This document shows positions 1 to 64,000 of a DNA stretch of 64,000 bases, one piece after another (positions within the stretch are counted from its first letter, which is position 1; each line of letters begins with the position of its first letter). The notes under the pieces were generated by a model. The model did no database searches. It was not told the origin of the DNA and saw nothing but the letters and a program-made list of their open reading frames with translations. Where the stretch lies: the NCBI RefSeq assembly GCF_003334815.1, contig NZ_QOWO01000015.1. The stretch is one strand, 5' to 3'. Position numbers and translations under genes: made by a program. The DNA comes from Escherichia coli. Its GTDB lineage: Bacteria > Pseudomonadota > Gammaproteobacteria > Enterobacterales > Enterobacteriaceae.

Positions 1-77
1 TGTTTTTGTCATGTGAGTCACCTCTGACTGAGAGTTTACTCACTTAGCCGCGTGTCCACTATTGCTGGGTAAGATCA
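1..77 (-). mobile_element. IS3: IS3 terminal end (partial; element continues beyond window start), including the start of the IS3 orfA (insE)
   Basis: Reverse complement of 1-77 reads TGATCTTACCCAGCAATAGTGGACACGCGGCTAAGTGAGTAAACTCTCAGTCAGAGGTGACTCACATGACAAAAACA, which I recognise as the IS3 terminal inverted repeat followed by the orfA ATG. Confidence 0.75.
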
Positions 78-421
78 GTGCCTGGCACACGCGTTTGATG
101 GAAGACGGCGTTCAGGCAATGCGCGATTATCTTGCCGGACTGGATATCGCTTCGCCAGAGCATCAGGTTCTGATGAACGTAACAGCAAAAAGCGAGGTCG
201 CTCCGTCAATTATCAAAGAAAATCTCTCATTACACTTAACTCATACGGTGAAATGGACTGAATCTCTCGATACATTTCTGAATATGCCAACCCCGGTAGC
301 TTTCCTTGAAATAAGTAATAAGCCCTATTTGGGGAATATGTTAAATGATTTTGCTGGCGTGGATCAGCAACGAGTTATGCATTGTCGTAAAGCATTTAGT
401 GATGCAAAGGTATTCAAATGA
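62..421 (+). pseudogene. ymdE: ymdE: acyltransferase-like C-terminal fragment, 5' part displaced by the IS3 insertion
   Basis: 119-aa ORF with no proper ATG (TTG inside the IS3 end); translation resembles the C-terminal part of malonyl-CoA:ACP transacylase-like proteins; stop overlaps ycdU start. Confidence 0.55.
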
Positions 422-1404
422 TTCCTGATTATTTAACTTTTATTCGCTTTCAGGATAAACGAAATCTGATATACATTTATGCTATTGGACTTATTCTGAT
501 AGGCTTTTATTGGAAGAATGCAGGGTTTACTTTTCCATCAGAGGATATTGGTGTAGTTAGTGGGATTCTGGCTCTGGTGCTGTATAATTTTATTTTTGAT
601 CTCAAGGCGTACTGGGCTTATAAATGCGTCACGAAGAATATCGATTTTTCGTGGTTTAAGAAAAAGCAGAACCACAAAATAGAATTATTTCTTACACAAC
701 CTCTGGTGGCAGGATTTCTGTCGTTAATCATGTTGAGTGCAATGAGTTGGGGGCTATACCAGCTTCTACCCTCGTTATATGCGCTGTTCCTGATTTCGTT
801 ACTTGGGCCGTTGGTCATCTTTCTGCTGTTTCGGATGATCCGCACCAGTTATGTCAAGCAGGTCGCTATTTCAGTAGCGAAAAAAGTAAAATATAAAAGT
901 CTGACTCGCTATGTGCTGCTTTCGGTGTGCATCTCAACGGTTGTTAACCTGCTTACTATCAGCCCGTTGCGTAACAGTGATTCTTTTGTGACAGAGGGGC
1001 AGTGGTTAACGTTTAAATCGATAATTGCATTGCTCATTCTTTGTGGCGTAGTGTTGGCGATTAATCTGTTTTTTCTGCGCTTCTCCAAGCGGTACGCTTT
1101 TCTGGGCAGGCTTTTTTTGCAGGAAATCGATCTGTTTTTCTCCAGTGAAAATGCGTTGTCGACCTTTTTTGCCAAGCCGCTTTGGCTTCGGTTATTCATA
1201 TTGCTGGTTATTGAAGTGATGTGGATTACGCTGGTGTCGGTATTGGCAACGCTTGTAGAATGGCGGATTTGGTTTGAAGCCTATTTTTTACTCTGCTATG
1301 TACCGTGCTTAATTTACTATTTTTTCTATTGTCGATTCCTCTGGCATAACGATTTTATGATGGCATGTGACATGTATTTCCGTTGGGGGCATTTTAATAA
1401 GTGA
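418..1404 (+). CDS. ycdU: Inner membrane protein of unknown function YcdU (328 aa), AT-rich, multiple hydrophobic segments
   Basis: 987-bp ORF; hydrophobic translation; ATGA overlap with ymdE stop. Confidence 0.85.
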
Positions 1405-1536
1405 GGAAGTGATAGGAAGTGACCAGATAATACATATATGTTCTGTACTCTCTTGCGCATTTTGATTGTTGACTGAGTAACCAGACAGTTGATGTGCACG
1501 ATTTCCCCTCGCCCTAACAGACGTGGGCGGGGGCAC

Positions 1537-2156
1537 CCGGTGTGTGCAATATACGAAAAAAAAGCCCGTACTTTCGTACGAGCTCTTCTTTAAATATGGC
1601 GGTGAGGGGGGGATTGACTCGCTTCGCTCGCCCTGCGGGCAGCCCGCTCACTGCGTTCACGGTCTGTCCAACTGGCTGTCGCCAGTTGTCGAACCCCGGT
1701 CGGGGCTTCTCATCCCCCCGGTGTGTGCAATATACGAAAAAAAAGCCCGTACTTTCGTACGAGCTCTTCTTTAAATATGGCGGTGAGGGGGGGATTGACT
1801 CGCTTCGCTCGCCCTGCGGGCAGCCCGCTCACTGCGTTCACGGTCTGTCCAACTGGCTGTCGCCAGTTGTCGAACCCCGGTCGGGGCTTCTCATCCCCCC
1901 GGTGTGTGCAATATACGAAAAAAAAGCCCGTACTTTCGTACGAGCTCTTCTTTAAATATGGCGGTGAGGGGGGGATTGACTCGCTTCGCTCGCCCTGCGG
2001 GCAGCCCGCTCACTGCGTTCACGGTCTGTCCAACTGGCTGTCGCCAGTTGTCGAACCCCGGTCGGGGCTTCTCATCCCCCCGGTGTGTGCAATATACGAA
2101 AAAAAAGCCCGTACTTTCGTACGAGCTCTTCTTTAAATATGGCGGTGAGGGGGGGA
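1537..2156. repeat. Tandem direct repeat array, 181-bp unit x about 3.4 copies, apparently identical copies, ending in the 3' end of serX
   Basis: Identical ORF translations restart at 1542, 1723, 1904 and 2085 (period 181); each unit contains tggcggtgaggggggatt (a copy of the tRNA-Ser 3' end) and the hairpin gcccgtactttcgtacgagc with an A/T run. Confidence 0.9.
2096..2139 (-). terminator. Rho-independent terminator of serX (hairpin plus T-run on the minus strand); the same hairpin recurs in each 181-bp repeat unit
   Basis: Minus strand reads gagctcgtacgaaagtacgggc followed by tttttttt immediately 3' of the tRNA. Confidence 0.6.
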
Positions 2157-2227
2157 TTCGAACCCCCGATACGTTGCCGTATACACACTTTCCAGGCGTG
2201 CTCCTTCAGCCACTCGGACACCTCACC
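2140..2227 (-). tRNA. serX: tRNA-Ser (anticodon GGA), 88 nt with long variable arm
   Basis: Reverse complement GGTGAGGTGTCCGAGTGGCTGAAGGAGCACGCCTGGAAAGTGTGTATACGGCAACGTATCGGGGGTTCGAATCCCCC...CACCGCCA; T-loop GGTTCGAATCC, CCA end, GGA anticodon. Confidence 0.95.
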
Positions 2228-2421
2228 AAATTGTCGTTCCTGTCTTGCTGGAACGGGCGCTAATTTAGGGAAATCATGACCTGAGGTCAACAAACTTTTT
2301 GAAAAAATCGCGCGTTTATTCAAACTTCAATCAATGTGTGGTTTTAATAAGCGAAATCTGCTTTTTTTGCCACCGACCACGGATTTGTTATGCTGGTGGC
2401 CTTTGTAGATCATAATGATAA

Positions 2422-3399
<978 letters not shown>

Positions 3400-3453
3400 T
3401 AAAGCATCAGGATTCCTGCTATCCTTGGCGGGAATTGAATACAGGAGAGAGTT

Positions 3454-4191
3454 ATGTATCCCGTCGACCTTCATATGCATACCGTTGCCAGCACACATGC
3501 ATATAGCACATTAAGTGATTACATTGCCCAGGCCAAACAAAAGGGCATTAAACTTTTTGCGATCACCGATCATGGCCCGGATATGGAAGATGCGCCGCAT
3601 CACTGGCACTTCATTAACATGCGTATCTGGCCGCGAGTGGTTGATGGGGTAGGGATCCTGCGCGGCATCGAAGCTAACATTAAAAATGTTGATGGTGAAA
3701 TTGACTGCAGCGGTAAAATGTTTGACTCGCTGGATCTAATTATTGCCGGTTTTCATGAGCCGGTTTTTGCGCCACATGACAAAGCGACCAATACACAAGC
3801 GATGATCGCCACTATCGCCAGCGGCAATGTGCATATAATAAGCCATCCCGGAAATCCCAAATATGAAATAGATGTGAAAGCCGTTGCTGAAGCAGCCGCG
3901 AAACATCAGGTGGCGCTGGAAATCAATAATTCCTCATTTTTACACTCACGTAAGGGCAGTGAAGACAACTGTCGTGAGGTAGCCGCAGCGGTACGTGATG
4001 CTGGAGGTTGGGTGGCATTAGGCTCGGATTCTCACACCGCGTTTACCATGGGGGAATTTGAAGAGTGTCTTAAAATCCTCGACGCGGTAGATTTTCCGCC
4101 AGAGCGCATTTTGAATGTTTCTCCGCGCCGCTTACTGAACTTCCTTGAATCTCGCGGTATGGCACCGATTGCGGAATTTGCAGACCTTTAA
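3454..4191 (+). CDS. ycdX: PHP-family zinc phosphatase YcdX, 245 aa
   Basis: Translation [20 protein letters not shown]... with PHP-domain His motifs. Confidence 0.9.
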
Positions 4192-4214
4192 TTACTAGTA
4201 ATGGAAATATATTA

Positions 4215-4769
4215 ATGAACGAGTTTTCTATCCTCTGTCGTGTGCTGGGTTCGCTCTATTACCGCCAACCACAAGATCCTTTACTGGTGCCGCTGTTTAC
4301 CCTGATTCGTGAGGGGAAATTGGCTGCGAACTGGCCACTGGAGCAGGATGAGTTGCTGACACGTTTGCAGAAAAGCTGTGATATGACGCAAGTCTCTGCC
4401 GATTACAATGCGTTGTTTATCGGCGATGAATGTGCTGTGCCGCCATATCGTAGCGCATGGGTTGAGGGCGCGACGGAAGCGGAAGTGCGCGCTTTTCTTT
4501 CTGAGCGAGGGATGCCATTAGCGGATACGCCAGCCGATCACATCGGCACATTGCTGCTCGCAGCTTCCTGGCTGGAAGATCAGTCAACGGAAGATGAGAG
4601 CGAAGCACTGGAAACACTGTTCAGTGAGTATCTGTTACCCTGGTGTGGTGCGTTCCTTGGCAAAGTGGAGGCCCATGCAACCACGCCTTTCTGGCGCACC
4701 ATGGCACCGCTAACCCGCGATGCCATTAGTGCAATGTGGGACGAGCTGGAAGAAGATTCTGAAGAATAA
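4215..4769 (+). CDS. ycdY: TorD-family redox enzyme maturation chaperone YcdY, 184 aa
   Basis: 184-aa ORF immediately downstream of ycdX; recognised translation. Confidence 0.85.
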   Translation: MNEFSILCRVLGSLYYRQPQDPLLVPLFTLIREGKLAANWPLEQDELLTRLQKSCDMTQVSADYNALFIGDECAVPPYRSAWVEGATEAEVRAFLSERGMPLADTPADHIGTLLLAASWLEDQSTEDESEALETLFSEYLLPWCGAFLGKVEAHATTPFWRTMAPLTRDAISAMWDELEEDSEE

Positions 4770-4870
4770 GTGTGATCTACGTCACTCATAACTGCAACGG
4801 ATAATTTGTTGTTGCATAAAATGTGTGCTCGATCTCATTCATGGCCGCGTTTTCTGCTATCATGCGCGGC

Positions 4871-5362
4871 ATGAACATACTTCTCTCTATTGCAATCACA
4901 ACAGGCATTCTCTCCGGTATCTGGGGATGGGTGGCTGTTTCCCTGGGCTTACTAAGCTGGGCGGGCTTCCTGGGCTGTACGGCCTACTTTGCCTGCCCGC
5001 AAGGTGGGCTGAAAGGGCTGGCGATCTCCGCTGCAACCCTGCTTAGTGGCGTGGTGTGGGCGATGGTCATTATTTACGGTAGTGCACTGGCACCACATCT
5101 GGAAATTCTCGGTTATGTCATAACCGGTATTGTCGCGTTTCTGATGTGTATTCAGGCCAAACAGCTGCTGCTTTCATTTGTTCCGGGGACGTTTATAGGC
5201 GCATGCGCGACGTTTGCCGGGCAGGGTGACTGGAAACTGGTGTTACCTTCGCTGGCGCTTGGGCTGATATTTGGTTACGCAATGAAAAACAGTGGCCTGT
5301 GGCTGGCGGCGCGTAGTGCAAAGACGGCGCACCGTGAGCAGGAAATCAAAAATAAAGCGTGA
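4871..5362 (+). CDS. ycdZ: Inner membrane protein YcdZ (DUF1097), 163 aa
   Basis: ORF 4823-5362; internal ATG at 4871 (MNILLSIAITTG...) gives the 163-aa hydrophobic protein. Confidence 0.8.
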   Translation: MNILLSIAITTGILSGIWGWVAVSLGLLSWAGFLGCTAYFACPQGGLKGLAISAATLLSGVVWAMVIIYGSALAPHLEILGYVITGIVAFLMCIQAKQLLLSFVPGTFIGACATFAGQGDWKLVLPSLALGLIFGYAMKNSGLWLAARSAKTAHREQEIKNKA

Positions 5363-5425
5363 GGGGCACTCACGCTTTCGCTTAAACAGTAAAATGCCGG
5401 ATGATAATTCCGGCTTTTTTATCTG

Positions 5426-6259
5426 TCAGGATTCCGGTGGAACCGACATATGGCGGTATTTCACCAGAATGTCATTCTGCCGTTCTGCTTTATTTTGCAA
5501 ATCCCACAGACCACGGTCGATACCATCATTAATCAGGAAAATGACCCCTGTTTCGATAGCCGACATCAGGCACAGCATAACAGGTTCGTTCGAGGTGTAA
5601 CCCACTTCCCCTTCAAGCAAGCGCTGGTAGTCAATAAAGCGGAAAACCCCGGCCTGAACTTCATAGGAAAGTATCGTCTTACTGGTGTTCACCGAAGAAA
5701 GGATCTCGCCGGTACTCACATTGACGACGCGCAGGTTCACGGCAATCTGATCGAGCTGGTATTGCGTGTCGGCACCGATGCCAAAATATCTTGCCCCAAC
5801 CCCGCCAGATTTGACGTTGCTTTCATAACCGATAATCGAACCTTCAACCATGATATTTGCCGCCGTTAAAGATTGCAGCGGGATTCGGTTATTAATGGCA
5901 ACCGTGCCGTTTTCTTGTGCCGCACGAATAATCTTGCGCTCGTTAAGCAGGTTTTGTAAGCCCTGGCGCTCCAGCGGTATAAACCAGCGAGAATCTTTCA
6001 GTGCCGTGACCAGCATTGCCGTGGCGCTTTGCGGAACAGCAGTGGAGAAGTTACTTGCCGGGTAGGGTTTAAATTGCCCGGTTTCGTCCTGAATGTTGTA
6101 TACCGAAACAAAGATTTTACCCGTCGGCGCTGGCAGATGGGTCAAATCTTTGTAGCTCTGAGCACGAGGCATTAATGTCGGTCTGGCGGCTTCTTTAGGC
6201 GGGGCGGTTAAGCATCCGCTCAGTAACATGACGGCAACCAAAAGAAATAAGCGCTGCAT
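5426..6259 (-). CDS. csgG: Curli secretion channel lipoprotein CsgG, 277 aa
   Basis: Translation MQRLFLLVAVMLLSGC... with lipobox; position in csgDEFG operon. Confidence 0.95.
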   Translation of the reverse strand: MQRLFLLVAVMLLSGCLTAPPKEAARPTLMPRAQSYKDLTHLPAPTGKIFVSVYNIQDETGQFKPYPASNFSTAVPQSATAMLVTALKDSRWFIPLERQGLQNLLNERKIIRAAQENGTVAINNRIPLQSLTAANIMVEGSIIGYESNVKSGGVGARYFGIGADTQYQLDQIAVNLRVVNVSTGEILSSVNTSKTILSYEVQAGVFRFIDYQRLLEGEVGYTSNEPVMLCLMSAIETGVIFLINDGIDRGLWDLQNKAERQNDILVKYRHMSVPPES

Positions 6260-6285
6260 GATTATTTTCCTTATGAAGCTGGGGC

Positions 6286-6702
6286 TTAAAAATCGGTTGA
6301 GTTATTTTGTAAACCCGAAACCTGGATGGTCGAGGTTTGTCCGGTTTTACGATCTGTCACGTTCAACTGCAATTGACCATCGCGGTTGGCAATATCGACA
6401 ATATAATCGTTGGTCACCATGCGGCCCGGTTTACCGGTATTAATATTCGACAGTAGCCCACCTAAAATTTGTGACTGGATGGCCTGAGTAAAGTTATCTA
6501 ACGCTGAGGGTGTTTCAATACCAAAGTCATCGTTATAGCTCGGATCTTTATAAGAGTTTTGGGCCTGAGCGCTATTTAATAAAAAAGCGCCATTATTTGG
6601 GTTACCACCAAAGTTTGGATTACGGAACTGGAAAGTCATGGTTCCAGCCCAACTTAATGGCGAAATAAGCATGAGTAGAACTACTGCATGTTTGACACGC
6701 AT
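6286..6702 (-). CDS. csgF: Curli assembly component CsgF, 138 aa
   Basis: Recognised translation [38 protein letters not shown]... Confidence 0.95.
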
Positions 6703-6726
6703 TGCAGCCTCCGAACAATTTTTTAT

Positions 6727-7116
6727 TTAGAATTCATCATGCGCCAAATCGCCCGTACTTAATAACGCCTGATTTATCTGGCGACGATTTAGTGCTTCTT
6801 CAGTTTGAATCAGTGCAAAGACGACAGTTTTCTCGAAGTCTCTTTTCAACGGAAATAAAAAAGTCTGGAAAATAACGTCCTGATTGACCGTTATAGTGAT
6901 CCAGCTTCCCCATCGTGCACTGGGCCTTTCATTAATCGTTAAGTTACCCGTATAGTCACTTTCCCATTTATCACTAAAGGCTCGGTAAAAATCATGGCCA
7001 ATAGATGAAACAGTATGGTCAGTTAGCAATCCCGGGACTTCTACCTCAACGGCGTGAAGATTCCCTGCGGCGAACAGAAATTCTGCCGCCACAATCCAGC
7101 GTAAATAACGTTTCAT
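6727..7116 (-). CDS. csgE: Curli secretion specificity factor CsgE, 129 aa
   Basis: Recognised translation [31 protein letters not shown]... Confidence 0.95.
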
Positions 7117-7120
7117 GGCT

Positions 7121-7771
<651 letters not shown>

Positions 7772-8525
7772 GATGAAACCCCGCTTTTTTTATTGATCGC
7801 ACACCTGACAGCTGCCTCTAAAATAGAAGCACCAGAAGTACTGACAGATGTTGCACTGCTGTGTGTAGTAATAAATCAGCCCTAAATGGGTAAAATATAA
7901 AACTAATGGATTACATCTGATTTCAATCTAGCCATTACAAATCTTAAATCAAGTGTTAAACATGTAACTAAATGTAACTCGTTATATTAAAATGTTAACT
8001 TTAAGGTTTTATTAAGTTTAGAAATGATAGAAAAGTTGTACATTTGGTTTTTATTGCACAATTTTAAAAAATCATACAAATGGTGATAACTTACTAATAA
8101 TGCATATAAAAAATATTTCGGTGTAGTCCTTTCGTCATGTAAAACGTTCTTGTTTTTTCTCCACACCTCCGTGGACAATTTTTTACTGCAAAAAGACGAG
8201 GTTTGTCACGGCTTGTGCGCAAGACATATCGCAGCAATCAGCGACGGGCAAGAAGAATGACTGTCTGGTGCTTTTTGATAGCGGAAAACGGAGATTTAAA
8301 AGAAAACAAAATATTTTTTTGCGTAGATAACAGCGTATTTACGTGGGTTTTAATACTTTGGTATGAACTAAAAAAGAAAAATACAACGCGCGGGTGAGTT
8401 ATTAAAAATATTTCCGCAGACATACTTTCCATCGTAACGCAGCGTTAACAAAATACAGGTTGCGTTAACAACCAAGTTGAAATGATTTAATTTCTTAAAT
8501 GTACGACCAGGTCCAGGGTGACAAC
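7772..8525. promoter_or_regulatory. Divergent csgD/csgB intergenic control region (long, AT-rich; contains the csgDEFG and csgBAC promoters and the csgD 5' UTR)
   Basis: 754-bp non-coding AT-rich gap between divergent csgD and csgB; known from the literature as a multi-regulator hub. Confidence 0.8.
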
Positions 8526-8981
8526 ATGAAAAACAAATTGTTATTTATGATGTTAACAATACTGGGTGCGCCTGGGATTGCAGCCGCAGCAGGTTATGAT
8601 TTAGCTAATTCAGAATATAACTTCGCGGTAAATGAATTGAGTAAGTCTTCATTTAATCAGGCAGCCATAATTGGTCAAGCTGGGACTAATAATAGTGCTC
8701 AGTTACGGCAGGGAGGCTCAAAACTTTTGGCGGTTGTTGCGCAAGAAGGTAGTAGCAACCGGGCAAAGATTGACCAGACAGGAGATTATAACCTTGCATA
8801 TATTGATCAGGCGGGCAGTGCCAACGATGCCAGTATTTCGCAAGGTGCTTATGGTAATACTGCGATGATTATCCAGAAAGGTTCTGGTAATAAAGCAAAT
8901 ATTACACAGTATGGTACTCAAAAAACGGCAATTGTAGTGCAGAGACAGTCGCAAATGGCTATTCGCGTGACACAACGTTAA
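8526..8981 (+). CDS. csgB: Minor curlin / nucleator CsgB, 151 aa
   Basis: ORF 8499-8981; ATG at 8526 gives MKNKLLFMMLTILGAPGIAAA... with imperfect amyloid repeats. Confidence 0.95.
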   Translation: MKNKLLFMMLTILGAPGIAAAAGYDLANSEYNFAVNELSKSSFNQAAIIGQAGTNNSAQLRQGGSKLLAVVAQEGSSNRAKIDQTGDYNLAYIDQAGSANDASISQGAYGNTAMIIQKGSGNKANITQYGTQKTAIVVQRQSQMAIRVTQR

Positions 8982-9021
8982 TTTCCATTCGACTTTTAAA
9001 TCAATCCGATGGGGGTTTTAC

Positions 9022-9477
9022 ATGAAACTTTTAAAAGTAGCAGCAATTGCAGCAATCGTATTCTCCGGTAGCGCTCTGGCAGGTGTTGTTCCTCAGTACG
9101 GCGGCGGCGGTAACCACGGTGGTGGCGGTAATAATAGCGGCCCAAATTCTGAGCTGAACATTTACCAGTACGGTGGCGGTAACTCTGCACTTGCTCTGCA
9201 AACTGATGCCCGTAACTCTGACTTGACTATTACCCAGCATGGCGGCGGTAATGGTGCAGATGTTGGTCAGGGCTCAGATGACAGCTCAATCGATCTGACC
9301 CAACGTGGCTTCGGTAACAGCGCTACTCTTGATCAGTGGAACGGCAAAAATTCTGAAATGACGGTTAAACAGTTCGGTGGTGGCAACGGTGCTGCAGTTG
9401 ACCAGACTGCATCTAACTCCTCCGTCAACGTGACTCAGGTTGGCTTTGGTAACAACGCGACCGCTCATCAGTACTAA
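9022..9477 (+). CDS. csgA: Major curlin subunit CsgA, 151 aa
   Basis: Translation MKLLKVAAIAAIVFSGSALAGVVPQYGGGGNHGGGGNNSGPNSELNIYQYGGGNSALALQ... with five imperfect repeats. Confidence 0.97.
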   Translation: MKLLKVAAIAAIVFSGSALAGVVPQYGGGGNHGGGGNNSGPNSELNIYQYGGGNSALALQTDARNSDLTITQHGGGNGADVGQGSDDSSIDLTQRGFGNSATLDQWNGKNSEMTVKQFGGGNGAAVDQTASNSSVNVTQVGFGNNATAHQY

Positions 9478-9498
9478 TACATCATTTGTATTACAGAA

Positions 9499-9524
9499 AC
9501 AGGGCGCAAGCCCTGTTTTTTTTC
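9499..9524 (+). terminator. Rho-independent terminator downstream of csgA
   Basis: Hairpin acagggcgcaagccctgt followed by tttttttt. Confidence 0.7.
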
Positions 9525-9535
9525 GGGAGAAGAAT

Positions 9536-10300
<765 letters not shown>

Positions 10301-10394
10301 GTTTCTGAACAACTCACGTTGCTGAGCAGAAAAATGCGATTTAACCAAAAAGCCTGCTGTACACTTAAGAAACAAGAAGGTGTAAGGAGGCGTT

Positions 10395-10928
10395 ATGAAA
10401 ACGCGTATTCATGTTGTGCAGGGTGATATTACCAAACTGGCCGTTGATGTGATTGTGAATGCGGCTAATCCGTCATTAATGGGAGGCGGCGGCGTCGATG
10501 GGGCCATTCATCGCGCAGCGGGTCCGGCCCTGCTGGATGCTTGTTTAAAAGTCAGGCAACAGCAGGGCGATTGCCCTACGGGGCATGCCGTTATTACGCT
10601 TGCAGGCGATCTTCCCGCTAAAGCCGTAGTGCACACCGTCGGGCCAGTCTGGCGTGGTGGTGAACAAAACGAAGACCAGCTTTTGCAGGATGCCTATCTC
10701 AATAGCCTACGACTGGTGGCGGCAAACAGCTATACGTCAGTGGCTTTTCCTGCAATCAGTACTGGGGTTTATGGTTACCCTCGTGCGGCAGCGGCTGAAA
10801 TCGCAGTAAAAACCGTTTCAGAATTTATTACCCGTCACGCTTTACCCGAACAGGTATACTTTGTCTGTTATGATGAAGAAAACGCCCACCTCTACGAAAG
10901 ACTCCTTACCCAACAAGGAGATGAATGA
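10395..10928 (+). CDS. ymdB: Macrodomain O-acetyl-ADP-ribose deacetylase YmdB, 177 aa
   Basis: Translation [43 protein letters not shown]... (macro domain motifs). Confidence 0.92.
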
Positions 10929-12351
10929 TTTGCCCCGGCTGGCGAGCGCGGTGCTGCCACTGTGTTCGCAACATCCCGGTCAGTGTGGCCTTTTTCCTCT
11001 GGAGAAAAGTCTGGATGCGTTTGCCGCCCGGTATCGTCTGGCCGAAATGGCAGAGCATACGCTCGATGTTCAGTATTACATCTGGCAGGACGATATGTCG
11101 GGTCGGTTACTGTTTTCCGCCCTGTTAGCCGCAGCAAAGCGTGGCGTTCGCGTCCGTTTGTTGCTGGACGACAACAATACGCCCGGACTTGACGACATTT
11201 TACGCTTGCTTGACAGTCATCCACGCATTGAAGTCCGGCTTTTTAATCCTTTCTCGTTTCGCTTGCTGCGTCCGCTTGGTTATATCACCGACTTTTCCCG
11301 TCTTAATCGCCGTATGCACAATAAAAGTTTCACTGTCGATGGCGTGGTGACCCTGGTGGGAGGACGAAATATTGGTGATGCCTATTTTGGAGCAGGGGAG
11401 GAGCCACTTTTTTCGGATTTAGATGTCATGGCAATAGGACCCGTGGTAGAGGACGTTGCCGATGATTTCGCCCGCTACTGGTATTGCAAATCGGTTTCAC
11501 CCTTACAGCAGGTGCTGGATGTCCCGGAGGGTGAAATGGCGGATCGCATCGAGTTACCCGCCTCCTGGCATAACGATGCCATGACGCATCGTTATTTACG
11601 CAAAATGGAATCCAGTCCATTTATAAATCATCTGGTTGATGGAACATTGCCGCTTATCTGGGCGAAGACACGTTTATTAAGTGATGATCCGGCGAAAGGG
11701 GAGGGCAAGGCAAAACGGCATTCACTGTTACCGCAGCGCCTGTTCGATATCATGGGCTCACCCAGTGAACGCATCGATATTATCTCTTCCTATTTTGTAC
11801 CGACACGCGCAGGTGTGGCGCAACTCTTACGGATGGTGAGAAAAGGGGTAAAGATTGCGATCCTAACCAATTCTCTTGCCGCTAACGATGTTGCTGTCGT
11901 CCATGCCGGATACGCGCGCTGGCGCAAAAAATTGCTCCGCTATGGCGTGGAATTATATGAACTCAAGCCGACGCGTGAACAAAGTAGTACGTTACACGAT
12001 CGCGGCATAACCGGTAATTCCGGAGCCAGCCTGCATGCTAAAACCTTTAGCATCGATGGTAAAACGGTGTTTATCGGCTCTTTCAATTTCGATCCGCGTT
12101 CAACATTGCTCAATACTGAAATGGGCTTCGTGATAGAGAGCGAAACGCTGGCACAGTTAATTGATAAACGCTTTATTCAGAGCCAGTATGATGCGGCCTG
12201 GCAGCTCCGTCTGGACAGGTGGGGACGGATCAACTGGGTTGATCGTCATGCAAAGAAAGAGATTATTCTCAAAAAAGAACCCGCCACCAGTTTCTGGAAG
12301 CGGGTTATGGTCAGACTGGCGTCGATATTGCCCGTGGAATGGTTATTGTAA
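10921..12351 (+). CDS. clsC: Cardiolipin synthase C (phospholipase D family, two HKD motifs), about 475 aa
   Basis: ORF 10861-12351; ATG at 10921 overlaps the ymdB stop (ATGAATGA); HxK motifs in the translation; exact start uncertain. Confidence 0.85.
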
Positions 12352-12358
12352 ATGTGGC

Positions 12359-13516
12359 TTAACGGGCTGGTGCTTTATCGTTCTCACGCTTAACAACCGG
12401 TTTACCAGAGAACAAAAACTTCAGTAACGGGATGCGCAAATGAATTTCATACAGAATTATCGCAATCCCTACTACAAATATCAGGCCACAGAGAAAACCA
12501 AGCCAGTTGGAGGTGATGTGCGGTGTAATGTATGCGCCGAAAAACAGCGTTAACGGGTGGTGAACCAGATAGATAAACAGCGATGCGTTAACAAAATAAG
12601 TCACCCGCGCTGACTGGAAGTTAAGCAAACGGTGGCCAAAGGAGAAGACCACATTCACCATCCACAGACCGAGGACCATGGTGATCACCGACTCGGTTTC
12701 GTACATCCAGGCATCGCCACTGCCATAGCGCTGGTTGAGTAAATAAGCGACAAACGCCAATGCTGCTGCAAGGGTACAGCCACGAGACGGCGTGGTAAAC
12801 AAGGCTTTAAGATGAGGGAAAATGAAAGCCAGTGCGCCGAGGATAAAGAACGGCAAATAAAACAGCGTTTGCATGACAATAAAATTGAACATGCCATTAC
12901 TCAGAATGGGCGGATACACAATAAAAATCGTTCTTCTTATTACCGCATAACCGATGCCGAGGCATAAAAAAATCACCGATAGTTTTACCATCGAGAATTT
13001 TTTATTCGTTTTATCAGAATTTTCTAAATTATTTCTGATGCGCTTAAATATCCATACGCACAGCGTCGTCATGACCACTAACACCAGTAAAAACCACAGG
13101 TGTGATATTAATTCCCAGGCCAACGTATTATATTTGTCATACAATGACAGCCCAGGCCAACTTTCCGCTTTTCCTTTGACATATTGCAGCATAATAAATT
13201 GCGGTAATGTCAGTAGGGGGATGGCTGTTAACATCGGGATACCTACACGTTCGACACGTACTTTCCACCATTTTTTCAAGGGATAGCGTAAAAAAAGCAT
13301 GTAGGAAAAGTAGCCGGATATAACGAAAAATACCTGCATGCGGAACGAGTGGATGAAGTCATTAAAAAGGGTCAGCCACAATGATGATTCGGCGCTATTC
13401 ACATGCCATGTATGGCTCGAATAGATTAAAGAAATATGAAAAGGTATCCCTAACAACATCAGCCAGGCGCGGATGGAGTCGAGGAAATATTCACGTTGCG
13501 CGGGTACTGGGTTCAT
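12359..13516 (-). CDS. opgC: Osmoregulated periplasmic glucan succinyltransferase OpgC (membrane acyltransferase), 385 aa
   Basis: 385-aa polytopic membrane ORF, recognised translation [27 protein letters not shown]... Confidence 0.9.
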
Positions 13517-13798
13517 ATATGGTTAACTAATCTCGGATTTTTCGTCTTATCCCTGTCGGGTTATGCCTTTAGGCTTGTTGCCATAGTGACACCGACCTGA
13601 CCGCGCCAGGCGCAGGCTTCAAGGTTTTTATGCATAGCATCATCGCTACCACTAACCAGAATGGAAGCGTCTGTAAGACGGTTGATAAATAAATTTGCTG
13701 GCAAACCCTACACGAAGTCGATGCTTCTGTCTTTAGGAGAAGCACGGAAAGTGAAAACGGTTGCAATCAGGTGCTTAATCCATGAGCCAGCGTGCTGA

Positions 13799-17981
<4,183 letters not shown>

Positions 17982-17991
17982 AAACGTAGTT

Positions 17992-18090
17992 GCCTGATGC
18001 GCTACGCTTATCAGGCCTACATCGTTCCTGCAATTTATTGATTTTGCAAGACTTTGTGGGTCGGATAAGGCGTTCACGCCGCATCCGGCA
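17992..18090. repeat. BIME/RIP-type element: two REP palindromes flanking a central motif
   Basis: gcctgatgcgctacgcttatcaggcctac ... caatttattgattttgcaag ... ggtcggataaggcgttcacgccgcatccggca. Confidence 0.8.
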
Positions 18091-18106
18091 AAAACAACGA
18101 GCCAAT

Positions 18107-18137
18107 AAAAATACCGGCGTTATGCCGGTATTTTTTT
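18107..18137 (+). terminator. Rho-independent terminator after the opgGH operon
   Basis: Hairpin ataccggcgttatgccggta followed by ttttttt. Confidence 0.7.
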
Positions 18138-18153
18138 ACGAAAGAGGTATCAA

Positions 18154-18381
18154 ATGCGTTTAATTGTGGTGAGCATCATGGTGACCTTGCTGAGTGGCTG
18201 TGGCAGCATTATTAGTCGCACTATACCGGGGCAGGGGCATGGCAACCAATATTATCCCGGTGTGCAATGGGATGTGCGTGACTCCGCCTGGCGTTATGTC
18301 ACGATCCTTGATCTGCCATTCTCTCTGGTTTTTGATACTTTACTGCTGCCGATCGACATTCATCATGGCCCGTATGAGTGA
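18154..18381 (+). CDS. yceK: Small lipoprotein YceK, 75 aa
   Basis: 75-aa ORF with lipobox LLSGC. Confidence 0.85.
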   Translation: MRLIVVSIMVTLLSGCGSIISRTIPGQGHGNQYYPGVQWDVRDSAWRYVTILDLPFSLVFDTLLLPIDIHHGPYE

Positions 18382-18756
18382 TTAACGTTCATCCCACTCA
18401 TCAGCTGCTGCGCGTCCTTCCTCGGTATCCAGCGGTGGCTCAAGCTGAAATTCCCCCTCGTCCCATTCATGTAATGTATTCTCTTCCTGCCACTCCTGGC
18501 GTATCTCTATCTCATCATAGTCGCCATCAAAAACACTTTGCGCGGCTTCACCGCTAAGCATAGGTAAACATTCACCTTCTTCCCCTTCGTCGGCAAAAAA
18601 CTCAACTTGCCACATGATGTCGCCGTCCTGCAAAACGTATTTTTGGGCATTGAACTGTTGCACATTCGCATCTTCGGCGTCGATGCCGGGGTTGTCTGCA
18701 AGAAATTCTTCGCGTGCAGCGTCAATGGCTTCTTCAAGCGTTGCGTACATGGTCAT
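18382..18756 (-). CDS. msyB: Acidic protein MsyB, about 124 aa
   Basis: Highly acidic translation MTMYATLEEAIDAAREEFLADNPGIDAEDANVQQF...; the ORF offers an extra Met at 18759. Confidence 0.88.
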   Translation of the reverse strand: MTMYATLEEAIDAAREEFLADNPGIDAEDANVQQFNAQKYVLQDGDIMWQVEFFADEGEEGECLPMLSGEAAQSVFDGDYDEIEIRQEWQEENTLHEWDEGEFQLEPPLDTEEGRAAADEWDER

Positions 18757-18838
18757 CACGATTCTCCCTTTGAGTTGATGAGGTTTCAGGGAAAAGGATA
18801 GCTGATTCTCCGCTTTTGCAAGTATGAAAGGCGAAAAA

Positions 18839-20065
18839 TCAGTTCGATACCTGGGGTATTCGACGACAACGTAGACTGTTCCATGAATAGACTGCGTTGA
18901 ATAACACTACGCCAGCGGTGACGAGAAATACCGCTCTGAAACCGTAGTTCGCTGAAATCGCTGCTCCCATCAATGGTCCGGTAACGTTGCCAATATCACG
19001 AAACGATTGGTTATAGCTGAAGATACGCCCGGCGATCTGGTTGCTCGAGTTGTAAACCAACAGTGTCTGTACGGCGGGGAGTAGTGCACCATCGGCGGCA
19101 CCGAGCAAAAAACGTAAAATCCCAAGTTGCAATGGCGTCTGAACGTAAGACATTGGGATCAACAGCAGTACAGAAAAGATCAGCGCTGTAATCAGGATCT
19201 TTTCGGGTCCGATTCGATCGCCAAGTTTGCCGAGTCGTGGTGCACTTAGCAGAGCCGCCACGCCTGGCACCGAGGCGATCATGCCACTGATAAAGGCGAC
19301 GTTACTGACGTTACCCGCCAGTTCGCGGACATACAGCGTCAGAATGGGGGCAATTGAGCCCGTCGCCACCTGGATGATTAACGTAGTGACAAACAGGCTG
19401 AGTACCAGTTTCGGGTTTTTAAGTGATGTCACCACTTCCCGCATGTGCAGCATCTCTTTTTTGCTGACCGGCTGGAATTTTTCTCTGATGCAAAACAGGG
19501 TGACGAAAAAGCAGAGTATGAGCACACTGGCGGTAATAAAGAATACCGGACGTAAGCCGTAGCTATCGGCGAGCAGGCCGCCAGCCATTGGGCCGAGCAA
19601 CGCACCACTAACGCCGCCTGTGGAGAGCGTACCCAGCGCCCAGCCGCTTTTATTACGCGGTACTTGTGTGGCGATAAGAGCATTAGCGTTGGGGACAAAT
19701 CCGCCAAGTAACCCAAGAAGCGCCCGCAGGATCAAAAACTGCCAGATATTTTGTGCCAGCCCCATCAACACCATCACGATGCCCATGCCGAGGGCAGAGC
19801 GTAATAGCATGAGTTTTCGGCCTTTACGGTCGGCGAGTCCACCCCAAAACGGTGAGGCGATGGCCGAAAATAAAAATGTAATGCTGAAGACAATACCGGA
19901 CCACATATTCAGGGCGGAGTGACCGGTAACGCCAAGCTGCTCAACGTAGAGGGGTAAGAAGGGCATTACCAGACTGAAGGCGGCACCGGTAAGAAAACAG
20001 CCTAGCCAGGCGACGATCAGGTTTCGTTTCCAGTTTATAGGGGTGTCATTTTCACAGGGTGACAT
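18839..20065 (-). CDS. mdtG: MFS multidrug efflux transporter MdtG, 408 aa
   Basis: 408-aa 12-TM ORF, recognised translation. Confidence 0.92.
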
Positions 20066-20200
20066 AGCAATCCGCTGTTGGTGCGCCAGGCGCGGTGAAC
20101 ATAAGAAGAAAAGATAAGCACACTAATTATGCGCCCGACTTCCAGGGGGCGCAATCCAGAGAGCTTTTATCGCTAAATCAGGGGGATTTGCTGTGGTAAT

Positions 20201-20227
20201 GCCGGATGCCATTCTGAAGCATCCGGC
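20201..20227. repeat. REP-like palindrome in the lpxL-mdtG intergenic region
   Basis: gccggatgccattctgaagcatccggc, perfect 9-bp stems. Confidence 0.6.
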
Positions 20228-20236
20228 ATGGGAGAT

Positions 20237-21157
20237 TTAATAGCGTGAAGGAACGCCTTCCGGGCGTGTTTTAAAGCGACGGTGTAACCACATATACTGC
20301 TCTGGTGCCATCATGATGCATTTTTCGACCACTTTGTTCATCCACGCGGCGGTAGTTTCGGCATCATCCAGTGGCGGAGAACACTCTGGCGGCAGCATAA
20401 TCAATTGATACCCTTTGCCATCTGGCTTACGGCGTGGAACGAAGGGCACCAGACATGCGCCGGACATCCGTGCCAGCATCCAGGTTCCGGTCGTGGTCGC
20501 AGCCTGCTCAACGGCAAACAACGGGACGAAAACGCTTGAGCGCGGGCCGTAATCATGATCCGGTGCGTACCAGACCACTTCGCCTTTTTTCAGGGCTTTA
20601 ATCATGCCTTTTAAATCTTTGCGGTCGAGCATCGATTTATTTGAGCGCAAACGGCCCCAGGTTTGTAGCCAGTCAATCAGTGGATTATCGTTCGGGCGAT
20701 AAACGCCAATACCCGGTTCCTGCATACCAAACTGCCGCGCACCCAGCTCCAGTGTCAGAAAATGGATGCCAACTAACAGGATGCCGCGTTTTTGCGCCTG
20801 CACGTCACGAATGTGTTCCATGCCGATCACTTCCGTCCAGCGGGCGATTCGGCGGTCCGGCCAGAACCACGCCATGCCGGTTTCCATCAGGCCCATGCCA
20901 ACGGATTCGAAATTCTTCACCACCATTTTACGGCGTTCTTGTTCGCTCATTTCCGGGAAGCACAGTTCCAGGTTGCGATGCACAATTTTTGCGCGTCGTT
21001 TCATAAAACGTAACGCCAGTTTTCCTAATCCACAACCGAGGCGGTAGATAACCGGGTAGGGCAATTGCACGACTAACCAAAGTACGCCAATACCCAACCA
21101 GGTTAACCAATAACGCGGATGAAGCAGTGCGGTGGAGAACTTGGGTAGATTCGTCAT
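20237..21157 (-). CDS. lpxL: Lipid A biosynthesis lauroyltransferase LpxL (HtrB), 306 aa
   Basis: ORF 20237-21220; ATG at 21155-21157 gives [24 protein letters not shown]... Confidence 0.93.
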
Positions 21158-21381
21158 ATCAATCCTGTTTTTCAACCTATTCGGGCAATTGTATGTATTG
21201 TCGCATTTTTTCGCCCGCAACCAAAATTTGTGGCTGAAGACTGGGCGAAATTGCCGCGCTTGTAAATAACAAATAATTTTTAATGCGCAAATGTAGCGTA
21301 AAATGTGTGGATGTTAATTATCGATAATTGCTATATCATGCCGCGGATTTTTACTTTCCCATCTCGCAGGAACCGTACACC

Positions 21382-22434
21382 ATGCCAGTGTTACACAACC
21401 GCATTTCCAACGACGCGCTAAAAGCCAAAATGTTGGCTGAGAGCGAACCGCGAACCACCATTTCGTTTTACAAGTATTTCCACATCGCCGATCCTAAGGC
21501 GACCCGTGACGCTTTATATCAGCTGTTTACCGCGCTGAATGTTTTTGGGCGAGTGTATCTGGCGCATGAGGGCATTAACGCGCAAATCAGCGTACCTGCG
21601 AGCAATGTTGAAACATTTCGCGCGCAGCTCTATGCCTTCGACCCGGCTTTAGAGGGTTTACGCCTGAATATCGCGTTGGATGATGACGGGAAATCCTTCT
21701 GGGTACTGCGCATGAAGGTACGCGATCGCATTGTTGCCGACGGTATTGACGATCCTCACTTTGATGCCAGCAATGTTGGTGAGTATCTGCAAGCGGCGGA
21801 AGTGAACGCCATGCTTGACGATCCCGATGCACTATTTATCGACATGCGTAACCACTATGAGTATGAAGTGGGGCACTTTGAAAACGCGCTCGAAATTCCG
21901 GCAGATACCTTCCGTGAGCAGCTGCCAAAAGCAGTCGAGATGATGCAGGCACATAAAGATAAAAAAATCGTCATGTACTGCACCGGCGGCATTCGTTGTG
22001 AAAAGGCCAGTGCCTGGATGAAACATAACGGATTCAACAAAGTCTGGCATATCGAGGGCGGAATTATTGAATACGCCCGTAAGGCGCGCGAGCAGGGCTT
22101 GCCGGTGCGTTTTATTGGCAAAAATTTTGTTTTTGACGAGCGGATGGGCGAACGTATATCGGATGAGATTATCGCGCATTGCCACCAGTGCGGCGCGCCG
22201 TGCGACAGCCATACCAACTGTAAAAATGATGGCTGCCACCTGCTGTTTATTCAGTGTCCAGTATGCGCGGAAAAATACAAAGGTTGTTGTAGTGAGATTT
22301 GCTGCGAAGAAAGCGCGTTACCGCCAGAAGAACAGCGACGCCGTCGGGCAGGACGTGAAAATGGCAATAAGATCTTTAATAAGTCTCGTGGACGTCTGAA
22401 TACAACACTGTGCATTCCTGATCCAACAGAATAA
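21382..22434 (+). CDS. trhO: tRNA uridine(34) hydroxylase TrhO (YceA; rhodanese domain), 350 aa
   Basis: ORF 21328-22434; ATG at 21382 gives [16 protein letters not shown]...; rhodanese Cys motif. Confidence 0.9.
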
Positions 22435-22475
22435 ATATCATTGCCGGATGCGTGCCATCCGGCAACATTTCACGC

Positions 22476-23051
22476 TTACTTCTGCTGTACGCCTTCCACT
22501 GAAATAATCAGATCCACTTCCTGAGAAGCTGGACCTAAATCTGTCTTGATATTGAAGTCCTTGAGCTTAATTTTGCCTTCGGCCTCGAAGCCTGCACGTT
22601 TACCACCCCATGGGTCGTCGCCCTGACCAATTAATTTCGCTTCCAGCGTGACGGGTTTGGTTACGCCATTCAGCGTCAGATCGCCGGTAATATCCAGTTC
22701 GTCACCGTCTTTCTTCACGCTGGTGGAGGTGAATGTTGCCTGTGGATATTTTGCGGTATTGAGGAAATCTGCACTGCGAAGATGTTTATCGCGTTCGGCG
22801 TGATTAGTATCGACGCTGGTGGTGTTAATTGTCACATTCACTTTATCGGCAGCCGGATTTTTTTCGTCAAAGGTAAAAGTACCGTCGAAATCTTTAAAGG
22901 TGCCGTATAACCAGCTATAGCCAAGGTGCTGGATGCGGAAATTAACAAAGGCGTGCTGACCTTCTTTGTCAATTTTGTAATCGGCGGCAACCGCTGAACC
23001 GGCAGAGAACATCAGGGACGCGAAGGTTAAACCAAGCAGGCTTTTTTTCAT
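22476..23051 (-). CDS. yceI: Periplasmic polyisoprenoid-binding protein YceI, 191 aa
   Basis: 191-aa ORF with signal peptide, recognised translation. Confidence 0.92.
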
Positions 23052-23054
23052 TTT

Positions 23055-23621
23055 TTATACTCCATAGTCAGATGACGACTTTCCCAGCATGCGCTTCAGA
23101 GTGTCGTCTTTATCGATGAAATGATGCTTCAGGGCCATAAATCCGTGCATAACGGACAGTACTACGACGCTCCACGCGAGCCAAAAATGCAGGGCACCGG
23201 CAAAGTCTGCCTGTGCGCCAGCGTCGGCAAGGGTCGCGGGGACGTCAAACCAGCCAAAAACGCTGATCGGTTTACCATCGGCAGTTGAGATCAGATAGCC
23301 GCTGATGCCGATGGCGAAAAGCAATAGGTACAATGCGAGATGTCCAGCTCTTGCGGCAAGACGAGTCATGGGCGAATAACTCGGCAGCGGACCCGGCGGT
23401 GGAGATATGACACGCCACAGAACGCGAATAACCAGCCCCATCATTAACAAAATACCGATGCTTTTATGCAGTTCGGGTGCTTTGTGATACCAGCCATCGT
23501 AATAACTGAGCGTGACCATCCACAGACCTAAAGCAAACATGCCGTAGACAATAATTGCGCTTAGCCAATGGAAGGCCGCAGATATAACACCATAGCGTTC
23601 AGGGGTATTTGTGAATGACAT
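23055..23621 (-). CDS. yceJ: Cytochrome b561-family membrane protein YceJ, 188 aa
   Basis: ORF 23055-23696; ATG at 23619-23621 gives MSFTNTPERYGVISAAFHWLSA... Confidence 0.85.
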   Translation of the reverse strand: MSFTNTPERYGVISAAFHWLSAIIVYGMFALGLWMVTLSYYDGWYHKAPELHKSIGILLMMGLVIRVLWRVISPPPGPLPSYSPMTRLAARAGHLALYLLLFAIGISGYLISTADGKPISVFGWFDVPATLADAGAQADFAGALHFWLAWSVVVLSVMHGFMALKHHFIDKDDTLKRMLGKSSSDYGV

Positions 23622-23881
23622 AAGTGCATCCAAAACGAATTTGCGAGAGAAAGAAAATGGCGTGTCGGAGAATGAATTGCAACACAAAAATAACAAATTG
23701 AATGATATTTATTTTTATTTCAATAATTTTGAATTAATAATGAAAGAATCTTCATAAGTTTAGTGGGTTCAGCATCAGAGATGTCTGGTGAGTGCTGTAG
23801 AAGCAGGAATAATCTCATTCAATTTTTCACGCTAAATGAAAGGGAGATTAAATATTTGTCAGTTTATGTCAGTGCGGAAAA

Positions 23882-24022
23882 CTAAAAATAAAACACATAG
23901 ATCAGATCCATAATTGCCAACAATCCCCAGAGAAAAAGATAAAGCATCAGATGCTCGCGAATATTATTGATGAGATAGTGCAACAGCCGACGCATTAAAT
24001 ACTCCTGTAAAAACGGCCTCAT
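23882..24022 (-). CDS. yceO: Small hydrophobic protein YceO, 46 aa (below the ORF-track size cut-off)
   Basis: Manual translation of the minus strand: [46 protein letters not shown]. Confidence 0.7.
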
Positions 24023-24042
24023 TCTGGAGGCCGTAATGATGA

Positions 24043-25161
24043 TTATTGGAAGCGGGAAAGCCTGAATGGCGTCAAATCAAAATCGCTTTTTTTGTCTTGC
24101 GCAAAATCGGCAGCTATTTCCCCTAAAACTGACGCAAATTTAAAACCGTGCCCACTCAGGCCGGTAATGAGCAGTGTATTATCGTGGCCGGGTAGGGTAT
24201 CGATAATAAAATCTTCGTCAGGCGAATTATCATAGGTGCAGGCAGCGCCGTACAGGCAGCAACCGATACCCGGCAATACATTGCGCAAGAACGGGAAGGC
24301 TTCTGACCCATCACTGGCCACTTCCGCAAACGGAACACGTTCATCCGCTGAATGGATAACCTGGCCTCCGTTATGTTTGCCAATCTTCAACGCGTCGTTT
24401 TCTGCCGGAAAACCATAATATTGATCGCCATTGGGCAGTTCACCGGTAAACGCCGGGAATTTATTCTTCACGCTATAGCGGCCATCGGCCTGATACCAGG
24501 CAAATACTTTGCGTACGGGCTGGACAGGCAGCTCCGGGAGCAGGTCTTTTACCCATGTTCCCGCGCAGACAATCGCTTTTTTCGCCTGATGCTCACCGTC
24601 AGCCGTTTCAATAGTTACGCCATCATCGTCATGACGAATTGCGGTGACCGGGCAGTTGAACAGTTGCGCACAGCCCGCTTCCTTCGCCAGTTGGATCCAG
24701 GTTTTAATCGCCAGTTCGCTGCGCAAAAAACCGGAATCAGTTTCAAATAAGCCGATGTAGTTGTCCGGGACGCGTATTTCCGGCCAGCGGGCCATAATCC
24801 CTTGCGCATCGAGCTTTTCAACGTTGAGTTGCCATTGTTCGGCGCTGTGGGCGACGTTGGCGAGAAATGTGGAATCAGCCGGGCCAAGGTTAATGACGCC
24901 AGAGCGTACAAAAATGGGATCTTCTTCGTTGTGGCGGGAGAGTTCATCCCACAGCGTTTGCGCGCGGAGGACCAGCGGGACATACTTTTCGCCTTCACCA
25001 TAAGCATGGCGAATTAATCGCGTATCGCCGTGGTGGCTGCCGTGTTGATGCGGTGGCATATGGGCGTCGGTCATTAGCACGTTTAAACCGGCGCGGGTTG
25101 CATAATACCCGGCGGCAGCGCCTACGGAACCGCTGCCAATAATGATGAGATCGTATTTCAT
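24043..25161 (-). CDS. solA: N-methyl-L-tryptophan oxidase SolA (FAD-dependent), 372 aa
   Basis: Translation [25 protein letters not shown]... (FAD-binding GxGxxG). Confidence 0.95.
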
Positions 25162-25275
25162 TTTTTTCTCTCTGCTCTCATGGTTTAAGCAGAGTAATTA
25201 ACTGAATGCAGATATACAACCCAGAAATGGTAAAGGCACCGGTGAGGTGCCTTTTGGGTGGATGGTCATGTCATG

Positions 25276-25530
25276 TTAATGACGCCGATACTCGTTTACC
25301 TGGAAATCACCGGATTCAATTTTGGCGATTCCTGCTTCTAATATCGAAATAAATTGTCTGGCAACATCAGTGGTTAACCAGAGCGTCTGACCAACTTCAG
25401 TCCCTTCCTGCTCGGACTTATTTGGGGTCTGGTAGTGCAAACGCAACATCAGCGCATCATAGCTATCAACGGTGCTGATGTCCCACCCTACGAGCGGATG
25501 AGTCTGAATGACTTCATTATTTTTTTCCAT
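25276..25530 (-). CDS. bssS: Biofilm regulator BssS (YceP), 84 aa
   Basis: Translation MEKNNEVIQTHPLVGWDISTVDSYDALMLRLHYQTPNK... Confidence 0.9.
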   Translation of the reverse strand: MEKNNEVIQTHPLVGWDISTVDSYDALMLRLHYQTPNKSEQEGTEVGQTLWLTTDVARQFISILEAGIAKIESGDFQVNEYRRH

Positions 25531-25817
25531 CATGGCCCCCTAATTCGTGTTACTAGACAACGTTATTCGAGGTTCAATGCGTTTTTATCTGAAGCAACTT
25601 CAGTATACCAATAAGTAAGGGTATTCACCGAATTTTTAAAGGGGGAAACAGATAAATTTCTGCTTTTAAGATTTATATGAACAATAAAACAGCATGTCAT
25701 TCATATTTTTTTAGCATATTGTGCAATTATTTTGAGGAAGTGTAGAAATTTTGTACTCAAAATTCGTAAGTAAAATAAAAAAGCCGGGGCGACCCGGCAA
25801 AAAAAAATCACTGCATA

Positions 25818-26063
25818 TTATTCGCTGACAAACCAGTCATCGGCGCTTTCCCACGTTTCCTGGAGAATTTCACTAATGCGCTGTTTATCTTCTTTTGTCG
25901 CGCCAATAACCGATAAATTATTCGCTGCGGCATAACGTACCGATACGTGGCCTTCATTATCAGGAAACGCATACTGAATACGGCGGGAAAGTTCGCCAGC
26001 CAGGGCGTCAATAGCCCCAGCTGGCAATGGAGAAGTTTTCGCTATGGTGACTTCAATTCGCAT
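25818..26063 (-). CDS. dinI: DNA damage-inducible protein DinI, 81 aa
   Basis: ORF 25818-26195; ATG at 26061-26063 gives MRIEVTIAKTSPLPAGAIDALAGELSRRIQYAFP...; LexA box just upstream. Confidence 0.93.
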   Translation of the reverse strand: MRIEVTIAKTSPLPAGAIDALAGELSRRIQYAFPDNEGHVSVRYAAANNLSVIGATKEDKQRISEILQETWESADDWFVSE

Positions 26064-26082
26064 AATAGCCCCCTGTTGAATA

Positions 26083-26102
26083 TACTGGTTATTTATACAG
26101 GT
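26083..26102 (-). promoter_or_regulatory. LexA (SOS) box upstream of dinI
   Basis: Minus strand reads ACCTGTATAAATAACCAGTA (CTGT-N8-ACAG palindrome). Confidence 0.85.
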
Positions 26103-26136
26103 AAAATAACCTAATGACAACAGGAAGCTACGATTT

Positions 26137-27183
26137 TTATTGTTTAACGGACCAGCGTACCGTTTCCCCGGCGAGGAATGGCACCAGCGTGTCATCAGTC
26201 AGTGCGATGCTTTCAGCAACCTGTTGCTCTTCACGTACCAGTTCGATGAATGTGTCGTTGACCGGCAACCCATAGAACTGCGGGCCGTTTACAGAACAGA
26301 ATGCTTCAAAGTGCTGCAAAGCATTCATTTCTTCAAAGACGGTAGCGTAACTGCCCAGCGCGGTTGGGGCGTTGAAGCAGCCCGCGCAGCCGCAACTGCT
26401 CTCTTTGCGATGACGTGCATGTGGCGCAGAATCCGTACCGAGGAATACTCGATTAAAACCGCTGGCGACCAGTTCACGCAATGCCTGTTGGTGAATATTA
26501 CGTTTGAGGATGGGTAGACAATACAGGTGCGGACGCACGCCTCCAACCAGCATATGGTTGCGGTTAAACATCAGATGCTGCGGAGTGATGGTGGCAGCCA
26601 GCCGTTCATTTCCGTCACGGACATAGTCGGCAGCATCTTTGGTGGTGATGTGCTCAAAAACGACTTTCAGCGCAGTCAGGCGCTGGCGCAGAGGTTCCAT
26701 CACGCTTTCTATAAAGCGCGCTTCACGATCAAAAATGTCGATATCTGCATGTGTCACTTCACCATGCACCAGTAGCGGCATACCGATTTTTTCCATGCGC
26801 TCAAGTACCGGCATGATTGCGTCAATTGACGTCACGCCGTGGCTGGAGTTAGTGGTTGCGTTTGCCGGGTAAAGTTTTGCAGCGGTGAACACGCCTTCGT
26901 TAAATCCGCGCTCCAGCTCATTAGGATCCAGCGAATCTGTTAAATAACAGGTCATCAATGGGGTGAAATCGTGCCCGGCAGGTACGGCGTCAAGAATACG
27001 CTGGCGATACGCCACGGCAGCCTCAACGGTGGTCACGGGCGGAGCCAGATTGGGCATTACGATAGCCCGTCCATAAATTTCGCTGGTATATGGCACGACA
27101 GTTTTTAACATGTCGCCATCGCGGAGGTGAAGGTGCCAGTCGTCTGGGCGGCGGATCTTTAATACCTGGGATGGTGCAGTCAT
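26137..27183 (-). CDS. pyrC: Dihydroorotase PyrC, 348 aa
   Basis: Translation [27 protein letters not shown]... (metal-binding HxH). Confidence 0.97.
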
Positions 27184-27234
27184 TAATCTCTATGCTCCGG
27201 CTGAAGGGATGTTTTTGCCGGACACAAAGGATAA

Positions 27235-27250
27235 GCGGAAACGTTTTCCT
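27235..27250 (-). promoter_or_regulatory. PurR operator in the pyrC leader
   Basis: gcggaaacgttttcct, matching the PurR box palindrome (AAACGTTT core). Confidence 0.7.
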
Positions 27251-27288
27251 TTGCACGAAAAATAAAGGGCGCGAATGCGCCCTCGTGA

Positions 27289-27849
27289 TTAATCAGTAAA
27301 TGGAATGACAATTTCGCCTGGCTTCACTTCAATGCCTTTCGCCAGTTTTTTCGCCATTGCTTCGCCCTGGCTGCCATCTTCGCGCAGGACGTAAGCAGGT
27401 TGCTGGTTAAAGTAATTGCGTAATGCCTGGTTCAAATAGGGAAGCAACGTTTGCATCACCGTTTGCATTTTTTCCGGTTGTACCGTCGCATCGACCACTT
27501 CCATCTCTTTCAGGAAGATCGCACCTTTTTCTTTATCAAACACGGGCAGCGCTTTCAGCTTCAGTTTCATGGTCGCTTTCTGACTACCGAACAGGGAGTT
27601 CATGTCCAGATTGGCGTCTCCGGTTAGGGTAACCTTATTCGGCTCTTCGCGACCAATTTGGCTGGTCAGGTTTGTCAGAACAATATGGGCGTCAGCCACG
27701 CCGGGTAAACCGATATCTTTTGAGAAATTATTATGTTTCGCAAGCGACTGGTTAATTTCTTGTTCGGTGATGGTGTATTGGGTGAGTTGATTACAGCCAA
27801 CGAGCAGGCCACTGACGATCAATGCAGCGGCAAATAAAAACTTGTTCAT
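27289..27849 (-). CDS. yceB: Lipoprotein YceB (DUF1439), 186 aa
   Basis: ORF 27289-28050; ATG at 27847-27849 gives MNKFLFAAALIVSGLLVGC... lipobox. Confidence 0.85.
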   Translation of the reverse strand: MNKFLFAAALIVSGLLVGCNQLTQYTITEQEINQSLAKHNNFSKDIGLPGVADAHIVLTNLTSQIGREEPNKVTLTGDANLDMNSLFGSQKATMKLKLKALPVFDKEKGAIFLKEMEVVDATVQPEKMQTVMQTLLPYLNQALRNYFNQQPAYVLREDGSQGEAMAKKLAKGIEVKPGEIVIPFTD

Positions 27850-27982
27850 GGTAGTCCTCGACATGAAATCTGCGTCAATATCCTGACACAACGCAGCATG
27901 TGTCACCAGCGATAAACTCGCCAGCAGAAAAAACTGAAAACGGCGGCAACCCGCGAATACAGGCTGCCGCGGCGGGTCAGGA

Positions 27983-42893: not shown

Positions 42894-42920
42894 TCAAGTC
42901 CGGCGGGTCGCTGCCGATAA
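42894..42920 (+). promoter_or_regulatory. Candidate sigma-28 class 3 promoter for flgKL
   Basis: GCCGATAA at 42913-42920 with a partial TAAAGTTT-like element (tcaagtcc) 11 nt upstream. Confidence 0.5.
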
Positions 42921-42953
42921 TACTCTGTAATTGAAGGCTTATAAGGAACCTCC

Positions 42954-44597
42954 ATGTCCAGCTTGATTAATAACGCCATGAGCGGACTGAACGCGGCCCA
43001 GGCGGCGTTAAATACGGCAAGTAATAATATCTCCAGCTATAACGTTGCCGGATATACCCGCCAAACCACTATTATGGCGCAGGCCAATAGCACGTTGGGC
43101 GCTGGCGGCTGGGTTGGCAATGGTGTCTACGTTTCTGGTGTGCAGCGTGAGTATGATGCGTTTATTACCAACCAGTTACGTGCGGCGCAGACGCAAAGTA
43201 GCGGTCTGACTGCCCGCTATGAGCAGATGTCGAAAATCGACAATATGCTCTCCACCAGTACCTCTTCGCTGGCAACACAGATGCAGGATTTCTTCACCAG
43301 CCTGCAAACGCTGGTGAGTAACGCGGAAGACCCGGCAGCGCGCCAGGCGCTGATTGGGAAATCAGAAGGATTGGTGAATCAGTTTAAAACCACCGATCAA
43401 TATCTGCGCGACCAGGACAAACAGGTCAATATCGCGATAGGTGCCAGCGTTGATCAGATCAACAACTACGCTAAACAAATTGCCAGCCTGAACGATCAAA
43501 TCTCGCGCCTGACAGGCGTGGGGGCAGGGGCGTCACCTAACAATCTGCTGGATCAACGCGATCAACTGGTGAGCGAATTAAACCAGATTGTTGGTGTAGA
43601 AGTCAGCGTTCAGGATGGCGGCACTTATAACATCACGATGGCCAATGGTTACTCACTGGTTCAGGGAAGTACGGCGCGGCAACTGGCGGCAGTTCCTTCC
43701 AGCGCTGACCCTTCTCGTACGACTGTCGCTTATGTTGATGGGACGGCAGGCAATATTGAGATCCCGGAGAAATTACTGAATACCGGGTCGCTGGGCGGCA
43801 TTCTGACATTCCGTTCTCAGGATCTGGACCAGACGCGTAATACGCTTGGACAACTGGCGCTGGCATTTGCCGAGGCTTTCAACACCCAACACAAAGCCGG
43901 ATTTGATGCTAACGGCGATGCCGGTGAAGATTTCTTTGCTATCGGTAAGCCCGCGGTTCTGCAAAACACGAAAAACAAAGGTGACGTTGCGATCGGTGCC
44001 ACGGTAACTGATGCCTCCGCGGTACTGGCGACAGATTACAAAATCTCGTTCGATAATAATCAGTGGCAGGTCACCCGCCTTGCCAGCAATACCACTTTTA
44101 CGGTGACGCCGGATGCCAACGGTAAAGTGGCATTTGATGGTCTGGAGTTGACGTTTACAGGAACGCCTGCCGTTAACGACAGCTTCACGCTGAAACCAGT
44201 AAGTGACGCCATCGTCAACATGGATGTATTAATCACCGACGAAGCGAAAATAGCGATGGCGAGCGAAGAAGATGCGGGTGATAGCGATAACCGCAACGGT
44301 CAGGCCCTGCTGGATCTGCAAAGCAACAGTAAAACGGTGGGCGGTGCGAAATCCTTTAACGACGCTTATGCCTCGTTAGTGAGTGATATCGGTAATAAAA
44401 CCGCGACGTTGAAAACCAGTAGCGCCACGCAAGGTAATGTGGTGACGCAGCTTTCCAATCAGCAGCAGTCGATTTCCGGTGTCAATCTCGATGAGGAGTA
44501 CGGAAATCTGCAACGTTTTCAGCAGTATTACCTGGCGAATGCGCAGGTTCTGCAGACGGCAAACGCGATTTTTGATGCGCTGATTAACATTCGCTAA
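42954..44597 (+). CDS. flgK: Flagellar hook-filament junction protein 1 FlgK, 547 aa
   Basis: Recognised translation. Confidence 0.95.
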   Translation: MSSLINNAMSGLNAAQAALNTASNNISSYNVAGYTRQTTIMAQANSTLGAGGWVGNGVYVSGVQREYDAFITNQLRAAQTQSSGLTARYEQMSKIDNMLSTSTSSLATQMQDFFTSLQTLVSNAEDPAARQALIGKSEGLVNQFKTTDQYLRDQDKQVNIAIGASVDQINNYAKQIASLNDQISRLTGVGAGASPNNLLDQRDQLVSELNQIVGVEVSVQDGGTYNITMANGYSLVQGSTARQLAAVPSSADPSRTTVAYVDGTAGNIEIPEKLLNTGSLGGILTFRSQDLDQTRNTLGQLALAFAEAFNTQHKAGFDANGDAGEDFFAIGKPAVLQNTKNKGDVAIGATVTDASAVLATDYKISFDNNQWQVTRLASNTTFTVTPDANGKVAFDGLELTFTGTPAVNDSFTLKPVSDAIVNMDVLITDEAKIAMASEEDAGDSDNRNGQALLDLQSNSKTVGGAKSFNDAYASLVSDIGNKTATLKTSSATQGNVVTQLSNQQQSISGVNLDEEYGNLQRFQQYYLANAQVLQTANAIFDALINIR

Positions 44598-44608
44598 GGG
44601 GAGATAAG

Positions 44609-45562
44609 ATGCGTTTCAGTACACAGATGATGTACCAGCAAAACATGCGTGGTATCACCAATTCTCAGGCAGAATGGATGAAGTACGGCGAACAGATGTC
44701 GACGGGTAAGCGAGTCGTTAACCCTTCTGACGATCCCATTGCTGCATCACAAGCCGTAGTTCTCTCCCAGGCACAGGCGCAAAACAGCCAGTACACGCTG
44801 GCGCGTACTTTCGCCACTCAAAAAGTGTCACTGGAAGAGAGTGTACTTAGCCAGGTCACCACTGCTATCCAGAATGCTCAGGAAAAAATTGTCTACGCCA
44901 GCAATGGCACCTTGAGTGACGATGACCGGGCCTCGCTGGCTACGGATATTCAGGGGCTTCGTGACCAGTTGCTGAATCTGGCAAACACCACTGACGGTAA
45001 CGGGCGCTACATTTTTGCCGGTTATAAAACAGAGACTGCGCCGTTTAGCGAAGAGAAAGGGAAATACGTCGGTGGAGCAGAAAGTATTAAACAACAGGTC
45101 GATGCTTCGCGTTCGATGGTGATAGGGCACACGGGTGACAAAATTTTCGACAGTATTACCAGCAACGCGGTAGCGGAACCAGACGGTAGCGCTTCTGAAA
45201 CCAATCTTTTTGCCATGCTGGATAGTGCCATCGCAGCCCTGAAAACGCCGGTCGCGGATAGCGAAGCGGATAAAGAAACCGCCGCTGCGGCGTTAGATAA
45301 AACCAACCGCGGACTGAAAAACTCGCTGAACAATGTGCTGACTGTTCGCGCGGAATTAGGCACGCAGCTGAACGAACTGGAGTCGCTGGATTCATTAGGT
45401 AGCGATCGCGCTTTAGGGCAAACGCAGCAGATGAGCGATCTGGTTGATGTGGACTGGAATGCAACTATTTCATCTTACATCATGCAGCAAACGGCATTGC
45501 AGGCATCGTATAAAGCATTTACCGATATGCAGGGATTGTCGCTCTTCCAGCTCAGCAAATAA
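44609..45562 (+). CDS. flgL: Flagellar hook-filament junction protein 3 FlgL, 317 aa
   Basis: Recognised translation. Confidence 0.95.
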   Translation: MRFSTQMMYQQNMRGITNSQAEWMKYGEQMSTGKRVVNPSDDPIAASQAVVLSQAQAQNSQYTLARTFATQKVSLEESVLSQVTTAIQNAQEKIVYASNGTLSDDDRASLATDIQGLRDQLLNLANTTDGNGRYIFAGYKTETAPFSEEKGKYVGGAESIKQQVDASRSMVIGHTGDKIFDSITSNAVAEPDGSASETNLFAMLDSAIAALKTPVADSEADKETAAAALDKTNRGLKNSLNNVLTVRAELGTQLNELESLDSLGSDRALGQTQQMSDLVDVDWNATISSYIMQQTALQASYKAFTDMQGLSLFQLSK

Positions 45563-45715
45563 TTTCGCTTTAAAACATATCATGAAACTGGGTATGTTTT
45601 GTCTGCCTGCTCTGGGATCGCTGGGGCGGGCATTTTTTTGCCTATTTTGCATTGTTGGTTAGCAAGGATGCCATTCGATGAATTTTAATATGTTGATTCA
45701 AAGATGAAATAAAAA

Positions 45716-45745
45716 AGCCCTGGCAGTTACCAGGGCTTGATTACT
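45716..45745 (-). terminator. Rho-independent terminator downstream of rne (hairpin shared by convergent flgL and rne)
   Basis: Hairpin gccctggcagttaccagggc flanked by an A-run on + (T-run on the minus strand). Confidence 0.65.
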
Positions 45746-45757
45746 TTGAGCTAATTA

Positions 45758-48700
45758 TTACTCAACAGGTTGCGGACGCGCAGGAGCGGCAGAGGCATGA
45801 TGTGTTGCCGTATGACCACCTGCGGCACCTTTACCTTCGAAGGCAAAAGTAGGGCGCTGCCAGTCACTGTGACGCGGTGCCTCCGGAACATATTCCGGTG
45901 CTGGAGCGCGCGTCATTGGCGCGGTAGCGTGGTTATGCTCAACGGTGACCTCAGGTTCGACCGCAGCTACCGTTTCAACTTCTGCTGCGACTTCAGCGAC
46001 TACTGGCGCGGCAGGTTGAGCAACAACTTCAGGTTCAGCAACTACAACCTCAGCAGTTTCGACAACTTCTTCAATATCTGCCGTCTCTTCCTGCGGTTCA
46101 ACCACCGGTTCTGCTTGTTCTGCAACTTCCTGGGCTACGGCAACATCAGACTCGGTAATCACCTGCGGCTGTTCAGTTACCGCGGCAGCGATCACTTCAG
46201 GATGCGTCGTTTCAACCACTTCCGGTTGCGGTTCGGCAACCTGAACGGGGGCTTCTACGACACCGGCCACTTCTTCAACAACTGGCGCGCTAACAACCGG
46301 TTCGATAGCGGCGGCGACAGGGACCTCAGTCACCATCGGCTGCACATGTACTTCTTCCTGTTCGCGCTGCTCTTCAACCTGTACATCTTGCGGACGTACA
46401 ATTGGATAGCGGATCCAGACTTTGCCAGAGGCCAGTTCCGGAGACGCGCACGCTACGGTCAACGGCATTGGCGACTGGGTTGGATAACGCTCGTCACGAT
46501 AGCGACGACGACGCTGACCACTTACGCGCAGGTGACGAGGCGAGCGGCGAGAACGACGCGGCATGCCACCGTTGTCACGGTTATCAGCATTGTTCTCTTC
46601 TTGCTGTTCTGGTGCAGTTTGCGCTACGACTGGCAGCGGGACTTTCACCAGTTCTGTGCGTGGAGCTGGCGCTTCCTGAACAATTGGTTCGGCAGCGACA
46701 GTTTCTTCAACCACCGGTGCGACTACCGCTTCTTCGGCTACGCTTTGCTCGTAACGCACTTTCTGATTGAGCTGACGCTGTTTACGACGCGGCTGAACCG
46801 GACGTACACGTTCTTCCTGTTCGGTTTCCTGAACAGATTGCTCTTCAACATTCAGCGCCTTCGCTTCTTGTTGCGCCTGACGTTTATCATCATTACGGCG
46901 GCGGCTACGTTCACGACGCGGCGCTTGCTGCTCGTCGGCGGTACGCGCTTTTTCCGTTACCTCAGCCTGCTGACGGCTCTCACGCGTCTCGGCAGTCTGC
47001 TGCTGTGCCTGGCGACGATTACGACGGTTTTCTTCGCGATTATCGCTGCCTTCAGTACGTTCACTACGGGTGTCGCGGCGCTCATTACGGTCACGGCGGT
47101 TGTTCTGACGAGGCTTGCGACGATCCTGTTGACGTTCCGGTTTCGCTTCTGCTTTCGGTGCTGGTTGCTCGGTCGGTTTGGTTTCTTCACCACCGCTGAA
47201 CAGCGCTTTCAGTGCGCCGAAGAAGCGGCTCAACAGCCCAGGTTGTGCAGGAGCTGCTGGTGTTGCCGGTGCAGCTTTCGGTGCTGGAGCTACAACAGGC
47301 GCGGCAGGTTCAGCTGGCGTTGGCGCAGGCGGCACATCCGGCATGGCAAAGGTTGCCAGCGCAGGTTGTTCCGGACGCTTACGTTCAGCGAACTCTTCTT
47401 CAGACGGCAGCGCCATCGCTTCTTCATGCAGCTTCGGCAGCATGTAGCTTAAGGTTGGGGTTTCTTCCCCTTTACGCACGCGCAGCACGTGGTAGTGCGG
47501 GGTTTCCATCTGATCGTTTGGCACAATTACACAGCGCACACCGTCCTGACGAGTTTCAATGGCATTTACCGCAGAACGTTTTTCATTCAGCAGGTAAGAA
47601 GCGATTGGCACAGGAACAATGGCGTGAACTTCCTGGGTGTTCTCTTTCAGCGCTTCTTCTTCGATCAGACGCAGAATAGAGAGCGACAGCGATTCGTTGT
47701 CACGCACGGTGCCAGTACCAGAACAACGCGGACAAACGTGATGACTGGATTCACCCAGTGATGGGCTCAGGCGCTGACGGGACATTTCCAGCAGGCCAAA
47801 GCGAGAAATATGGCTGATTTGAATACGCGCACGGTCCTGACGCACCGCTTCACGCAGACGGTTTTCTACCGCACGCTGGTGGCGTACTGGCGTCATGTCG
47901 ATGAAGTCGATAACAATCAGGCCGCCGAGGTCACGCAGGCGCAGCTGACGAGCAATCTCATCGGCAGCTTCGAGGTTAGTGTTAAACGCGGTTTCTTCGA
48001 TATCGCCGCCGCGGGTCGCGCGTGCGGAGTTGATGTCGATGGCCGTTAACGCTTCGGTGCTGTCGATAACAATGGAACCACCAGACGGCAGACGAACTTC
48101 ACGCTGGAAGGCGGACTCGATCTGTGACTCGATCTGGTAGTGGCTGAACAGCGGGATCTCGCCGGTGTACAGTTTGATTTTGCTGCTGAAATCCGGGCGA
48201 CCTAATGCAGCGATATGCTGACGTGCCAGTTCGAGCACTTTCGGGTTATCGATAAGGATTTCGCCGATGTCCTGACGTAAGTAATCGCGGAATGCGCGAA
48301 CGATTACGTTGCTCTCCTGATGAATCAGGAACGGGGCCGGGCGGCTTTCAGCGGCTTTTTTGATGGCTTCCCAGTGTTTCAGACGGAAGCTTAAATCCCA
48401 TTGCAGCGCCTCAGCAGATTTGCCGACGCCAGCGGTGCGCACGATAAGCCCCATGCCTTCCGGCAGTTCAAGGCTTGCCAGTGCTTCTTTTAATTCGGTA
48501 CGGTCGTCGCCTTCGATACGGCGAGAAATGCCACCCGCGCGCGGGTTGTTCGGCATCAGAACCAGATAGCTACCCGCCAGACTGATAAAGGTGGTTAATG
48601 CCGCGCCTTTGTTGCCGCGCTCTTCTTTATCGATCTGAACAATGACTTCCTGACCTTCACGCAACACATCTTTAATGTTGGGACGACCATGAGCACTGTA

Positions 48701-48943
48701 GTTAGCAGGGAAATATTCGCGGGCAATTTCTTTTAGTGGGAGGAAACCGTGACGTTCAGCGCCGTAATCAACAAAAGCAGCTTCCAGACTCGGTTCAATG
48801 CGGGTGATTTTACCTTTGTAGATGTTTGCCTTTTTCTGCTCGTGCCCTGGACTTTCGATATCCAGGTCATACAGACGCTGCCCATCTACAAGGGCAACGC
48901 GCAACTCTTCCTGCTGAGTTGCGTTGATTAACATTCTTTTCAT
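45758..48943 (-). CDS. rne: Ribonuclease E, 1061 aa: N-terminal catalytic half plus Arg/Pro/Glu-rich low-complexity degradosome scaffold
   Basis: Translation [61 protein letters not shown]...; length 1061. Confidence 0.97.
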
Positions 48944-49304
48944 CGTAACTTACTCATTATTCTTACATTGACGACTAAGCTGCGGGCAAAGTAACGCCTT
49001 TCCGGGTGTGAACCGATGGCCTCGTGTCTAGTCGCGTCGCCAACCTCACGGTTATCGTCAGCTCAAAGAGGCGCAGAGTGTCGGTTGCCCGTTTTTCATG
49101 CGGAAAAACAGCGCAATTATCAAAGAAACAGACTGGGTATTACTCTCCAGAAATATTTCCATCTACCGGTAAGGACTGCAACCCGCAGCCCGCTAACTGC
49201 CTGAAAGATCAATACGTCTTACGCCATTGCTGCGTGGATGATCGGTCGGGCAAAATGGGTTATTCCGTAAAATTTCTTGTTTTAACAAGGATGGACACGG
49301 AAAC
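48944..49304 (-). promoter_or_regulatory. Long rne 5' untranslated leader (autoregulatory)
   Basis: Non-coding region upstream of the rne ATG; extent taken from the known 361-nt leader, not determined from the sequence. Confidence 0.55.
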
Positions 49305-49398
49305 GGCCTCATTATTCCACTGCAAGCCTTGTTATAGCAAGATGACTTTTACCATTTATCACCCGCTTACTCACAGTTTTTTCACTTCTTGCTGGTGA
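49024..49398 (+). CDS. yceQ: Doubtful ORF antisense to the rne leader (corresponds to the annotated hypothetical yceQ)
   Basis: 124-aa ORF with no recognisable domain and no convincing RBS; likely non-coding. Confidence 0.2.
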
Positions 49399-49515
49399 TT
49401 GGTTTAATAACCATCAATAAAGTGATCACGCAGTGAAGTAATAAGGTGCAAAAGTAAATATAAGCATAGAAAAATGAGTGGCGCGAATCCTGTTGGCTAA
49501 TTAGAATCGCCAACC

Positions 49516-50475
49516 ATGAAAACAGAGACTCCATCCGTAAAAATTGTTGCTATCACCGCTGACGAAGCGGGGCAACGTATCGATAACTTTTTGCGTACCC
49601 AATTGAAAGGCGTACCAAAAAGTATGATTTACCGTATTTTGCGTAAAGGCGAAGTGCGGGTGAACAAAAAACGTATTAAGCCTGAATATAAACTCGAAGC
49701 GGGTGATGAGGTGCGTATTCCACCGGTTCGCGTTGCTGAGCGGGAAGAAGAGGCGGTTTCGCCACATCTGCAAAAGGTGGCGGCGCTGGCGGACGTCATC
49801 TTATATGAAGATGATCACATCCTGGTGCTGAATAAACCTTCCGGTACGGCGGTACATGGCGGCAGTGGTTTAAGCTTCGGCGTTATTGAAGGTTTGCGGG
49901 CGTTGCGCCCGGAAGCGCGGTTCCTTGAACTGGTTCATCGTCTTGACCGGGACACCTCAGGTGTTTTGCTGGTAGCGAAAAAACGCTCGGCGTTGCGTTC
50001 TCTGCATGAGCAATTACGTGAAAAAGGGATGCAAAAAGATTACCTGGCGCTGGTGCGCGGTCAGTGGCAGTCGCATGTGAAGAGCGTTCAAGCACCGTTA
50101 CTGAAAAATATTCTGCAAAGCGGCGAACGTATCGTGCGTGTGAGTCAGGAAGGCAAACCGTCGGAAACACGCTTTAAAGTGGAAGAACGCTATGCATTTG
50201 CCACCCTGGTGCGTTGTAGCCCGGTAACAGGGCGTACTCACCAGATCCGTGTGCATACACAATATGCGGGTCATCCGATTGCCTTTGACGATCGCTACGG
50301 TGACCGTGAATTTGACAGGCAGCTCACTGAAGCAGGCACGGGATTAAATCGCCTGTTCCTGCACGCTGCAGCGTTGAAGTTTACTCATCCGGGGACCGGT
50401 GAGGTGATGCGTATCGAAGCTCCGATGGATGAAGGTTTGAAGCGTTGTTTGCAAAAGCTGCGTAACGCGCGCTAA
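49516..50475 (+). CDS. rluC: 23S rRNA pseudouridine(955/2504/2580) synthase RluC, 319 aa
   Basis: Recognised translation with S4 domain and RluA-family catalytic motif HRLDRDTSG. Confidence 0.95.
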   Translation: MKTETPSVKIVAITADEAGQRIDNFLRTQLKGVPKSMIYRILRKGEVRVNKKRIKPEYKLEAGDEVRIPPVRVAEREEEAVSPHLQKVAALADVILYEDDHILVLNKPSGTAVHGGSGLSFGVIEGLRALRPEARFLELVHRLDRDTSGVLLVAKKRSALRSLHEQLREKGMQKDYLALVRGQWQSHVKSVQAPLLKNILQSGERIVRVSQEGKPSETRFKVEERYAFATLVRCSPVTGRTHQIRVHTQYAGHPIAFDDRYGDREFDRQLTEAGTGLNRLFLHAAALKFTHPGTGEVMRIEAPMDEGLKRCLQKLRNAR

Positions 50476-50506
50476 TACAAGCATATAAACCTGATAATGG
50501 GCGGTT

Positions 50507-50578
50507 GGCCTGATAAGGCGTTTACGCCGCATCAGGCCGCCAGCACCGATTGCCGGATGCGACGTAACCACATCCGGC
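50507..50578. repeat. BIME: REP palindrome plus second inverted REP-like hairpin downstream of rluC
   Basis: ggcctgataaggcgtttacgccgcatcaggcc ... gccggatgcgacgtaaccacatccggc. Confidence 0.8.
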
Positions 50579-50586
50579 GCAAAAAA

Positions 50587-51172
50587 CTATCCCATCAGCG
50601 GGTTTTTCCCTTCCCGACGTAACATCTGACACAGCGCGATTAGCGGTAAACCAACCAGCGTGTTAGGATCACGCCCCTCTAAACGCTCAAACAGCGTAAT
50701 GCCAAATCCTTCACTCTTAAAGCTACCCGCGCAGTGCAGGGGATGCTCTTTACGCACGTAATTATCAATCTCCGCCTCGCTCAGGTGACGGAAATGGACG
50801 TCAAAAGGCTCCACTTCTGTTTGCAGATGCCCATTCGCCGAATTAAACAACGCCAGTCCAGTAATAGAAGGTGACGATATTGCCGCTGGCTTTGCGTAAT
50901 TGCAGACGGGCATTTTCTTCCGTTAACGGTTTACCGGTGATTTCGCCATCAAGAACACATACCTGGTCTGAACCAATAATTAAATGATCCGGATAACGTG
51001 ACGCCAGAGATTGCGCTTTTTCTTGTGCCAGTCGAAGCACCAACTGTCGCGGTGATTCGTCGCTGCGTGGGGTTTCGTCGACCTCTGGTGCTGCACATTC
51101 AAAAGAGATTTGTAGTTTTTCCAGAAGAGCGCGACGCCATGGCGAGGTGGAGGCTAAAATAAGTTTAGGCAT
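50587..51172 (-). pseudogene. yceF: Maf-family nucleotide pyrophosphatase yceF interrupted by an apparent +1 frameshift (586 bp instead of 585)
   Basis: Two overlapping minus-strand ORFs (50843-51211 and 50587-50913) in different frames together span one Maf-like protein; the frame switches at ttctattactgg near 50861-50866. Confidence 0.75.
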
Positions 51173-51179
51173 ATTTTTT

Positions 51180-51330
51180 TCCATCAGATATAGCGTATTG
51201 ATGATAGCCATTTTAAACTATGCGCTTCGTTTTGCAGGTTGATGTTTGTTATCAGCACTGAACGAAAATAAAGCAGTAACCCGCAATGTGTGCGAATTAT
51301 TGGCAAAAGGCAACCACAGGCTGCCTTTTT
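51180..51330 (+). ncRNA. sraB: Candidate SraB small RNA in the yceF-yceD intergenic region; boundaries approximate
   Basis: 198-bp non-coding gap; terminator-like aggctgcctttttc at about 51315-51330; identity rests on the known location of sraB, not on a structure I could verify. Confidence 0.3.
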
Positions 51331-51332
51331 CT

Positions 51333-51892
<560 letters not shown>

Positions 51893-51931
51893 TTGGTGCT
51901 CCCCGTTGGATCGGGGATAAACCGTAATTGA

Positions 51932-52117
<186 letters not shown>

Positions 52118-52197
52118 TCACGCATCTGCGTGATGAAGCTTAGTGAGGATTTTCCCCAGGCAACTGGGGAAAGACCAAACCGGGCGGCGACGATACC

Positions 52198-53268
52198 TTG
52201 ACACGTCTAACCCTGGCGTTAGATGTCATGGGAGGGGATTTTGGCCCTTCCGTGACAGTGCCTGCAGCATTGCAGGCACTGAATTCTAATTCGCAACTCA
52301 CTCTTCTTTTAGTCGGCAATCCCGACGCCATCACGCCATTACTTGCTAAAGCTGACTTTGAACAACGTTCGCGTCTGCAGATTATTCCTGCGCAGTCAGT
52401 TATCGCCAGTGATGCCCGGCCTTCGCAAGCTATCCGCGCCAGTCGTGGGAGTTCAATGCGCGTGGCCCTGGAGCTGGTGAAAGAAGGTCGAGCGCAAGCC
52501 TGTGTCAGTGCCGGTAATACCGGGGCGCTGATGGGGCTGGCAAAATTATTACTCAAGCCCCTGGAGGGGATTGAGCGTCCGGCGCTGGTGACGGTATTAC
52601 CACATCAGCAAAAGGGCAAAACGGTGGTCCTTGACTTAGGGGCCAACGTCGATTGTGACAGCACAATGCTGGTGCAATTTGCCATTATGGGCTCAGTTCT
52701 GGCTGAAGAGGTGGTGGAAATTCCCAATCCTCGCGTGGCGTTGCTCAATATTGGTGAAGAAGAAGTAAAGGGTCTCGACAGTATTCGGGATGCCTCAGCG
52801 GTGCTTAAAACAATCCCTTCTATCAATTATATCGGCTATCTTGAAGCCAATGAGTTGTTAACTGGCAAGACAGATGTGCTGGTTTGTGACGGCTTTACAG
52901 GAAATGTCACATTAAAGACGATGGAAGGTGTTGTCAGGATGTTCCTTTCTCTGCTGAAATCTCAGGGTGAAGGGAAAAAACGGTCGTGGTGGCTACTGTT
53001 ATTAAAGCGTTGGCTACAAAAGAGCCTGACGAGGCGATTCAGTCACCTCAACCCCGACCAGTATAACGGCGCCTGTCTGTTAGGATTGCGCGGCACGGTG
53101 ATAAAAAGTCATGGTGCAGCCAATCAGCGAGCTTTTGCGGTCGCGATTGAACAGGCAGTGCAGGCGGTGCAGCGACAAGTTCCTCAGCGAATTGCCGCTC
53201 GCCTGGAATCTGTATACCCAGCTGGTTTTGAGCTGCTGGACGGTGGCAAAAGCGGAACTCTGCGGTAG
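52198..53268 (+). CDS. plsX: Phosphate acyltransferase PlsX, 356 aa
   Basis: Recognised translation; position upstream of fabH. Confidence 0.93.
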
Positions 53269-53335
53269 CAGGACGCTGCCAGCGAACTCGCAGTTTGCAA
53301 GTGACGGTATATAACCGAAAAGTGACTGAGCGTAC

Positions 53336-54289
53336 ATGTATACGAAGATTATTGGTACTGGCAGCTATCTGCCCGAACAAGTGCGGACAAACGCCGATTT
53401 GGAAAAAATGGTGGACACCTCTGACGAGTGGATTGTCACTCGTACCGGTATCCGCGAACGCCACATTGCCGCGCCAAACGAAACCGTTTCAACCATGGGC
53501 TTTGAAGCGGCGACACGCGCAATTGAGATGGCGGGCATTGAGAAAGACCAGATTGGCCTGATCGTTGTGGCAACGACTTCTGCTACGCACGCTTTCCCGA
53601 GCGCAGCTTGTCAGATTCAAAGCATGTTGGGCATTAAAGGTTGCCCGGCATTTGACGTTGCAGCAGCCTGCGCAGGTTTCACCTATGCATTAAGCGTAGC
53701 CGATCAATACGTGAAATCTGGGGCGGTGAAGTATGCTCTGGTCGTCGGTTCCGATGTACTGGCGCGCACCTGCGATCCAACCGATCGTGGGACTATTATT
53801 ATTTTTGGCGATGGCGCGGGCGCTGCGGTGCTGGCTGCCTCTGAAGAGCCGGGAATCATTTCCACCCATCTGCATGCCGACGGTAGTTATGGTGAATTGC
53901 TGACGCTGCCAAACGCCGACCGCGTGAATCCAGAGAATTCAATTCATCTGACGATGGCGGGCAACGAAGTCTTCAAGGTTGCGGTAACGGAACTGGCGCA
54001 CATCGTTGATGAGACGCTGGCGGCGAATAATCTTGACCGTTCTCAACTGGACTGGCTGGTTCCGCATCAGGCTAACCTGCGTATTATCAGTGCAACGGCG
54101 AAAAAACTCGGTATGTCTATGGATAATGTCGTGGTGACGCTGGATCGCCACGGTAATACCTCTGCGGCCTCTGTCCCGTGCGCGCTGGATGAAGCTGTAC
54201 GCGACGGGCGCATTAAGCCGGGGCAGTTGGTTCTGCTTGAAGCCTTTGGCGGTGGATTCACCTGGGGCTCCGCGCTGGTTCGTTTCTAG
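53336..54289 (+). CDS. fabH: 3-oxoacyl-ACP synthase III FabH, 317 aa
   Basis: Translation [45 protein letters not shown]... Confidence 0.97.
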
Positions 54290-54304
54290 GATAAGGATTA
54301 AAAC

Positions 54305-64000: not shown

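What the first reader, a model, noticed from the sequence alone, without database searches (positions are those of the whole stretch)
1..2227. Decayed integration islet on the 3' side of serX: IS3 end, truncated ymdE, AT-rich ycdU, att-like repeats
The window opens inside an IS3 whose terminus (ending at 77) directly abuts the reading frame of an acyltransferase-like gene fragment (ymdE). This is followed by ycdU, a visibly AT-rich membrane protein gene of unknown function, and then the att-like repeat array and the tRNA. All lie on the 3' side of serX, the side where tRNA-targeting elements integrate. The arrangement looks like a remnant of horizontally acquired DNA rather than core chromosome.
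Basis: partly seen in the sequence, partly recalled or inferred. Interest (0 to 1): 0.4.

Follow-up and report, generated by a model that had tools for sequence, protein, structure and literature searches.

The report
IS3 deletion scar beside serX

Summary

ymdE'-ycdU is accessory DNA: about half of complete E. coli genomes carry it. It is not the stump of an element that integrated at serX. It is the right-hand tail of a 15-gene fatty-acid/polyketide-like synthesis and export cluster that is intact at this locus in O157:H7 as part of O-island 47. The window lacks exactly 31,741 bp of that segment and has IS3 in its place.

Other strains share the same left IS3 junction but have different right junctions, so the deletions are nested and IS3-associated. 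The fragment diverges from O157 as much as the flanking backbone does. No integrase and no distal att copy exists.

The "att-like repeats" are Rfam RtT RNA (RF00391), already labelled so in RefSeq. They are structured, tRNA-linked units also found at tyrT/tyrV, at serW and in other bacteria. Each unit does contain the 14-bp serX core used by OI-48-type islands.

Verdict: ordinary, already known.

The parts
1..77 (-). Left end (IRL, 5' leader and first codons of insE) of IS3; the rest of the 1258-bp element lies outside the window
   Evidence: Sequence. 100% matches to annotated IS3 copies. The full element and both junctions were read. The flanks are TTT on one side and GTG on the other, so there is no 3-bp target duplication.
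78..421 (+). ymdE': the C-terminal 113 codons plus stop of a FabD-like ACP S-malonyltransferase; a pseudogene fragment
   Evidence: ORF. fabD/mdcH profile hits to the C-terminal part only. The full-length O157 protein is 313 aa and carries GHSVG near residues 95-99. The window fragment starts at AWHTRLM near residue 201, so the Ser nucleophile is missing.
418..1404 (+). ycdU: an intact 328-aa all-helical membrane protein, and the last gene of the lost cluster
1405..1535 (.). Unique spacer between ycdU and the repeat array
   Evidence: Present and 98.5% identical in O157, which has no repeat units.
1536..2158 (-). Tandem array of 181-bp units, 3.4 copies, 100% identical. Each unit is 101 nt of RtT core plus an 80-nt copy of the serX 3' 19 nt, terminator and flank
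   Evidence: Tandem Repeats Finder. Unit boundaries come from comparison with the zero-repeat state in O157.
1597..1733 (-). RtT RNA copy 3 (Rfam RF00391)
   Evidence: 46.3 bits against a gathering score of 45.
1778..1914 (-). RtT RNA copy 2
1959..2095 (-). RtT RNA copy 1 (nearest serX)
   Evidence: The unit folds at -79.8 kcal/mol, z = -5.1.
2099..2134 (-). serX intrinsic terminator (hairpin plus U8). Identical copies lie at 1918-1953, 1737-1772 and 1556-1591
   Evidence: Fold (unit positions 6-41). The scan picked up the same hairpins on the opposite strand.
2140..2227 (-). serX, tRNA-Ser(GGA). Its last 14 nt (2140-2153) are the att core of OI-48/SRL-type islands, and the same 14-mer recurs at 1597, 1778 and 1959
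   Evidence: ARAGORN. Rfam tRNA 53.8 bits. 14-mer positions. Core sequence from PMC3064760.
2262..2290 (-). Promoter-like site upstream of serX (TTGACC-17-TAAATT)
   Evidence: Consensus scan only. The number of sites found equals the chance expectation, so this is weak evidence.

Best explanation
The stretch combines two unrelated, already described things that happen to lie side by side downstream of serX.

(1) Bases 1-1404 are a deletion scar. The common ancestor of K-12-like and O157-like E. coli carried a long accessory segment between dgcT (ycdT) and serX, which O157:H7 keeps as O-island 47. It holds regulators, a fimbrial operon, a two-partner secretion pair and a 15-gene type-II FAS/PKS-like synthesis and export cluster: AcpS, KR, DH, ACP, GcvT-like, KS-KS, KS, ABC/FtsX transporter, LolA-like, FabD-like YmdE and YcdU. 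An IS3 sits in the 3' flank of dgcT, and deletions running rightward from its IRL end removed 31.7 kb. What remains is the last third of ymdE, which is catalytically dead because the GHSxG serine is gone, and an intact orphan ycdU.

(2) Bases 1536-2158 are a tandem array of Ser-type RtT units. These are structured RNA elements that follow certain tRNA genes and end with a copy of that tRNA's 3' end. The array changes in copy number, most likely by unequal recombination between the 181-bp units.

Shown directly: the anatomy, the junction series, the homology and the distribution. Inferred: that IS3 caused the deletions, the order of the deletions, and that RtT copies beyond the first terminator are transcribed only by read-through.
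For: Deletion scar:
- O157:H7 strain 611 has dgcT, about 31.7 kb, an intact 942-bp ymdE, ycdU and serX in that order.
- The window lacks 31,741 bp between ...AAAGCGGCATTT|TAGCGG and ...GTGTGAGCG|GTGCCTGGCA and has IS3 there. This matches published OI-47: 31,727 bp, z1528-z1556 (PMC8565820).

Nested junctions with one constant left junction:
- ECGC74 type keeps 185 bp more of ymdE.
- The window represents the K-12 type.
- In the B/C41(DE3) type, IS3 abuts an RtT unit and ymdE' and ycdU are gone.
- There is no 3-bp target duplication.
- Census of 5426 genomes: about 1478 K-12 type, 716 ECGC74 type, 126 B type, 390 with ymdE running on past the ECGC74 break point (intact in the O157 strain read), and at most 12 joined without IS3.

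Descent and cluster context:
- Divergence from O157 equals that of the backbone.
- The same 10-gene block ends in FabD-like plus YcdU in four other taxa.
- Cluster enzymology comes from NCBIfam.

RtT array:
- Three hits above the Rfam gathering score, and RefSeq annotates them as 'RtT sRNA'.
- The units are homologous to the tyrT/tyrV units of K-12.
- Of 28 consensus pairs, 18 show compensatory changes across 17 sequences.
- 119 of 193 Ser-type cores in metagenome contigs lie within 1.5 kb downstream of tRNA-Ser(GGA), and their 3' ends track the local tRNA variant.
- serW carries an array as well.
- Copy number runs from 0 to 11 places per genome, and the core is present in 3366 of 5426 genomes.
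Against: - No strain was found with IS3 in the dgcT flank and OI-47 still intact. That intermediate, which should show a 3-bp duplication, is hypothetical.
- Recombination between two IS3 copies would leave the same scars as IS-end-mediated adjacent deletion.
- Whether the OI-47-like segment was itself acquired at this spot long ago cannot be decided. No outgroup Escherichia species could be examined because the genome-contig scan was lost to queue errors.
- Published surveys describe full OI-47 as confined to the O157:H7/O55:H7/O145:H28 lineage (PMC10877973). That would also fit late gain there, if it were not for the remnant in K-12.
- The RtT score of 46.3 is only just above the gathering threshold of 45.
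- Expression of the serX RtT copies was not tested, and each is preceded by a strong terminator.
Confidence: 0.85

Rival explanations
1. Bases 1-2227 are the decayed stump of a tRNA-targeting integrative element that entered at the 3' end of serX, and the 181-bp repeats are att scars left by successive integrations and excisions.
For: - serX is a proven attB for P4-type-integrase islands (PMC3064760). The junction TGGCGGTGAGGGGG|ACCGCC...int was seen in ATCC 43889 and E110019.
- Every repeat unit contains that 14-mer within a 19-nt copy of the tRNA 3' end.
- The region is variable among strains.
- O157, which hosts or hosted OI-48, has zero RtT units. That could result from integrase recombination between the outermost copies.
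Against: - There is no integrase and no distal att copy.
- Islands at serX lie between serX and ycdU, so ymdE and ycdU are outside them.
- The cluster that ymdE and ycdU belong to is not tRNA-linked in four other taxa.
- Divergence equals that of the backbone.
- The repeats belong to a structured RNA family also found at tyrT/tyrV and serW and in many other bacteria. They show compensatory base-pair changes, which att scars would not show.
- Each repeat duplicates 80 nt of native flank including the terminator. That pattern indicates tandem duplication, not insertion.
Confidence: 0.07
2. ymdE'-ycdU is not mere debris. It is a retained, selected two-gene module with a function of its own, as proposed for mastitis-associated phylogroup A strains.
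For: - Goldstone et al. found both genes in 98.5% of mastitis isolates against about 80% of phylogroup A, and saw no mutational decay (PMC4951805).
- ycdU pN/pS is 0.11 (window versus O157) and 0.14 between two post-deletion lineages.
- ycdU is annotated intact in all sampled rows.
Against: - YmdE' lacks its first ~200 residues, including the GHSVG nucleophile.
- The operon's ACP, KS and transporter genes are gone.
- Substitution counts are tiny, 9-14 changes.
- About 126 B-type genomes have lost both genes to the same IS3.
- RNA-seq counts listed for ycdU in a K-12 study are low, 53 and 64 (PMC10294691).
- This reading could hold for ycdU alone, and it is compatible with the best explanation of the locus's origin.
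Confidence: 0.2
3. The K-12 arrangement is ancestral, and O157 gained OI-47 by insertion into this site.
For: OI-47 is called an O157 'island' and is reported mainly from the O157:H7/O55:H7/O145:H28 lineage.
Against: - ymdE is a continuous 313-aa gene in O157 and the window holds only its last third. An insertion cannot create the missing two-thirds in frame.
- The 10-gene block with full-length ymdE is conserved in other genera.
- IS3 occupies the gap without a target duplication, and other strains show nested right junctions.
Confidence: 0.02

Closest known systems
O-island 47 of E. coli O157:H7 EDL933 (z1528-z1556, 31,727 bp) and its K-12 boundary
   Same: The window's IS3|ymdE' junction is the right boundary of OI-47. 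The 31,741 bp missing relative to O157 strain 611 matches the published size, and ymdE' and ycdU are 98.5-98.6% identical to the O157 genes.
   Different: The window holds only the last 344 bp of ymdE plus ycdU. 'Island' here reflects a deletion in the K-12 lineage rather than a demonstrated insertion in O157.
RtT RNA (Rfam RF00391; the rtT/rttR repeats of the tyrT-tyrV operon)
   Same: Tandem units of about 180 bp lie downstream of a tRNA gene, each ending in the 3' 19 nt of that tRNA. The core is homologous and the fold is shared, and the score exceeds the gathering threshold.
   Different: The units are linked to tRNA-Ser(GGA) rather than tRNA-Tyr. The tRNA-like stems are changed to match tRNA-Ser (GGGGG/CCCCC instead of GAAGG/CCTTC). 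The period is 181 rather than 178. Each unit also carries a copy of the serX intrinsic terminator, which the tyrT units lack.
IS3 (IS3 family) with flanking deletion
   Same: The terminal 77 nt are identical to IS3. The element is full length in K-12 records and is annotated as such.
   Different: It has no 3-bp target duplication. One flank is constant while the other varies among strains, the signature of IS-associated deletion rather than simple insertion.
serX/serW-integrated islands (OI-48/OI-43, SpLE1, the tellurite-resistance and adherence island, and the SRL PAI)
   Same: They use the same tRNA gene and the same 14-bp core TGGCGGTGAGGGGG, and ycdU is their known upstream flank (PMC3064760).
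   Different: The window contains no such island, no integrase and no island-derived DNA. serX is unoccupied here.

Membership tests
RtT RNA (RF00391) | Match to the Rfam covariance model at or above the gathering score | tested here: met
   Three copies at 46.3 bits against a threshold of 45, full-length model match 1-130. The margin is narrow.
RtT RNA (RF00391) | Lies downstream of a tRNA gene on the same strand and ends with that tRNA's 3' terminal sequence | tested here: met
   All copies are on the minus strand, 3' of serX, and end in AATCCCCCCCTCACCGCCA, which is the serX 3' 19 nt.
RtT RNA (RF00391) | Conserved secondary structure supported by covariation | tested here: met
   Of 28 consensus pairs, 18 show double compensatory changes in 17 Ser- and Tyr-type sequences. 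The single-unit fold has z = -5.1. The alignment is small and its sequences are related.
RtT RNA (RF00391) | Released as an RNA by processing of the tRNA primary transcript | not testable with these tools
   No expression data could be analysed. A strong terminator precedes every copy.
IS3 | Terminal inverted repeat and end sequence of IS3 | tested here: met
   Bases 1-77 are 100% identical to annotated IS3 copies. The ends TGATCCTACC... and ...GGGTAAGATCA were read.
IS3 | 3-bp direct target duplication flanking a simple insertion | tested here: not met
   The flanks are ...GCATTT and GTGCCT.... This is the outcome expected after a flanking deletion, and it does not argue against the element being IS3.
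tRNA-integrated genomic island (remnant) | Tyrosine-recombinase (P4-type) integrase gene or pseudogene next to the tRNA or att site | tested here: not met
   There is no such ORF in 1-2400. Integrases are seen only in strains carrying OI-48-type islands.
tRNA-integrated genomic island (remnant) | Direct repeat of the tRNA 3' end at the distal boundary of the segment | tested here: not met
   The 19-mer at up to 3 mismatches occurs only in the array and in serX within the window. In O157 it occurs only in serX across efeU..serX.
tRNA-integrated genomic island (remnant) | Variable presence among strains | tested here: met
   2668 of 5426 genomes carry ymdE'-ycdU. This feature is not specific to integrase-borne islands.
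tRNA-integrated genomic island (remnant) | Composition or codon usage deviating from the backbone | tested here: inconclusive
   ycdU GC is 0.405, 3.5 sd below the mean, but its GC3 of 0.480 equals that of neighbouring core genes. The O157 cluster genes range from 0.41 to 0.54.
ACP S-malonyltransferase (FabD family, PF00698) | Full acyltransferase domain with the GHSxG serine nucleophile | tested here: not met
   Only the C-terminal 113 residues remain. GHSVG lies near residues 95-99 of the 313-aa O157 protein, upstream of the break. The homology is clear, but the window copy is a pseudogene fragment.

The most novel reading that the evidence does not exclude
Ser-type RtT units may be more than passive repeats. 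They mimic the 3' half of the adjacent tRNA: a T-arm-like hairpin, plus a closing stem that pairs with the copied tRNA 3' end. They co-vary with the local tRNA (Tyr versus Ser, and CCCCCCC versus CCCCCTC variants), and each carries the exact 14-bp core used by the OI-48/SRL-type integrase. They could therefore be a self-amplifying, tRNA-templated element, or they could act as spare or decoy att sites that shape island gain, loss and array size at serX and serW. The zero-copy state in the O157 lineage would then be a product of integrase-mediated recombination.
Probability: 0.1. Interest if true: 0.55.

Novelty: already known. Interest (0 to 1): 0.15.

Why it matters
It matters little for discovery. 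Every part is already annotated in RefSeq: IS3, the partial ACP S-malonyltransferase, ycdU, RtT sRNA and tRNA-Ser. The strain-to-strain variability of the ymdE-ycdU region, OI-47 and the serX islands are all described in the literature.

The work does clarify two things. First, 'O-island 47' is at least in part a K-12-lineage deletion mediated by IS3, with a nested series of break points shared by thousands of genomes. Second, the serX repeats belong to the RtT family rather than being att scars.

Two small open questions remain. One is what the conserved FAS-like/export cluster and its terminal membrane protein YcdU make or do. The other is what RtT units are for, and why they copy the 3' end of their neighbouring tRNA.

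Tried and rejected
- Genome-contig scan. A scan of one genome per species with a YcdU alignment was meant to date the cluster in other Escherichia species. I substituted four encoding-contig look-ups and one metagenome DNA-pattern scan.
- The 224-aa 'longer YmdE' (P0001) in E110019. It turned out to be an ORF reading out of an internally deleted IS3, not a longer gene.
- Literature on RtT at serX. Only a passing mention of rttR at tyrT was found.
- Promoter scan of 1-2500. It found no more sites than chance, so no claim is made about how ycdU is transcribed.
- Composition as evidence of foreign origin. I rejected it because GC3 is backbone-like.
- Counting the K-12-type junction directly. This was confounded because the tool joins pieces up to about 535 bp apart. 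The K-12-type number (~1478) is therefore a subtraction (2194 - 716), not a direct count.
Full report
**What is in the sequence**

Window 1-77 is the end of an IS3 on the minus strand (reverse complement TGATCTTACCCAGCAAT...). It is identical to annotated IS3 copies on many replicons. In K-12-type records the element is 1258 bp and lies 10 bp after the dgcT (ycdT) stop codon.

From base 78 an open frame continues to 421. It matches only the C-terminal part of FabD-type ACP S-malonyltransferases. ycdU (418-1404) overlaps its stop codon and encodes a 328-aa protein with no family assignment. After a 131-bp unique spacer comes a perfect tandem array, period 181 and 3.4 copies, at 1536-2158. The array runs into the 3' end of serX, tRNA-Ser(GGA), at 2140-2227 on the minus strand.

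**What IS3 removed**

A protein search with the longest E. coli fragment found full-length 304-306-aa relatives in other Enterobacterales. In one of them the gene is next to last in a block: KS-KS fusion, KS, unknown, ABC ATPase, unknown, FtsX-type permease, LolA-like protein, unknown, FabD-like protein and a YcdU homologue.

The same block, preceded by AcpS, a FabG-like reductase, a FabZ-like dehydratase, an ACP and a GcvT-like protein, is intact at this very locus in E. coli O157:H7 strain 611. There it lies between dgcT and serX, together with an EAL protein, a ToxR-like regulator, a fimbrial operon and a two-partner secretion pair.

Aligning the junctions shows that the window lacks exactly 31,741 bp of the O157 sequence. 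The left break is ...AAAGCGGCATTT|TAGCGG after dgcT, and the right break is ...GTGTGAGCG|GTGCCTGGCA inside ymdE. IS3 sits in between without a 3-bp target duplication. This is O-island 47, published as 31,727 bp, z1528-z1556 (PMC8565820).

The O157 YmdE has 313 residues and carries the GHSVG nucleophile motif near residue 97. The window copy begins at AWHTRLM near residue 201, so it cannot be an active transacylase.

**A nested deletion series**

The left IS3 junction is identical in every IS3-bearing strain read, but the right junction differs:

| Junction type | State | Genomes (of 5426) |
|---|---|---|
| ECGC74 type | keeps 185 bp more of ymdE | 716 |
| K-12 type (the window) | ymdE' of 344 bp | about 1478 (by subtraction) |
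| B type, C41(DE3) | IS3 abuts TGACTCGCTTCG inside an RtT unit; ymdE', ycdU and part of the array are gone | 126 |
| ymdE continues past the ECGC74 break | O157 and relatives; ymdE confirmed intact in the O157 strain read | 390 |
| No IS3 | dgcT flank joined to ymdE', as in OkiPb01714 | at most 12 |

The census used junction-spanning 70-mers. E110019 has an internally deleted IS3 with the ECGC74-type junction. One O15:H12 strain lacks everything from pgaD to ycdU and has an IS5 there instead.

One constant flank, one variable flank and no target duplication is the classic picture of IS-associated flanking deletion. That IS3 itself caused the deletions, and in what order, is inference.

**Is it foreign DNA at a tRNA?**

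ymdE'-ycdU is present in 2668 of 5426 genomes, always at 95% identity or more and at one locus. It is therefore accessory, as Goldstone et al. already reported (PMC4951805). Several tests speak against a serX-targeted integrative origin:

- There is no integrase.
- There is no further copy of the serX 3' 19-mer at up to 3 mismatches, either in the 64-kb window or across the 46 kb from efeU to serX in O157.
- In four other taxa the block has different neighbours, and no tRNA gene lies in the 10 kb fetched on each side.
- Window-versus-O157 identity of ymdE' (98.5%) and ycdU (98.6%) matches that of ghrA, ycdX, ycdY, ycdZ and dgcT (98.2-99.4%).
- ycdU's low GC (0.405) is not mirrored at third codon positions. 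Its GC3 of 0.480 compares with 0.476 for ghrA and 0.467 for ycdX.

Real serX islands do exist. In ATCC 43889 and E110019, a tellurite/urease/iha island with a P4-type integrase starts right after TGGCGGTGAGGGGG downstream of ycdU. This agrees with Bielaszewska et al. (PMC3064760). Those islands lie between serX and ycdU, so ycdU is their outside flank and not their content.

**The repeats**

Each repeat scores above the Rfam gathering threshold for RtT RNA (RF00391): 46.3 against 45, on the minus strand at 1597-1733, 1778-1914 and 1959-2095. RefSeq labels them 'RtT sRNA'.

Aligned with the four RtT units of the K-12 tyrT-tyrV locus, the cores are clearly homologous. The two stems that imitate tRNA parts differ exactly as the tRNAs do:

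- Tyr: GGGGAAGG...CCTTCCCC and CTTCGACCAAGGTTCGA.
- Ser: GGGGGG...CCCCCC and CCCCGACCGGGGTTCGA.

Comparison with O157, which has no unit, shows the make-up of each 181-bp unit. It is 101 nt of RtT core plus an 80-nt duplicate of the serX 3' 19 nt, its hairpin-U8 terminator and flank. One unit folds into the terminator followed by a multibranch structure closed by GGGGGGAU/AUCCCCCC, at -79.8 kcal/mol with z = -5.1.

A metagenome pattern scan returned 193 Ser-type cores on 120 contigs. Of these, 119 lie within 1.5 kb downstream of tRNA-Ser(GGA), and their 3' ends follow local tRNA variants. An alignment of 14 diverse Ser-type and 3 Tyr-type units gives 28 consensus pairs, 18 of them with compensatory changes.

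In E. coli the Ser-type core occurs in 3366 of 5426 genomes, with 1-11 places per genome and a median of 2. It also occurs downstream of serW, for example five units in strain 190693. The array is thus a copy-number-variable member of a known structured-RNA family, not a set of integration scars. It is nevertheless true that each unit contains the 14-bp island att core. Whether integrases ever use those copies is untested.

**ycdU**

**Verdict**

The region is a decayed accessory segment next to a real island hotspot. Its decay, however, is an IS3-associated 31.7-kb deletion of an OI-47-like segment, and the repeats are RtT units. Everything is already annotated or published, so interest is low.

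Noticed in passing
L139 6697-7679 (E. coli strain 190693, clpA-serW-infA): The other tRNA-Ser(GGA) gene, serW, carries its own array of five RtT units, about 94% identical to the serX units. RtT arrays are therefore a property of both serW and serX, which are also the two integration sites of the OI-43/OI-48 islands.
   Followed up: partly
L034, L060, L083, L113 (metagenome contigs; RtT-like cores near tRNA-Ser(CGA)): A longer RtT-like variant (144-147 nt) lies downstream of tRNA-Ser(CGA). My end-finding pattern places its 3' end at ...AATCCCAATGAAGCGGCCA, which does not match that tRNA's 3' end (TCGAATCCCCCCCTCTCCGCCA). This differs from the Ser(GGA) and Tyr types.
   Followed up: no
L042, L096, L056, L061, L085, L022 (metagenome contigs): In several unidentified bacteria, two tRNA-Ser(GGA) genes lie about 3 kb apart and each is followed by one or two RtT units. 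The genes between them were not examined.
   Followed up: no
L003 13519-14327 (E. coli OkiPb01714): Five copies of the serX 3' 14-mer are spaced about 180 bp apart, but only three RtT hits are above threshold. The unit at about 13700-13836 must be diverged or damaged.
   Followed up: no
window 1503-1531: A GC-rich inverted repeat (CCCCTCGCCC...GGGCGGGGG) sits in the unique spacer just before the array. It is conserved in O157 with one change in the loop region, and its role is unknown.
   Followed up: no
L002 (NZ_CP169634.1, labelled MG1655) 6001-8403: This 'MG1655' assembly is only 98.8% identical to the window over 2.4 kb, is 3 bp longer, and has no tRNA-Ser annotated at serX. These look like assembly errors rather than biology. 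I used the record for the left IS3 junction and for the tyrT-tyrV RtT units (locus L012). The left junction agrees with two other strains; the RtT units were not cross-checked against another K-12 record.
   Followed up: partly
window 7827-7918, 18013-18055, 27184-27233, 48968-49304, 51166-51334: Other known RNA elements in the window score above Rfam thresholds: ES056 near csgD, ES036, the PyrC leader, the rne 5' UTR and SraB. All are expected for this part of the E. coli chromosome.
   Followed up: no
L010 9358-24151 (O157:H7 strain 611): The 15-gene FAS/PKS-like plus ABC/LolA-like export cluster of OI-47 includes four proteins with no family hit at all (317, 218, 462 and 328 aa). I saw no product or function for the cluster in the four OI-47 papers consulted.
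   Followed up: partly

Follow-up and report, generated by a model that had tools for sequence, protein, structure and literature searches.

The stretch of Escherichia coli DNA analysed here (the window; 64,000 nucleotides of contig NZ_QOWO01000015.1) starts with the end of an IS3 element and a malonyltransferase fragment, according to its ORFs and the RefSeq annotation. The locus of interest surrounds the tRNA-Ser(GGA) gene serX, with ycdU on one side and ghrA on the other. Tandem Repeats Finder detected only one tandem array within the first 6 kb of the window, at positions 1536-2158. The array has a period of 181 bp and comprises 3.4 copies arranged head-to-tail, with 100% matches, no indels, and a score of 1246. 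As serX is encoded by the minus strand, the array is located downstream (3') of it. A script comparison indicated that the three full units are identical letter for letter and that the partial distal fourth unit is the same over 61 nt, after which it diverges. The features of the locus are listed below; the units are labelled tRNA-linked repeats (TLRs) after their very probable identity, which is discussed in the following section.

418..1404, plus strand: ycdU, convergent with serX; outer boundary of the locus
1536..1596, minus strand: fourth unit, truncated; trailer, hairpin and U8 run (about 1556-1591), and spacer extending to the first Gs of the predicted helix P1
1597..1777, minus strand: TLR unit 3 (distal full unit); RtT core at 1597-1733, predicted terminator hairpin at about 1737-1772
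1778..1958, minus strand: TLR unit 2, identical to unit 1; RtT core at 1778-1914, predicted terminator hairpin at about 1918-1953
1959..2139, minus strand: TLR unit 1 (proximal); Tandem Repeats Finder; Rfam RF00391, 46.3 bits; fold z = -5.14
Parts of unit 1, minus strand: serX trailer hairpin and U8 run at about 2099-2134; spacer; RtT core at 1959-2095; tRNA-end copy at 1959-1977
2140..2227, minus strand: serX, tRNA-Ser(GGA) (ARAGORN; Rfam tRNA, 53.8 bits)
2140-2158, minus strand: last 19 nt of serX, the template of the repeat 3' end (sequence identity)
1597..1610, 1778-1791, 1959-1972, and 2140-2153, plus strand: copies of TGGCGGTGAGGGGG, the 14-bp att core
2262..2290, minus strand: candidate serX promoter TTGACC-17-TAAATT (consensus match only)

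On the tRNA-sense strand, each full unit consists of the serX trailer (a 16-bp hairpin and a U8 run), a short spacer, a core of about 105 nt, and the closing sequence AATCCCCCCCTCACCGCCA, which equals the last 19 nt of serX (19/19 nt in each of the three units). The hairpin and the U8 run directly follow serX and each tRNA-end copy and are the same every time. The 14-mer TGGCGGTGAGGGGG occurs four times in the window (at 1597, 1778, 1959, and 2140), whereas none was expected from 100 shuffles. Beyond the truncated fourth unit, unrelated DNA begins on the ycdU side, and the hairpins of the array are placed between the convergent genes ycdU and serX. The match at 2262..2290 is the sole consensus promoter match placed to transcribe serX and, via read-through, the array.

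The initial annotation of this DNA described a 181-bp period with perfect copies, and a copy of the tRNA 3' end followed by a hairpin and a T-run in each unit. Both descriptions are confirmed by Tandem Repeats Finder and the script comparison, the copy being the 19-nt end of serX in every unit. All of its factual details hold except one: tcgaaccccggtcgggg, which was taken for a second tRNA-3'-like segment, is a hairpin within the RtT core, namely P2 (GAAGCCCCGACCGGGGTTC on the sense strand).

The perfect identity of the units is a strain-specific feature. When comparing the window with the MG1655 reference, three differences can be noted over the first 3,575 nt, and two of them fall in the distal unit. 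This distal (third) unit of MG1655 has mismatches to the window at window positions 1693 and 1733, whereas all units are identical in the window (three units) and in C600 (four units).

The three identical ORF translations that had also been pointed out are present, but they are by-products of the repeat. It is extremely improbable that the repeats encode a protein, either from the plus-strand ORFs of 137 aa or as a small basic Tpr-like peptide from the minus strand. Identical 137-aa ORFs are indeed found on the plus strand at 1542-1955 and 1723-2136, and the serX units have the conserved GATGAGAA motif in which the ATG of tpr is located at the tyrT locus. However, 181 is not divisible by 3, so the long ORFs read consecutive units in changing frames; NCBIfam gave no match to these ORFs, and this place is free of annotation in the MG1655 reference. 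A protamine-like Tpr ORF of about 29 codons starting from the GATGAGAA ATG was not found in the serX units, only the first residues being shared: the equivalent frame has 18 codons in the serX unit versus 29 in tyrT. The substitutions between units are compensatory in the predicted RNA helices and not codon-periodic.

Relation to known repeat families

The Rfam family RF00391 (RtT RNA) matches the minus strand three times, at 1597-1733, 1778-1914, and 1959-2095. With 46.3 bits, each full unit exceeds the gathering score of 45, and model positions 1-130 are fully covered; the margin is small, since near-identical sister units linked to serW score 41.6 bits. RefSeq/PGAP labels the identical locus in another strain as "RtT sRNA" three times, and does so four times in a derivative of K-12 C600.

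According to the account of Rudd (1999) given in PMC8144298, K-12 contains 22 TLRs in ten loci, with one to five per locus. [quoted passage not shown] Only one functional claim exists for the family: rtT was said to have a role in the stringent response, and this was later retracted (as stated in PMC8144298). The strain table of the same paper gives the deletion delta(rsX1-4) as 1096182-1096779 in old MG1655 coordinates. With a shift of +777, this interval corresponds to window positions 1534-2131 and coincides with the array; the old-to-current offset of 777 bp was checked against the tyrT coordinates of PMC8144298 and the MG1655 record.

The array lies on the same strand as serX and directly 3' of it, its units end in a 19-nt copy of the tRNA end, and they have an RtT score. 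Additionally, their core and P1-P6 layout are common with the tyrT repeats, and the catalogue has an entry, rsX1-4, for this place. All this points with high probability to a tandem TLR set, the rsX1-4 repeats of the K-12 catalogue, belonging to the Rfam family RtT. The element is already known: it was catalogued in 1999, is represented in Rfam, and is annotated by the NCBI pipeline. As a discovery, the array is therefore of little weight, its tyrT relatives having been known since 1978.

The array was not recognised as a catalogued element in the initial annotation. The MG1655 reference record has no annotation between ycdU (b1029) and serX (b1032), and this gap is probably why the array looks unexplained in the raw sequence. 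Such a blank in the K-12 annotation leads to repeated "rediscovery" of the element by naive scans. Moreover, Ser-type units are at the detection threshold of Rfam, and arrays go unannotated; an example is strain 98205, in which this applies to seven of the eight serW units.

The 178-bp repeats of tyrT and tyrV (rtT and rtV1-3; RttR RNA) were reportedly described by Egan and Landy in 1978. Like the serX units, they are tandem and directly 3' of a tRNA gene, their period being 178 bp versus 181 bp at serX, and the serX units can be aligned directly with the MG1655 tyrT/tyrV units. Units of both kinds end in 19 nt of their own tRNA's 3' end and share the motifs GGATGAGAAGC..CGAC..GGTTCGAC..CCCGNAGGGCGAG.. 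and a predicted six-helix architecture. Helix P1 is formed by a G-run and a C-run in the serX units and by GGGAAGG/CCTTCCC in the tyrT units; P4 of the serX units is longer than that of tyrT and different from it, and the Rfam RtT score is 46 bits for serX units versus 133-137 bits for tyrT units. A predicted intrinsic terminator follows every CCA in the serX units, whereas the tyrT units have none. Transcription termination at tyrT is Rho-dependent. We know of no RNA product shown for the serX units. For the tyrT repeat, an RNA product has been shown, according to work cited in PMC3318445.

The rrA, rrB, and rrF elements are TLRs located between the terminators T1 and T2 of rrnA, rrnB, and rrnD (Stenum et al. 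2021, PMC8144298). They share with the serX units a 3' module, which consists of a hairpin of the AACGTTGC..GCAACG type, CCCGNAGGG, a further hairpin, and the end of the upstream gene; in rrA, rrB, and rrF, the module closes with 18 nt of the 3' end of this gene. The modules of both groups are placed between two terminator hairpins, so that their expression needs the first terminator to be read through. Unlike at serX, the upstream gene is a 5S rRNA gene, and the elements are single copies that do not form arrays. GGA motifs are present in the rrA, rrB, and rrF elements, which bind both Hfq and CsrA in vitro, while the tRNA-linked members of the family are predicted non-binders of CsrA (PMC8144298).

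A further likeness concerns 3'ETS-leuZ and other sRNAs of tRNA spacers, which are by-products of tRNA operon transcripts released via tRNA processing (PMC8144298), as the serX modules might be. The sequence of 3'ETS-leuZ is, however, unrelated to the serX units, and it has neither a copy of a tRNA 3' end nor tandem amplification. 3'ETS-leuZ serves as an sRNA sponge, whereas rsX has no known function.

Predicted RNA fold and its distribution

When one unit is folded on the sense strand, a terminator hairpin and a multi-helix junction closed by pairing of a G-run with a C-run are predicted. The z-score of the fold is -5.14 for the sense strand versus -2.66 for the antisense strand. The sequence comparison supports a fold of six helices (P1-P6), in which P1 would close a junction of five hairpins (P2-P6). 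The 5' G-run would pair in P1 with the tRNA-end copy, that is, with the T-stem/acceptor 3' strand of the tRNA. The acceptor 3' strand and CCA are predicted to be unpaired, and ...UCACCGCCA would constitute a tRNA-like single-stranded 3' tail.

The fold was tested on 94 distinct units from many genera, and the Ser-type (n = 37) and Tyr-type (n = 57) units were aligned separately. RNAalifold applied to a mixed MAFFT alignment of Ser and Tyr units recovered only P1, P2, and P5, the other helices being missed because the variable hairpins misalign; for this reason, the hand-drawn structure was tested on the separate alignments. In the resulting counts, which rest on MAFFT alignments and a hand-drawn structure and whose statistics ignore kinship, 97.6% of cells pair in the Ser-type alignment, with 8 two-sided pair changes against 1-2 in slid controls, and 92.1% of cells pair in the Tyr-type alignment, with 15 two-sided pair changes against 3-9. 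The covariation score was reached by none of 500 shuffles for either type.

Within one tRNA type, helices P1, P2, and P5 are almost constant, but they change in a concerted way from one type to another. Ser units have GGGGGGA/UCCCCCC as P1, Tyr units have GGGAAGGA/UCCUUCCC, and a Tyr variant has GGAGAAGG/CCUUCUCC; P2 is CCC/GGG in Ser units versus CUU/AAG in Tyr units. The support for these three helices comes mainly from the comparison between types, as they are nearly invariant among Ser-type units. Recurrent G-U pairs favour the tRNA-sense strand. As judged from the alignments, the tRNA-end copy is an integral strand of P1, a conserved and covarying predicted RNA helix. The comparison shows a predicted fold under purifying selection, with a wide phylogenetic spread (Enterobacterales, Pseudoalteromonas, and possibly Xanthomonas).

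The distribution of the units was surveyed in one genome per bacterial species using the pattern TGAGAANCNNCGACNNNGGTTCGA, which represents the Ser/Tyr-type 5' module, and at least 120 stretches were found. The restriction to Ser and Tyr types results from this pattern and is not a property of the TLR family. The survey yielded at least 185 Ser/Tyr-type cores, and 165 of the matches listed are behind tRNA-Ser(GGA), tRNA-Tyr(GUA), or tRNA-Ser(GCU). The nearest upstream tRNA on the same strand is Ser(GGA) for 81 of the matches listed, Tyr(GUA) for 75, and, in Pseudoalteromonas, Ser(GCU) for nine. For another 20 of them, no upstream tRNA was found; these are mostly at contig ends, and three resemble chance matches.

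Among the matches listed, the distance from the tRNA to the first core is always 62-72 nt, and the units frequently form arrays of one to five, with periods of about 165-185 bp. In most of these matches, the last 19 nt of the unit have 0-1 mismatches to the 3' end of the adjoining tRNA, and the unit ends track tRNA sequence variants, such as ...CCCGCCACCA and ...CCTTCTCCCACCACCA. The units listed belong to many genera of Enterobacterales and to Pseudoalteromonas; a possible Xanthomonas member is represented by a weak sX4 match only. In K-12, the 3' half of the module recurs in the TLRs of rrnB T1-T2, the lysT operon, and the arg operon, where it is joined to the 3' end of the respective gene. 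Homologous units are found behind 5S rRNA genes, tyrT/tyrV, and the lys/val and arg tRNA operons, and each of them has the end of its own upstream gene.

Island integration and copy number at serX

The 14-mer TGGCGGTGAGGGGG, present in every unit, is the att core for the P4-family integrases of OI-43, OI-48, and SRL. It constitutes the direct repeat of OI-43/OI-48 and SRL-type islands, and OI-48 of O157:H7, which is flanked by it, excises by site-specific recombination (PMC3064760). The serX gene is a true island integration hotspot. In the initial annotation, the duplicated tRNA ends were read as a signature of integration; the tRNA-end copies would then be att scars and the 181-bp unit a remnant of a decayed integrative element. 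This agrees with the presence in every unit of the core that flanks OI-43, OI-48, and SRL-PAI and supports excision (PMC3064760), and with the integrase-bearing islands that adjoin TGGCGGTGAGGGGG in O157:H7 and SCZE5. The DNA past the array (ycdU, ymdE fragment, and IS3) also differs between strains. The variability of this flank, suspected earlier, is evident in a B2-type strain, where the ycdU segment is absent, dgcT is located next to serX, and a truncated core adjoins the dgcT stop codon.

The repeats contain the integrase core, but they do not bracket foreign DNA. The att repeats of OI-43, OI-48, and SRL-PAI have the same 14 bp as every serX unit; however, they are products of site-specific recombination and enclose tens of kb that include a P4-family integrase, whereas the repeats of the serX array flank 162 bp, consisting of a conserved non-coding RNA module and a trailer. 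Neither an integrase nor an island ORF was detected inside or between the units (ORFs, NCBIfam), and a blastn search (distant mode) with one unit against 50,697 phage records gave no match. The copied stretch is 19 nt and not 14, and it corresponds to one strand of the covarying predicted helix. The integration reading also leaves aside that TLR members each carry the end of their own upstream gene, behind tyrT/tyrV, the lys/val and arg operons, and 5S rRNA genes, and that Ser/Tyr-type units occur across many genera of Enterobacterales and in Pseudoalteromonas.

The island junctions are also informative. In O157:H7, the order is ycdU, a 0.4-copy remnant, the 14-mer, and a tyrosine integrase, with zero full units. 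SCZE5 has an island of about 62 kb that begins immediately next to serX, with all units on its far side, in the order integrase, 14-mer, one full unit, IS3-truncated unit, and dgcT; the array is thus about 62 kb away from the serX promoter. The integration site of the SCZE5 island was therefore serX itself, and an array that was already present was displaced. The island junction of both genomes inspected is located at serX, the units being simply displaced, and units on both sides of one island were not found in these two island-bearing genomes. The cases of O157:H7, SCZE5, and the B2-type strain together show that the array is older than the island insertions examined and independent of them. 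An att-scar origin is largely refuted by the family homology, the 19-nt copy, the covariation, and the island junctions, and we regard it as very improbable. A phage or satellite origin of the unit was dropped, with 0 matches among the 50,697 phage records.

The reading as a TLR set is also in line with the copy number data. The 104-nt Ser-type core was found in 3,366 of the 5,426 complete E. coli genomes, at 8,055 places in total, and these 3,366 genomes have from 1 to 11 copies each (median 2). At the serX locus with the same flanks, independent complete genomes have 0.4, 1.4, 2.4, 3.4, or 4.4 copies, and derivatives of K-12 contain three or four units. A urinary isolate has an 8.4-copy array with a 179-bp period behind serW. 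The earlier suggestion of a copy-number-variable locus is thereby confirmed by cross-genome comparison, with 0.4-4.4 copies at serX.

Perfect repeats that exceed the short-read length are often mis-assembled, and the difference between three and four copies among K-12 derivatives could partly be an assembly error. Nevertheless, the probability that the array itself is an artefact, with the repeat collapsed or expanded by the assembler, is negligible: thousands of complete genomes share the architecture and flanks, their copy numbers being discrete, and the Sanger-era MG1655 reference has the array, with two private differences anchoring its distal unit.

The array may have arisen from one module behind serX, which would give two direct copies of the tRNA end and trailer ("19 nt + trailer", 76 bp). 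Between these 76-bp copies, and later between whole 181-bp units, unequal homologous exchange or replication slippage could then take place. As far as can be inferred from the pattern, such events would expand, contract, and homogenise the array. Both the perfect identity of the units and the differences in copy number between strains would be explained in this way.

Transcription, termination, and possible role

By comparison with tyrT and rrA/rrB/rrF, transcription from the serX promoter would occasionally read through the first hairpin into the array. The tRNA-end copy with its identical trailer might then allow the tRNA 3'-processing machinery to free each module as a discrete RNA, again by analogy. 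The rrA, rrB, and rrF elements are expressed through T1 read-through; for rrB, RNase E cleavage followed by exonucleolytic trimming has been proposed, and the repeated 3' end is thought to direct RNase E (PMC8144298). The processing of the tyrT transcript, as described in PMC3318445, is consistent with the model of release after read-through. The earlier idea of a multimerised terminator or of transcribed tRNA-like fragments is compatible with what is seen in other TLRs.

The serX hairpin with its U8 run looks efficient, and read-through into the array may consequently be low. If arrays orphaned far from the serX promoter are persistent, this would argue against a strict need for co-transcription. 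A search for an internal promoter in the unit revealed only weak -10-like sequences (TATATT/CATRTT) and no -35 element, and the spacer is not conserved across genera.

The 16-bp hairpin with the U8 run on the minus strand, after serX and after each unit, is a predicted intrinsic terminator. On the plus strand, terminators were called at four sites versus 1.6 expected, and the hairpin behind tRNA-Ser(GGA) is kept with compensatory changes in many genera. It can be supposed that the array was selected as a multimerised bidirectional terminator or insulator between ycdU and serX, the rest of the unit being a passenger. The A-tract and U8 run of each hairpin, which make it terminator-like on both strands, and the covariation of the hairpin across genera fit this explanation. 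However, the 0.4-copy state, with just one hairpin, is common among strains, so multimerisation is dispensable, and Tyr-type units keep the core but lack the hairpin. The conserved six-helix core and its covariation would also be left unexplained. We consider this explanation quite improbable.

Returning to the TLR reading, one may ask what the units do. A viable strain deleted for all 22 TLRs is listed in PMC8144298, and the family is therefore dispensable in the laboratory. TLRs are still orphans, conserved structured RNAs without a known function, and the covariation argues for their functional study. A candidate role, which we put forward as unlikely though worth stating, is that the serX-type TLR is neither junk nor only a terminator but a selected structured non-coding RNA, with a closing helix imitating the T-stem and acceptor strand of the tRNA and with a free CCA tail; its dosage would be set via rapid copy-number change, and it would act by its tRNA-like end or as an att decoy. 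If so, the RNA may titrate a factor recognising uncharged tRNA 3' ends or a tRNA-processing nuclease; alternatively, the spare att cores would divert island integrases. In practical terms, a hypervariable perfect repeat located beside an island hotspot is a likely source of assembly errors and a possible typing marker.

Sequence variation and hairpins of the array

Over the first 3,575 nt of the window, three positions (1693, 1733, and 2416) do not match the MG1655 reference. Two of these differences are located inside the distal repeat unit; thus, the "perfect" identity of the array depends on the strain. Across units and species of various Enterobacterales (comparison stretches L012, L052, L096, L102, and L103), the tRNA-end copy has a C-run of C6 to about C11, and the length of the matching G-run of P1 varies as well. 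Unlike these runs, the tRNA gene itself does not exhibit such length variation. The homopolymer of the tRNA-end copy and P1 appears to be prone to slippage.

Each unit hairpin lies between an A-tract and a U/T-tract:

1556-1591, both strands, unit hairpin scored as a terminator
1737-1772, both strands, unit hairpin scored as a terminator
1918-1953, both strands, unit hairpin scored as a terminator
2099-2134, both strands, unit hairpin scored as a terminator

Scoring as terminators in either orientation, these hairpins could also end the convergent ycdU transcript.

Variable DNA and islands at serX

In E. coli strain uk_P46212, which lacks the ycdU segment, a truncated TLR core directly follows the dgcT stop codon, and the hairpin and serX come next (L005 3999-4102). 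About 50 nt of P1–P3 are retained in this core, with substitutions, and its position against the dgcT stop indicates that the boundary of the variable segment falls inside a repeat unit. The genome of strain SCZE5 contains an island of ~62 kb at serX, which carries type I restriction–modification, DarTG, and other defence-like genes (L131 2740-3107, L133 38804-39041). This island separates serX from two TLR units that are now located beside the integrase, and one of them is truncated by IS3.

In the O157:H7 strain ECP19-798 (L129, L004), ycdU stands last in a long gene cluster for ketoacyl synthases, ACP, a FabZ-like protein, a malonyltransferase, and an ABC transporter. K-12-like genomes retain from this cluster just ycdU and a fragment of the malonyltransferase gene (ymdE), located beside IS3, which looks like the remnant of an IS3-associated deletion.

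Annotation of Ser-type repeats

The serW-clpA interval of E. coli strain 98205 (L130 2172-3666) contains a Ser-type array of 8.4 copies with a period of 179 bp behind serW. Seven of its eight units score 41.6 bits, below the Rfam gathering score of 45, and for this reason RefSeq annotates a single "RtT sRNA" there. Therefore, Ser-type TLRs are systematically under-annotated. As for MG1655, its reference record has no features between ycdU (b1029) and serX (b1032) (window 1405-2139 compared with L128, NC_000913.3 1096830-1097564); the locus tags b1030 and b1031 are missing, as are the catalogued TLR names rsX1-4.

In K-12, serW shares its trailer and hairpin with serX but lacks a TLR core. In place of the core, the MG1655 serW-clpA interval contains the following match:

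L127 1254-1281, isolated CRISPR-DR4 repeat, 50 bits

The only entry at K-12 serW in the TLR catalogue, as reported in PMC8144298, is the rsW' remnant.

Distribution of the repeat family and other matches

In Pseudoalteromonas, tRNA-Ser(GCU) is followed by units that resemble TLRs and share their P2/P3 layout (L007, L044, L060, L094, L110, L115, and L120, from Pseudoalteromonas and relatives), and some of these units end in the 3' end of this tRNA. Thus, the TLR family extends past Enterobacterales. One weak Rfam match overlaps the array:

2070-2238, minus strand, sX4 (Xanthomonas sRNA), 34 bits against a gathering score of 70

The sX4 model apparently takes in the 3' end of a tRNA-Ser, the trailer, and the first part of a TLR-like GGGGGGUGAGA segment. 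The match hints that tRNA-Ser-linked repeats are also present in Xanthomonadales and expressed there.

The rrnB T1–T2 interval is itself a TLR (rrB), with the 5S 3' end at its end (L134 330-425). Many cloning vectors carry a copy of this interval.

Other Rfam matches in the window above the gathering score are ordinary E. coli features with no relation to the TLR array:

7827-7918, minus strand, ES056
18013-18055, minus strand, ES036
27184-27233, minus strand, PyrC leader
48968-49304, minus strand, rne 5' UTR
51166-51334, plus strand, SraB

Follow-up and report, generated by a model that had tools for sequence, protein, structure and literature searches.

Positions 7772–8525 of the Escherichia coli DNA analysed here (a stretch of 64,000 nucleotides, in the following referred to as the window) comprise 754 bp of non-coding sequence between csgD (7121–7771, minus strand) and csgB (8526–8981, plus strand), as evident from the list of open reading frames and the sequence itself. 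The csgD coding sequence specifies 216 amino acids and is identical to that of K-12, and csgB specifies 151 amino acids starting with the ATG at 8526. Both assignments agree with the RefSeq annotation of K-12 and of strain 52F4, the intergenic sequence of which is identical to that of the window. As listed, the csgB reading frame extends to an in-frame ATG further upstream (8499), which is left unused by the annotation. In both 52F4 and K-12 MG1655, RefSeq has csgG-F-E-D to one side of the gap and csgB-A-C to the other, with zero features in between.

Extent, composition and occurrence of the csgD–csgB gap

Ranking on the basis of the 52F4 annotation put the gap first in length among the 72 that are annotated across the window. 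Their median is 58.5 bp, and the next in rank are 572 bp (rluC–rne) and 534 bp long. Its GC content amounts to 34.4%, compared to 50.6% for the whole window, which makes it the lowest-GC stretch present. Only 0.7% of 754-bp segments are equally low in GC and 100% of these overlap the csgD–csgB locus, as does each segment at or below 36% GC. An earlier note on this DNA, made from the sequence alone, thus described both the strong AT-richness of the gap and its length, exactly 754 bp and far above typical spacing, correctly. The GC profile inside the gap reaches a minimum of 23% at about 7900–8100 and about 41% in the middle.

The corresponding region of K-12 MG1655 (NC_000913.3, 1103197–1103950) is likewise 754 bp long, is flanked by the same genes, and agrees at 753 of the 754 bases. 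The mapped OmpR, RstA, MlrA and CsgD-box sites are identical; the one differing base is at 8000 (see below). Over the first 25.8 kb only seven substitutions separate the window from MG1655; the differences are located at 1693, 1733, 2416, 4320, 8000, 18868, 24591 and about 25807. K-12 carries C at each of the first five positions, of which four are T and one is A in the window, and a 1-bp indel relative to MG1655 is located in the bssS–dinI gap. When 5,426 complete E. coli genomes were searched, 5,372 contained a match to the gap sequence and 5,330 a full-length one; the median copy number per genome was one and the maximum two. The search left 54 genomes with no match and 42 with partial matches only; 17 records matched at just 80–90% identity, and six matches were on plasmids.

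The csgD promoter

The csgD P1 start site was placed at about 7919/7918 on the minus strand. A start at 7919 reproduces the published offsets of OmpR, MlrA and MqsA, and the mapped 5′ end of the ES056 transcript (see below) lies within 1 nt of it, which provides independent support for this assignment. The –10 hexamer TAGATT (7925–7930, minus strand) ends 6–7 nt upstream of the proposed start and is embedded in a block (7922–7931) that is 98% conserved over 76 sequences. A –35-like hexamer, TTGATT (7947–7952, minus strand), was read from the sequence at a spacing of 16 nt and is part of a conserved block; its assignment is tentative. A consensus sigma-70 scan was discarded as promoter finder, as it misses csgD P1 (8 of 12 positions match) and returned no more sites than shuffled sequence.

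Upstream of the core promoter, the OmpR activating site GTTACATTTAGTTACATGTT (7959–7978, minus strand, centred at –49.5) is an exact motif match and conserved across genera. It encloses an RstA box (7963–7976, minus strand), which matches its motif exactly as well. The MlrA palindrome AAAGTTGTACA-N12-TGCACAATTTT (8032–8065, plus strand, –113 to –146) agrees with the consensus apart from two mismatches, and its half-site at 8032–8042 is conserved at 95% in the 76 sequences. In the same set, the distance between the OmpR and MlrA sites is 69 ± 0.3 bp. The csgD-side module ends with the block AATCATACAA (8070–8079, plus strand, –151 to –160), at least 80% conserved in the 76 sequences. In the mechanism that we propose, the sites for RNA polymerase, OmpR/RstA, IHF/CpxR and MlrA, kept at rigid distances on this promoter DNA of about 160 bp, would together set csgD transcription. 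The published H-NS footprint extends from +28 to –201 relative to the csgD start.

A 19-nt inverted repeat with 74% complementarity connects the spacer of the csgD core promoter (7933–7951) to the putative csgB –10 region (8483–8501). It may reflect chance in AT-rich DNA.

The variant at position 8000

Within 1,861 bp comprising csgD, the gap and csgB, the window differs from K-12 at a single base, T instead of C at 8000 (about –81). Of the strain-specific promoter differences for which the earlier note had suggested an alignment, this base is the only one relative to K-12. It falls into the “mqsRA-like” palindrome at 7997–8008 (plus strand), which reads AACTT TA AGGTT in the window, with one motif mismatch, and AACCT TA AGGTT in K-12. 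MqsA operators are described as AACCT-N2–3-AGGTT with perfect inverted half-sites. This holds for the K-12 palindrome, whereas the T at 8000 breaks one half-site of the window copy. Soo and Wood reported that the palindrome AACCT TA AGGTT at –78 binds the antitoxin MqsA and mediates repression of csgD (PMC4894380). The role of MqsA at csgD is disputed, as deletion or mild overproduction left csgD promoter activity unchanged (PMC6918082); deletion of mqsR likewise left csgBA expression unchanged. Position 8000 is also located inside the published IHF footprint (–37 to –96) and flanked by two CpxR boxes.

The T allele is rare. In a 31-bp context it was found as an exact match in 35 of 5,426 complete E. 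coli genomes, of diverse serotypes, and in a 61-bp context in six, compared to 1,506 genomes with the C allele of K-12 in the same 61-bp context. The palindrome is unconserved even among other Escherichia species, and the alignment column of 8000 is variable across genera. Because of this lack of conservation and the disputed role of MqsA, the variant is probably neutral or of small effect, judging from sequence comparison. Still, the rare T at this promoter position might have a tuning effect on curli expression in the strain that carries it.

The csgB side

A CsgD box, CGGGTGAGTTA (8391–8401, plus strand), precedes csgB. It agrees exactly with CGGGKGAKNKA and is 90% conserved across genera. 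Further csgB-proximal elements are found at 8434–8471 (plus strand), where the imperfect palindrome GTAACGCAGCGTTAAC is accompanied by a second copy of GCGTTAACAA 20 bp downstream; the consensus over this stretch, CGTAACG..GC..TAAC ... GTTAAC, is at least 80% conserved. The alignment suggests a putative csgB –10 hexamer, TTAAAT (8495–8500, plus strand), preceded by a C, which is a feature of many sigma-S promoters. Other genera carry an A/T-rich hexamer ending in T at this position, followed by the conserved sequence TACGACCAGG. A literature search for the csgB transcription start gave no data. The csgB leader and ribosome-binding region AGGTCCAGGGTGACAAC (8509–8525, plus strand) is 92–96% conserved in the 76 sequences. 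Functionally, the CsgD protein, encoded in the opposite operon, would bind the csgB-side box and switch on csgBAC.

The csgD leader RNA

Start-site numbering and the ES056 5′ end define a csgD 5′ leader of about 148 nt between the P1 start and the ATG (7772–7919, minus strand), the fold of which is more stable than that of shuffled sequences (z = –2.2). The Rfam family RF02752, “ES056 sRNA”, matches the first 92 nt of this leader (7827–7918, minus strand) with 119.7 bits at a gathering score of 43 (E = 1.5e-22). The match is full-length and covers model positions 1–92 of 92. ES056 was reported as a 92-nt minus-strand transcript from RNA-seq, with a start site within 1 nt of the csgD start (PMC4676190). 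As it begins at the csgD start, is located on the csgD strand, and covers leader nucleotides 1–92, ES056 is the 5′ part of the csgD leader and not a separate small-RNA gene.

For OmrA and OmrB, the two small RNAs that were paired with the leader and for which the 5′ ends were taken from K-12, RNAduplex predicted a 5′-end pairing site at 7831–7855 (minus strand), i.e. –84 to –60 from the AUG. The energies are –25.9 kcal/mol for OmrA and –30.2 kcal/mol for OmrB, corresponding to z = –4.2 and –6.0 against the shuffled leader. The pairing site falls in the best-conserved block of the leader (7832–7865). The minimum-free-energy fold and RNAalifold agree on a conserved stem-loop at 7801–7851 (minus strand), in which an outer stem surrounds an inner hairpin. 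In the RNAalifold consensus of 20 species, compensatory double changes were identified in 13 of its 23 pairs. Each of the eight pairs of the inner hairpin is backed by five to nine compensatory sequences, and the pairs of the outer stem by none to three. Small RNAs of the OmrA/B type would pair around this stem-loop and thereby block csgD translation.

A small GC-rich hairpin, ACCCAUUUAGGGC (7876–7893, minus strand), is located early in the leader. It seems to be retained with other sequences in other genera, e.g. CCUCC...GGAGG, and RNAalifold made no call on it because the local alignment is poor. Outside the gap, in the ycdZ–csgG interval, STnc400 gave a sub-threshold Rfam match (5353–5428, plus strand, 25.4 bits compared to 80), which is probably due to chance.

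A/T tracts and predicted curvature

The gap contains 26 A/T tracts of at least four bases, and the literature refers to the csgD–csgB region as intrinsically curved. AA/TT dinucleotides show a periodicity peak at 10.6 bp over the whole gap with z = 1.97, a value reached by 4.6% of dinucleotide shuffles, and phasing measures based on A-tract centres gave no significance over the whole gap. Curvature was calculated with a wedge model, using the parameters of Bolshoy et al. 1991. The mean modelled curvature of the gap equals that of composition-matched shuffles. The strongest predicted intrinsic bend is located at 8150–8200, formed by T6, A2T6 and A5 tracts, and peaks at about 8189. With 33.7 degrees it exceeds every other value in the 64-kb window; 2.3% of shuffles attain this level. 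The local AA/TT periodicity at 8150–8200 is pronounced (z = 4.8), but the period is 11.9 bp. The bend at about 8189 is retained in Escherichia and some Citrobacter only and absent in other genera. Conserved curvature of the spacer was considered and rejected, as averaging over the 76 sequences gives a flat profile and the bend at 8189 is lineage-specific. Phased A/T tracts, as proposed for this gap in the earlier note, are thus weakly supported: tracts are plentiful and one local bend is predicted, whereas support for overall phasing is marginal. At best, phasing would be a local, lineage-specific property. The predicted bend coincides with a terminator-like hairpin on the plus strand halfway through the gap (8160–8184), consisting of TCCACACCTCCGTGGA and a subsequent T-run, at which no transcript is known to end.

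Three-part layout across enterobacteria

A scan for CsgD in one genome per species yielded 80 loci, in 75 of which both genes could be placed. The gap measures 742–802 bp in 73 of these 75 species, a range that spans Escherichia, Citrobacter, Salmonella, Enterobacter, Leclercia, Trabulsiella, Phytobacter, Atlantibacter, Franconibacter and Buttiauxella. Shorter gaps were found in two species only, Kosakonia pseudosacchari (589 bp) and K. quasisacchari (586 bp; loci L084 and L085). In both Kosakonia sequences the central spacer is about 128 bp shorter, and some 55 bp are missing from the csgB side.

MAFFT alignment of 76 sequences revealed that the region consists of three parts, i.e. two conserved promoter flanks around an unconserved centre of about 270 bp. 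The csgD side (7772–8081) carries conserved blocks at the ribosome-binding site, the small-RNA target, the –10 hexamer, the OmpR site and the MlrA half-site, and its segment 7932–8081 has a length of 150 ± 0.9 bp. The csgB side (8352–8525) is conserved around the CsgD box and the downstream elements; its length has a standard deviation of 12 bp, above the variation of the centre. The central spacer (8082–8351) is unconserved in sequence between genera, and its length is kept. Its identity to 16 other genera is 0.58–0.69, compared to 0.60–0.62 ± 0.03 for shuffled controls, and its length is 266–281 bp in 74 of the 76 sequences. The same architecture is evident from the agfD–agfB regions of Salmonella and other enterobacteria, which have the divergent layout in common with the window (760 bp in S. 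enterica subsp. diarizonae). They share the –10 hexamer, the OmpR site, the MlrA half-site, the CsgD box, the small-RNA target of the leader and the hairpin. Conversely, they are unalignable to the window over the central 270 bp and over roughly the first 50 nt of the leader, and both the MqsA palindrome and the predicted bend at about 8189 are missing.

Among 11 independent close pairs, the centre accumulated 21 indel events versus 422 substitutions, all indels being 1–2 bp in size. Indel compensation was rejected as an explanation for the constant length, as a spread of about 5 bp is expected if 1-bp indels such as those observed accumulate in a random walk. The remarkable feature is thus the lack of larger deletions and not compensation. 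The interquartile range of the whole gap is 1.3% of its median, compared to 3.8–12% for the csgE–F, F–G, B–A and A–C spacers of the same loci. Helical phase-locking of the csgD –10 hexamer and the CsgD box was rejected as well, since their distance varies between 463 and 477 bp, a range that exceeds a full turn of the helix, and the values do not cluster modulo 10.5. The initial RcdA footprint has been reported at –192 to –308, corresponding to 8111–8227 of the window (PMC3535384); together with the H-NS footprint it lies partly over the centre. We propose that the AT-rich centre evolves freely in sequence while its length is kept; in published footprints it is coated by H-NS and RcdA. It is possible, though less likely than not, that the spacer 8082–8351 is under selection for length and general AT-richness instead of sequence. 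If true, it suggests a set distance between the promoter complexes, or an H-NS/RcdA filament or bridge of given size. A length-conserved, sequence-free centre would then make a simple and testable design rule for the csgD–csgB promoter.

The sole weakly conserved island in the centre, at 8190–8210, has the form AAAA, about 12 nt, and TGTCAC/TGTGAC. Many genera other than Escherichia carry CTTAAGAAA just upstream of it, which E. coli lacks. The island was rejected as a complete CRP site, as conservation covers a half-site only; it is possibly the half-site of a regulator such as CRP.

Nature of the gap

In combination, the length, the flanking genes and the position of the regulatory sites make it virtually certain that 7772–8525 represents the canonical csgDEFG–csgBAC divergent control region of the curli genes in a K-12-like E. 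coli of phylogroup A. The earlier note had assigned the csgD promoter, a long 5′ UTR and the csgB promoter to the gap. The landmarks at published offsets, the 148-nt leader and the near-identity to K-12 agree with this, the csgB –10 hexamer being putative. Its description of the gap as a hub for many transcription factors and small RNAs is consistent with the OmpR, RstA, MlrA and CsgD motifs at published offsets, the predicted OmrA/B complementarity and the literature; in the motif scan that it had suggested, OmpR and CsgD sites were matched exactly and in the expected positions. CsgD is the master switch of curli and cellulose biofilms, and the csgD–csgB region is where this decision is computed. 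Published papers cover the same 754-bp region and its regulators, among which they count OmpR, IHF, CpxR, H-NS, MlrA, RcdA, RcsB and CsgD, as well as its sigma-S dependence; the E. coli region is also characterised by a long csgD leader that Hfq-dependent small RNAs target. The region as found here is accordingly already known, well studied and ordinary, and presents nothing new for a genome scan.

Two other origins of the unusual length were weighed against a control region. The gap could conceal an unannotated gene, either for a small protein or for a small RNA of its own, and indeed six open reading frames of 35–64 amino acids are fully contained in it. Stops or frameshifts interrupt them in closely related Escherichia, with the exception of a short frame at 8368–8475, which overlies conserved DNA sites of the csgB side. 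Wherever the frames seem conserved, the conservation coincides with known DNA sites. Between genera, moreover, the central 270 bp are no closer than the shuffled controls. The terminator-like hairpin with its T-run (8160–8175, plus strand) and the listing of ES056 as “sRNA” at the gap would fit a hidden RNA gene. Against this, ES056 is the 5′ part of the csgD leader, and an Rfam search of the gap matched ES056 as the sole family, even at E ≤ 1. We consider a hidden gene very improbable.

Even less credence is given to the notion that the extra length stems from a mobile-element remnant or a recent foreign AT-rich insertion between two ordinary promoters. The low GC content (34% compared to 51%), the known targeting of the csgD–csgB region by H-NS and the IS3 copy at the start of the window are in line with such an event. 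However, the gap is free of terminal or internal repeats of note, and nearly every genome carries it just once. Furthermore, 73 of the 75 species, ranging from Escherichia to Buttiauxella, have a gap of 742–802 bp at the same position, which identifies it as an ancestral feature of the family instead of a recent insertion.

At the margins of the window, positions 1–77 lie inside the IS3 copy (IS3D in K-12), and collinearity with 52F4 is lost in the first 2 kb and again past about 50.8 kb.

Follow-up and report, generated by a model that had tools for sequence, protein, structure and literature searches.

The window, by which we mean the whole stretch of 64,000 nucleotides (64 kb) analysed here, is a segment of an Escherichia coli K-12-type chromosome that aligns over its full length to positions 1,095,426-1,159,425 of NC_000913.3 with 99.975% identity. 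Three repeat elements lie in it: one between opgH and yceK (site 1), one between flgF and flgG (site 2) and one between rluC and yceF (site 3). The MG1655 annotation places all three between annotated coding sequences, and it agrees with the gene names opgH, flgF/flgG and rluC that an earlier note, written from the letters of the sequence, had attached to them. The RefSeq feature table of MG1655 holds no repeat_region features; GenBank U00096 presumably labels these elements RIP/REP. The positions of the elements, their parts and the flanking genes are collected in Table 1.

When compared to MG1655, the window carries 14 substitutions and two one-base insertions (16 differences over the 64 kb), none of which falls inside the three elements. 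They are found at 1693, 1733, 2416, 4320, 8000, 18868, 24591, 25799, 28670, 30383, 36001, 41150, 50863, 51113, 52321 and 60755; C-to-T and G-to-A changes make up eight of the 14 substitutions, and both insertions are a single A. Differences of this density exceed what we would expect for K-12 stocks, and the density suggests a mutagenised derivative or sequence errors. The insertion at 50863 splits yceF, the gene for 7-methyl-GTP pyrophosphatase, into open reading frames of 122 aa and 108 aa. Since none of the 5,426 complete E. coli genomes matches the window over 50300-51000 without a difference, the yceF insertion is either private to this sequence or an error. Elsewhere in the window a 181-bp unit is repeated in 3.4 perfect tandem copies (1536-2158) directly downstream of the tRNA-Ser(GGA) gene serX (2140-2227, minus strand), so that the array overlaps the 3' end of the tRNA. 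Every copy of this unit matches the Rfam family RtT (46.3 bits). In the window they show 100% identity to one another; MG1655 differs within the array at 1693 and 1733.

Table 1. Positions in the window of the three repeat elements, their parts and the neighbouring genes, with the folding energies of the predicted RNA hairpins.
Feature	Position	Strand	RNA hairpin	Remarks
opgH, stop codon	17979-17981			MG1655 annotation
Site 1, BIME-1 core (z1-L-y)	17992-18089			opgH-yceK
Site 1, z1-type REP, GCCTGATGCGCTACGCTTATCAGGCCTAC	17992-18020	+	-13.2 kcal/mol, z -4.5	matches the z1 columns of 17 other-species BIME-1 copies
Site 1, L linker of BIME-1	18021-18055	.		includes the motif at 18030-18050
Site 1, perfect match to the IHF core consensus, AATCAATAAATTG (consensus WATCAANNNNTTR)	18031-18043	-		inside the L linker
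Site 1, y-type REP, GTGG GTCGGATAAGGCGTTCACGCCGCATCCGGC	18056-18089	+	-18.2 kcal/mol	inverted relative to z1; repeat family D2 and profile
Probable terminator hairpin, AAAAATACCGGC-GTTAT-GCCGGTATTTTT and T run	18107-18137	+		12-bp stem in predicted fold
yceK, start	18154			MG1655 annotation
flgF, end	39133			MG1655 annotation
Site 2, left outer motif, GGATACATGACAAGTATAAGTT	39140-39161	+		resembles the family left flank GAGACTGATGACAAACGCAACAT (flank alignment)
Site 2, BIME-1 core (z1-L-y)	39162-39259			flgF-flgG
Site 2, degenerate z1-type REP, GCCCGATGCGCAAGTTTATCGGGTCTAT	39162-39189	+	-10.7 kcal/mol, z -2.6	
Site 2, L linker	39190-39225	.		
Site 2, IHF-like core, AATCGATAAATTG	39201-39213	-		one consensus mismatch, ATCAA to ATCGA
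Site 2, canonical y-type REP	39226-39259	+	-20.9 kcal/mol	inverted; reference copy of repeat family D2
Site 2, right outer motif, AAGAAGACATATGCACTTTGTCACTAATCC	39260-39289	+		matches the family right flank AAGAACAAAGCGCACTTTGTCAGCAATCT
flgG, start codon	39305			MG1655 annotation
rluC, stop codon	50473-50475			MG1655 annotation
Site 3, REP pair	50504-50578			rluC/yceF
Site 3, first REP, y/z hybrid, GTTG GCCTGATAAGGCGTTTACGCCGCATCAGGC	50504-50537	+	-22.8 kcal/mol	family D2 at 91% identity
Site 3, S-like linker, CGCCAGCACCGATT, 14 nt	50538-50551	.		aligned to the naRNA4 model linker
Site 3, second REP, truncated or degenerate, GCCGGATGCGACGTAACCACATCCGGC	50552-50578	+	-15.5 kcal/mol	
yceF, stop codon	50587-50589	-		convergent with rluC; MG1655 annotation

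Architecture and class of the three elements

Repeat finding recovers a 34-nt REP unit (family D2) at 18056-18089, 39226-39259 and 50504-50537, with 91-100% identity, and the REP sequences that had been noticed at opgH, at flgF/flgG and at rluC are indeed present. All six REP units are predicted to fold, with energies from -10.7 to -22.8 kcal/mol, and five of them beat all 200 shuffles; 4 of 200 shuffles reached the energy of the z1 unit at site 2. The foot of the REP is exact at 18016-18020 (CCTAC) and at 39226-39229 (GTAG) and is found in variant form at 18056 (GTGG), 39185-39189 (TCTAT) and 50504 (GTTG), and the second REP of site 3 has no recognisable GTAG/CTAC foot. Sites 1 and 2 display the same order on the plus strand: a z1 REP whose last letters are CCTAC at site 1 and TCTAT at site 2, a linker, and a y REP that begins with GTGG at site 1 and with GTAG at site 2. 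Their L linkers are 35 nt and 36 nt long, respectively, and those of other copies 33-37 nt.

Even with three mismatches allowed, the window holds two occurrences and no more (18030-18050 and 39200-39220) of GCAATTTATYGATTTTGCRAG, the flanking motif that had been read at opgH and flgF; 0.02 occurrences are expected by chance, and none of 100 shuffles contained two. This motif is the L linker of BIME-1, in which the IHF site lies. A 65-nt direct repeat (D3, 86% identity) is likewise common to the opgH and flgF copies only, and in a three-way alignment sites 1 and 2 align over ~105 nt. The proposal of a central motif at all three sites therefore holds for opgH and flgF and fails for rluC, where the shared part is the REP unit only.

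The elements were also searched with an nhmmer profile built on 17 BIME-1 copies, all of them from other Escherichia species, namely E. albertii, E. whittamii, unnamed Escherichia species and divergent 'E. coli' species representatives. Site 1 is matched from 17989 to 18093 (model positions 2-106, E 7.5e-31), site 2 from 39160 to 39263 (model positions 3-106, E 1.3e-22) and site 3 in its y part only (E 9.7e-8), and the 64 kb contain no other significant match to the profile. The copies had been collected from a genome collection by the L-core pattern GCAATTTATYGAWTTTGC, which matched at least 120 stretches; among the matches listed, ~22 proved to be genuine BIME-1 copies, each of them in Escherichia-type sequence, and the remaining ones were chance matches without REPs. 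As the L core was the criterion of selection, its conservation among the aligned copies is partly by construction, and the pattern is too specific for the scan to be informative on the distribution of BIME-1 outside Escherichia. Typical Escherichia-type BIME-1 copies were seen in an 'Alkalicoccobacillus porphyridii' assembly (L105, a 720-bp contig with coverage ~1), in a 'Collinsella' MAG contig (L110) and in a 'Pseudocitrobacter' MAG (L037-L039); such copies in contigs of unrelated taxa probably reflect contaminated or wrongly binned public assemblies.

With their z1 and y REPs inverted and in single copy, sites 1 and 2 match the 17 copies column for column, and site 3 does not. BIME-1 is defined by z1 and y REPs in single copy and a long conserved L linker, often with an IHF site (PMC3333891). 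The architecture and the independent profile, with which both copies align over their full length, confirm sites 1 and 2 as full-length BIME-1 (RIP/RIB), and the earlier suggestion that the opgH and flgF copies represent one larger repeat family was correct. All three sites belong to the REP/BIME repeat family of the E. coli chromosome. In the flanks, the BIME-1 family has conserved outer motifs, of which the left is approximately GAGACTGATGACAAACGCAACAT and the right approximately AAGAACAAAGCGCACTTTGTCAGCAATCT; they probably correspond to the external motifs A and B of earlier work on BIMEs.

At site 1 only the first half of the right outer motif is found, followed by a separate hairpin (18107-18137) downstream of the element, with 16 nt between it and the start of yceK. 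The hairpin has a symmetric A-tract and T-tract, and is probably an intrinsic terminator that would act in both directions, as judged from the predicted fold; a simple scanner did not list it on the plus strand. At site 2 the z1 REP is degenerate, and its stem has been retained through a paired change from T..A to C..G. The extent of 39226-39262 that had been given for the flgF element fits its y REP and falls short of the element as a whole, the core of which begins at 39162. Since both outer motifs are present, site 2 runs from ~39140 to 39289 and fills almost the whole flgF-flgG spacer.

Site 3 starts 28 nt past the stop codon of rluC and is a single unit, in which the second REP is truncated and lacks the 3' half of z2. 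Its alignment with the Rfam family naRNA4 (RF02564; y-S-z2) runs from end to end and scores 54.3 bits, short of the gathering score of 59.5, and neither the L motif nor the IHF consensus is found in its linker. By these alignments site 3 is best regarded as a single degenerate BIME-2-like REP pair and not as a BIME-1.

A few other positions in the window resemble REPs. The hairpin TTGCCGGATGCGTGCCATCCGGCAA at 22441-22465, in the trhO-yceI spacer, has a REP-like start (GCCGGATGCG) and was rejected as a REP, the profile giving it no support (E 2.4); it is a simple terminator-like stem-loop, probably the shared terminator of the convergent trhO and yceI. Matches to GCCGGATGCG/GCCTGATGCG at 54063 and 59575 lie within the coding sequences of fabH and mltG, and were set aside as chance matches.

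The L linker and its IHF site

The IHF consensus matches the window eight times, with 2.7 matches expected, so that the consensus alone is weak evidence. In our analysis, the weight of the IHF site comes from its fixed place in the conserved L linker together with the published binding of IHF to the class; the latter was described by Oppenheim 1993 and Boccard & Prentki 1993, according to the passages of PMC3184786 and PMC12306157 that cite them. The L linker in the family consensus (TTGAAT) departs from the core at one position, as does site 2 (TCGAT). An APEC strain with the same element retains TTGAT at the site 2 core, where K-12 has TCGAT, and the change in K-12 is therefore a derived polymorphism.

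L-linker-like sequence was found in all 5,426 complete E. coli genomes, with a median of at least 27 places per genome, and these counts are a lower bound (at least 40 pieces in 1,263 records). Queries that include the y REP match each E. coli genome at 26-28 places in the median. The linker was also considered as a structured RNA, and this was rejected: its own hairpin has a predicted energy of -4.4 kcal/mol (z -1.75), no better than shuffles.

Distribution of the elements and the flgF-flgG spacer

Site 1 is present in 5,391 of the 5,426 E. coli genomes, and it is found at the orthologous position in another Escherichia species as well (sequence L114). Site 3 is kept in place in 5,418 of them; megablast found no match to it elsewhere in E. 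coli genomes (median of one place per genome), the sequence of this pair being too divergent to match other REPs by that program.

The flgF-flgG spacer (39134-39304) exists in two main forms. The BIME-1 allele is carried by 3,477 of the 5,426 genomes, while 1,944, O157:H7 included, carry an allele that is 34 nt shorter and holds a G-rich, hairpin-forming unit of ~56 nt, CCCTCGCCCCTTTGGGGAGAGGGTTAGGGTGAGGGG, with a median of 15 places per genome. Because about one third of E. coli genomes are without the BIME-1 core at flgF-flgG, this core is non-essential there. The alternative repeat is probably BoxC, judging by the consensus of BoxC and by the matching size and copy number. BoxC has been described as a 56-bp repeat with 22-32 copies (PMC2267715). 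BoxC-like units are flanked by similar outer motifs (CAGACTGATGACAAAG ... CAAAGTGCGCTTTGT) or by REPs at other loci, among them gntP-fimH (L127, 169-410), ybdD-cstA, ytfQ-ytfR and a Pseudocitrobacter-labelled contig (L039, 179-330).

Where the BIME-1 is present in the spacer, it has not decayed uniformly. The divergent 'E. coli' SCPM-O-B-8794 (L035, ~5180-5300) has an orthologous flgF-flgG BIME-1 whose L core, GAATTTGC, is that of the family consensus; its z1 REP is better than that of K-12, and its y REP has an internal deletion (GTAGGTCGCATCCGAC). The K-12 and SCPM-O-B-8794 copies being damaged differently, one and the same insertion at flgF-flgG is decaying in different ways in different lineages.

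Both spacer alleles retain the same outer motifs, of which the left one, GA[CT]TGATGACA..., and the right one, ...TTGTCA[GC][CT]AATCC, are kept in all E. coli. The flanks of the BoxC-like units at the other loci suggest a single mosaic frame common to BIME-1 and BoxC composites, and the dimorphism fits both the mosaic nature of BIMEs and rearrangement-prone spacers. A further-reaching reading, which we put forward as speculative and rather unlikely, is that flgF-flgG is a cassette locus with fixed outer motifs and an interchangeable BIME-1 or BoxC-like interior. If it were true, BIME-1 and BoxC composites would be one mosaic frame with an exchangeable interior, and the punctuation of the flagellar rod operon between flgF and flgG would vary among E. 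coli lineages. The spacer dimorphism is the sole part of the present observations that goes slightly beyond the textbook picture of BIMEs, and the two alleles offer, within a flagellar operon, a natural experiment on the effects of repeats on operon expression.

Proposed function, competing readings and known relatives

From what is described for the family, of which this is the defining activity, IHF would bind the L linker between the REPs and bend the DNA sharply, an effect expected to be strong at site 1, with its perfect core, and weaker at site 2, with its one mismatch. All three elements would lie within transcribed 3' or intercistronic regions: site 1 in the 3'UTR of opgGH, upstream of the terminator; site 2 inside the flgBCDEFGHIJ operon; and site 3 between convergent rluC and yceF. 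In the transcripts the G+C-rich REP hairpins (-10.7 to -22.8 kcal/mol), again by analogy with the family, would block 3'-to-5' exonucleases and partly attenuate read-through, which would bias expression to the upstream gene and, at the convergent pair, to both genes. As to their origin, the elements would have arisen by mobilisation or recombination of REPs by a REP-associated Y1 transposase (TnpA-REP) and not by local invention.

Two of the hairpins are close to a stop codon, the z1 hairpin of site 1 beginning 10 nt past that of opgH and the second hairpin of site 3 ending 8 nt from that of yceF. REPs within ~15 nt of a stop codon can, as Liang, Rudd and Deutscher (2015) reportedly found, stall terminating ribosomes, and REPs near a stop codon are said in the same work to lower protein yield. 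According to a 2026 preprint, REPs are local terminator and stabiliser elements of the 3'UTR, which attenuate read-through and protect the upstream mRNA. In the same preprint, mRNA half-life shows no general dependence on terminal REPs and the variance from locus to locus is large, so that the effect at these three loci may be small or nil.

The lack of a genome-wide half-life effect also speaks for the main rival of the functional reading, in which the three elements are selfish or neutral repeat remnants, BIMEs that have no host function here and are tolerated downstream of genes. We hold this to be less likely than not for the set as a whole, and it is most plausible for the visibly decaying site 2, given that decay there differs by lineage (in K-12 the z1 REP has degenerated and the IHF core is mutated, in the divergent Escherichia genome the y REP has an internal deletion) and that the spacer holds a different repeat in the 1,944 genomes with the BoxC-like allele. 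Against it, site 1 persists in nearly all E. coli genomes and in another Escherichia species, with its perfect IHF core and hairpins intact; the z1 stem of site 2 is kept by a compensatory paired change, and REP-dependent stabilisation and attenuation have been published at other loci. That the three would be chance G+C-rich hairpins, or ordinary intrinsic terminators that look like REPs, has a negligible probability. All three do sit just downstream of stop codons, in terminator territory. This reading is nonetheless refuted by the repeat finding, the motif count and the independent profile: copies are 86-100% identical over 34-105 nt, profile E-values go down to 7.5e-31, dozens of copies exist per genome, and no T run follows the REP hairpins, the terminator of site 1 being separate from them.

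A rival of another kind arises from Rfam, in which the family ES036 (CssrF, RF02751), typed as sRNA, matches the minus strand at 18013-18055 with 47.9 bits, above its gathering score of 37.6, as if site 1 were a small RNA gene on the minus strand beyond its being a repeat of the DNA and the 3'UTR. However, the 43 positions of the ES036 model correspond to the reverse complement of the BIME-1 L linker and the foot of the z1 REP, and the model scores 39.6-47.5 bits on the L linkers of BIME-1 copies at unrelated loci and in other species (L086, L105, L110, L114), and only 14 bits at site 2. Matches to ES036 are therefore to be read as copies of the repeat, which is what the model describes. Besides, no promoter-like site was found on either strand in 17800-18400, the hairpin of the linker is weak, and a transcript of the minus strand would have to cross the terminator at 18107-18137. 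A literature search found no relevant papers on ES036/CssrF. We consider a small RNA gene at site 1 to be highly unlikely.

We thus retain the reading of the three sites as REP/BIME elements, and the BIME identity, the proposed IHF and RNA mechanism and the origin by REP transposase, taken together, appear to us very probable. The result has little importance beyond correct annotation, BIME-1/RIP being textbook repeats of E. coli. Awareness of BIME-1 is useful all the same, as the elements can bias the expression of flanking genes, bind IHF and confuse predictions of sRNAs or terminators; the Rfam 'sRNA' family ES036, which turns out to be the BIME-1 linker, is a case in point. Follow-up would be of value for the z1 hairpin next to the opgH stop codon and for the flgF-flgG dimorphism only.

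The element types are already known, and the class has been described since the early 1990s. The closeness to known systems differs between the sites. BoxC is probably represented by the ~56-nt hairpin unit of the alternative flgF-flgG allele, the BoxC-like unit being absent from the window itself. Site 3 resembles BIME-2, where y and z2 REPs alternate and are joined by short S linkers, in its inverted REP hairpins, its 14-nt linker and its end-to-end alignment with naRNA4 in both orientations; it differs in being a single unit and not a tandem array, in the y/z hybrid character of its first REP and in its sub-gathering score. Sites 1 and 2 share with BIME-1 (RIP, repetitive IHF-binding palindromic element; RIB, reiterative ihf BIME) the inverse z1 and y REPs with CTAC/GTAG feet facing inward, the linker of ~35 nt with the IHF consensus, and the single-copy, extragenic state. 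Site 2 differs from the type as a decayed copy, with a degenerate z1 loop and foot (TCTAT for CCTAC) and one mismatch in the IHF core, and in that it sits within an operon and not at an operon end. Site 1, at the 3' end of its transcription unit, shows no difference from BIME-1.

Follow-up and report, generated by a model that had tools for sequence, protein, structure and literature searches.

The 64,000-nt stretch of DNA analysed here (the window) belongs to the Escherichia coli chromosome and carries on its minus strand the gene order pyrC-dinI-bssS-solA-[yceO]-yceJ-yceI-trhO. Between solA, which lies upstream on that strand, and yceJ, which lies downstream, an ORF listing with a minimum of 20 amino acids returned an ATG-initiated ORF of 46 codons (23882..24022, minus strand). 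The listing reproduced exactly the translation quoted in a preliminary description of the locus, which had placed a 46-amino-acid minus-strand ORF between the two genes, had called it yceO and had attributed its absence from the ORF track solely to its size. The default cut-off of that track is 60 amino acids. The name was correct as well: the ORF is 100% identical to the annotated yceO (b1058; 141 nt, 46 amino acids), found at the same site between solA and yceJ in NC_000913.3, the curated MG1655 record, where the product is named ‘DUF2770 domain-containing protein YceO’. Pfam PF10968 (DUF2770) matched the 46-amino-acid form with E = 3e-22 and a score of 78.7, with all of the model (1–36 of 36) aligned to residues 10–45. 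Counted from the first model position, the protein starts with MRR and has 37 amino acids, within the approximately 36–39 amino acids of the family. No NCBIfam model matched either the 46- or the 37-amino-acid form, and the PDB held no relative of YceO even at E ≤ 10. We identify the locus as yceO, a genuine gene, annotated before, that encodes a very small DUF2770 family protein. What is new is its start, which probably lies nine codons later than in both the preliminary description and the curated K-12 record (Table 1).

Table 1. Features of the yceO locus, in window coordinates
Feature	Position	Strand	Basis
yceO CDS, conserved form: 37 codons and TAG stop	23882..23995	-	PGAP CDS on identical DNA; PF10968; conserved frame
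Nine-codon upstream extension, MRPFLQEYL	23996..24022	-	Part of the curated MG1655 model and of the ORF in the preliminary description; probably 5′ UTR (U-tract and Shine–Dalgarno) and not coding
GC-rich hairpin, probable solA intrinsic terminator or attenuator	24013..24034	-	ΔG −14.0 kcal/mol; conserved; compensatory changes
Shine–Dalgarno sequence AGGAG, 6 nt upstream of the second ATG	24002..24006	-	Anti-Shine–Dalgarno duplex −6.9 kcal/mol
Hydrophobic C-terminal half (L16–F37 of the 37-amino-acid form), predicted transmembrane helix	23882..23950	-	Kyte–Doolittle 2.05; AlphaFold2 helix 2–36; alignment

Within E. coli, a 501-nt query around yceO matched 5,425 of 5,426 complete genomes. A 181-nt query for yceO matched 5,415 of the same 5,426, with 5,024 at ≥99% identity, and all 60 rows sampled across this ranking carried a CDS annotated as ‘YceO family protein’ or ‘DUF2770 family protein’. 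The median copy number across the complete genomes was one place per genome. yceO is thus core in E. coli.

To look beyond the species, we used a genome-collection scan seeded with SolA, which gave a comparative set of 56 loci from Enterobacteriaceae (58 loci at the tblastn stage). By tblastn, a YceO-like frame was present 50–140 nt past the solA stop codon in 54 of the 58 loci. The genera with yceO after solA include Escherichia, Citrobacter, Salmonella, Kluyvera, Kosakonia, Leclercia, Yokenella, Pseudocitrobacter, Pluralibacter and Siccibacter, and the frame follows solA in approximately 52 enterobacterial species. In these 54 loci, and in divergent members of the family, the gene sits directly 3′ of solA in the dinI-bssS-solA block; even the most divergent DUF2770 members tested were still found in this neighbourhood. 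When 1.84 billion representatives were searched exhaustively with a profile, only 57 DUF2770 clusters came back, all of them small proteins or gene-caller fusions. Together with the kept neighbourhood, this low number marks DUF2770 as a narrow, vertically inherited enterobacterial family. The SolA-seeded scan also returned a 492-nt contig with 0.75x coverage (locus L057, NZ_JAHZMO010000143.1) in an assembly of the Firmicute Terrisporobacter petrolearius; its SolA fragment is 98% identical to that of E. coli and is almost certainly a contamination of that assembly.

The association of yceO is with solA and not with the genes that follow it. In Kluyvera, Pseudocitrobacter, Yokenella and Pluralibacter, yceJ-yceI are not downstream and a convergent gene abuts yceO, but yceO stays with solA. 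We therefore rejected yceO as a member of a yceJ-yceI operon. A further reason is a conserved TGACA repeat, promoter-like in sequence, which begins right past the yceO stop codon and whose presence follows that of yceJ. The most divergent lineage (P0143, 41 amino acids; L059–L061, positions 2223–3126) has a gene for a 209-amino-acid GerE/LuxR-type regulator between solA and the DUF2770 gene; there, the small gene is followed by a convergent gene for an AI-2E transporter and by an RND pump gene.

The TGACA repeat is a tandem direct repeat, CTGACATAAACTGACA, at 23857–23872 on the minus strand of the window, 10 nt past the yceO stop codon, with the consensus CTGACA-N4-TTGACA and a 10-bp period. 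Across genera it was present in 38 of the 40 loci where yceJ-yceI follow and in 1 of the 14 where they do not, with three copies in one Enterobacter locus (L034). Elsewhere on the same strand of the 64-kb window, only one further match to the repeat was found. It looks like a promoter −35 element, a site of the kind bound by response regulators, or both, serving yceJ-yceI. The whole spacer between yceO and yceJ (23621–23881, minus strand) has a near-constant length of about 255–265 nt from Escherichia to Kosakonia and Leclercia and contains conserved blocks, for example TCAAAATTATTGAAATAAAAA, GTTGCAATTAAT and CGCCATTTTC, which suggests a long structured or regulated leader or promoter region of yceJ. 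The sole promoter-like match in the region, TTGAAT-18-AATAAT at 23698–23727, lies on the plus strand, directed toward yceO in antisense; one such match was found where 2.4 are expected by chance in this AT-rich DNA.

yceO is nevertheless dispensable in some lineages. Salmonella enterica subsp. arizonae CCUG 6322T has a TGA at the W23 codon (L028:5226–5228), leaving a truncated or pseudogenised yceO, whereas the gene of subsp. diarizonae is intact. In E. coli S9 (NZ_CP107122.1; L066:748–1574), an IS1 element removes the 3′ end of solA, the hairpin that follows it and the N terminus of yceO, and PGAP annotates the remainder as an incomplete DUF2770 pseudogene. Enterobacter sp. BIGb0383 (L034:5120–5200) keeps solA, the hairpin and the TGACA repeats and has no yceO ORF. 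Shimwellia pseudoproteus (L051:1610–1950) carries solA without yceO and has a different downstream neighbour.

We then turned to the DNA that separates solA from yceO. Eight nucleotides past the solA TAA begins a hairpin, ACGGCCUC-CAGAAU-GAGGCCGU, which reads from 24034 to 24013 on the minus strand and is followed by UUUU (24009–24012) or UUUUU. The E. coli stem has 8 bp (−14.0 kcal/mol). A hairpin was present in all 52 distinct upstream regions, with a mean energy of −14.6 kcal/mol compared with −5.1 ± 2.9 kcal/mol for dinucleotide shuffles, 6% of which reached the energy of the weakest real hairpin. Its distance to the start codon is 9–30 nt (51 nt in one Siccibacter locus). Stems vary by genus (GGCCUC/GAGGCC, GGCCCCG/CGGGGCC, GGCUCCGG/CCGGAGCC and GGCACAU/AUGUGCC), with compensatory changes across genera in five of the eight consensus stem pairs. 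The U-tract is weak in Kluyvera-type loci and, in the window, a terminator scan narrowly failed to call the hairpin, with only four U following the fully extended stem. Judged by its layout, the hairpin is a probable intrinsic terminator or attenuator of solA. That it persists after solA in the Enterobacter locus without yceO (L034) assigns it to solA.

This arrangement bears on how yceO could be transcribed. A consensus scan of 23500–24400 found no sigma-70-like promoter on the minus strand, and the gap from the hairpin to the Shine–Dalgarno sequence is too short to hold a promoter, so that every yceO mRNA has to start upstream and pass the hairpin. From this anatomy, yceO would probably be expressed from the low-level fraction of solA transcription that reads through. 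We favour read-through as the most parsimonious model and one in keeping with the very low level of the YceO protein. It is also possible, if rather doubtful, that yceO is transcribed from a promoter of its own within the solA 3′ end and that the hairpin is the 5′-UTR stem, a stabiliser or regulator, of a dedicated mRNA. Such a promoter would fit the retention of the hairpin in the Kluyvera group even with a poor U-tract, the appearance of yceO alone in transcriptome tables (including PMC8765455) and the one divergent lineage in which a GerE regulator gene separates solA from the DUF2770 gene, which must be expressed otherwise there. However, it is at odds with the empty promoter scan, with the terminator layout of A-tract, GC stem and U-tract in Escherichia and Citrobacter, and with the hairpin that outlasts yceO in L034; the scarcity of the protein, too, is what read-through predicts. 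The choice between the two is a sub-question, as a dedicated promoter would be compatible with the main model of yceO.

The region between the hairpin and the conserved frame also holds the question of the start codon. The curated MG1655 record and the preliminary description use ATG1 (24022), which gives 46 amino acids; ATG2 (23995) gives a product of 37 amino acids. In NC_000913.3, where the gene occupies 1119307–1119447, ATG1 lies at 1119447 and ATG2 at 1119420. On identical DNA from W3110 and from an MG1655 derivative, PGAP calls a CDS of 114 nt, or 37 amino acids, from ATG2, and the 36-position PF10968 model begins at the second methionine. Among 54 loci, all but one have ATG or GTG at the conserved ATG2 position. 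By contrast with this position, the upstream codons are poorly kept: 23 of the 54 loci have no in-frame ATG, GTG or TTG upstream before a stop codon is reached, and in 18 an in-frame stop falls nine codons or fewer before the conserved start. Only E. coli, Escherichia sp. MOD1 and E. albertii have an in-frame ATG nine codons upstream, apart from a coincidental one in Kluyvera georgiana; the ATG1 position reads TTG in three further Escherichia species, among them E. whittamii. Conservation of the frame in relatives, which the preliminary description had proposed as a check, thus holds for the 37-amino-acid core and fails for the nine-codon N-terminal extension outside Escherichia.

Ribosome-binding signals point the same way. 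The best anti-Shine–Dalgarno duplex has −6.9 kcal/mol for ATG2 and −1.7 kcal/mol for ATG1, and most loci carry a purine-rich Shine–Dalgarno-like element 4–9 nt before this conserved codon (1 nt before it in L048), although the element is weaker in the Kluyvera group. ATG1 (24020–24022) is part of the hairpin: its A and U come last in the loop, and the 3′ arm starts with its G, which is paired. RNA accessibility is not very discriminating between the two codons, with opening costs of 16.3 kcal/mol for the region of ATG1 and 12.4 kcal/mol for that of ATG2, as the region of ATG2 is itself partly covered by predicted local structure. Taken together, ATG2 is very likely the main native start of yceO, giving a 37-amino-acid product, and the curated 46-amino-acid gene model of MG1655 is probably nine codons too long.

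It is unlikely that E. coli makes the 46-amino-acid protein from ATG1, whether as the product or alongside a second proteoform. This reading can draw on the frame, which in E. coli is free of stop codons for 27 codons upstream of ATG2, on the annotation in NC_000913.3 and on the retention of ATG1 in frame across most E. coli, including alleles with as little as 92% identity, as well as in E. albertii. Retention within Escherichia is, however, accounted for by what else the nine codons encode, namely the 3′ arm of the hairpin, the U-tract and the Shine–Dalgarno sequence. An 11-residue YceO peptide has been detected by mass spectrometry (PMC12529367), but solely from a pBAD24 clone of the 46-amino-acid ORF with the ribosome-binding site of the vector, and it is therefore uninformative on the native start. 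Moreover, no Shine–Dalgarno sequence precedes ATG1, which falls within the loop and 3′ arm of the −14 kcal/mol hairpin; three Escherichia species have TTG in its place, and in most other genera it is missing or behind in-frame stops; and both Pfam and PGAP begin at ATG2. Less probable still is a scenario in which a mutation in the hairpin loop created the in-frame ATG in E. coli and its nearest relatives, with a lineage-specific 46-amino-acid proteoform made beside the ancestral 37-amino-acid form (for example, if the ribosome terminating on solA melts the hairpin), or in which regulated read-through of the hairpin gates YceO synthesis under acid stress. Start calling at yceO has also failed elsewhere: the database ‘proteins’ P0117 and P0119 (87–145 amino acids), in which the SolA C terminus or upstream read-through is fused to YceO, begin far upstream of the conserved methionine and are gene-caller artefacts.

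The 37-amino-acid form divides into two halves. Residues 1–15 are polar and basic with a net charge of +2, and residues 16–37 are hydrophobic, with a mean Kyte–Doolittle value of 2.05, and leave no C-terminal tail. AlphaFold2, run with a 35-sequence alignment, predicted one continuous helix over residues 2–36 (mean pLDDT 94.6), and its hydrophobic part (16–37) is long enough to cross a bilayer. The preliminary description of a hydrophobic protein with one transmembrane segment agrees with both results, the Kyte–Doolittle stretch corresponding to residues 25–46 in its numbering. Some E. coli alleles (P0036 and P0052) carry one or two extra ‘LY’ units through expansion of a CTTTAT repeat at L18–Y19 (23936–23944, minus strand), which lengthens the helix by two or four residues.

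In the same 35-sequence alignment (A3), N11, R13 and D30 are invariant, and N10, H15, Y19 and W23 are kept at ≥90%. The N-terminal residues form a conserved motif, NN[IV]REH, and the conserved positions of the hydrophobic half (Y19, L22, W23, L26, A27, D30 and Y33) fall on one helical face. The clustering on this face is modest: 106 of 5,000 permutations reached the observed helical moment (p about 0.02–0.07). In the alignment, the most conserved residues of YceO are polar (N10, N11, R13, H15 and D30) or interfacial aromatics (Y19 and W23).

By the positive-inside rule, the net charge of +2 at the N terminus predicts an N-in/C-out topology, and YceO is most likely an inner-membrane protein of this kind. 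Its basic N-terminal third (MRR to R13) would be cytoplasmic, residues 16–37 would span the inner membrane, and the C terminus would lie at the periplasmic face. An invariant aspartate in a short transmembrane helix suggests that this residue pairs with a partner protein or a cation. From this buried residue in a helix of 37 amino acids, we argue that YceO may pack against a larger membrane protein. By analogy with other small membrane proteins, its most likely role would be to modulate that protein. YceO has been labelled an acid-stress small protein (PMC8765455 and PMC12997748), the only link to a phenotype in the literature that we found; otherwise, papers list yceO in transcriptome or mutation tables without a mechanism.

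A short and very hydrophobic peptide with very low expression and a start codon beside an RNA structure could also resemble a type I toxin, or perturb the membrane, instead of modulating a partner. We consider this very improbable. Type I loci are mobile and often multicopy, whereas yceO has a median of one place per genome and a fixed syntenic site across genera. An Rfam search of 23400–24300 on both strands (E ≤ 1) returned nothing credible, with one spurious lncRNA match, and no known antisense or sRNA family overlaps yceO. PADLOC gave no match for YceO. Overexpression from pBAD for 2 h was used to collect cells, and the text reports no toxicity (PMC12529367). The invariant polar residues on one face of the helix, in addition, suggest specific packing.

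Evidence that yceO is translated comes from the pattern of its variation and from published detection. The length of the ORF alone is not beyond chance, because several non-genic ORFs of 47–55 amino acids occur in the same 3.3-kb stretch; it is on conservation and detection that we accept yceO as a real gene. Among 52 distinct yceO sequences, the summed column entropy was 26.0, 10.3 and 44.5 bits for codon positions 1, 2 and 3. The pooled pN/pS was 0.28 in the yceO frame, compared with 0.82 and 2.04 in the two shifted frames. The yceO frame was open in 51 of the 52 sequences; other same-strand frames were open in at most 10 and the best reverse-strand frame in 17. Insertions in E. coli yceO alleles are in-frame ‘LY’ units of 6 nt. 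The 37-codon frame from ATG2 is kept by purifying selection directly after solA throughout Enterobacteriaceae. At the protein level, the Storz laboratory detected chromosomal YceO-SPA by immunoblot, at a level at least 10,000-fold below that of pBAD-induced YceO, and listed YceO as positive by top-down mass spectrometry, while bottom-up workflows gave no YceO peptide from wild-type cells (PMC12529367). A reading in which the ORF is untranslated and its conservation is that of an RNA or DNA element (the solA 3′ UTR or the yceJ upstream region) can cite the chance frequency of such ORFs in the region and the missing bottom-up peptide, but it is effectively refuted by the coding signature (third-position-dominated variation, selection confined to the one open frame and in-frame 6-nt indels), by the tagged and top-down detection, and by conservation of the frame where the downstream neighbour differs.

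Overall, the locus is best explained, with good though not overwhelming probability, by a conserved and translated yceO that starts at ATG2, encodes a single-helix membrane modulator and is expressed by low-level read-through from solA. The result has little weight beyond annotation hygiene, with evidence against the 46-amino-acid MG1655 model as its by-product. yceO was hidden by a 60-amino-acid ORF cut-off, and such a cut-off conceals real genes. The shortening by nine codons, if true, affects synthetic peptides, mass spectrometry databases, tagging and deletion designs for YceO, and the 11-residue peptide used as a mass spectrometry target may not exist in native cells. N11, R13 and D30 offer concrete targets for mutagenesis.

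Set against the known members of its own family (YceO/DUF2770; PF10968, b1058), the gene in the window is identical in sequence, and the sole discrepancy is the length of the gene model, which is 46 amino acids in curated MG1655 and 37 amino acids in PGAP, Pfam and other genera. With the type I toxins Hok, Ldr, Ibs, TisB and ShoB, YceO has in common that it is a short, single-helix peptide, hydrophobic in character, whose expression is tightly limited; it differs from them in its fixed single-copy locus, the absence of a detected antisense RNA family, the lack of reported toxicity and its family-wide vertical conservation. AcrZ, MgtS, MgrB and CydX are characterised small membrane proteins of E. 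coli that modulate larger proteins. YceO resembles these and KdpF in having ≤50 amino acids, a single predicted transmembrane helix, low abundance and a stress-linked annotation. It has no sequence relationship to any of the five and is contained in no solved structure, and it stands apart from them by the unusual invariant aspartate in its hydrophobic segment and by having essentially no extramembrane C-terminal tail.

Follow-up and report, generated by a model that had tools for sequence, protein, structure and literature searches.

The LexA operator of chromosomal dinI in Escherichia coli and its placement over the dinI promoter

The dinI locus of Escherichia coli raises the question of whether the short, partly palindromic site in front of the gene is a LexA operator and, if so, how it is arranged with respect to the promoter and the transcription start. 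We analyzed the locus within a stretch of 64,000 nucleotides of E. coli DNA, which is referred to here as the window and in whose numbering all positions are given unless another sequence is named. A first-pass annotation, made from the sequence itself, had placed a LexA operator on the minus strand at 26083-26102. We are highly confident that this site serves the chromosomal E. coli dinI gene as its LexA operator and that a LexA dimer bound there covers the -10 element and the start region.

The 1-kb stretch around the box was matched in all 5,426 complete E. coli genomes, where the RefSeq genes are pyrC, dinI, and bssS. Over 410 nt, from the end of pyrC to a point past the dinI terminator, the window is identical to K-12 MG1655 save for one extra T. 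The operator, the promoter, and the coding sequence are without difference, and the locus differs only in the T-run at 25799-25807 ahead of the terminator hairpin, with T9 here against T8 in MG1655. Because of this identity, the published MG1655 data on dinI apply directly to the window. The gene and its surroundings comprise the following features:

25818-26063, minus strand: dinI coding sequence, 81 amino acids plus stop codon, identical to MG1655 b1061.
26069-26074, minus strand: Shine-Dalgarno sequence AGGGGG, separated from the dinI ATG by 5 nt.
25773-25798, minus strand: intrinsic terminator of dinI, GCCGGGTCGCCCCGGC followed by a T-run, found by terminator scan.
26137-27183, minus strand: pyrC, given as context, with its stop codon at 26139-26137.

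The gene had been named dinI in the first-pass annotation, and this name is borne out by the RefSeq annotation of the identical DNA as well as by a match of the protein to the NCBIfam equivalog NF007893 (178.2 bits against a cut-off of 111, residues 1-81 of 81). DinI homologues carry the Pfam domain PF06183. An Rfam scan of positions 24000-28500 returned the known PyrC leader only and no RNA family at dinI. This leader (RF02372, 27184-27233, minus strand, 68.7 bits) lies directly upstream of pyrC and is a known translational control element.

The site itself is the following feature, which is assigned from its matrix score and from a published match:

26083-26102, minus strand: LexA operator (SOS box) of dinI, ACCTGTATAAATAACCAGTA, read from 26102 to 26083.

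Coordinates and strand had thus been given correctly. The gap between the box and the dinI ATG (26063-26061) counts 19 nt (26082-26064), which fits the earlier estimate of about 20 bp. The box had also been described as CTGT-N8-ACAG; here the left arm CTGT holds, whereas the right arm is CCAG and not ACAG. The dinI box therefore reads CTGT-N8-CCAG, with the arms CTGT/ACAG and CTGG/CCAG, and 8 of the 18 E. coli LexA sites published in PMC3009722 Table 4 likewise have a CCAG/CTGG arm. It conforms to the 16-bp palindromic core CTG-N10-CAG, whereby CTG occupies box positions 3-5 and CAG positions 16-18.

As a short pattern, the CTGT-N8-ACAG core with at most one mismatch is not enriched in the 64-kb window (16 matches compared to 18.7 expected), and the exact consensus TACTGTATATATATACAGTA with up to three mismatches gave no match in the search. 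Since the dinI box exceeds three mismatches to this consensus, weight matrix scoring was used instead. The matrix was symmetrised and was derived from 17 published E. coli LexA sites (PMC3009722 Table 4), with dinI excluded. In leave-one-out scoring of the known LexA sites, the dinI 20-mer obtained 21.27 bits and ranked 7 of 18, and its heterology index was 4.95, beside a published value of 4.8 (Courcelle 2001, as cited in PMC11228462). Matrix scoring had been proposed as a check along with the original call, and its outcome is high. In a matrix scan the box tops the 64-kb window by about 10 bits, the runner-up scoring 11.10 bits, and 200 random first-order Markov sequences of 64 kb gave a mean maximum of 12.1 bits and a highest value of 19.63 bits. 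Hence the 20-mer as a whole stands far above chance, whereas the short core pattern alone does not. The sequence, score, and geometry of the box are direct observations on this DNA, and its conservation, described below, was likewise observed directly. A second dinI "box" described in Salmonella, 42 nt from the ATG and with a heterology index of 17.6, was also considered and was rejected for E. coli, where the matching stretch has CTG on the left and lacks CAG.

The dinI LexA box is already known and catalogued in lists of the SOS regulon, and the site analyzed here shows no departure from the known system. The primary papers on the E. coli dinI LexA site are reportedly those of Lewis 1994, Yasuda 1996, and Fernandez de Henestrosa 2000. 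The evidence on LexA dependence in E. coli, on LexA occupancy by ChIP in Klebsiella pneumoniae, and on mapped transcription starts is taken from the literature. The identical 20-mer is listed as the dinI LexA motif of E. coli K-12 (PMC3009722 Table 4; also PMC11228462 Table 1), and since the flanks are identical too, it is the same site. In that first study, dinI is among the most UV-induced genes (PMC3009722). AZT induces dinI 49-fold, with a 39-fold dependence on LexA cleavage, which puts it in the top three of the classical SOS genes by induction (PMC11228462); the tight SOS control that had been claimed from the sequence agrees with these values. In K. pneumoniae, LexA occupies the dinI promoter in ChIP experiments and does so less after mitomycin C, and the authors state that the LexA box overlaps the dinI start and cite the E. 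coli site as already determined (PMC10907235). In Salmonella, the boxes of the chromosomal and the Gifsy prophage dinI genes all lie 19 bp from the ATG, those of the dinI gene group overlap the start, and dinI is induced 22.8-fold.

The promoter can be described by the following elements:

26115-26120, minus strand: -35 hexamer TTGTCA, 5 of 6 matches to TTGACA, from a hexamer scan.
26092-26097, minus strand: -10 hexamer TATAAA, 5 of 6 matches to TATAAT, at box positions 6-11 and 17 nt from the -35 hexamer.
26083-26087, minus strand: inferred main transcription start, likeliest A 26086 or G 26085, from the -10 geometry and the K. pneumoniae orthologue.
26101, minus strand: transcription start reported for E. 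coli, with a 38-nt leader (Kim 2012 supplement).

In the minus-strand hexamer scan, the combination of TTGTCA, 17 nt, and TATAAA was the sole strong sigma-70 candidate, with 10 of 12 matches. This pair predicts a start at 26087-26083, and the box covers about -16 to +4 of the promoter so defined. A standard promoter scan did not report the dinI promoter, as its -10 pattern must end in T and the hexamer here is TATAAA. Both the -10 hexamer and the inferred start lie inside the box, which is the placement of a LexA operator. It has further been reported that RNA polymerase on its own recognises the spacer between dinI and pyrC in genomic SELEX, and that it can transcribe dinI in vitro. This result fits an activator-independent promoter that is held down by LexA only.

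From this arrangement we infer occlusion as the mode of repression. A LexA dimer on CTG-N10-CAG would cover the -10 hexamer TATAAA at box positions 6-11 together with the start region, and by covering a near-consensus sigma-70 promoter it would prevent RNA polymerase from forming the open complex. Upon DNA damage, RecA-stimulated self-cleavage of LexA would free the dinI promoter. The freed promoter would then give a transcript of about 310 nt, which is predicted to comprise about 23 nt of leader (no more than 38 nt), a strong Shine-Dalgarno sequence, the 81 codons of dinI, and the intrinsic terminator.

The position of the promoter right behind pyrC suggests a possible second role of the operator. 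The pyrC stop codon at 26139-26137 lies 14 nt upstream of the dinI -35 hexamer. The terminator scan found no terminator between pyrC and dinI, and the first one downstream of pyrC is the dinI terminator at 25798-25773. Transcripts of pyrC therefore enter the dinI promoter and operator unless Rho or processing ends them. LexA bound 35 nt past the pyrC stop codon might thus also block read-through from pyrC and insulate dinI from pyrimidine-regulated transcription, and the order of pyrC and dinI, which is kept across all 80 Enterobacteriaceae loci compared below, speaks in favor of it. However, our literature search on co-transcription of pyrC and dinI found nothing, Rho-dependent termination or RNA processing could end the pyrC mRNA, and roadblocking of elongating polymerase by LexA is not established for the dinI site, so that we regard this additional role as unlikely. 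Rather unlikely, too, is a double-duty operator in which the block to pyrC read-through insulates basal DinI and the minor start reported at 26101 is possibly a trace of transcription at the edge of the occupied operator.

The start at 26101 needs to be considered in its own right, as it conflicts with the start inferred from the K. pneumoniae orthologue. It derives from the Kim 2012 supplement, which lists a dinI start at position 1120748 of NC_000913.2, based on 13 reads from cells that were not SOS-induced. Conversion of the coordinates via the MG1655 match shows that this position is window position 26101, which is the second base of the dinI 20-mer, at the upstream margin of the box. Were transcription to begin mainly at 26101, bound LexA would occupy +1 to +19 instead of the -10 element, and the same operator would act mostly downstream of the start, as a roadblock to promoter escape or elongation. 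The reported start and its 38-nt 5'UTR speak for this arrangement, which we nevertheless judge to be quite improbable: the few reads stem from cells without SOS induction, where repression of the main promoter is to be expected, and the hexamer scan shows no pair of -35 and -10 hexamers with 8 or more of 12 matches that would place a start at 26101, whereas the 10-of-12 pair predicts 26087-26083.

The orthologue argues in the same direction. In K. pneumoniae, the dinI start has been mapped by dRNA-seq and primer extension to position 1222445, the 3' end of the transcript to 1222098, and the 5' end of the small RNA DinR to 1222253 (PMC10907235). We took Klebsiella-type dinI loci from metagenomes by DNA pattern scan. 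These loci encode an 83-amino-acid DinI and have the TTGTCA-17 nt-TATAAA promoter and the 19 nt between box and ATG as in E. coli. When the published K. pneumoniae distances are laid on the Klebsiella-type sequence, the start falls on box positions 16-18 with a leader of 22-24 nt. With identical hexamers, spacing, and box-to-ATG geometry, transcription in SOS-induced E. coli would most likely start at A 26086 or G 26085, which leaves about 22-23 nt of leader. Like the occlusion by LexA, the exact position of this start is a deduction. Either way, the reported and the inferred start both fall within the dinI box, and the leader is 23-38 nt long. Start mapping had been named as a further check on the original call, and no mapped start lies far upstream, neither the one at 26101 nor the one in K. 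pneumoniae, 22-24 nt before the ATG. The leader had been called very short; it is short indeed, but "very" does not hold, as its length is in or next to the commonest 5'UTR class of E. coli (25-35 nt).

The preferred reading, that LexA binds over the -10 element and the start region, can be viewed against the conservation of the site. Among species-representative Enterobacteriaceae, all 80 of 80 dinI loci have a LexA box, with scores of 19.6-29.5 bits. The distance from box to ATG is 19 nt in 65 of the 80 loci and 18-21 nt in 76, and the remaining four loci have extra DNA inserted between box and Shine-Dalgarno sequence. CTG, the T at position 6, and CAG never vary among the 30 distinct chromosomal boxes, and CTG and CAG are likewise constant in 19 distinct prophage boxes. 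Positions 6-9 and 11 of the box are invariant among orthologues. In the upstream alignment, the -35 region (CTGTTGT), the box, and the Shine-Dalgarno sequence are conserved to at least 90%, compared to 40-60% for the spacer between -35 and box, and CAGGGGGC, the Shine-Dalgarno region, is kept in at least 90% of the orthologous loci. Invariant arms next to a variable -35-to-box spacer amount to more conservation than a promoter by itself would need, which is the pattern of a LexA operator in orthologous promoters. The -35 position itself holds TTGTAA, TTGTCA, or TTGCAA in most of the 80 loci. Within the species, the 65 nt from -35 to ATG are 100% identical in 4,596 of 5,402 matching E. coli genomes.

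Prophage homologues of dinI from IMG/VR, which share about 50% protein identity and have unrelated leaders, show the same relation of box to start codon. Of 77 such homologues, 72 carry a box that scores 21.4 bits or more and stops 14-22 nt short of the ATG, most often at 19 nt, and the CTG and CAG arms are invariant in these 72 homologues. Relative to the box, the prophage -35 and -10 elements are displaced upstream by about 7 nt, whereas the box itself is retained, as is its spacing from the ATG. Within about 85 nt upstream of the ATG, the prophage promoter has TTGAAC and, further on, TATACT, which overlaps the box in its left arm. The most frequent box among the prophage copies, TACTGTTTATTTATACAGTA, is without TATAAA at positions 6-11.

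The conservation of the right arm, which lies outside the -10 element, argues for LexA binding over promoter function alone. A box that is merely the AT-rich -10 region of a strong promoter and resembles a LexA site by chance, with an indirect induction of dinI, could be proposed from the resemblance of the LexA consensus itself to a -10 element and from the ordinary frequency of the short core in the window, but it is effectively excluded and keeps a negligible probability, given that the 20-mer outscores 200 of 200 random controls, that the CAG of the right arm CAG(T/C)(A/G) is invariant in 49 distinct orthologous and prophage versions, that the prophage -10 element shifts while box and ATG distance stay, and that dinI expression depends on LexA cleavage (PMC11228462) with a LexA ChIP signal at the K. 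pneumoniae orthologue (PMC10907235).

One point against the LexA operator as the best explanation is that the Escherichia box is among the weaker orthologous boxes, with 21.3 bits compared to a median of 26.3 bits. This box (ACCTG...CCAG) is weaker than 75 of the 80 orthologous ones. The dinI box of most other genera contains AACTG or TACTG, often together with ACAG.

Several insertions and rearrangements were observed at related loci. In E. coli MLI108K1 (NZ_CP116994.1), the ISL3-family element ISKox3 lies inside the dinI LexA box, at a site that corresponds to window positions 26089-26096. The affected region is positions 2501-3890 of the locus stretch, and the insertion has an 8-bp target duplication, ATAAATAA. 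The -35 and -10 hexamers and the left half-box now point into the IS element, and the right half-box, the Shine-Dalgarno sequence, and dinI are about 1.3 kb away. This insertion is a natural disruption of both operator and promoter. In E. coli JX21CE35, an IS1 copy is located between dinI and bssS (locus positions 570-1267), past the dinI terminator region, and the operator is untouched. Buttiauxella gaviniae and B. brennerae carry a repeat insert in the dinI leader (locus positions 1356-1500). The insert matches a dispersed intergenic repeat with a median of 7 locations in each E. coli genome, at about 80% identity, and is consistent with an ERIC element. At the position of the Buttiauxella insert, two Trabulsiella dinI loci carry about 42 nt of inserted DNA. 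In one Klebsiella-type metagenome contig, a deletion fuses the 3' end of dinI to the bssS region, which gives an 84-amino-acid product with an altered C-terminus and without the DinR 3'UTR.

Apart from E. coli K-12 itself, the closest known system is the dinI/DinR promoter of K. pneumoniae (PMC10907235). It is alike in its hexamers and their 17-nt spacing, in the box at 19 nt from the ATG, in pyrC being located immediately upstream, and in the terminator hairpin that ends the dinI/DinR transcript. It differs in its box, which starts with TACTG and scores 26.8 bits, whereas the E. coli box starts with ACCTG and scores 21.3 bits, and in the length of DinI, which has 83 amino acids there and 81 here. 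Moreover, the K. pneumoniae dinI 3'UTR contains a Klebsiella-specific stretch that makes the DinR small RNA, and this stretch is absent here. The prophage dinI operons of the Gifsy-1, -2, and -3 dinI-gfoA type (PMC8072944, PMC5322425) also place a strong LexA box some 19 nt ahead of the ATG of the dinI-like gene; they differ in the proteins, the leaders, and the upstream shift of the promoter hexamers described above for prophage dinI. The Gifsy phages co-transcribe an antirepressor gene with dinI, whereas here dinI is monocistronic, with a terminator behind it. Further SOS operators of E. coli that lie over the -10 element and the start, such as those of sulA and umuDC, act by the same kind of repression, in which LexA and RNA polymerase compete. 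Boxes of this type are nearer to the consensus than the dinI box, as seen for umuD, which scores 27.6 bits on the same matrix.

As a discovery, the site carries little weight, as it is a textbook case within the E. coli SOS regulon and was read correctly from the raw sequence. The analysis adds the detail that box and ATG stay about 19 nt apart in the Enterobacteriaceae and in the prophage copies despite the shifted promoter hexamers. It also shows that the Escherichia operator is among the weakest of its orthologues, and yet dinI is among the most strongly induced genes.

Follow-up and report, generated by a model that had tools for sequence, protein, structure and literature searches.

The interval between yceB and pyrC in Escherichia coli contains a 16-bp imperfect palindrome at 27235-27250, which raises the question of whether it serves as an operator for the repressor PurR and, if so, at which step of pyrC expression it would act. 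PurR is a dimer of the LacI/GalR family that is active when bound to hypoxanthine or guanine. An initial annotation of the 64,000-nt stretch of E. coli DNA analyzed here (hereafter the window) had described the palindrome as a PurR box in the pyrC leader, and a nearby hairpin as the terminator of yceB. In the present analysis, the sequence, the matrix match, the position relative to promoter and leader, the conservation and the folding energies were computed; the PurR dependence of pyrC expression, the curated status of the site and the switching of transcription starts are taken from the literature.

The box and its match to PurR sites

The 301 bases around the site are 100% identical to E. 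coli K-12 MG1655 and were found in all 5426 complete E. coli genomes searched (5426/5426), where the match is annotated as yceB (lipoprotein) followed by pyrC (dihydroorotase). Within the window, grxB, yceB, pyrC and dinI all lie on the minus strand (Table 1). Read along the pyrC strand, the yceB stop codon TAA is followed by GAGGGCGC-ATTC-GCGCCCTT and then TATTTTTC, the hexamer GTGCAA, the box AGGAAAACGTTTCCGC, a single T and TATCCT; thereafter come TTGTGT, CCGGC, a 15-nt loop, GCCGGAGC, CATAGAGATTA and the ATG of pyrC. Of the 5426 genomes, 5376 contain a single, exact copy of the 44-nt core promoter segment (27221-27264). A further 45 genomes gave no megablast match to this segment, although all 5426 matched the 301-nt query; these 45 presumably carry a substitution near the middle of 27221-27264, possibly inside the PurR box. 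Five matches to the 44-nt segment fall on records labelled plasmids.

Table 1. Coordinates of genes and control elements in the yceB-pyrC region of the window
Feature	Position	Strand	Remarks
grxB	27983-28630	-	NCBIfam equivalog and RefSeq
yceB	27289-27849	-	lipoprotein, upstream gene; NF007894 equivalog, 326 bits; RefSeq agrees
yceB stop codon TAA	27291-27289	-	
yceB intrinsic terminator (predicted)	27257-27284	-	stem-loop 27284-27265, loop AUUC; T-tract TTTATTTTT runs to 27258, ends at C27257
-35 hexamer GTGCAA (most likely assignment)	27251-27256	-	17 bp upstream of the -10; abuts the PurR box
PurR operator (PUR box) of pyrC	27235-27250	-	AGGAAAACGTTTCCGC; imperfect palindrome, central CpG 27243/27242
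-10 hexamer (Pribnow box) TATCCT	27228-27233	-	97% column identity in 17 species; first 6 nt of Rfam PyrC_leader
Alternative starts C27221/C27220 (high CTP) and G27219 (low CTP, high GTP)	27219-27221	-	deduced from published rules
PyrC leader, Rfam RF02372	27184-27233	-	cmscan 68.7 bits, gathering score 50, full length
Leader hairpin arms	CCGGC 27221-27217; GCCGG 27201-27197	-	3' arm overlaps Shine-Dalgarno GGAG 27198-27195
pyrC	26137-27183	-	dihydroorotase, regulated gene; TIGR00856 equivalog, 559 bits; RefSeq agrees
dinI	25818-26063	-	NCBIfam equivalog and RefSeq

On the plus strand, 27235-27250 reads GCGGAAACGTTTTCCT and contains the core AAACGTTT at 27239-27246, exactly as had been claimed. 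The core had been offered as the mark of a PurR operator, a role that it cannot fill by itself because its frequency is at chance level (three occurrences in the window versus 1.74 expected). A search for the ideal palindrome ACGCAAACGTTTGCGT with up to three mismatches returned no match anywhere in the 64-kb window; the pyrC site differs from it at four positions by our own count.

A more sensitive comparison was made with a log-odds PurR matrix derived from the 28 ChIP-chip motifs that Cho et al. 2011 (PMC3159470) give in their Table 1, which do not include pyrC. This matrix is independent of the site under test because the ChIP-chip experiment of Cho et al. did not recover pyrC. It was scanned in two versions, as published and strand-symmetrised, and the above-threshold match anticipated by the initial annotation was obtained: the box is the best match in the 64 kb, with 16.5 bits (as published) and 17.7 bits (symmetrised). 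Its score falls within the leave-one-out range of true sites (7.4-25.1 bits), and its independent-base p-values of 1.2e-6 and 6e-7, respectively, which are optimistic figures, are well below the cut-off of 1e-4 used by Cho et al. (PMC3159470). The box is thus a 16-bp imperfect palindrome with a central CpG and a matrix score like those of true sites, atypical at position 13. It is suboptimal in two respects: it has C at position 13, a position that is G in 27 of the 28 reference sites, and the GCAAAC form is absent from both half-sites.

As a null, 2000 windows of 64 kb were generated with a first-order Markov model of the window sequence. A match at least as good occurred somewhere in 28.6% (as published) or 9.8% (symmetrised) of them, so the independent-base p-values have to be downgraded and the matrix score alone is weak evidence. 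By the same simulations, only about 3e-4 to 1e-3 such matches are expected in the 200 nt upstream of pyrC, and the box is the only good matrix match located in a promoter within the window. The next-best matches (12.8-14.4 bits, the level of the null maximum) all lie inside the coding sequences of csgD, lpxL, rne and mdoC. They include two directly abutting matches at the 3' end of the csgD coding sequence, at 7131-7146 (14.3 bits) and 7147-7162 (14.05 bits), and matches of similar strength in lpxL (20526-20541), rne (48294-48309) and mdoC (12623-12638). Being at the simulated null maximum, all of these are probably chance matches. The case for the pyrC box consequently rests on its position, its conservation in other Enterobacteriaceae and the literature, and not on its score alone.

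Two alternative identities of the palindrome can be weighed on these grounds. One holds that it is a chance near-palindrome in intergenic DNA with no regulatory role, as the background frequency of the AAACGTTT core and the 10-29% of simulated windows with an equally good match somewhere would allow. Chance, however, would have had to place the box exactly in the core promoter of a gene known to be PurR-regulated, where hardly any match is expected, and to keep it in all 16 of the other Enterobacteriaceae sampled in spite of divergence in the intergenic DNA around it; moreover, the box appears among the known PurR sites. Together, its conservation and its curated record effectively refute this reading, the probability of which is very small. 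The second alternative is that the palindrome is the target of another LacI/GalR-family repressor, such as Cra/FruR or RbsR, or is shared with one. The plus-strand sequence GCGGAAACGTTTTC lies within two mismatches of RSTGAAWCSNTHHW, a Cra-type consensus, and the C at position 13 is atypical for PurR. At two mismatches, however, RSTGAAWCSNTHHW has 170 matches in the window versus 147 expected, which makes the match uninformative; the PurR matrix puts the box in the range of true sites, and the literature credits the regulation to PurR. A role for Cra/FruR or RbsR at this box is therefore highly improbable.

Position in the promoter and the flanking elements

The proximal end of the box (27235) lies 52 nt upstream of the pyrC start codon, whose A is at 27183, in good agreement with the earlier estimate of about 50 bp. 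A strict sigma-70 consensus scan of 27100-27400 called no promoter; the -35 hexamer was therefore assigned from its 17-bp spacing to TATCCT and from conservation. Its TGCAA is invariant in 17 Enterobacteriaceae, and the form [G/A]TGCA[A/T] is kept across Enterobacterales. With the elements placed in this way, the PurR box fills 16 of the 17 bp of the -35/-10 spacer and, with the C start at 27221 taken as +1, spans -29 to -14. The description of the box as part of the pyrC leader does not hold, since 27250-27235 is wholly upstream of both the deduced transcription starts (27221-27219) and the Rfam PyrC_leader match (27233-27184). A box in the promoter spacer rather than in the leader implies promoter occlusion instead of a roadblock, so correct placement of the site matters for its mechanism. 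As expected of a PUR box, the placement is one from which a PurR-responsive gene could be affected, the response of pyrC to purR deletion being known from the literature.

Immediately downstream, the leader provides a second layer of control. According to the published rule, starts lie 6-7 nt after the Pribnow box and involve two extra C residues, which permit a 5' hairpin that sequesters the ribosome-binding site; another published source ranks the starts by their distance from the final base of the -10 as 7>8>9 nt. The CCGGC at the start region is invariant in the alignment of 17 species. Folding gave a hairpin of -8.1 kcal/mol for the RNA that starts with C and of only -3.0 kcal/mol for the RNA that starts with G. 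Both hairpin arms are invariant in the 17 species, and the loop differs in sequence and in length, from 15 to about 40 nt.

On the other side of the box, a terminator separates pyrC from yceB. The GC-rich hairpin reported at 27266-27281 exists, with its coordinates off by one: the core GGGCGC-gaat-GCGCCC occupies 27267-27282. Its assignment to yceB is borne out by a canonical predicted intrinsic terminator in the yceB orientation. The stem starts 5 nt beyond the stop codon of yceB, and the tail UAUUUUUCGU follows it directly; the terminator scan found an 8-bp stem with six G-C pairs, a 4-nt loop and the tail TATTTTTCGT. The terminator RNA folds at -16.7 kcal/mol (z = -4.5). The plus strand has no T-tract after the stem, which makes the terminator one-directional. 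A hairpin (-11 to -20 kcal/mol) followed by a T-run occurs between yceB and the pyrC promoter in 11 of 17 Enterobacteriaceae, with unrelated stems in the terminators of Kluyvera, Klebsiella and Pseudocitrobacter; by the same simple test, the yceB-pyrC interval of the other six contains no such combination. The recurrence of the structure with unrelated stem sequences is the signature of a selected structure. The element thus has the stem-loop and U-tract of an intrinsic terminator, as well as the conservation of structure without sequence.

The distance from the yceB stop codon to the PurR box is only 38-40 nt in Escherichia and Citrobacter, versus 45-116 nt in other genera. As a result of this short gap, the T-tract of the terminator runs straight into the pyrC -35, and the A/T-rich tail might also act as an UP-like element for the weak pyrC promoter. 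About 100 bp of DNA thus contain three control elements, namely the yceB terminator, the PurR operator in the core promoter and the start-switching leader.

Conservation across species

The comparative set consisted of 80 pyrC loci from species-representative genomes, from which an alignment of 17 Enterobacteriaceae sequences was prepared. All 16 sampled Enterobacteriaceae other than E. coli have a PurR match of 13-21 bits located 49-68 nt upstream of pyrC, versus means of about 0-4 bits in coding-region controls. In the alignment, the sequence diverges completely upstream of the -35, and the -35, PurR box, -10, CCGGC and GCCGGAGC blocks show 92-100% identity to E. coli. The high-information positions 3, 6, 8, 9, 11 and 14 of the box are invariant. 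Substitutions are found only at positions 2, 4, 5, 13, 15 and 16, most of which are of low information; at position 13, every one of the 17 box-bearing species has C or A in place of the consensus G. The box is therefore conserved in orthologous promoters, with changes at tolerated positions, as would be expected of a PUR box. Automatic anchoring on the -10 was unreliable for L014, L035 and two Photorhabdus loci; the Photorhabdus rows are uninformative, and L014 and L035 have an intact PurR box at the usual position.

The promoters of Yersiniaceae, Pectobacteriaceae, Erwiniaceae and Hafniaceae share the same skeleton, with a -35, 17 bp, TATCCT, a C-run start and a Shine-Dalgarno partner. Their spacers contain no PurR site, with distal-half scores of -5 to -26 bits and no central CG. 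The absence of the box from these promoters makes it a family-level feature and not an order-level one. Conservation of the distal half-site (AGGAAAAC/ACGAAAAC) is restricted to promoters with the complete palindrome, as expected for the binding of a dimer, and the central CG follows the same pattern.

The proximal half behaves differently. Yersinia, Rahnella, Pectobacterium and Brenneria retain the motif (C/G)TTT(A/C)CGC just before the -10 (27234-27241 in E. coli), and Hafnia and Edwardsiella have a weaker version of it; in each of these loci (L015-L022, L024 and L030) it is positioned about 17 nt upstream of the TATCCT -10. Since the proximal half (TTTCCGC) is conserved in families without the box, part of its conservation is not due to PurR, and, to judge from the aligned promoters, something other than PurR appears to constrain these bases in the sister families. 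It is conceivable, and we propose it only tentatively, that the proximal half (TTT[C/A]CGC) is an order-wide, PurR-independent element of the pyrC core promoter and that the operator of Enterobacteriaceae was built on it or is constrained by it. Such an origin would explain why position 13 is never G, why repression is weak and why the site was missed by ChIP-chip. The data fit equally well with the opposite direction, in which an ancestral box was lost by decay in the sister families.

Several observations were made outside the box-bearing promoters. Upstream of pyrC, each of the two Vibrionaceae loci has a good PurR box, in a promoter that is different and cannot be aligned. These boxes are near-consensus: GCGTAAACGTTTGCGT in Vibrio hannami (L074:1410-1425, 20.8 bits) and CAGCAAACGATTGCTT in Photobacterium piscicola (L060:1382-1397, 14.7 bits). 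Neither of the two pyrC promoters has the CCGG/CCGGAG leader hairpin. An upstream score of 16.5 bits in Erythrobacter (L046) was rejected as a PurR box because its own coding-region control reaches 15.6 bits.

Two Yersinia species and Erwinia endophytica, none of which has the upstream box, carry a strong PurR-like 16-mer, AGGCAATCGTTT(T/C)CTT, with 17.8-19.4 bits, inside the pyrC coding sequence (L016:2070-2085, L017:2070-2085 and L020:1396-1411; +569 relative to the pyrC start, an identical codon position in all three). It could be a roadblock site of the purB type or a by-product of the encoded peptide. The E. coli pyrC coding sequence contains no intragenic PurR match of 8 bits or more. 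The Yersinia leaders differ as well: about 60-100 nt upstream of pyrC (L016 and L020), the start region reads CCCCGCCG and the Shine-Dalgarno partner CTGCGGAG, in place of CCCGGC and GCCGGAG, respectively. The pattern resembles a compensatory change (CCGC/GCGG) by which the hairpin that sequesters the ribosome-binding site would be preserved.

PurR at pyrC and comparison with known systems

The published record identifies the box as an already catalogued PurR operator and thus as ordinary textbook biology rather than a new site. RegulonDB v6.0 includes the exact 16-mer GCGGAAACGTTTTCCT in its curated set of 15 PurR sites known from experiment. With reference to Choi & Zalkin 1990 and Wilson & Turnbough 1990, Cho et al. 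(PMC3159470) place pyrC among the genes for which direct repression by PurR was shown experimentally, and it is among the pyrimidine genes whose transcript level changes on purR deletion (Cho et al., PMC3159470). The same authors describe PurR sites as generally located between -35 and -10, and report that genome-wide ChIP-chip missed the PurR sites of pyrC and glnB, for which they give no reason (PMC3159470). From the RegulonDB listing and these secondary citations, PurR would bind at exactly these bases.

The published effect of purines on pyrC is comparable to the three- to fourfold repression at carAB P1. A literature search turned up no later support for PurR at pyrC, whether in vivo or from iModulons: a bioRxiv pyrC reporter paper makes no mention of PurR, and EcoCyc 2021, eLife 2017 and the 'mix and match' papers cite only the work on start sites. 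The two original studies, by Choi and Zalkin and by Wilson and Turnbough, both from 1990, are said to have reported roughly two-fold repression.

An effect of this size leaves room for a reading in which PurR binds the box in vitro and is nearly silent physiologically, the conservation then being mainly a constraint of the pyrC core promoter on strength or start selection. The small published effect and the failure of in-vivo ChIP-chip to detect pyrC both fit such a reading, as do the suboptimal state of the box in every species, with position 13 never G, and the persistence of the proximal ...TTT(C/A)CGC-T-TATCCT in palindrome-free Yersiniaceae, Pectobacteriaceae and Hafniaceae. It is difficult, however, to reconcile with the change in pyrC transcript level on purR deletion, with the listing of the site as known in RegulonDB and with a substitution pattern that follows the tolerance of the PurR matrix. 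Nor does promoter constraint alone predict a distal half and central CG that track the palindrome. Physiological near-silence is accordingly improbable, if somewhat less so than the two alternative identities of the palindrome considered above.

The site at 27235-27250 is thus very probably an operator for modest PurR repression of pyrC, which occupies the -35/-10 spacer and most likely acts by exclusion of RNA polymerase. That the box is the PurR operator of pyrC, as already stated in the initial annotation, is supported by the RegulonDB curation, the published target status, a match to a pyrC-independent matrix and conservation in all 16 of the other Enterobacteriaceae sampled. Occlusion as the mechanism and GTGCAA as the exact -35 are the most likely assignments. 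Bound PurR would compete with RNA polymerase for the pyrC core promoter and so lower initiation. This purine input at the box would act on top of the separate pyrimidine control in the adjoining downstream leader, where the CTP/GTP-sensitive choice between C and G starts would set whether the CCGGC/GCCGG hairpin hides the Shine-Dalgarno sequence. Upstream, the hairpin and T-tract at 27284-27257 would stop yceB transcription just before the pyrC -35.

In this arrangement, the site is the known link by which purine availability can trim pyrimidine synthesis at pyrC. Beyond correct annotation, its importance is small. The presence of the box in all sampled Enterobacteriaceae, its absence in sister families and its suboptimal proximal half may be of use for models of regulon turnover.

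The closest known system is the pyrC PurR operator of E. coli K-12 in RegulonDB, which is the same object, with 100% identical DNA and an identical 16-mer. The canonical pur operators (purF, purT, purHD and purL, among others) resemble the pyrC box in being 16-bp imperfect palindromes with a central CpG and A/T-rich inner arms, and they usually lie between or over the -35 and -10, as at pyrC. The PurR box of pyrD (CGGAAAACGTTTGCGT) has the left half and the AAACGTTT core in common with that of pyrC. In contrast to the 28 reference sites as a group, the pyrC box has the position-13 and half-site departures noted above, its repression is much weaker than that published for purine biosynthetic genes, and it went undetected by ChIP-chip (Cho et al., PMC3159470).

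The intragenic sites of purB and purR and the upstream site of carAB P1 (-128.5) are the same kind of box for the same repressor. However, the purB and purR sites act inside the transcribed region as roadblocks and the carAB P1 site acts from far upstream, whereas the pyrC box is in the promoter spacer; the word 'leader' would wrongly suggest a roadblock of the purB type. The PyrC leader (RF02372) adjoins the PurR box and controls the same gene, and the difference in RNA stability expected between C and G starts was seen. Unlike the box, which is a DNA operator for purines located 2 nt upstream of the 5' edge of the leader model, the leader is an RNA-level pyrimidine sensor, and this module is present in Enterobacterales families without the PurR box.

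Follow-up and report, generated by a model that had tools for sequence, protein, structure and literature searches.

flgKp, the FliA (sigma-28)-dependent class 3 promoter of the Escherichia coli flgKL operon, and the conservation of its partial -35 element across Enterobacteriaceae

The 65-nt gap between flgJ and flgK in Escherichia coli raises the question of whether flgKL is served by a promoter of its own or relies solely on transcripts that run through from the class 2 promoter that precedes flgB and depends on FlhDC. We examined this gap in a 64,000-nt stretch of contig NZ_QOWO01000015.1 (assembly GCF_003334815.1), referred to here as the window. A preliminary description of this DNA had proposed a weaker, sigma-28-like class 3 promoter of flgKL in the gap, composed of a degenerate -35 element and, after an 11-nt spacer, a -10 element. 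Inspection of the sequence confirms that both octamers and the spacer are exactly where that description put them (Table 1), that the -35 octamer agrees with TAAAGTTT at five of eight positions as counted, and that the whole site falls between the flgJ stop codon and the flgK ATG. The surroundings are the canonical flgNMA / flgBCDEFGHIJ / flgKL / rne region. Over 601 nt that include the site, the sequence is 100% identical to that of E. coli K-12 MG1655, and this stretch occurs in one copy per genome, between annotated flgJ and flgK, in 5,426 complete E. coli genomes. Window coordinates equal NC_000913.2 coordinates minus 1,094,647, an offset that was anchored on the RegulonDB flgKp and flgMp 81-mers. 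The -35 element lies outside coding sequence, since the flgJ stop codon is 5 nt upstream of it, and the end of the -10 element is separated from the flgK ATG on the same strand by 33 nt, a position and orientation that fit a promoter of late flagellar genes.

Table 1. Features of the flgJ-flgKL region in window coordinates
Feature	Position	Strand	Remarks
flgJ stop codon TGA	42886..42888	+	5 nt upstream of the -35 element
-35 element TCAAGTCC	42894..42901	+	5/8 match to TAAAGTTT; within the published FliA ChIP-seq motif
Spacer GGCGGGTCGCT	42902..42912	+	11 nt
-10 element GCCGATAA	42913..42920	+	8/8 consensus match
Predicted transcription start	42927..42929	+	RegulonDB G42927; alternative A42929
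flgK Shine-Dalgarno core AGGA	42944..42947	+	Invariant across genera
flgK coding sequence, hook-filament junction protein 1	42954..44597	+	First gene of the promoter
flgL coding sequence, hook-filament junction protein 3	44609..45562	+	Second gene of the unit
flgL 3'UTR and intrinsic terminator	45563..45640	+	Strong terminator: stem 45604-45632, then T run; ~77-nt 3'UTR

The consensus used for sigma-28 is TAAAGTTT-n11-GCCGATAA (PMC2859248). Mutation of positions T1, A3 and G5 of the -35 element inactivates the aer promoter (PMC2859248), and C-13 and G-12 of the -10 element are critical for sigma-28 (sigma-28 cryo-EM study). In TCAAGTCC, T1, A3 and G5 are all consensus nucleotides; the -10 octamer is perfect and thus includes C-13 and G-12; the spacer has the 11-nt length of FliA promoters; and the -35 element, at five of eight, retains a weakly positive matrix score (+2.5 bits). 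When up to three mismatches are allowed, the composite pattern occurs three times on the two strands of the window against an expectation of 0.56, and the number of chance matches expected on the plus strand of this 65-nt gap is ∼1.7e-4. This last figure speaks against the alternative that the site is a chance resemblance and that flgKL depends entirely on read-through from the flgB promoter, to which the modest -35 match lends some weight.

A FliA matrix scan, which the preliminary description had put forward as a check, was carried out with a position weight matrix built from published FliA ChIP-seq sites from which flgKL was left out. In this leave-one-out setting, the flgK site ranks second (matrix of 51 sites) or fourth (matrix of 24 strong sites) of 127,946 window positions, with a whole-site score of 16-18 bits vs 26-30 bits for flgM. 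Two intragenic sites, at 36828-36855 (plus strand, inside flgD) and 58465-58492 (minus strand), have FliA matrix scores as high as that of flgK and are absent from the 52 published FliA ChIP-seq sites; they are either below detection or unbound. Since two sites score equally without ChIP binding, sequence alone would not have been proof of a promoter at flgK, and the same two sites count on the side of chance resemblance. The exact octamer GCCGATAA occurs 10 times in the window, compared with 2.46 expected, and none of 100 shuffled sequences reaches 10 copies. Codon or dipeptide usage (Ala-Asp-Asn, Pro-Ile and similar), as opposed to promoters, may account for this excess. Among these 10 copies, only those of flgM and flgK are accompanied by a positive -35 matrix score; the remaining eight have no usable -35 element.

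Published binding data cover exactly these nucleotides. In Table 2 of Fitzgerald, Bonocora and Wade 2014 (PMC4183435), the FliA ChIP-seq motif assigned to flgKL is TCAAGTCCGGCGGGTCGCTGCCGATAAT and its fold-above-threshold score is 47; the flgKL row is the same in the published correction to that paper. This 28-mer matches the window exactly at 42894-42921, and coordinate mapping places the centre of the ChIP-seq peak at 42918. RegulonDB lists the promoter as flgKp (ECK120009892, +1 G 1137574), an entry reproduced in a supplementary file of PMC4183435, and its 81-mer was located at 42867-42947 of the window. The nucleotides of our site are identical to those of this K-12 promoter, which is the flgKL FliA site of Fitzgerald et al. 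(2014), with no difference. The reconstituted holoenzyme also selects this spacer in vitro: in genomic SELEX with RpoF holoenzyme alone (Shimada et al. 2017, PMC5493296), the flgJ>flgK spacer gave a peak of 27.2, and the only higher peak was that of rpoF/fliA (46). The same article cites work in which this holoenzyme transcribed flgK in vitro. Occupancy in vivo together with selection by the holoenzyme in vitro is difficult to reconcile with chance resemblance.

The flgMN promoter in the same window offers a direct comparison. Like flgKp, flgMp (34747-34774, minus strand) has an 8-nt -35 element, an 11-nt spacer and GCCGATAA, and flgMN, like flgKL and fliDST, is a dual class 2/class 3 operon. 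The flgM -35 element, TAAAGATT, matches the consensus at seven of eight positions and scores 10.8 bits, vs five of eight and 2.5 bits for TCAAGTCC. The term "weaker" in the preliminary description is therefore apt for the sequence match, but it does not extend to measured binding: the ChIP-seq scores of flgMN and flgKL are 48 and 47 (fliDST and tar score 43 and 57 in PMC4183435), and the SELEX peak of flgM is 15.0 vs 27.2 for the flgJ>flgK spacer (PMC5493296). The 5/8 site at flgK is thus bound to about the same degree as the 7/8 site at flgM. We attribute this strong binding despite a partial -35 element to the way in which the sigma-28 holoenzyme contacts its promoters, with extensive and strong contacts at -10 and weak contacts at -35 (cryo-EM study). 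Counting matches to the consensus understates the strength of sigma-28 promoters, in which the -10 element dominates binding.

Binding is matched by FliA-dependent expression. In published qRT-PCR data, given relative to wild type (Fitzgerald 2014, Table S2), deletion of fliA lowers flgK to 0.206 and flgB to 0.647, and pBAD-fliA in this background brings flgK to 1.70, with flgB at 0.588. Deletion of flhD reduces both transcripts, to 0.0031 for flgK and 0.0012 for flgB; when pBAD-fliA is introduced into the flhD deletion, flgK rises to 1.44 and flgB stands at 0.0018 (not significant). FliA alone therefore raises flgK ∼470-fold with the flgB promoter inactive, which indicates that a promoter dependent on FliA lies downstream of that of flgB. 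The restoration of flgK, and not of flgB, contradicts sole dependence on the flgB promoter. Microarray data agree in direction, with flgK reduced 5.5-fold when fliA is deleted and raised 2.2-fold 5 min after sigma-F induction (Zhao et al. 2007, PMC1935009). RNA-seq of the fliA deletion recorded a decrease of flgK from 318 to 138, which is 2.3-fold and not significant (PMC4183435), in contrast to the five-fold drop by qRT-PCR, and the authors of the 2014 study called the contribution of FliA to dual-regulated transcripts little under their conditions. In a set of lacZ fusions spanning -200 to +10, 15 of the 20 intergenic ones were FliA-dependent (Fitzgerald et al. 2018 preprint, 10.1101/188474), and those that were inactive or masked by high background are named as fliA, fliD, fliL, pntA and cvrA. 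By elimination from these five, we infer that the flgK fusion was active and FliA-dependent.

Read-through over the flgJ-flgK junction is nevertheless real, and it counts in favor of a chance resemblance. A product across the junction was obtained by RT-PCR in wild type and was absent in the flhD deletion (Fitzgerald 2014), and a scan of 42500-43200 returned zero terminator-like sites. The lack of a terminator between flgJ and flgK and the junction RT-PCR product together indicate that flgKL is a dual class 2/class 3 operon that is also read from the flgB promoter, and the output of flgKp in wild-type cells is partly masked by this read-through. The binding and expression data, the low chance expectation and the conservation described below leave it exceedingly unlikely that read-through is the only source of flgKL mRNA. 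Equally slender is the prospect that the gap contains a sigma-70 promoter to which the FliA-like boxes are incidental. Some flagellar promoters (fliL, fliA) combine sigma-70 and sigma-28 recognition, although we found nothing that specifically favors this at flgK; a sigma-70 consensus scan of 42500-43200 returned zero sites, and flgK expression, which falls to 0.003 when flhD is deleted, is restored by FliA alone.

The start of transcription from flgKp is a predicted one. The RegulonDB +1 at G42927 rests on human inference of promoter position (evidence code HIPP), not on mapping. The numbering of the tar promoter (C-13 G-12 ATAA N-7; sigma-28 cryo-EM study) makes the last A of the octamer position -8, and by this analogy the flgK +1 would lie near 42928. 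Among purines at a constant distance from the -10 element, only A42929 is conserved (96%) in related loci, and start sites have been described 18-22 nt from the motif centre (10.1101/188474). We infer the exact start nucleotide from these considerations and give it as a range in Table 1. In the portions available of the Cappable-seq and SMRT-Cappable-seq supplements, there is no entry at 1137573-1137577 or for flgK that would represent a mapped FliA-dependent 5' end, and the strain used may have been non-motile; flgK goes unmentioned in the Salmonella ChIP-exo paper. At the other end of the unit, FlgO has been described as a fliA-dependent, Hfq-bound sRNA of ∼75 nt that is processed from the flgL 3'UTR (PMC10578931), and the flgL 3'UTR in the window corresponds to it. 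Beyond the flgL terminator lies a second, symmetrical hairpin at 45715-45738 (both strands) with a minus-strand T run, which looks like the rne terminator.

We then asked how the site is conserved. Flanking sequences of 80 flgK loci were collected from one-genome-per-species assemblies as the best 80 matches; they represent ∼25 genera, all Enterobacteriaceae (Escherichia, Salmonella, Citrobacter, Enterobacter, Kosakonia, Kluyvera, Buttiauxella, Cedecea, Atlantibacter, Franconibacter and ∼15 others), and with E. coli they make 81 sequences. In all 81, the top matrix match in the 200 nt upstream of flgK starts with TCAAGT and continues with an 11-nt spacer and a -10 element of the form xxCGATAx. 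The C in this -35 element is not imposed by the matrix, because the matrix prefers TAAAGT. When the search was widened to both strands of the whole ∼5.6-kb locus, the site was still the best match in 71 of the 75 loci compared. Twenty-six lineages were also aligned with MAFFT without any anchor, and from the flgJ stop to the flgK ATG only three blocks are fully invariant, namely CTCAAGT (42893-42899), CGATA (42915-42919) and AGGA (42944-42947), and the spacer columns in this alignment are essentially random. In a profile anchored on the site, most spacer columns carry 0.03-0.86 bits, and only the last spacer base, which adjoins the -10 element, is conserved, at 1.5 bits. This profile required TCAAGT and CGATA and is circular for those columns, so the claim of invariance rests on the matrix-selected sites and on the unanchored alignment. 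Salmonella enterica subsp. arizonae illustrates the pattern: its flgK gene is preceded by TCAAGTCC-N11-GCCGATAA at the orthologous position, 32 nt before the ATG, with a spacer, ACGTCGTAGCT, that differs from that of E. coli flgKp. Invariant boxes beside a spacer of fixed length that drifts in the same alignment and over the same phylogeny are as predicted for a two-block sigma-factor promoter, and a chance resemblance would not be expected to keep both boxes unchanged in ∼25 genera when the spacer sequence beside them varies freely.

Constraint from the flgJ coding sequence was considered as a cause of the -35 conservation and was ruled out: the flgJ stop codon ends 4-7 nt before the -35 element in 68 of 75 related loci. 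What remains mildly curious, and is the sole curious point of the locus, is that a non-consensus C at position 2 of the -35 element is invariant across genera. One explanation would be that the promoter is real and that CTCAAGT also carries a second signal, either a site for some other regulator or an RNA element carried by the flgB-L read-through transcript. None of the 81 sequences departs from C42893 or from the non-consensus C42895, -35 positions 7-8 and the whole spacer vary, the block lies outside the flgJ coding sequence, and, given the weak contacts of sigma-28 with the -35 element in the structural study, such strong constraint is not obviously expected. Against this, we identified no candidate factor or structure, and the gap has no Rfam match; C is the second most common nucleotide at position 2 of the 52 FliA sites (e.g., modA, fliL and ybhK) and may be simply tolerated; and the genera sampled are all Enterobacteriaceae with shared ancestry. 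We therefore regard a second signal as improbable. It is a still unlikely, if somewhat less doubtful, suggestion that the invariance of C42895 and C42893 marks the "degenerate" -35 element as a selected state and not as decay, whether through selection for a sub-maximal -35 element or through an overlapping second signal. In the first of these cases, the sub-maximal -35 element would set the timing and strength of flgKL relative to other class 3 promoters.

The comparison of these loci also brought up several observations apart from the promoter itself. The flgK 5'UTR (window 42921-42953 and its counterparts) falls into two length classes according to the distance from the -10 element to the ATG: 30-33 nt in Escherichia, Salmonella, most Citrobacter, Intestinirhabdus, Yokenella and Kluyvera, and 39-43 nt, with a conserved CAGGAC, in Enterobacter, Kosakonia, Leclercia, Lelliottia, Buttiauxella and others. 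The difference between them is an indel of ∼9-10 nt just downstream of the predicted start. Two public records carry unexpected labels. CACSKA010000011.1, labelled Chryseobacterium sp. 18061, contains an Enterobacteriaceae-type flgJ-flgK locus with a FlgK 73% identical to that of E. coli and a promoter region one base from that of 'Citrobacter sp. 18056' of the same project, and CAAEVH010000050.1, a MAG labelled Raoultella, contains a Citrobacter-like flgK locus. Both are probably cases of contamination or mislabelling.

Elsewhere in the window, features with some resemblance to FliA sites were noted. The flgA-flgB intergenic region (35511-35538, plus strand) has a perfect sigma-28-type -10 element, GCCGATAAC (35530-35538), within the class 2 flgB promoter region, just downstream of the FlhDC-box-like AACGGCATAAATAGCG and with a poor -35 element, CCCATTTT, at -1.0 bits. 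The published ChIP-seq list contains no FliA peak at 35511-35538, and overexpressing fliA in the flhD deletion leaves flgB uninduced, which together indicate that the -10 element of the class 2 flgB promoter resembles a FliA -10 element without being part of a FliA promoter. The flgF-flgG gap (39134-39304) is unusually long at 171 nt. Genomic SELEX with the sigma-28 holoenzyme gave a peak of intensity 6.7 in it, at ∼39221 (Shimada et al. 2017, PMC5493296), and the gap has no reported FliA ChIP-seq site and no strong matrix match. The Rfam search of 34000-50000 returned rne5 as its sole match: a full-length hit to RF00040, the RNase E 5'UTR autoregulatory element, at 48968-49304 (minus strand) upstream of rne, with a score of 260 bits.

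We conclude that the site is almost certainly flgKp, the FliA (sigma-28)-dependent class 3 promoter of the E. coli K-12 flgKL operon. The proposal of a class 3 promoter with a degenerate -35 element is thereby borne out by the ChIP-seq motif, the RegulonDB entry, genomic SELEX and the FliA-dependent, FlhDC-independent expression of flgK, and the grounds for it are demonstrated ones: the sequence and its conservation, binding by FliA both in living cells and in vitro, and expression that requires FliA and not flgBp. The promoter is already known, from RegulonDB and from every genome-wide FliA study, and is an ordinary one; our only additions are the conservation profile across genera and the remark that the RegulonDB +1 is inferred and not mapped. 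As a first-stage check the exercise was useful, in that the preliminary description, made without tools, gave the exact nucleotides of an alternative-sigma promoter that exists and has experimental support.

At this promoter, FliA-RNA polymerase binds the perfect -10 element GCCGATAA and the partial -35 element TCAAGTCC across the canonical 11-nt spacer and is predicted to initiate ∼7-9 nt downstream of the -10 element, within the start interval given in Table 1. The product is a flgK-flgL mRNA of ∼2.7 kb that ends at the terminator near 45640 and whose 3'UTR yields the sRNA FlgO. Transcription that enters from the FlhDC-dependent class 2 promoter ahead of flgB covers flgKL as well. Completion of the hook-basal body, which frees FliA from FlgM, then allows the hook-filament junction proteins to be made independently of FlhDC. 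Similar behavior has been reported for Salmonella, where flgK has the same dual class 2/class 3 architecture (Kutsukake and Ide 1995; Wozniak et al. 2010, as cited in later work) and its class 3 promoter is reported to be necessary for swarming and for the rapid repair of sheared flagella (Wozniak et al. 2010). The role of flgKp, as already described in Salmonella and E. coli, is an FlhDC-independent supply of hook-filament junction proteins and FlgO for late assembly, swarming and filament repair.

Follow-up and report, generated by a model that had tools for sequence, protein, structure and literature searches.

The rne locus and the RNase E scaffold tail

The stretch of DNA analyzed here (64,000 nucleotides, hereafter the window) belongs to an E. 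coli K-12–type chromosome, and carries at 45758–48943 (−) an ORF of 1061 codons plus a stop codon that was assigned to rne, the gene for ribonuclease E, from the ORF list, the Pfam domains, and the annotation of MG1655, which places rne (b1084) at the same coordinates. Pfam searches of the translation detected the S1 (PF00575, residues 36–117), RNase_E_G (PF10150, residues 121–391, E = 1e-98), thioredoxin-like RNase_E_G_Thio (PF20833, residues 403–488), and PNPase_C (PF12111, residues 1022–1058, E = 1.9e-17) domains. A synteny comparison showed that the gene order flgL–rne–rluC matches that of the annotated rne locus. The identity and orientation of the gene were confirmed by the upstream match to its 5′ UTR autoregulatory element (Rfam RF00040, rne5) at 48968–49304 (−), with a score of 260 bits (gathering score, 180). 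The rne region was 100% identical to that of the K-12 derivative MC4100, and the locus carried a ribonuclease E annotation in all 5426 complete E. coli genomes. The window as a whole is not an exact copy of MG1655, since the offset between the two sequences shifts by 1 bp near 25.8 kb and changes once more beyond ~50.5 kb, and a few SNPs separate them; gene coordinates were adjusted for these offsets before the codon tables were built. Together, these results establish that the gene is rne, which encodes the RNase E/G-family member that scaffolds the degradosome.

The 3′ half of rne encodes the non-catalytic scaffold region of RNase E, which has been delimited to residues 530–1061 (PMC4435900) and corresponds to 45761–47356 (−) in the window; this segment is intrinsically disordered. 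Binding of RhlB, enolase, and PNPase as well as membrane attachment have been documented for this exact protein (PMC4435900), and a check of the sequence against the same source located MTS, AR1, HBS, AR2, EBS, and PBS all at their published residues. The arginine-rich, RNA-binding AR1 segment (residues 604–644) lies at 47012–47134 (−), the arginine-rich AR2 segment (residues 796–814, with RRRR at its end) at 46502–46558 (−), and the PNPase-binding site, PBS (residues 1021–1061), which was independently recognized by Pfam (PF12111), at 45761–45883 (−); further tail segments with published coordinates occupy 47198–47251, 46751–46789, and 46394–46444 (all −). An initial sequence-only reading of this DNA had described the 3′ half of rne as a degradosome-binding scaffold, and the PNPase_C match and the microdomains at their published positions bear this out. 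The runs it quoted (RRRRY, a second longer string, and the PAP and VVE types) are all present in the translation, AR1 holding the string that it had cited.

The bias that the sequence-only reading had labeled Arg/Pro/Glu-rich is real, but the label is incomplete, as residues 511–1061 are rich in Ala (14.9%), Glu (14.5%), Val (12.2%), Pro (11.4%), Arg (10.2%), and Gln (8.3%) and poor in Leu (2.4%) and Ser (3.4%), compared with 10.2% Leu and 6.7% Ser in the N-terminal half. GC content at codon positions 1, 2, and 3 of the tail was 0.80, 0.48, and 0.45, respectively, the last value being lower than that of the catalytic half (0.56). DNA-level repeats were considered as a cause of the bias and rejected, as TRF returned only two trivial 12-bp × 2 arrays from 45600–49000; the bias of the tail is thus compositional and not repetitive at the DNA level.

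A 560-codon open frame opposite the tail and its cause

Opposite the tail, an ORF of 560 codons with a TTG start runs from 45770 to 47452 (+), exactly where the sequence-only reading had placed it. It is the longest unannotated ORF of the window, followed by ORFs of 374 aa (opposite ptsG) and 293 aa (opposite fabH/fabD); these two and a 198-aa ORF opposite flgH all lie in the codon-opposite frame. Four shorter ORFs (122, 64, 89, and 155 aa) share the plus strand of the region, and an out-of-frame ORF of 78 aa lies on the minus strand. The 122-aa ORF (46402–46770, +) and the 155-aa ORF (47212–47679, +) lie in other antisense frames and behaved as chance ORFs on resampling: the former had no NCBIfam match, and the latter matched a SigE-family model of NCBIfam only at chance level (17 bits; cut-off, 141.55), so that this assignment was rejected. 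In both remaining antisense frames the longest stretch without a stop, 104 codons in one and 159 in the other, was typical of synonymous resamplings of RNase E (P = 0.95 and 0.42).

Base 45770 of the plus strand pairs with the third position of a sense codon, that is, the 560-codon ORF stands in the codon-opposite frame of rne. Each of its codons is the reverse complement of one rne codon, and an antisense TAA, TAG, or TGA is possible only where rne has TTA (Leu), CTA (Leu), or TCA (Ser), in keeping with the correspondence of antisense frame-0 stops to sense CTA, TTA, and TCA (PMC11266595). rne contains 11 such codons in residues 1–498 and none in residues 499–1061; the 15 Leu and 20 Ser of these last 563 residues are all encoded by other codons, tail Leu by CTG in 10 of 13 cases and Ser mostly by TCT or AGC. 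The TAA that ends the ORF (47450–47452, +) is the reverse complement of the TTA for Leu498, the last TTA, CTA, or TCA codon of rne. The codon-opposite frame is open because these codons do not occur in residues 499–1061: the tail, in which Ala, Glu, Val, Pro, Arg, and Gln predominate and Leu and Ser are few, thus leaves it open from Leu498 past the rne stop codon. The ORF owes its unusual length to a parent sequence that is disordered and short of Leu and Ser, not a folded domain. What causes it is therefore the scarcity of Leu and Ser combined with the lack of TTA, CTA, and TCA, not richness in Arg, Pro, and Glu as such. The 560-codon ORF is almost certainly a non-coding shadow of the disordered RNase E tail and not a second gene, and it is probably not translated into a functional protein.

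Length of the open frame compared with chance

The open run of 564 codons is 2.6 times the longest codon-opposite run in 52 other genes of the window. When RNase E was resampled synonymously, the longest antisense run had a median of 238 codons; 85% of resamplings reached 200 codons or more, and 0.3% the full 564. The analytic probability of the full run was 0.004 with the codon usage of the window, 0.015 with that of the N-terminal half of rne, and 0.017 with that of fab/ptsG. These probabilities (0.003–0.017) are post hoc and uncorrected for the choice of the most extreme ORF of the window. Resampling therefore attributes ~240 codons to composition, and we rejected the idea that composition alone explains 560 aa: the sequence-only reading, which had derived the whole ORF from biased composition, holds for this part, the rest being due to codon choice and chance. 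The excess length is modest and is best ascribed to chance in the choice of codons.

Two features of the tail count against reading the ORF as an artefact. The absence of TTA, CTA, and TCA from all 35 Leu/Ser codons is somewhat unlikely, and the GC3 of the tail is low, so that it does not reflect simple avoidance of A-ending codons. The open frame might owe its completeness not to luck but to selection on rne against these three codons in its tail, the ORF still being non-coding. Such selection could reflect translational efficiency or a need to keep slowly decoded codons out of a disordered segment, and the ORF would again be a by-product. A Fisher test of these codons among Leu and Ser codons (0 of 35 in the tail versus 11 of 83 in the catalytic half, p = 0.017) and the preference of the tail for CTG, TCT, and AGC point in this direction, such Leu and Ser usage being typical of well-expressed E. 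coli genes. However, the sample comprises only 35 codons and the test was post hoc, natural E. coli lineages are found with CTA at L581 and with TCA at 554, most orthologues freely use TCA and TTA in the tail, and the lower GC3 of the tail relative to the catalytic half indicates no general shift toward preferred codons. We therefore regard codon selection as an unlikely explanation and chance in codon choice as the preferred one.

Conservation, selection, and coding character of the antisense frame

Alternatively, the K-12 lineage might translate this ORF, in whole or in part (for instance its 416-aa ATG-initiated portion), as a true antisense overlapping gene. In support of this, the ORF is longer than the antisense runs in 99.7% of the synonymous resamplings, and reports of embedded antisense ORFs that are translated exist for E. 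coli and Pseudomonas aeruginosa (PMC7103648, PMC8850804). However, the frame is interrupted in close relatives: its tail portion contains five stops in Escherichia albertii, three in Salmonella, and one to six across four full-length Citrobacter loci. Overall, antisense stops in the tail were present in 76 of 79 full-length orthologues and absent from only 3; across 80 orthologues the median longest antisense run was 317 codons, with varying position. Within E. coli, a stop was present in 3 of 11 sampled alleles, and among the 5426 complete genomes the A554S (TCA) allele occurred in 95 and the L581 CTA allele in 120, such that stop-creating alleles at just these two sites affect at least 215. 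The antisense ORF is thus maintained neither across species nor within E. coli.

As a separate observation, long antisense ORFs spanning the CTD recur in a few other genera, namely in Klebsiella oxytoca (705 codons), Pantoea piersonii (674 codons), and Pluralibacter gergoviae (606 codons); this recurrence counts against an artefact.

Selection was estimated as dN/dS from a protein-guided codon alignment. In nine pairwise comparisons of the tail, dN/dS was 0.09–0.21 in the rne frame and 0.77–1.64 in the antisense frame, i.e., 0.1–0.2 for the sense product versus about 1 for the antisense product. In addition, position-by-position comparison of equal-length alleles showed that substitutions within E. 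coli cluster at the third position of sense codons. The rne frame is constrained while the antisense product is under no purifying selection. An antisense overlapping gene would be marked by an open frame that is conserved and by purifying selection on its product, and both are absent here.

The coding statistics agreed with these results. The sense frame had a coding-versus-shadow log-odds of +0.418 and the antisense frame one of −0.418; for real genes the range was +0.26 to +0.80. The GC3 of the 1.7-kb mirror ORF (0.80) matched the GC1 of the tail (0.80). The antisense product would consist of 15% Arg, 13% Phe, 12% Leu, 4% Cys, 3% Trp, and 0.4% Lys, an extreme composition unlike that of real proteins. 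The codon-usage check of both strands proposed in the sequence-only reading thus yielded the statistics of a shadow frame for the antisense strand.

That reading had also predicted that homology searches with the antisense translations would give no hits. Pfam and NCBIfam searches of the antisense ORF indeed matched no family, but five unnamed protein clusters were matched among 5.8 billion, all of them wrong-strand translations of this very locus. Cluster P0001 (268 sequences) shows that the ORF has been output as a protein by gene callers, which could be taken in favor of an antisense gene; in both database calls whose contigs we inspected, however, rne was interrupted by frameshifts. Another detail of these matches is that one of the five clusters is a fold-back chimera deposited as ‘ribonuclease E, partial’. 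In these searches, the antisense product had no homologues apart from the rne locus. Codon statistics, dN/dS, conservation, and family searches all agree with the earlier view that the 560-aa ORF is not a gene.

Expression signals around the open frame

The 195-bp flgL–rne spacer, toward which the flgKL operon converges on rne, contains terminator-like hairpins on both strands. One, followed by a T-run, lies at 45715–45738 (−), 20 nt downstream of the rne stop codon; the other, at 45604–45632 (+), belongs to flgL and the FlgO sRNA (annotated at 45562–45639) and would be expected to halt plus-strand transcription ~140 nt ahead of the 560-codon ORF. A consensus promoter scan of the plus strand from 45400 to 47600 gave a single match, which lies inside flgL, ahead of FlgO and a terminator; 0.9 matches were expected in shuffled sequences, and beyond the finding of no other promoter-like site in this interval the scan is uninformative. 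A weak AGGAG-like (SD-like) sequence precedes the ATGs at 45797 and 45800 near the 5′ end of the ORF, which counts against an artefact and would favor an antisense gene. A literature search found no antisense gene or RNA in rne, the text matches to ‘rne’ in two papers not being whole words, and the main text of a survey of embedded antisense genes in E. coli does not name rne. Taking these signals together with the interrupted frame, the dN/dS values, and the shadow-type codon statistics, we consider a genuine antisense gene extremely unlikely.

The antisense strand might also be transcribed as a regulatory RNA directed against the 3′ half of rne, the ORF being irrelevant to its function. Antisense transcription is widespread in E. 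coli, and the convergence of flgKL on rne would be compatible with it. Against this stand the hairpins on both strands of the spacer, the restriction of plus-strand promoter-like sites in 45400–47600 to the one within flgL, and the lack of any link in the literature searched; moreover, such an RNA would leave the open frame unexplained, and we hold it to be very improbable. Exceedingly improbable, too, is that part of the 560-codon frame is occasionally transcribed and translated in the K-12–type majority as a young, lineage-restricted proto-gene, its completeness then not being pure chance. If this were true, the proto-gene would be among the longest antisense-embedded coding sequences in a bacterium, situated on a disordered region that tolerates dual coding.

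Discussion

The 560-codon ORF, read as a non-coding shadow of the RNase E tail, is an ordinary and already known kind of finding. rne and its scaffold tail are textbook material, and codon-opposite shadow ORFs are a known consequence of the genetic code. Its scientific weight is small, and its practical value is that of a clean, quantified teaching case of ORF-track artefacts. The mirror ORF is emitted as a protein by gene callers when sequencing errors break the true rne frame, and both annotators and those who mine orphan proteins should expect mirror ORFs opposite disordered segments rich in Ala, Glu, Val, Pro, and Arg.

The gene itself does not differ from E. coli K-12 RNase E (rne, b1084); it is the same gene with an identical sequence. 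The ORF opposite it follows the same stop rule as other shadow ORFs of the codon-opposite frame, which is termed antisense ‘frame 0’ in PMC11266595 and often ‘frame −1’ elsewhere, and shares this frame with the shadow ORFs opposite ptsG, fabH/fabD, and flgH, but is unusually long, with 564 open codons compared with at most 214 in 52 other genes of the window. It also resembles pop, a 603-bp gene opposite ompA in EHEC (PMC7103648), and olg1 and olg2 of P. aeruginosa, of 957 and 1536 nt (PMC8850804), in that a long ORF is fully embedded antisense to an annotated, well-expressed gene, and its length (1683 nt) is similar to theirs or greater. However, pop, olg1, and olg2 are reported on the strength of RNA-seq and Ribo-seq, and purifying selection has been reported for the P. 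aeruginosa genes, whereas the frame opposite rne has an antisense dN/dS of about 1 and is broken both in related species and in E. coli lineages.

Results

The rne locus and its scaffold-encoding half

The window corresponds to an E. coli K-12-type chromosome, with gene order and coordinates that agree with MG1655 1095425–1159424 except for a few SNPs (window 28669, 30382, 36000, and 41149) and single-base offsets, one near 25.8 kb (~25800; the bssS–dinI spacer by MG1655 coordinates) and a second somewhere beyond rluC, past ~50.5 kb (~50500). The window is therefore K-12-like and not the MG1655 reference itself; across the rne region it shows 100% identity with MC4100, a derivative of K-12. 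The ORF listing gave a 1061-aa ORF on the minus strand (45758–48943) and a 560-aa ORF with a TTG start on the plus strand (45770–47452), the latter at the coordinates given by the sequence-only reading, together with smaller plus-strand ORFs of 122, 64, 89, and 155 aa. The 1061-aa ORF, with the Rfam rne5 5′ UTR element ahead of it (48968–49304, minus strand), carries the Pfam domains S1, RNase_E_G, the RNase E/G thioredoxin-like domain, and PNPase_C, has the same neighbors as in MG1655 (flgL and rluC), and is annotated as rne in 5426 of the 5426 complete E. coli genomes searched. This gene is rne, and its 3′ half is the well-known scaffold-encoding part.

Residues 1–529 of RNase E form the catalytic region and residues 530–1061 a non-catalytic, intrinsically disordered one (PMC4435900). 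When the published microdomains (PMC4435900) were converted to minus-strand window coordinates, the MTS (residues 565–582) fell at 47198–47251, AR1 (604–644) at 47012–47134, HBS (719–731) at 46751–46789, AR2 (796–814) at 46502–46558, EBS (834–850) at 46394–46444, and PBS (1021–1061) at 45761–45883. The earlier description of the rne 3′ half as a scaffold agrees with this map, and the strings it quoted lie in AR1 and AR2. Its label "Arg/Pro/Glu-rich" captured a real bias incompletely, since residues 511–1061 contain 14.9% A, 14.5% E, 12.2% V, 11.4% P, 10.2% R, and 8.3% Q. What matters for the open mirror frame is that Leu (2.4%) and Ser (3.4%) are depleted relative to the N-terminal half (10.2% and 6.7%, respectively). 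The codons of the abundant residues all begin with G or C, and the tail (45761–47356, minus strand) accordingly has GC1/GC2/GC3 values of 0.80/0.48/0.45, against a mean of 0.56/0.41/0.53 for the 52 other window genes; GC3 of the mirror frame is therefore 0.80, which mimics a high-GC3 coding signal. No tandem repetition was found at the DNA level in the rne region. The plus-strand AT skew falls to −0.5 around 46900–47200 in the tail.

Two further features of the window were recorded. The annotated CDS yceQ (DUF2655, b1085; 49078–49398, plus strand) is almost wholly antisense to the rne5 element; it is either a true small gene that shares its DNA with a structured UTR or, at this other end of rne, one more questionable ORF call. 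At 1536–2158, directly adjoining the serX tRNA-Ser gene, a 181-bp unit is present in 3.4 copies at 100% identity and appears to hold a fragment resembling the serX tRNA 3′ end.

Origin and length of the open antisense frame

Plus-strand base 45770 pairs with position 3 of a sense codon, so antisense codons and rne codons correspond one to one as reverse complements. In such a codon-opposite frame, TAA, TAG, and TGA can come only from sense TTA, CTA, and TCA. These codons occur 11 times in residues 1–498 of rne and 0 times in residues 499–1061, where Leu is encoded 15 times, by CTG, TTG, or CTC, and Ser 20 times, by TCT, AGC, AGT, or TCG. The last of the 11 is the TTA of Leu498, which is the TAA (47450–47452) ending the 560-aa ORF; the open stretch extends over 564 codons from this stop to a TAA at 45752, past the rne stop codon. 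The window's other long ORFs that lack annotation stand in the same frame relation to a gene: one of 374 aa opposite ptsG (62752–63876, minus strand), one of 293 aa across fabH/fabD (53939–54820, minus strand), and one of 198 aa opposite flgH. This shared relation is the general shadow-ORF phenomenon, and the ptsG and fabH/fabD cases show it to be general in this window.

We compared the length with chance by holding the RNase E protein constant and redrawing synonymous codons from the usage of the 52 other window genes. The longest codon-opposite open run had a median of 238 codons; it measured 200 codons or more in 85% of trials, 300 or more in 18%, and 564 or more in 0.27%. Composition thus accounts for a shadow ORF of great length, whereas its full extent is not explained in this way, the rest being codon choice. 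Calculated analytically, the probability of finding no TTA/CTA/TCA among the 35 Leu/Ser codons was 0.004 with window codon usage, 0.015 with that of the rne N-terminal half, and 0.017 with that of the well-expressed fab/ptsG genes; Fisher's test on these codons among Leu/Ser codons (0/35 versus 11/83) gave p = 0.017. The longest runs in the other two antisense frames, 104 and 159 codons, were ordinary (P = 0.95 and 0.42). The excess is modest, and its significance is uncorrected for the choice of this ORF as the most extreme of the window, in a genome of thousands of genes; the small residue left over is a length about double that predicted from composition alone.

Homology, selection, and expression signals

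The 560-aa ORF matched no Pfam or NCBIfam family. The sequence-only reading had expected no hits at all for the antisense translation, which was slightly wrong: five matches were found among 5.8 billion clustered proteins, all from the same rne locus and unnamed or mis-assembled. In both readable contigs where a gene caller had emitted the antisense ORF, frameshifts split rne: contig L094 (ORF at 3501–4676, 391 aa) has rne pieces of 153, 264, and 186 aa, and contig L095 (3501–4751, 416 aa, in a cluster of 268 member sequences) has pieces of 979 and 134 aa. In the L095 gene table, the 979-aa RNase E ORF that remains is not listed as a call. A 760-aa NCBI/UniRef match (P0004), deposited under the name "ribonuclease E, partial [Escherichia coli]", consists of RNase E residues 1 to ~576 fused to antisense-translated tail sequence that heads back toward residue 557; it is a fold-back chimeric contig, kept open solely by the lack of stops in the mirror frame. 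These same-locus matches reinforce the artefact reading.

dN/dS was calculated by the Nei–Gojobori method on protein-guided codon alignments of residues 499–1061, with reverse-complemented codons for the antisense frame, in nine comparisons, the nearest within E. coli and the farthest with Enterobacter and Klebsiella. It was 0.09–0.21 in the rne frame and 0.77–1.64 in the antisense frame; the disordered tail is clearly under purifying selection as RNase E, whereas the antisense product is not. Under a coding- versus shadow-codon model, the log-odds per codon were +0.418 for the rne frame and −0.418 for the 560-aa ORF, with real genes at +0.26 to +0.80. The hypothetical product (R 15.4, F 13.2, L 12.3, T 8.9, C 4.3, W 3.0, K 0.4, and P 0.5%) is a mirror image of the tail composition.

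Between 45400 and 47600, the single plus-strand sigma-70-like match lies inside flgL. Terminator-like hairpins were found at the end of flgL and its 3′ sRNA FlgO (45604–45632, plus strand) and after rne (45738–45715, minus strand). An AGGAG-like sequence upstream of the ATGs at 45797 and 45800 in the plus-strand ORF is a weak signal, expected by chance in purine-rich mirror sequence. No report of an antisense gene or RNA within rne was found in the literature searched.

Conservation across and within species

Among orthologous rne loci from 80 species, each represented once and scored in the same antisense frame, long open runs were generic (median 317 codons, range 139–705) and varied in position. 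The closest relatives carry tail stops (five in E. albertii, three in Salmonella enterica arizonae, and one to six in four full-length Citrobacter loci), and only 3 of 79 full-length orthologues, scattered in the tree, lack a stop beyond residue 500 (Klebsiella oxytoca, Pluralibacter gergoviae, and Pantoea piersonii). Of the 11 non-reference alleles sampled within E. coli, 3 bear stops (TCA at 554, CTA at 581, and CTA at 947). Using 41-base probes centred on the variants, we counted the 554 TCA allele in 95 and the 581 CTA allele in 120 of the 5426 complete genomes, the control probe for the reference allele at 581 matching 5221; healthy natural E. coli lineages therefore exist without an intact ORF. 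Since the open frame is distributed patchily in the phylogeny and stop alleles segregate, the extra length is best explained by luck in 35 codons.

Two of the compared loci were unusual in themselves. The record titled Escherichia coli SCPM-O-B-8794, used as a species representative, is strongly diverged from the window at rne (dS 0.31–0.42, comparable to E. albertii) and probably belongs to a cryptic Escherichia clade, outside E. coli sensu stricto. In E. coli GN4738 (NZ_CM177114.1), the annotated rne has only 858 aa owing to an in-frame 203-codon deletion of residues 743–945 (window 46109–46717), bounded on either side by a copy of the 13-bp direct repeat ACCGGTGGTTGAA, that removes AR2 and the enolase-binding site; this allele could be a real natural scaffold truncation or an assembly collapse.

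Discussion

The antisense dN/dS, the negative log-odds, and the stops in relatives support the earlier proposal that the 560-aa plus-strand ORF is an artefact, and we regard it and the smaller ones as very probably non-coding by-products of rne. The mechanism behind that proposal can now be given exactly: residues 499–1061 contain no sense TTA, CTA, or TCA. The correspondence of antisense stops with sense CTA/TTA/TCA follows the same principle as in PMC11266595, and the finding is already known, both in kind and in this instance.

Follow-up and report, generated by a model that had tools for sequence, protein, structure and literature searches.

The rne–rluC interval of Escherichia coli: a structured RNase E leader and its promoter overlapped by the doubtful yceQ reading frame

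The window analysed here is a stretch of 64,000 nucleotides of Escherichia coli DNA, and all positions below refer to it. Within this window the genes rne and rluC are transcribed divergently from either side of a gap whose limits, 48944–49515, follow from the flanking coding sequences in the list of open reading frames (ORFs). At 572 bp, the gap bears out a first-pass annotation that had described a non-coding interval of about 570 bp between the two genes. The features of the locus that we use throughout are as follows.

45758–48943, minus strand: coding sequence of rne (RNase E, 1061 aa), which the leader controls, from the ORF list and the MG1655 annotation.
48944–49304, minus strand: 5' untranslated leader of rne, 361 nt, running from the p1 start at 49304 to the last base ahead of the rne ATG; the match to the Rfam family RF00040 begins exactly at 49304.
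48944–48976, minus strand: 3'-terminal, single-stranded part of the leader, nearly invariant (alignment columns 352–386), which contains the ribosome-binding region of rne (AAUAAUGAGUAAGUUACG ahead of the AUG).
48977–49191, minus strand: large multi-branched domain, nucleotides 114–328 of the untranslated region (UTR), consensus helices 7–13.
49197–49253, minus strand: second hairpin, UTR nucleotides 52–108, helices 3–6, with compensatory changes in 6 of the 11 lower-stem pairs.
49263–49302, minus strand: 5'-terminal hairpin, UTR nucleotides 3–42, helices 1–2, with compensatory changes in three pairs.
49311–49340, minus strand: predicted rne promoter p1, sigma-70-like, with the -35 hexamer TTGCTA at 49340–49335, an 18-nt spacer and the TG-extended -10 hexamer AATAAT at 49316–49311.
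49355–49376, plus strand: double DnaA box TTTATCACCCGCTTACTCACAG, 51–72 nt upstream of the p1 start and in the 3' part of the yceQ ORF.
49305–49515, no strand assigned: remainder of the divergent control region, with conserved blocks and promoters known from the literature.
49024–49398, plus strand: maximal form of the yceQ ORF, which opens with GTG, measures 124 aa and is the longest in the gap; it overlies both leader and promoter and is judged spurious.
49078–49398, plus strand: yceQ (b1085) as annotated in MG1655, 106 aa from the in-frame GTG at 49078, 'DUF2655 domain-containing protein'.
49516–50475, plus strand: coding sequence of rluC, which is divergent from rne and specifies a 23S rRNA pseudouridine synthase, from the ORF list and the MG1655 annotation.

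The window represents a K-12-like E. coli, and its rne–rluC interval is identical to that of MG1655; a window position is obtained by subtracting 1095424 from the MG1655 coordinate. Between 45076 and 51577 only two positions differ from MG1655, neither of them within the gap, and every one of the 5,426 complete E. coli genomes searched contains the 661 bases around the gap, with an identity of at least 99% in 5,235. The two differences, the only ones in 6.5 kb, are the insertion of a single nucleotide (A) at 50863 and a C>T change at 51113. The insertion falls in yceF, which encodes a Maf-like m7GTP pyrophosphatase, and splits it into two minus-strand ORFs (50587–50913 and 50843–51211); it is possibly a yceF frameshift, or a sequencing error, in this K-12-like strain. 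Two small RNAs lie nearby on the plus strand, SraB at 51166–51334, between yceF and yceD (Rfam RF00077, 210.6 bits), and FlgO at 45562–45639, just past flgL, the latter taken from the MG1655 annotation. The rne coding sequence itself harbours an antisense ORF of 560 aa with a TTG start (45770–47452, plus strand). It is typical of the shadow ORFs found on repetitive segments with many Arg, Glu and Pro codons, and serves as a reminder that ORF length is no proof of a gene here.

On the minus strand of the gap, positions 48968–49304 match RF00040 (rne5, the RNase E 5' UTR element) over the entire model (positions 1–333 of 333), scoring 260.1 bits (E = 1.8e-81) where the gathering score is 180. 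The match lies directly upstream of the rne ATG (48943) and on the rne-sense strand. The predicted p1 site ends 7 nt before 49304, which would make the leader 361 nt long, in agreement with the published length of the rne 5' UTR (361 nt; PMC6850036). Within the second hairpin, the apical 23 nt (49213–49235, ACGCAGCAAUGGCGUAAGACGUA) are almost invariant across 12 species, and this hairpin is reported as the sensor that binds RNase E in papers that cite the original studies, including PMC11321048 and PMC6850036. The multi-branched domain is closed by an 11-bp helix (49181–49191 with 48977–48987) and contains four further helices; helices 7–13 of this domain are 96–100% paired in the 12 species, and five of them (7, 8, 9, 11 and 12) carry compensatory changes. 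We take the 5'-terminal hairpin (49263–49302), the second hairpin (49197–49253) and the multi-branched domain (48977–49191) to be the elements named hp1, hp2 and hp3 in the literature. In position, strand, length and hairpin layout with covariation, the element corresponds to the rne5 of Enterobacterales and differs from it in nothing, the interval being the type example: its sequence is identical to that of E. coli K-12, in which the element was defined.

We aligned the leaders of 12 Enterobacterales, E. coli included, and derived a consensus structure with RNAalifold. The consensus comprises 71 pairs, 18 of which show compensatory double changes among the 12 leaders. When counted independently, 96.1% of the cells were paired, compared with 32–40% when the partners were slid by 1–3 columns, and the covariation score of 0.227 (about 0.05 for the slid partners) was reached by none of 500 column shuffles. 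The consensus pairs include 73 G-U cells versus 9 A-C cells. Since G-U pairs would turn into A-C mismatches on the opposite strand, this asymmetry indicates that the structure has been selected on the rne-sense RNA.

The first-pass annotation had proposed structure prediction of the minus-strand leader as a check, and this proved uninformative by itself: the single-sequence fold has a free energy of -103 kcal/mol and a z-score of -0.66 relative to shuffles, and the antisense strand folds slightly better than the leader (z = -1.91). Fold thermodynamics alone can neither single out the leader nor tell the strands apart. Because folding does not discriminate between the strands, covariation analysis was used in its place, and it is the comparative covariation across the 12 leaders that carries the argument. 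The long rne leader that had been placed in the gap is thus upheld by the full-length rne5 match, by equally placed matches in 11 further Enterobacterales, by covariation and by the G-U asymmetry.

The phylogenetic range of the element was examined in 80 gammaproteobacterial rne loci, gathered with the RNase E catalytic domain as query. Divergent rluC–rne order is kept in 75 of the 80, with gaps of 243–954 bp. Besides E. coli, each of the 11 typical Enterobacterales loci gave an RF00040 match at or above the gathering score (232–320 bits), always just before the rne ATG; these loci come from E. albertii, Citrobacter, Superficieibacter, two Enterobacter-like isolates, a Klebsiella-labelled isolate, two Yersinia, two Photorhabdus and Acerihabitans. 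In the loci of Pasteurellaceae, Vibrio, Shewanella, Pseudoalteromonas, Colwellia and Pseudomonas the family stayed below its gathering score. A permissive threshold returned two sub-threshold matches of 31 bits, one in a Haemophilus locus and one in an Enterobacterales metagenome-assembled genome. We dropped a widening of the rne5 family past Enterobacterales, as no match outside them reached the gathering score. The long rluC–rne gaps beyond the range of rne5 suggest that diverged, unmodelled leaders are present in Vibrio, Shewanella, Pseudomonas and others. The 'class II' RNase E leader of the alpha-proteobacterium Caulobacter crescentus is likewise a long, structured feedback leader upstream of rne, but it has another sequence and layout and is unmatched by Rfam rne5 (PMC11321048).

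With both strands of 48800–49700 scanned, p1 was the sole promoter-like site, and its -35 and -10 hexamers fall within blocks that are invariant in 13 Enterobacterales. Judged by its position, the predicted p1 would set the transcription start at 49304. Published statements locate the rne promoter inside yceQ (PMC5821084, PMC6242692). Further upstream, the double DnaA box at 49355–49376 underlies a DnaA ChIP-seq peak reported at MG1655 position 1144772, which corresponds to 49348 in the window (PMC11317965). The box is kept only in the Escherichia, Salmonella, Citrobacter and Enterobacter-like loci and is absent in Yersinia and Photorhabdus; its presence suggests a link between the initiation of replication and the transcription of RNase E.

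According to the literature, further rne promoters lie in the region between p1 and rluC. A reporter construct with 555 bp upstream of rne carried promoters P1 to P4 (PMC8361080), and a paper citing Ow et al. (2002) credits that work with three rne promoters. The promoter and leader of rluC presumably lie in 49305–49515 as well. Shortly before the rluC ATG lie two blocks, 49458–49484 (ATATAAGCATAGAAAAATGAGTGGCGC) and 49501–49511 (TTAGAATCGCC), that hardly vary between E. coli and Yersinia, and the GGCG of the former could pair with the CGCC of the latter; these blocks may represent the rluC promoter or leader, or else distal rne promoters. Insertion sequences occupy this part of the gap in two natural isolates. 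E. coli M217 carries an IS1 in the rne–rluC gap with a 9-bp target duplication at 49457–49465, and E. coli O121 201805972 carries ISEc11 (IS110 family) at 49379–49381, 75 nt ahead of the p1 start of rne. Both elements sit upstream of p1 and leave the leader intact, a placement that fits where insertions are tolerated.

We confirmed the plus-strand ORF of 124 aa at 49024–49398, to which the first-pass annotation had drawn attention, and the shorter form starting at 49078 is exactly the gene annotated as yceQ in MG1655. The ORF had been described as antisense to the leader. This applies to 49024–49304, whereas its last 94 nt (49305–49398) instead cover the p1 promoter and the double DnaA box. 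It had further been said to have no recognisable features, which is slightly too strong, as a Shine–Dalgarno (SD)-like AGAGG stands 6 nt upstream of GTG 49078. ORFs of at least 124 aa appeared in 1.2% of dinucleotide shuffles of the 572-bp interval (P = 0.012); an ORF this long is uncommon locally, yet is expected many times per genome.

The 'DUF2655' label of b1085 has no counterpart in the current family library, and the sequence as found here does not live up to it. The yceQ product matched nothing in Pfam-A even at E ≤ 10 and nothing in NCBIfam at E ≤ 1, the NCBI annotation pipeline PGAP leaves the gap without a gene in the other RefSeq E. coli genomes, among those listed, and the ORF failed the tests for a protein gene described below. 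A protein database of 5.8 billion clusters returned just 30 matches to yceQ, all from Enterobacteriaceae, with lengths of 61–156 aa and query coverages of 30–98%. Their ends and lengths differ, and their common part is a single stretch of 27 aa, which results from translating, in reverse complement, the invariant apex of hp2 and the closing helix of the branched domain. A yceQ protein family built from these 30 enterobacterial ORF calls was rejected, since they have nothing in common beyond the translated invariant core of the RNA.

The yceQ frame is intact only in E. coli, in nearly all of whose genomes it is preserved, and in E. albertii. Two +1 insertions already break the frame in Citrobacter werkmanii, whose nucleotide identity is 90%, and frameshifting indels and stops interrupt it in Citrobacter, Superficieibacter, the Enterobacter-like and Klebsiella-like isolates, Yersinia, Photorhabdus and Acerihabitans. 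Salmonella and Citrobacter amalonaticus have an 82-codon version from the same GTG, which in Salmonella then runs into a stop. Disrupted alleles also occur within E. coli: strain 2014C-3057 has an additional A (+1) at about 49104, within a run of A where a sequencing error is possible, and in the O121 strain the ORF is broken by ISEc11 at 49379–49381.

Substitution patterns likewise distinguish the yceQ frame from its neighbours. Summed over 11 species, substitutions at codon positions 1, 2 and 3 number 375, 296 and 360, so that position 3 receives 35% of them, compared with 74% in the first 375 nt of rluC and 85% in those of rne, both free of indels in the same genomes. Codon position 2 shows a mild deficit (296 versus 360–375). 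Between E. coli and Salmonella the yceQ frame has a dN/dS of 0.58; the two off-frames give 0.77 and 1.42, and the neighbouring genes 0.00–0.01. Its dS (0.22) is four- to seven-fold lower than those of rne and rluC (0.87 and 1.48), and its dN (0.128) is 6- to 30-fold higher than in the neighbouring genes (0.004–0.02). Taken together, the dN and dS values form the pattern that a nucleotide-constrained non-coding element would be expected to leave in such sequence comparisons. E. coli and E. albertii differ at 4 of 375 positions in the ORF and at 38 of 375 in the adjacent segment of rluC, and the ORF therefore survives within Escherichia because its nucleotides are nearly constant. The codon usage of the yceQ frame, at -0.14 log2 odds per codon, lies below the minimum of 0.011 found among 81 same-size chunks of real genes from the window and is no better than that of its own off-frames.

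The first-pass annotation had considered a regulatory RNA region likelier than a protein gene, and this assessment agrees with the unconserved frame, the non-genic codon usage and the lack of a protein-family match in the searches above. Conservation of the yceQ frame at the protein level, which had been named beforehand, along with evidence of translation, as what would speak against it, was looked for and not found. We judge yceQ to be a spurious ORF that probably lies over the leader and promoter by chance; the SD-like AGAGG, the length of the ORF and the deficit at codon position 2 are outweighed.

Published experiments bear on the two other readings that we considered. Price et al. found zero ribosome-profiling reads on yceQ in three conditions, along with transposon insertions within it, and concluded that yceQ encodes no protein and that its deletion is lethal because the rne promoter lies inside (PMC5053530). 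The TraDIS insertions that Goodall et al. saw in yceQ were numerous but all of one orientation (PMC5821084), and in the CRISPRi screen of Rousset et al. only dCas9 guides oriented to block rne transcription were deleterious (PMC6242692). It is very improbable that yceQ is a real, young small protein gene, restricted to Escherichia, which arose de novo antisense to the leader and is translated at a low level or under specific conditions. The intactness of the ORF in E. coli, E. albertii and almost all of the 5,426 E. coli genomes would speak for such a gene, but nucleotide constraint accounts for it (4 versus 38 differences per 375 nt in the ORF and in rluC). Its length (above that of 98.8% of shuffles), the AGAGG 6 nt before GTG 49078, the 82-codon version from the same GTG in Salmonella and C. 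amalonaticus and the continued annotation in MG1655 all fit a gene too. Against these stand the empty ribosome-profiling record (PMC5053530), a plus strand lacking a promoter-like site between 48800 and 49700, substitutions devoid of a codon-position pattern, a dN/dS no better than that of the off-frames, non-genic codon usage, the frameshifted and IS-disrupted alleles of natural strains, and the tolerance of plus-strand-oriented CRISPRi guides and transposon insertions (PMC6242692, PMC5821084).

A shade less probable again is a non-coding antisense RNA from the plus strand that pairs with the rne leader and modulates rne, in the manner of an 'excludon' with transcription from the rluC side. 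An RNA-seq-based tool does list rne-yceQ among the divergent overlapping pairs of E. coli, but the call rests on the overlap of annotated yceQ with the rne 5' UTR and shows no plus-strand transcript (PMC12288877). The plus strand folds slightly better than its shuffles (z = -1.91), whereas the G-U asymmetry assigns selection on the conserved pairs to the minus-strand RNA only; moreover, between 48800 and 49700 the plus strand has neither a promoter-like site nor a terminator, and CRISPRi guides that block plus-strand transcription had no fitness effect (PMC6242692). There is, finally, the slight chance, no greater than that given above to the gene, that an Escherichia-specific de novo gene or a plus-strand antisense transcript is expressed only in conditions outside those profiled. 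If either were true, the constraint on the leader would mask the signatures of coding selection, and comparative tests would be blind to it.

We are highly confident in reading the interval as the control region from which rne and rluC diverge, a confidence that covers jointly the control region, the rne leader and promoter within it and yceQ as a spurious ORF. According to this explanation, the minus-strand sigma-70 promoter p1 would start the transcript at 49304, and the transcript would open with the 361-nt leader, that is, the 5' hairpin, the second hairpin with its invariant apex, the multi-branched domain and the single-stranded ribosome-binding segment. When RNase E activity exceeds demand, the enzyme would bind the leader at the second hairpin and cleave its own mRNA, as the literature describes for the same E. 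coli sequence; by the same accounts, cleavage would shorten the life of the mRNA and less RNase E would be made, a negative feedback in cis. The autoregulatory element in the RNase E 5' UTR was reportedly described by Jain and Belasco in 1995, Diwa et al. in 2000 and Schuck et al. in 2009, as cited in later papers. Experimental proof of leader autoregulation for the identical K-12 sequence is credited to the original work in citing papers, including PMC11321048 and PMC6850036. The comparative data suggest that the yceQ frame persists in Escherichia only through selection on the RNA and the promoter, and its 'essentiality' in deletion collections would reflect the loss of the rne promoter and leader.

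In this respect yceQ resembles ypaB, sroG and psrO, which overlap the nrdA promoter, the ribB riboswitch and the control region of pnp, respectively, and whose apparent essentiality stems from the control region of an overlapping essential neighbour (PMC6242692). It differs from them in overlapping a long, structured leader with an autoregulatory role, the strong nucleotide conservation of which has also yielded a small pseudo 'protein family'.

The rne leader and the non-coding status of yceQ are both already established, and the importance of the present analysis is one of annotation hygiene only: b1085/yceQ is still a coding sequence in the MG1655 record, and older resources list yceQ as essential. 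The locus illustrates how a conserved structured RNA casts a protein 'shadow', here an ORF, a pseudo-family and a former DUF name, and such a shadow can mislead deletion-based calls of essentiality.

Follow-up and report, generated by a model that had tools for sequence, protein, structure and literature searches.

The analyzed stretch of Escherichia coli DNA (64 kb; hereafter the window) carries a yceF locus on its minus strand, followed on one side by the convergently oriented gene rluC and on the other by the divergent yceD-rpmF-plsX-fab cluster. The following features were distinguished at the locus:

50587-51172, minus strand: yceF locus, 586 nt, encoding a 7-methyl-GTP pyrophosphatase of the Maf family (YceF subfamily), read here as a frameshifted pseudogene
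50843-51211, minus strand: upstream open reading frame (ORF) of 122 aa, beginning at an in-frame ATG (51211) upstream of the native start
50843-51172, minus strand: truncated frame from the native start, comprising YceF residues 1-103 and six aberrant residues (YWTGVV), with the stop codon TAA at 50843-50845
50587-50913, minus strand: +1-frame ORF of 108 codons, comprising 17 out-of-frame residues followed by native residues 104-194
50863-50864: site of a 1-bp insertion (one A:T pair duplicated), between codon 103 (Tyr) and codon 104 (Thr)
51113, minus strand: synonymous single-nucleotide polymorphism (SNP) in yceF codon 20 (CTG>CTA, Leu20), found only in the window and in one other assembly (L006, see below)
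51166-51334, plus strand: SraB small RNA (Rfam RF00077, 210.6 bits), in the yceF-yceD intergenic region

The locus shares 99.7% nucleotide sequence identity over 681 nt with yceF of E. coli MG1655 and likewise with many other strains, this being the value of the best genome matches to a 681-nt yceF query among complete RefSeq E. coli genomes. The alignment with MG1655 (681 vs. 680 nt) contains two differences in all, i.e., one inserted T and the synonymous SNP. When the additional base is removed, the predicted product is identical to K-12 YceF (WP_001125202.1; NTPPB_ECOLI, P0A729) and to the protein of PDB entry 4JHC, which together with 4LU1 represents the solved YceF structures. This restored protein matches profile positions 1-185 of TIGR00172 (maf) with 249.5 bits, well above the cut-off of 117.15, and thus belongs to the Maf family. 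The profile is divided between the two fragments: the N-terminal one covers positions 1-104 (136.5 bits) and the C-terminal ORF positions 104-185 (99.7 bits, by itself below the cut-off), while PF02545 matches both yceF ORFs called on contigs of the Logan collection. In a tblastn search, residues 1-103 of K-12 YceF were located in frame -1, while frame -2 contained residues 104-194 at 100% identity; the same search revealed no second copy of yceF within the 64-kb window, so that a duplicate gene was rejected as a candidate.

An initial annotation, made from the nucleotide sequence only, had described two minus-strand ORFs in different frames that overlap by about 70 bp and together encode one Maf-like protein, the product of yceF. 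The ORF listing returns the same coordinates (50843-51211 and 50587-50913) with an overlap of 71 nt, and the tblastn and profile matches bear out both the identity of the gene and its division between the two frames. The 122-aa ORF merely opens further upstream, at ATG 51211, the native start of yceF being the ATG at 51172. Translation of 50587-51172 in the native frame encounters a stop at codon 110 and yields a 109-residue product, hence the locus contains no uninterrupted ORF of approximately 194 codons encoding the full fold. The +1-frame ORF lacks the native start and offers potential starts only, namely ATG 50913 and the TTG of Leu108.

Alignments to MG1655 and WG5 place the insertion in an AA doublet (50863-50864) of the plus strand, where GTA-TAG has become GTAATAG. 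On the coding strand TAT|ACT reads TAT-T-ACT, with one extra T, which makes yceF 586 nt long instead of 585. The site is a T changed into TT within CTATAC, and no homopolymer or simple-sequence repeat tract is present there. The position of the inserted base, the restored junction (NIVTFYTGLALF) and the length of 586 vs. 585 bp had all been given correctly in the initial annotation, as the alignment, the restored protein and the profile match agree. A compensating second indel in yceF was considered and rejected, because the alignment with MG1655 contains only one gap.

The consequences of the lesion can be read against the known structure and biochemistry of YceF. The Maf signature comprises S10-R13-E33-K52-D69-K81 and the YceF subfamily motif W12-Q70-E154, the full fold includes a sheet of seven strands and, toward the C terminus, a dimer interface (residues 155-193), and mutagenesis together with structural data assigns both the base pocket and this interface to the C-terminal region (Tchigvintsev et al., 2013; PMC3899018). 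Translated from ATG 51172, the locus shows all six signature residues (S10, R13, E33, K52, D69, and K81) upstream of the frameshift. W12 and Q70 are also encoded in the N-terminal frame, whereas the codon for E154 lies past the premature stop and is read in the +1 frame only; the DNA still encodes the motif W12-Q70-E154, but standard translation does not place it on one polypeptide. The truncated product lacks residues 104-194, to which E154, the helix of the guanine pocket, a portion of the sheet and the 155-193 dimer interface belong. Since 47% of the fold is missing, including the remaining strands, the E154 base pocket and the dimer interface, the fragment would probably be inactive or unstable.

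A REP-like sequence separates yceF from rluC. Since no further gene follows yceF ahead of the convergent rluC, the lesion is not expected to be polar. The SraB small RNA, a known feature of this region, lies antisense to the 5' leader of yceF and to the 7 nt that open the gene, and is untouched by the frameshift. Neither a promoter nor a terminator of yceF was identified, the scan counts around the locus being no better than those for shuffled sequence. Four further Rfam matches above the gathering score (48968-49304, 27184-27233, 7827-7918, and 18013-18055, all on the minus strand), listed as the rne 5' UTR element, the PyrC leader, the ES056 small RNA and the ES036 (CssrF) small RNA, are all expected for this region of E. 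coli. At 1536-2158 the window contains an RtT-type 181-nt tandem repeat beside a tRNA gene, present in 3.4 copies compared with 4.4 in MG1655, within which Rfam recognizes three RtT units (1597-2095, minus strand). The csgA/csgB-csgD region (7877-9116) is intact, as in K-12, whereas WG5, otherwise the closest genome, has an ISEc35 insertion truncating csgA.

Among E. coli genomes the lesion is absent almost everywhere. An 81-nt query centered on the insertion matched 5,425 of the 5,426 complete RefSeq E. coli genomes, and the insertion was found in none of these 5,425: the best identity was at most 98.8% in every genome, so that each differs at one or more positions, and for the top matches the gap is that difference. 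Among the matches listed, yceF is annotated as an intact coding sequence. Intact orthologues are thus the norm in the species, and the gene is disrupted relative to them, as befits a pseudogene. A 30-mer spanning the insertion gave no match in JGI metagenome contigs, which argues that the allele is rare. It is already present in public databases, where it is annotated as a short "7-methyl-GTP pyrophosphatase": the exact product of the truncated 122-aa ORF is on record in NCBI (CAM9194660.1) and Logan and maps to six contigs of 20-113 kb.

The identical insertion occurs in several independent genomes, namely in the Logan assemblies of the runs SRR3823859 (L006), SRR8723274 (L007), and SRR11281015 (L008). 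In all three the genes around yceF are intact, and none of the three is identical to the window. Assembly L006 has two of the SNPs that set the window apart from the reference genomes, 41150A and 51113T, together with two SNPs of its own; L007 has neither of them and carries three other SNPs, while L008 lacks 51113T. The flanking SNPs of the three assemblies and the window are nested, and a single origin of the insertion requires no homoplasy; the SNP at 51113 appears from this pattern to have arisen later than the insertion. The runs are probably independent of one another, as judged from the SNP differences and the wide spacing of the accession numbers, on which this assessment rests because run metadata were not found. 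With three SRA-run assemblies and the NCBI record, the lesion is reproducible and heritable, as is to be expected of a pseudogene.

A second 1-bp insertion in yceF was observed on 16 short Logan contigs of several haplotypes (L009-L014: ERR10497802, SRR25684933, ERR10499058, and others). It is located at codons 98/99, where GGCAAT-ATCG has become GGCAATAATCG, and its product (...GNNRHLLYWTGVV) terminates at the same premature TAA. This insertion may stem from noisy or mixed data and need not be a true allele; its reality is doubtful because the contigs are fragmentary and some of them carry extra homopolymer deletions or indels.

The quality of the window itself was assessed by comparison with WG5 and MG1655, to each of which it is approximately 99.98% identical over the whole 64 kb. 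Relative to both references the window has one private indel, which is the yceF insertion, and eight private SNPs, of which four are synonymous, three are missense and one is intergenic. The missense SNPs are:

18868: mdtG, Arg>Cys
24591: solA, Tyr>His
41150: flgI, Gln>Lys

L006 also carries the flgI substitution. The two other indels of the window are homopolymer length differences, each relative to one reference only. They lie at 25637 and 25807, in the counterpart of the K-12 dinI-bssS intergenic region (T5 vs. T4 in WG5, and A9 vs. A8 in MG1655), and each length agrees with that of the other reference. An indel-rich assembly of low quality was therefore rejected, only one private indel being present in 64 kb.

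These data bear on whether the extra base is real. The initial annotation had left open a sequencing or assembly error, in which case yceF of the strain would actually be intact. Single-base indels are the commonest class of assembly error, and an insertion seen in no complete RefSeq genome fits such an origin; nevertheless we consider an error very unlikely. Three assemblies of other read sets, which differ in their flanking SNPs, have the same insertion, and an NCBI protein record agrees with it; the site (T to TT) is no homopolymer run, and no other private indel is found in the window. Taken together, the clean window, the public record of the product and the independent assemblies argue that the inserted base is not an error, and the nested SNP pattern fits a single origin followed by later SNPs, unlike errors arising independently in separate read sets. 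The alternative of genuine pseudogenization, also offered by the initial annotation, is supported by the occurrence of the same insertion in at least three other read-set assemblies; of its description as "strain-specific", the pseudogenization stands, while the restriction to one strain has to be widened to a small sublineage.

A real insertion could still leave some YceF function. The N-terminal fragment and a separately started C-terminal fragment (from the TTG or from ATG 50913) might form a two-piece Maf enzyme, or rare +1 slippage at GUU-UAA might yield a full-length variant; either event would account for the persistence of an allele that has not decayed further. Several features are compatible with this scenario: (i) all six signature residues are retained in the N-terminal fragment, (ii) the +1 frame is still open for the C-terminal 91 residues, at 100% identity, (iii) the TTG at Leu108 overlaps the upstream TAA, and on Logan contigs an 87-aa ORF is called from this codon, (iv) a weak GGAAG is located 3 nt upstream of ATG 50913, and (v) the allele is old enough to have been followed by later SNPs, yet yceF shows no further decay. 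The lack of decay, however, is equally expected of a young pseudogene, and residues 104-107, which belong to a hydrophobic segment of the core, are lost or substituted at the break. No recognized +1 slippery motif (of the CUU-UGA-C type) and no upstream Shine-Dalgarno stimulator accompany the frameshift: inspection of 50843-50870 (TAT TAC TGG ACT GGC GTT GTT TAA) revealed neither a +1 slippery or hungry-codon site nor an SD-like stimulator. The arrangement is absent from the 5,425 genomes and hence is not a conserved design, and we regard persisting function by either route as highly improbable. The notion that the two frames constitute a regulated switch, through conserved programmed recoding or phase variation, draws on the existence of two overlapping frames and nothing more, and its probability is next to nil. 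The indel is a TT doublet outside any simple-sequence tract, as opposed to the repeat tract of a phase-variable contingency locus, and no run of A or T is long enough for transcriptional slippage. Both mechanisms were rejected because no slippery site or homopolymer tract is present; programmed frameshifting, which the initial annotation had already ranked as least likely, was rejected also because none of the 5,425 complete genomes shares the arrangement. Alignment of orthologues had been named beforehand as a check that could overturn the annotation, and the two-frame arrangement proved not to be conserved.

We therefore favor, with a probability of roughly 0.9, the view that this yceF is a genuine loss-of-function allele, inherited vertically within a rare, phylogroup-A-like sublineage of E. 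coli. According to this explanation, a spontaneous +1 insertion would have duplicated one T between codons 103 and 104 in an ancestor of the sublineage and would then have been transmitted vertically. Over the 20 kb of flanking sequence compared, a single origin seems preferable to recurrent mutation at the site. Ribosomes initiating at the native ATG (51172) would produce the 109-residue fragment, stopping at the TAA at 50843-50845; this fragment would keep the six signature residues, which serve catalysis and triphosphate binding, and lose 47% of the fold, and with it, presumably, enzymatic activity. YceF is a house-cleaning enzyme, and the gene is reportedly non-essential in K-12 (Keio collection). 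Because the protein is non-essential and yceF is a single gene placed against the convergent rluC, the lesion is likely to be nearly neutral, with little fitness cost and no polarity, and the low cost would let the allele persist.

For annotation purposes, the locus should be described as one frameshifted yceF pseudogene and not as two Maf-like genes. The insertion (k-mer CACCTTCTATTACTGGACTGG) cleanly marks a small sublineage of E. coli. Its carriers would be natural yceF-null isolates, usable to probe the phenotype of lost m7GTP house-cleaning, which is a minor question for specialists.

Compared with K-12 YceF (P0A729), the DNA of the locus is the same over 681 nt except for the synonymous SNP and the insertion, and the context is shared (rluC convergent, yceD-rpmF-plsX divergent, and SraB antisense to the 5' end). 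The K-12 gene is intact, whereas here the frame is broken after codon 103 and standard translation yields no full-length 194-aa enzyme. The locus resembles prfB (RF2) in that two overlapping frames encode one protein and a +1 shift restores it; unlike prfB, it has no conserved frameshift, no CUU-UGA-C slippery/stop site and no upstream Shine-Dalgarno stimulator. The closest likeness in kind is to young frameshift pseudogenes of E. coli and Shigella, from which the locus shows no difference of kind; the literature searched did not yield the allele itself. As in those pseudogenes, one inactivating indel interrupts a gene that is otherwise undecayed, few close relatives carry the allele, and the gene is intact across the species. 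The yceF pseudogene is thus a young, ordinary, and lineage-restricted one, and nothing new in kind.
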